Below, piece by piece: positions 1-5,028 of a stretch of 5,028 bases of DNA. Position 1 is the stretch's first letter. Each line of letters opens with the position of its first letter. The notes under the pieces were generated by a model. That model was not told the origin of the DNA. It made no database searches and saw only the letters and a list, made by a program, of their open reading frames with translations. Source of the stretch: Nitrososphaerota archaeon. Lineage in GTDB: Archaea; Thermoproteota; Nitrososphaeria; Nitrososphaerales; UBA57. The stretch is from positions 1-5,028 of the forward strand of contig JACAFS010000061.1 of assembly GCA_013378385.1 (NCBI GenBank). Direction: 5' to 3'. Both the position numbers and the translations under genes were made by a program.

Positions 1-134
1 ATACAGATACAAAAGAGGATTAGCTTGGAATAGGCAAACGCCTCTCAAAAAGATAACAAAAAGATAAATTATTACATATACGTCTAGAATGTTAAATTAA
101 TATTGAATGAATGTTCATAATTTTTTGCTTATTC

Positions 135-141
135 TTTATAT
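135..141 (+). promoter_or_regulatory. Putative archaeal TATA box for glnA, placed for a leaderless or near-leaderless transcript
   Basis: TTTATAT at 135-141 is centred about 27 nt upstream of the ATG at 165. There is no Shine-Dalgarno-like purine run between the box and the ATG. AT-rich hexamers are common by chance in this DNA, so confidence is low. Confidence 0.35.
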
Positions 142-164
142 GTAGCTAGTTTTTTACATATATT

Positions 165-1673
165 ATGCCATACATAAGAACAGAAGAAGGACTATCAAGA
201 AAATCCTTGAATGTCCAAGATGTAATGAACAAAATTCAAAGTGAAGACATTAGGTTTATAGATCTACAATTCACTGACGTACCTGGAAAATTACAACATG
301 TAACTGTACCGGCACATACAATTGATGCAGATGCGTGGACAAACGGTATACCAAAATTAGATGGTTCATCAATTAGAGGTTTTACTGGTATCAGTGAATC
401 AGACATGTTATTGAAACCTGATCCAAATACATTTGTAGTAATCCCTTGGTCTGATCCAAGTAAAAAATATGCTAGAGTTTTATGTTCAATAAATTGGGGC
501 ATGGGTCATCCTGTACACAAGGGAGGTCCATTAGCTAAAGACCCAAGAGGAATTGCACAGAAAGCTGAAGAATTCCTTAAAGAAAGTGGATATGACACCT
601 CATTCTGGGGTCCTGAATTAGAGTTCTTCGTTTTTGATGGTGTAACATGGGATGTAAATACACCTGCAAAAGGACAAAGTTATTCTATACGTAGTAAAGA
701 AGCTGCTTGGAAGCCAGGTGGACCAGCTACTGAACAAGGTTGCGGAAAAGGTGGAATAAACGTTCCGATTAGACATAAAGAGGGATATTTCCCAACAACT
801 CCTCAGGATACGTTGATGGACTTTAGAAATGATGCTGTAGCTCATATGGAAGATTCTTTCGGAATCATTGTTGACGCTCATCACCATGAAGTAGCAACTG
901 CAGGACAATGTGAGATCAACATGATGTATGATACATTGGTAAACCAAGCAGACAGCGCTCAATCATTCAAATATGTTGTCAAGAATGTCGCACATCAGAA
1001 AGGCATGGTTGCAACTTTCATGCCAAAGCCATTAGTTGGTGATAACGGCTCAGGGATGCACTGTCACCAGAGTATTTGGAAGGATGGAAAGAACAGATTC
1101 TATGATGAGAATGATGAACATTCAGAATTAAGCCAGGAAGCAAGGTACTATATTGGAGGCATTATGGCTCATACAAGAGCATTAGCCTGTATTGTAGCGC
1201 CTACAACAAATTCATACAAGCGACTTGTACCTGGATTTGAAGCGCCTATCTACATAGCATGGAGTAGAAGCAATAGATCTGCAAATGTTAGAGTTCCAGT
1301 AAACATCAAGGGCAATGAAAATGCAAAGAGAATAGAATTCAGATGTCCTGATACAACTGCAAATCCATACCTTGCATTCCCTGCAATGTTATGTGCAGGA
1401 CTTGATGGAATCAAGAACAAGATAGATTGTGGAAATCCAGTTGATGAAAACATCTATACGCTTTCCGAGGATCGTAAACGTGAATTGAATATCAAATCTT
1501 TGCCTAGAGACTTGGCAGAAGCTGCTGATGCATTAGAAAGCGATCATGACTTCTTGAAACCAGTTTTCGATGGAGATCTATTGGAAACTATATTAGAATT
1601 CGCAAGAGATGCACACTTCGATGTTGCATCAAGAACTCATCCACATGAGTTCCAATTGTATTTCGATGTATAG
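165..1673 (+). CDS. glnA: Glutamine synthetase, type I (GlnA)
   Basis: The 502-aa ORF has the GS beta-grasp N-terminus (IRFIDLQFTDVPGKLQHVTVP). It also has catalytic-domain motifs: GPELEFFVFD, HHHEVATAGQCEI, KPLVGDNGSGMHCHQS, NSYKRLVPGFEAP, SNRSANVRVP, and the C-terminal HPHEFQLYFDV. The first ATG (165) fits the TATA spacing. An internal ATG at 225 (MNKIQSED...) is an alternative start that would remove 20 aa. Confidence 0.95.
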   Translation: MPYIRTEEGLSRKSLNVQDVMNKIQSEDIRFIDLQFTDVPGKLQHVTVPAHTIDADAWTNGIPKLDGSSIRGFTGISESDMLLKPDPNTFVVIPWSDPSKKYARVLCSINWGMGHPVHKGGPLAKDPRGIAQKAEEFLKESGYDTSFWGPELEFFVFDGVTWDVNTPAKGQSYSIRSKEAAWKPGGPATEQGCGKGGINVPIRHKEGYFPTTPQDTLMDFRNDAVAHMEDSFGIIVDAHHHEVATAGQCEINMMYDTLVNQADSAQSFKYVVKNVAHQKGMVATFMPKPLVGDNGSGMHCHQSIWKDGKNRFYDENDEHSELSQEARYYIGGIMAHTRALACIVAPTTNSYKRLVPGFEAPIYIAWSRSNRSANVRVPVNIKGNENAKRIEFRCPDTTANPYLAFPAMLCAGLDGIKNKIDCGNPVDENIYTLSEDRKRELNIKSLPRDLAEAADALESDHDFLKPVFDGDLLETILEFARDAHFDVASRTHPHEFQLYFDV

Positions 1674-1693
1674 TTAGCGAAATAACTACAACG

Positions 1694-1724
1694 TGGAGGA
1701 CATTGTCCTCCAAAAAATTTTTTT
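1694..1724. terminator. Bidirectional hairpin plus A/T-tract terminator between convergent glnA and thiT-like genes
   Basis: Perfect 8-bp inverted repeat TGGAGGAC (1694-1701) / GTCCTCCA (1705-1712) with a 3-nt loop. It is followed by A5 (1713-1717) and T7 (1718-1724). This gives an oligo-T tract on each strand, and it sits in the 49-nt gap between two convergent stop codons. Confidence 0.5.
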
Positions 1725-2241
1725 ATTTTATTTCAAGAATGTTACGCTTGAGTATTATGTACAACAGTATTGTACTTGAAACAAATTCAATTCCCAAGTA
1801 GCTTCCGTTATAGATTGCTGAATAAACTGCAACAGGAGTTCCTTCAGGTGCGTATTCTCCAAACCAGACAACTCCCGAGATGAAATGAGCTAAGAACCTG
1901 CCAAAGATTCCTACAAATGTAGCGAGTATGACATTGCTTGAGAAGATTCCTGCCAAGCCCAGTGCACCGAACGCCAATGGATAGTCCAACAGAAATTGAA
2001 TCGGACTGACTATGAAGGGTGGACGGAATGCAAGTGTTACGATTGAAAAAAGTATGCCTGCTGCTATTCCGTAAGTGTATCCTCTACGAATTGCAAAGAG
2101 CAATAGTGGGACCATAGCGCCCAATGTGACGGAACCGCCTTGTGGCAATGATGGAAGAAGAGTAGATATTAGATCAAGAACTACGGCGATTGAGACCATT
2201 ATTGCGCCTTCGGCAAGTATTGGTCTGGAAATTAGGGACAT
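1723..2241 (-). CDS. thiT: Thiamine transporter S-component, ThiT/YuaJ-like (Thia_YuaJ family) integral membrane protein
   Basis: The 172-aa ORF is very hydrophobic, with about 6 predicted TM segments. Motifs I associate with the YuaJ/ThiT family: LPQGGSVTLGAMVPLLLFAIRRG, LLDYPLAFGALGLAG, FLAHFISGVVWFGEYAP and YSAIYNGSY. The assignment is from memory of the family consensus and is not a computed hit. Confidence 0.7.
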   Translation of the reverse strand: MSLISRPILAEGAIMVSIAVVLDLISTLLPSLPQGGSVTLGAMVPLLLFAIRRGYTYGIAAGILFSIVTLAFRPPFIVSPIQFLLDYPLAFGALGLAGIFSSNVILATFVGIFGRFLAHFISGVVWFGEYAPEGTPVAVYSAIYNGSYLGIEFVSSTILLYIILKRNILEIK

Positions 2242-2273
2242 GATAAGATTATGAGAATTGAGTCAATTAAGAT

Positions 2274-2729
2274 TTATCGTGAGCCGATAAATCTAGTAAT
2301 AGCTGATATGAGTCCTAGGATTGGCGCCAAGAATCCGCCACCGATCAAAAGTATCAGGATAGAACCGATCACAATGTGTTGGCCGCGTTTGTATGGAATT
2401 GATTTCAATGGAGGTGGTGCTGAGTTTGGAACATCTGGAACGTTGTTCTCTGCTTCTCTATACGTCTGTACTACAATCATTCCCAAAACAAGACTAAAGA
2501 TTATCGTAAGTATTCCGACTACTTGGAAAGGCAAGAATGTAAGTATCGTCATAGCTGGAAAACAGTTTCCTTCGTTGCATTCTCCATCTCCATTAGGAGG
2601 TGTTCCCCAAGCATTAATCAATATGTCAGGAGGGTTACCATCTTGTAGCACTTCGCCTACTCCGTGCATTCCAGAAAGTAGAACAGCTAAAATTCCGAAG
2701 ATTAAAGAAATTGCATAGAGTGGTTTCAT
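2274..2729 (-). CDS. Hypothetical membrane protein (about 3 TM segments, extracytoplasmic loop with CX4C)
   Basis: The 151-aa ORF has an N-terminal hydrophobic segment (LYAISLIFGILAVLLSG). Further hydrophobic stretches lie at about aa 58-87 and 118-146. A CNEGNC pair is encoded at 2562-2579, and there is a proline-rich linker (VPDVPNSAPPPL). It is on the same strand as both neighbours, and TTATAA (2753-2758) lies about 26 nt upstream of the ATG. I recognise no family. Preferred over the fully overlapping plus-strand ORF 2251-2718. Confidence 0.6.
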   Translation of the reverse strand: MKPLYAISLIFGILAVLLSGMHGVGEVLQDGNPPDILINAWGTPPNGDGECNEGNCFPAMTILTFLPFQVVGILTIIFSLVLGMIVVQTYREAENNVPDVPNSAPPPLKSIPYKRGQHIVIGSILILLIGGGFLAPILGLISAITRFIGSR

Positions 2730-2758
2730 TGATTACTAGAAGTAGATTCCGGTTATAA

Positions 2759-3856
2759 CTATTTCGCATTGATAAGTGTGACTACGTCTTCGTCTTCTAC
2801 GATGTGCTTCTTGCCGACTTTTTGCCCTTTGAATTTAGCGCTTGTGCCCCATATGTACGCATAGCGAAAGTTCTTTTGGACGTCACGGTGGATCTTTGCA
2901 CAGATCTCTATGATAGATGAGTCTCGAGGAACAATAAGAGGTTCTTCATAGTCCGCTACCCCTCCCTTTGGCCTCAGGTAGATTCTTATCAAATCCAGTT
3001 GCTGGTATATTGCATCCTTAAGATCTTCTAGATTTCTGTCTTTGTCAGCAGATATAGGTATAAAGTCGGTTCCGATTTTGGATTTTATCGCATCCATTGC
3101 TTTCTTGTCCACCAAATCGACCTTGTTGAGTATGGTTACTGAGTTTATGTAGACACGATTTCCTGAGATAACGTCTATGAATTGCTCCGTGGTTATCGGT
3201 TCGGGAATGAACACTCTCGCATGGTGAATCTTGTTGATGCGCAGAATTCCACCGATCAATGTGTTGGAGATTGATTCAGGGACGAGGTTTGTTATCTGGA
3301 TTCCTCCAGAGCCTTTTTTATCGACTGTGATGTTCGGAGGTTTCTGATCAAGGCGAATTCCTATTTGTGCAAGTTCATTTCTTAGCAGTTCTGTTTGGTC
3401 AGGCTTGAAGACATCGACAACCATGATGACGAGGTTTGAAGTTCTTGCAACGGAAAGAACTTTTTTTCCGAATCCCTTTCCTGATGCAGCGCCTTTTATG
3501 ATACCTGGCAAGTCGAGTATCTGAACTTTTGCTCCGTTGTAAGTCATCGTACCTGGAACAACGTCCAGTGTCGTGAAATCGTATGAGCCGATCTTGGAAT
3601 CTGCACCGGTCAGATTGTTCAGCAGCGTTGATTTACCTACACTTGGAAGACCGATGATAGACACAGTTGCGTCACCGCTACGTCTTACCGAATAGCCGCC
3701 GGTAGATTTACTGGCACGTCCTGATTTCTCTTCCTGCTCCTGCTTTAGTCTTGAAATTTTCGCACGGAGAAGACCGACATGGTGATTAGTAGCCTTGTTG
3801 ATCTGCGTTCGGCGAATCTCATCCTCGATCTCTTTTATTCTTTCAGGAACTCCCAT
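2759..3856 (-). CDS. DRG-family (developmentally regulated GTP-binding protein, Obg-like) GTPase with C-terminal TGS domain
   Basis: The 365-aa ORF has the DRG-type N-terminus IKEIEDEIRRTQINKATNHHVGLLRAKISRLK. GTPase motifs are G1 GLPSVGKSTLLN, G3 DLPG and G4 NKVD. The C-terminal TGS-like region is RIYLRPKG...YAYIWGTSAKFKGQKVGKKHIVEDEDVV. This family is archaeal/eukaryotic. Confidence 0.9.
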   Translation of the reverse strand: MGVPERIKEIEDEIRRTQINKATNHHVGLLRAKISRLKQEQEEKSGRASKSTGGYSVRRSGDATVSIIGLPSVGKSTLLNNLTGADSKIGSYDFTTLDVVPGTMTYNGAKVQILDLPGIIKGAASGKGFGKKVLSVARTSNLVIMVVDVFKPDQTELLRNELAQIGIRLDQKPPNITVDKKGSGGIQITNLVPESISNTLIGGILRINKIHHARVFIPEPITTEQFIDVISGNRVYINSVTILNKVDLVDKKAMDAIKSKIGTDFIPISADKDRNLEDLKDAIYQQLDLIRIYLRPKGGVADYEEPLIVPRDSSIIEICAKIHRDVQKNFRYAYIWGTSAKFKGQKVGKKHIVEDEDVVTLINAK

Positions 3857-3927
3857 GTTGACTTTACTAATGATAAAATCAGATAAAAACGTGAAGATTC
3901 ATATTTCAGGAATTTCAAGATACAGTT
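3857..3927. promoter_or_regulatory. Divergent promoter region for the DRG GTPase (-) and thioredoxin (+)
   Basis: The intergenic region is 71 nt. TTTTTAT on the minus strand (3889 to 3883) is centred about 30 nt from the DRG ATG (3856). ATATTT (3901-3906) is centred about 25 nt from the trx ATG (3928). Neither gene has a Shine-Dalgarno. Confidence 0.35.
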
Positions 3928-4251
3928 ATGTCAAAGATTATACATTCAAGCGAAAGCTCATTCGGAAATGATGTGCTACAGTCAAAGTTACCGGTTATGG
4001 TTGATTTTTGGGCAGAATGGTGCGGTCCATGTCGTGCAATTGCCCCGGTTTTAGAGGAATTATCAGAGGACTATGATGGCAAGGCCCACATAGTCAAGAT
4101 CAATGTAGACGAGAACGGAAAGCTTGCTTCAGACTATCAGATACACGGAATTCCCTGCCTTGTGATATTCAAGGACGGAAAGGAAGTGGAACGAGTGACC
4201 GGCGCTGGAAGCAAGGAAGTCTACGCTAAGAAATTAGAACCGTTCGTTTAA
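3928..4251 (+). CDS. trxA: Thioredoxin
   Basis: The 107-aa ORF has the canonical active site [10 protein letters not shown], the cis-Pro region [12 protein letters not shown], and typical thioredoxin length and layout. Confidence 0.93.
4175..4251 (+). repeat. Left copy of an imperfect direct repeat; this copy is the functional 3' tail of trxA ([25 protein letters not shown])
   Basis: Hand alignment to 4748-4820. The core 4213-4251 vs 4782-4820 matches 34/39. The weaker extension covers ACGGA, AAGGAA, CGA and AC-GGC blocks. It needs two 1-nt insertions and one 6-nt deletion in the right copy. Overall about 56 of 71 aligned columns match. Confidence 0.75.
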
Positions 4252-4264
4252 TTAGAATTAAATA

Positions 4265-4765
4265 ATGATATACAAATTATATTTTGATGGTTCTTGTAAA
4301 TACAAGAACGATGGTTCTTGCGACATGGGCATGGGAGCGGTTGTTTTAGATTCCAGGAATAATATTGTATATGAACAAGGATGGAACACACCTGCATATG
4401 ATCATAAAGACGACAATGGTATTTTGTCGAATAATGTTGCCGAGTATCAAGCTTTATTTCGCGGATTAGATGCACTTTCTGTAAAACGTCCTGATGGGAT
4501 ATCCGAATTAAGAATTTATGGCGATTCCAAATTAGTTATTGAACAAGTGCAAGGTAATTGGAAAGTTAAAGCAGCCCACTTGAAGAAATATAGAGATTCA
4601 TGTGTAGCGCAAATAAAATTATACGAGAAAGAAGGATGCAAGGTATCCTTGGAATGGATTCCTAGAGAACAAAATAAACCGGCGGATAGACTTGCGCAAA
4701 ATGCAGCAGATGGAATGGAAAGACATTCAAATCAACTACATGGTGAAACGGATAAGGAAATTTAG
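4265..4765 (+). CDS. rnhA: Ribonuclease HI, archaeal type 2 / RVT_3-like RNase H domain protein
   Basis: The 166-aa ORF has DEDD-type motifs in order: YFDGSC (Asp), NNVAEYQAL (Glu), IYGDSKLVIEQVQGNWK (Asp) and NKPADRLAQNA (Asp). It has no basic protrusion and resembles the small Sulfolobus/Halobacterium-type RNase HI. ATG 4265 is the first in frame, with an in-frame TAA at 4259-4261. It starts only 13 nt after the trx stop. Confidence 0.85.
   Translation: MIYKLYFDGSCKYKNDGSCDMGMGAVVLDSRNNIVYEQGWNTPAYDHKDDNGILSNNVAEYQALFRGLDALSVKRPDGISELRIYGDSKLVIEQVQGNWKVKAAHLKKYRDSCVAQIKLYEKEGCKVSLEWIPREQNKPADRLAQNAADGMERHSNQLHGETDKEI
4286..4320 (+). repeat. Perfect 11-nt direct repeat GATGGTTCTTG, two copies with a 24-nt period, inside the rnhA 5' end
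   Basis: GATGGTTCTTG occurs at 4286-4296 and 4310-4320. Both copies are in frame and each encodes DGSC (FDGSCKYKNDGSCDMG). Confidence 0.8.
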
Positions 4766-4820
4766 CCGATATACTGGCAAAAAGGAAGTCTACGCTGAGA
4801 AACTAGAGCAGTTCGTTTGA
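4748..4820 (+). pseudogene. Displaced thioredoxin 3'-end relic; right copy of the direct repeat. It encodes ...TGKKEVYAEKLEQFV* in a frame with no thioredoxin body upstream
   Basis: AAGGAAGTCTACGCTGAGAAACTAGAGCAGTTCGTTTGA (4782-4820) compares with AAGGAAGTCTACGCTAAGAAATTAGAACCGTTCGTTTAA (4213-4251). Both end in a stop codon at the same aligned position. Differences include synonymous changes (TTA/CTA, GAA/GAG) and replacements (K/E, P/Q). The left part (4748-4772) overlaps the RNase H 3' end and is less certain. Confidence 0.75.
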
Positions 4821-4915
4821 GATTATTAGTGTGGGCATAATGCTTTTCTAAATTAAACATTTGAAGTCTTCGCCTCCTTTAAATTTTTAATGTTTGTTGT
4901 TTTAGTGAAAATGTA

Positions 4916-5028
4916 CTATACTTTCTTGAAGATTAGTTGTTTTGTTAGTACGTCAATCTGATCAATCTCATCTATTATTAATTCACGAGAATTGGATCTT
5001 ATTTGACCTATAGATGAGCTTTTGGACA
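4916..5028 (-). CDS. Possible 3' end of an unidentified minus-strand gene running off the window (partial)
   Basis: The minus-strand frame is open from the window edge (first full codon at 5026) to TAG at 4918-4916. It reads SKSSSIGQIRSNSRELIIDEIDQIDVLTKQLIFKKV*. It is convergent with rnhA, with T-rich tracts between them. At 36 codons with no recognisable motif, this is weak. Confidence 0.3.
   Translation of the reverse strand, partial: SKSSSIGQIRSNSRELIIDEIDQIDVLTKQLIFKKV

Follow-up and report, generated by a model that had tools for sequence, protein, structure and literature searches.

The thioredoxin-like tail that follows an RNase H gene in this archaeal DNA, at positions 4,775 to 4,820 of the 5,028-nucleotide stretch analysed (hereafter the window), seems rather likely to be a relic of an old illegitimate join at the left edge of a hypervariable slot for islands, later reused for the swapping of islands past a resident RNase H gene. 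The window belongs to a minority haplotype in which 13 nt from the 3′ end of a convergent gene, here called Z, abut the final 45-47 nt of trxA at a join that lacks homology, and it shows the marks of a recombination scar of an already known kind: an orphan 3′ gene end in the same orientation downstream, a non-homologous junction, and variable DNA adjoining it. The slot probably lies between the RNase H gene and gene Z, with cargo that is strain-specific and partly defence-like. The original prediction, the footprint of a single-gene insertion into trxA, is upheld in so far as a recombination scar is present but not in its choice of RNase H as the inserted cargo, since 27 contigs without the relic keep that gene, and the relic is probably not the footprint of RNase H arrival.

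The two genes to the left of the scar are readily recognized, and Pfam profiles confirmed the identities first assigned to them. trxA (3,928 to 4,251, plus strand) encodes a 107-aa thioredoxin (Pfam Thioredoxin, E 1e-30), and a protein identical to its product is found on at least 23 public contigs. Between its stop codon and the start of the RNase H gene lies a 13-nt spacer (4,252 to 4,264, plus strand), identical in the relatives L002-L005, L087-L092, L097, L114 and L115. The RNase H gene itself (4,265 to 4,765, plus strand, 166 aa), which lies downstream of trx in 31 contigs, matches RVT_3 (4e-16) and RNase_H (5e-9), both beyond the Pfam cut-offs, and its closest solved relatives are the N-domain of Rv2228c (3hst, 1.7e-15) and RNase HI of Sulfolobus tokodaii (2ehg/3aly, ~4e-14). 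Inspected by eye, residues D8, E60, D87 and D141 stand in motifs with the catalytic acidic residues of type 1 RNases H; judged by fold profile and acidic tetrad, the predicted product is of type 1 (RNase HI-like).

Two copies of the trxA 3′ end flank this gene. Copy 1 (4,205 to 4,251, plus strand) is the functional tail of trxA, which encodes KKLEPFV and stops at TAA, and copy 2, the relic (4,775 to 4,820, plus strand), is a bodiless, non-functional orphan tail, GKKEVYAEKLEQFV, that stops at TGA. Positions 4,205-4,249 and 4,774-4,818 agree without gaps at 38 of 45 sites (84%), or 39/47 for the two tails once the stop codons are counted, and the local alignment score of 55 compares with a mean of 20.7 (sd 1.9, maximum 28) in the control (300 dinucleotide shuffles; rest of the window, both strands). 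The tail duplication first noticed is therefore real, its 39-nt core matching at 34/39 as claimed and scoring above shuffled controls. Both copies lie in the trx reading frame, and copy 2, which reads (T)GKKEVYAEKLEQFV and then a stop in a frame other than that of RNase H, has no trx body 5′ of it in the window sequence, as befits the thioredoxin C-terminus without a body that had been described. By contrast, the proposed extension of the repeat to 77 nt (4,175-4,204 against 4,748-4,773) is not significant (shuffle p ~0.06), and 4,748-4,773 does not belong to the repeat because it is the 3′ end of RNase H, which relic-free relatives also have. The DNA between the copies accordingly measures 522 nt (4,252-4,773: the 13-nt spacer, the 501-nt RNase H ORF and 8 nt) rather than about 496 nt (4,252-4,747), though the RNase H start does fall 13 nt after the trx stop; RNase H is the sole gene in this interval. 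The repeats are tails of coding sequence and not imperfect palindromes.

The relic matches trx tails from other lineages better (42/47) than it matches the tail of the window itself (39/47). EKLEQFV, the relic type, is the usual trx tail among relatives, whereas KKLEPFV is derived and specific to the window's species, where it occurs in conspecifics with and without the relic. Asking which tail relatives lacking the insertion carry was a proposed check on it: the relic type is indeed theirs, but those relatives all have RNase H. One relic position is occupied by K, against S or T in most of the trx homologues listed, and this decayed G-K-K codon is common to the window and the carrier contig L115, so the relic must long have been a pseudo-tail by the time the window's strain split off.

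Relatives without the relic show how this locus is otherwise arranged. In 27 contigs, from the same species and sister lineages, RNase H comes after trxA and is itself directly succeeded by Z, a convergent 165-aa gene whose stop codon overlaps that of RNase H; trxA, 13 nt, RNase H and Z is the commonest order in the clade, and the trx-RNase H-relic arrangement is not universal. Homology of the relic-free relatives, whose conspecific members are 97.5-99.5% identical to the window, stops exactly at 4,774 and not at 4,205 or 4,252. The last stretch of this homology (4,762 to 4,774, minus strand) is a remnant of the Z 3′ end, consisting of the stop, the last three codons (Y-I-G) and one extra base, with the other Z sequence missing; in the 27 contigs the same 13 nt run on as GACAT[GA]CTAGAC... 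into gene Z. Since a piece of Z sits at the relic junction, the order trxA-RNase H-Z is the older one, and the position of that piece between RNase H and the relic means that RNase H adjoined Z before the junction formed. As RNase H is kept in all 27 relic-free contigs, what varies by presence or absence is the relic together with the sequence on its right, and RNase H, to judge from these comparisons, is probably a resident gene and not cargo. An empty site, with trx leading straight into the sequence right of 4,820, was not found. The searches for relatives had low yields (a GTPase-based genome scan returned three, and a trx-based metagenome scan one close relative). Between the window and conspecifics there is no step in SNP rate at 4,205, the rate staying low up to 4,774, and SNPs are evenly spread across 4,205 against the nearest conspecifics, L087, L089 and L090. 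Compared with another relative, L002, the window is a mosaic, with 23 mismatches in 3,840-4,141 and none in 4,142-4,539; among the conspecific SNP comparisons only L002 gives such a pattern.

The junction at 4,774/4,775 reads ATATAC/TGGC, from parental sequences ATATAC/GACATG (Z) and GGTGC/TGGC (trx), which have at most one base in common (C4774). The succession of RNase H, 9 nt and relic is identical at this junction in the window and in the contigs L001, L115 and L137. Between L001 and the window there are 19 SNPs and one indel; the three contigs come from different samples, and the record name of L137 points to a different assembly pipeline. Positions 4,258-4,816 of the window are 90% identical to L137, ungapped across the junction, against only ~72% for the flanking core genes, while in L115 the first 37 nt of the relic from C4774 equal those of the window, but the final 10 nt and all that comes after them are different. 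Window, L115 and L137 each have a different sequence right of the relic. The junction is thus common to at least three lineages, each with different cargo after the relic, and, being present in four non-identical contigs, it is real and not an assembly artefact. That two strains were fused into a chimera is barely credible even though the carriers are all short contigs from metagenome assemblies (each ends 32-520 nt from the relic), for the same junction recurs in all four and sides with at most one common base leave no possible k-mer bridge. The erosion of a tandem trx paralogue after RNase H down to its last 45 nt, which would explain a relic in frame with a stop codon at its end, is highly improbable and largely refuted: a second trx body is found at the relic position in 0/31 RNase H contigs, the relic starts abruptly at one and the same base in all four carriers, right after the Z remnant, and it is of orthologue type (42/47 to sister-lineage trxA) rather than a distant paralogue.

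What follows the relic in the window is the start of an island, Y (4,821 to 5,028, no strand assigned), strain-specific AT-rich DNA that runs to the end of contig L001 at 5,273 and has a GC content of 27-30%, compared with 36-49% in the DNA to its left. Y was absent from 148 other fetched loci (blastn, tblastx), and an exact 23-nt Y pattern had no match in viral and metagenome contig collections. An ORF enters Y on the minus strand, with its 3′ end within the window (4,915 to 5,028) and the remainder beyond it; the 118 aa visible in L001 resemble a type IIG restriction-modification C-terminus (PADLOC REase_MTase_IIG, E 8e-5, profile positions 985-1079 of 1100), a match confined to these last 118 residues. 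The ORF has no match in Pfam or NCBIfam, and the 118-aa sequence has no homologue among 5.8 billion proteins. A donor haplotype with a full trx running into Y was not found among the loci compared, and the contexts of Z homologues, used to seek the far end of Y, gave only standard or sister-lineage HerA-island arrangements. The gene after the relic in L137 had been guessed by eye to be an HNH nuclease, which Pfam does not support. As the original prediction had observed for the window, no integrase or transposase is visible, nor was any recombinase detected, in the window, L001 (Y to 5,273), the inserts of the relative L007 or the other island fragments examined, and no integrase lies near trx in loci reaching up to 10 kb on each side. 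No Rfam family was found in the window and L109, and a bacterial-type promoter and terminator scan was not meaningful for archaea.

Parallel cases elsewhere show that orphan tails at this site are not peculiar to the window. In the P0023 contigs, which encode one identical trx protein, trx is always followed by a first tail, a mini-ORF and a second tail, after which there are at least seven different 3′ ends or downstream sequences, and the second-tail types match trx tails from other lineages. In L007, a 23-nt trx-tail repeat flanks a 1.4-kb insert and an 80-nt Z-tail repeat (89%) flanks a 3.5-kb HerA-like island. L093 is a conspecific haplotype with an island directly after trx, and many long contigs stop 180-290 nt past trx, as expected for a site that varies within populations. 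The left boundary of the relic lies within one base of the independent second-tail boundary in the P0023 and L007 lineages, and two independent junctions start at the same tail base, namely position 2 of the Ala codon that precedes G-[ST]-K-E-V-Y.

On this evidence we favour a history in which the junction would have formed once, by an illegitimate join between a trx-RNase H-Z haplotype and a haplotype with an island directly after trxA. One route would be homology-facilitated illegitimate recombination with a homologous anchor predicted on the far side, a mechanism already raised for this repeat and compatible with a junction at which homology amounts to one ambiguous base at most. Alternatively, a 569-bp tandem duplication may have occurred and its second copy been overwritten afterwards; in a test of such duplication, the DNA after the relic in the window and L137 has no similarity to RNase H above that of shuffles. 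The relic would then have acted as a short homology patch at which incoming DNA made up of trx tail, island and Z, donated by other strains or lineages, recombines, so that the island would be swapped and RNase H kept; the present cargo of the window would be AT-rich foreign DNA with its type IIG restriction-modification-like gene. The relic may have no function apart from recombination homology, a role that short orphan gene tails appear to serve. Several points weigh against this history: no donor haplotype, with a full trx leading into Y, turned up among the loci compared; the structure is symmetrical and could equally be read as first tail, RNase H and 13 nt of Z placed in a trx-island haplotype; the near-constant tail boundary is a hint of site-specificity, not something to be expected of plain illegitimate recombination; and the L093 haplotype leaves room for the direction of insertion originally predicted.

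That symmetrical alternative, which we regard as unlikely, is that a 569-bp unit, comprising the first tail, 13 nt, RNase H and 13 nt of Z, passed from an ordinary trx-RNase H-Z donor into a strain whose trx (EKLEQFV) had an island directly after it, through an anchor in the trx body and an illegitimate right join, which would have duplicated the tail and made the trx-rnhA pair. The product would be structurally the same as that observed, haplotypes with an island right after trx do exist (L093 in the same species, and the P0023 lineage), the L002 mosaic is as such an exchange might leave it, and new DNA that brings its own trx tail 5′ of an older one is the likely origin of the tail, mini-ORF and second tail of the P0023 contigs. 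Yet a unit that holds a piece of Z must have been copied from a genome in which RNase H already lay between trx and Z, so that even then the relic would not be the footprint of the original arrival of RNase H. Nor was a trx-relic-Y haplotype without RNase H found, and both the even SNPs over 4,205 against the three nearest conspecifics and the decayed G-K-K codon in common with L115, the sign of an old pseudo-tail, speak against it.

More doubtful still is a site-specific system, in which the last ~45 nt of trxA would be an attachment site for integrative elements, or for integron-like cassettes of tail and cargo, and the repeats would be of the attL/attR type. Orphan trx tails do recur at island edges in several lineages, two independent junctions begin at the same tail base, and 14/68 thaumarchaeal integrated elements target 3′-distal parts of protein genes (PMC6563490). 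However, a recombinase is absent from the window, L001, the 1.4-kb and 3.5-kb L007 inserts and the other fragments; the relic comes after RNase H and is joined to the Z remnant, whereas attL would sit at the trx body; presence or absence does not concern the DNA that the repeats enclose; the constant P0023 boundary can be explained by one ancestral junction with crossovers inside the tail; and thioredoxin is missing from the published thaumarchaeal targets (PMC6563490). With no nearby integrase and no structured attC-type sites, the locus does not qualify as an integron-like cassette array. A bolder conjecture, to which we give little credence, is that the last ~45 nt of trxA and the 3′ end of Z are dedicated landing pads for recombinase-driven cargo exchange in marine ammonia-oxidizing archaea; the recombinase may be trans-acting or of a yet unrecognized kind, producing arrays of gene tail and cargo with a fixed cut position, integron-like but built on the ends of core genes. 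The sole pointer past ordinary recombination is the start of two independent orphan tails at the same nucleotide.

Genomic islands of Prochlorococcus contain partial tRNA repeats and tycheposon arrays, and are tied to tRNA genes and tyrosine recombinases. They resemble the present locus in that a streamlined marine microbe keeps a fixed slot whose cargo is strain-specific and partly of defence type, with degenerate partial copies of the flanking gene at the cargo borders, but here the tails are those of protein genes (trx, Z) and a recombinase was not found. We know of no natural transformation in these archaea. Also similar in form are the C-terminal displacements of Rhs/CDI systems (Jackson et al. 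2009, as cited in PMC5361080) and the orphan effector-immunity arrays of Vibrio cholerae T6SS clusters (Kirchberger et al. 2017, PMC5361080), for which homology-facilitated illegitimate recombination was proposed, with ordinary homologous replacement the commoner event (PMC5361080). In those systems, too, incoming DNA brings a new 3′ gene end and downstream cargo, recombination proceeds via a conserved gene on one side and an illegitimate join on the other, and bodiless 3′ gene ends downstream mark successive cargo borders. They differ in that here the host is archaeal, the gene is a housekeeping thioredoxin and not a polymorphic toxin, the tail, only 45 nt long, codes for no variable domain, gene and cargo are unrelated, and the relic comes after a resident RNase H and adjoins a fragment of a convergent gene. 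Experiments in Acinetobacter, Streptococcus pneumoniae and Pseudomonas stutzeri defined homology-facilitated illegitimate recombination (references in PMC5361080); likewise, it combines a one-sided homologous anchor with a second junction of little or no microhomology, and foreign DNA is added while recipient sequence may be duplicated or deleted, whereas here the mechanism is a proposed one and the predicted anchor side lies beyond the available contigs. Thaumarchaeal integrated elements, which rely on integrases or casposases and short att sites (median 17 bp; 2019, PMC6563490), come from the same phylum and have in common with this locus insertion at gene 3′ ends, direct repeats of the target and an insert that may supply a surrogate stop; here, by contrast, the sequences examined show no recombinase, the repeat measures 45 nt, and the variable unit lies outside the repeats, which in those elements flank the element.

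A small gene flanked by direct repeats of another gene's tail is not, then, thereby proved to be the insert; here the relatives show that it is the DNA beyond the repeats that varies. Among uncultivated marine Nitrosopumilales-like archaea, the interval between trxA, RNase H and Z is a hot spot at the population level, where the exchange of strain-specific genes, some of them defence-like (the type IIG restriction-modification-like ORF, a HerA-like ATPase), reaches lineages with only ~72% core-gene identity. Orphan tails offer a testable handle on accessory-gene turnover where few mobile elements are visible. The trx-tail core and the mini-ORF gave no matches in viral contigs. That mini-ORF, which the slot also holds, is a conserved, cysteine-rich frame of 15 codons, MDGCKCGGTCDCG(G/S)S.

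The window is a piece of a low-GC thaumarchaeal genome whose nearest database genomes are Nitrosopumilales/Nitrososphaerales MAGs, and it encodes a glutamine synthetase (165-1673, plus strand), a ThiT/YuaJ-type thiamine transporter (1723-2241, minus strand), a small membrane protein (2274-2729, minus strand), a DRG-type GTPase (2759-3856, minus strand), the thioredoxin trxA (3928-4251, plus strand; 107 aa) and a type 1 RNase H (4265-4765, plus strand; Pfam RVT_3/RNase_H match), the closest solved relatives of which are 3hst and the Sulfolobus tokodaii RNase HI structures 2ehg/3aly. RNase H is followed by an orphan second trx tail without a gene body (4775-4820, the relic); 4205-4249 and 4774-4818 are identical at 38 of 45 positions, gap-free, and both copies keep the trx reading frame. 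The originally reported repeat core of 34/39 was recovered (39/47 once stop codons are included). The local alignment score of 55 stands well clear of those obtained when the trx tail is aligned with 300 dinucleotide-shuffled versions of the remaining window (20.7 ± 1.9, maximum 28). The proposed extension to 77 nt, which covers nothing but the 3′ end of RNase H, is non-significant (p about 0.06). The trx-tail repeat is genuine, a recombination scar. Within the 5′ coding part of RNase H lies a 12-nt inverted repeat (4287-4312, ATGGTTCTTGTA / TACAAGAACGAT, 92% complementary, gap 2 nt), which yields a near-duplicated peptide, DGSCKYKNDGSC, and is kept in relatives. Just 5′ of the trx start codon, a one-base indel (window 3926 vs 3925/3926 in the fetched contig L001) leads to a longer trx gene call in L001, 126 aa against 107 aa for the window ORF from 3928.

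The orthologous trx locus was gathered from many sources for comparison, and in 27 contigs the gene immediately after RNase H is Z, a convergent gene of 165 aa that contains an HEYLH motif, has no Pfam family and ends in a stop codon overlapping that of RNase H; none of the 27 carries the relic. They include conspecifics of the window (L087-L092, L095), with an identical trx protein and 97.5-99.5% identical DNA. Alignments of these relic-free contigs to the window run from the left end and stop at exactly 4773/4774 in every case, so the variable unit is the relic plus all DNA rightward, not RNase H. Between RNase H and the relic, 4762-4774 (TTAGCCGATATAC) consists of the Z stop codon, the last three Z codons and one further base, a remnant implying that RNase H already adjoined Z when the junction arose. 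SNPs between window and conspecifics remain sparse all the way to 4774, and their density does not jump at 4205. The original prediction, that RNase H is a single-gene insertion into trxA, is unsupported, since the 27 relic-free contigs keep RNase H before Z; nor, in the compared relatives, does the repeat-bounded DNA come and go as a unit, as that of an integrative element would. Compared with the fetched contig L002 the window is a mosaic, with 23 mismatches in 3840-4141, none in 4142-4539 and 8 in 4540-4774, a distribution that points to a probable recent homologous exchange tract spanning the 3′ end of trx and the 5′ half of RNase H. In the conspecific L095 (1310-1810) gene calling splits RNase H into two ORFs of 93 and 61 aa; this would be a frameshift or pseudogene and suggests that RNase H may be dispensable. 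In L005, a GTDB genome record, a masked N run (9538-9836) interrupts trx, which leaves its trx body out of the comparison.

From 4821 the GC content drops to 27-30%, compared with 36-49% leftward. A minus-strand ORF ending at 4915 runs off the window; the 118 aa visible in L001 match the C-terminal end of a PADLOC type IIG restriction-modification profile (E 8e-5), and profile and protein searches gave no other family or homologue. L001 (ENA ERZ27248688) has the same structure as the window, 19 SNPs and one indel apart, and the DNA right of the relic is absent from all other fetched loci and from the scanned collections. The succession of RNase H stop, CCGA(T/C)ATAC and relic is found in three further contigs, namely L001, L115 (from a sister lineage at about 96-97% identity, which has the common EKLEQFV type as its own trx tail) and L137 (from a lineage sharing only about 72% core-gene identity with the window, in which trx is followed by an eRF1-like gene and then RNase H). 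Window 4258-4816 matches L137 at 90%, gap-free, right across the junction, and the post-relic DNA is different in each of window, L115 and L137. The first 37 relic bases are identical in window and L115, including the diagnostic GGCAAAAAGG (G-K-K), the relic K being mostly S or T in functional thioredoxins, whereas the last 10 bases and all downstream DNA differ, the signature of a crossover within the relic. Trx tails from other lineages resemble the relic more (42/47) than does the window's own derived KKLEPFV tail (39/47). The relic junction is old and common to several lineages; it has a single origin and has spread across them with different cargo rightward, and it is non-homologous (at most one shared base), position 13 of the Z 3′ end being joined to the last 45-47 nt of a trxA.

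Similar scars occur in other lineages. Every contig with the identical trx protein P0023 (71% identical to that of the window) has one layout, in which trx and its first tail are followed by a conserved mini-ORF (MDGCKCGGTCDCGSS), then AT-rich DNA that does not vary, then a second trx tail, whose 3′ part and downstream DNA exist in at least seven variants; the variant second tails NKII, NQVI and EQFV match trx tails from other lineages. Most long contigs of this lineage stop 180-290 nt past trx, as would be expected of a site varying within populations. In the fetched contig L007, a 23-nt trx-tail repeat flanks a 1.4-kb insert with an eRF1-like gene and the mini-ORF, and an 80-nt, 89% identical direct repeat of the Z tail (12243-12322 and 15743-15822), the mirror image of the trx-tail scar, flanks a 3.5-kb island. 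This island recurs in L130, L134 and L135 and encodes a 721-aa HerA-like ATPase (PADLOC E 5e-11; Pfam DUF87 in L130) and a 317-341-aa partner without a known family. In L093, from the window's species, unrelated DNA begins 8 nt past the trx stop and continues for 132 nt to the contig end (10325-10456). Most variants of the 71% lineage lack RNase H beside trx, with L121 beginning an apparent RNase H, and in a 58% lineage the trx neighbourhood is wholly different. Given these varied contents, the trx-Z interval is a hypervariable slot, in which only the window's genus-level clade has RNase H as a fixed occupant.

One illegitimate join, between a trx-RNaseH-Z haplotype and a trx-island haplotype, would account for the scar; it may have occurred by homology-facilitated illegitimate recombination, whose anchor would lie on the side beyond the contig ends, or by a 569-bp tandem duplication, overwritten later, of which no second RNase H remnant was found. 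The relic would since have served as a short homology patch where ordinary recombination swaps islands, the donors being haplotypes with an island abutting trx. The final product is symmetrical, an island having moved into an RNase H haplotype or an RNase H unit into an island haplotype. Jointly, island entry and the duplication route are moderately favoured, because the relic-free state is the majority and older one, the relic is an already-decayed pseudo-tail common to L115, and the variable DNA lies rightward of it; the originally proposed direction, RNase H entering an island haplotype, appears unlikely. That a dedicated site-specific system made the trx-tail scars is quite improbable: the relic and the independent P0023/L007 second tail begin at the same tail base, but the relic lacks an attached trx body and no recombinase, as an integrative element would carry, was found anywhere in the examined DNA. 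Because the junction is carried by four contigs that differ from one another, three of them from distinct known samples, assembly chimerism is ruled out for practical purposes.

Among known systems, the scar most resembles the 3′ gene ends orphaned by C-terminal displacement at Rhs/CDI loci and the orphan arrays of Vibrio T6SS clusters, for which the same two routes as invoked here have been proposed, homologous replacement and, more rarely, homology-facilitated illegitimate addition (PMC5361080). Thaumarchaeal integrated elements, 14 of 68 of which target 3′-distal parts of protein genes, differ from the window scar in carrying recombinases and short att sites, and thioredoxin is not among their listed targets (PMC6563490). 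Scars of this kind are known already; the window adds one more, and the archaeal genomic-island hot spot where it lies appears to merit population-genomic study.

The mini-ORF has 15 codons, is cysteine-rich (MDGCKCGGTCDCG[G/S]S) and has a strong GAGGTG ribosome-binding-like motif; by appearance it might be a metallothionein-like or a leader peptide. Located about 60-110 nt past the trx stop, between the functional and second trx tails (L007 11637-11684; L108/L116, L109/L122, L110/L124, L117-L121, L125), it is almost unchanged at the DNA level across lineages with trx protein identity of only about 71%, belongs to no Rfam family and is not in the window. The start of the L093 island ORF resembles, by eye, the gene after the second trx tail in L109/L122, from a different lineage. 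In a sister lineage (L098 10325-10429, and L099-L107) the trx-RNase H spacer is 105 nt vs 13 and ends in GAAATTTAAAAAAATG, a deleted tail remnant also preceding RNase H in L007 and L121, which suggests a possible older, further-decayed trx-tail copy. The 370-aa eRF1-like protein (Pfam baeRF_family10 / eRF1_2) turns up repeatedly in several lineages, either between trx and RNase H or close by (L137 2222-3334; L007 10345-11457; L146 8086-9198) and is missing from the window's clade. Between its membrane protein and GTPase genes, L007 has an inserted 3.7-kb block (5086-8833) encoding inositol-1-phosphate synthase, inositol monophosphatase and CDP-alcohol phosphatidyltransferase, a combination suggesting putative di-myo-inositol-phosphate synthesis; L146 carries genes for inositol-1-phosphate synthase and a nucleotidyltransferase/CDP-alcohol phosphatidyltransferase, from the same Pfam families, immediately 3′ of trx (5609-8064).
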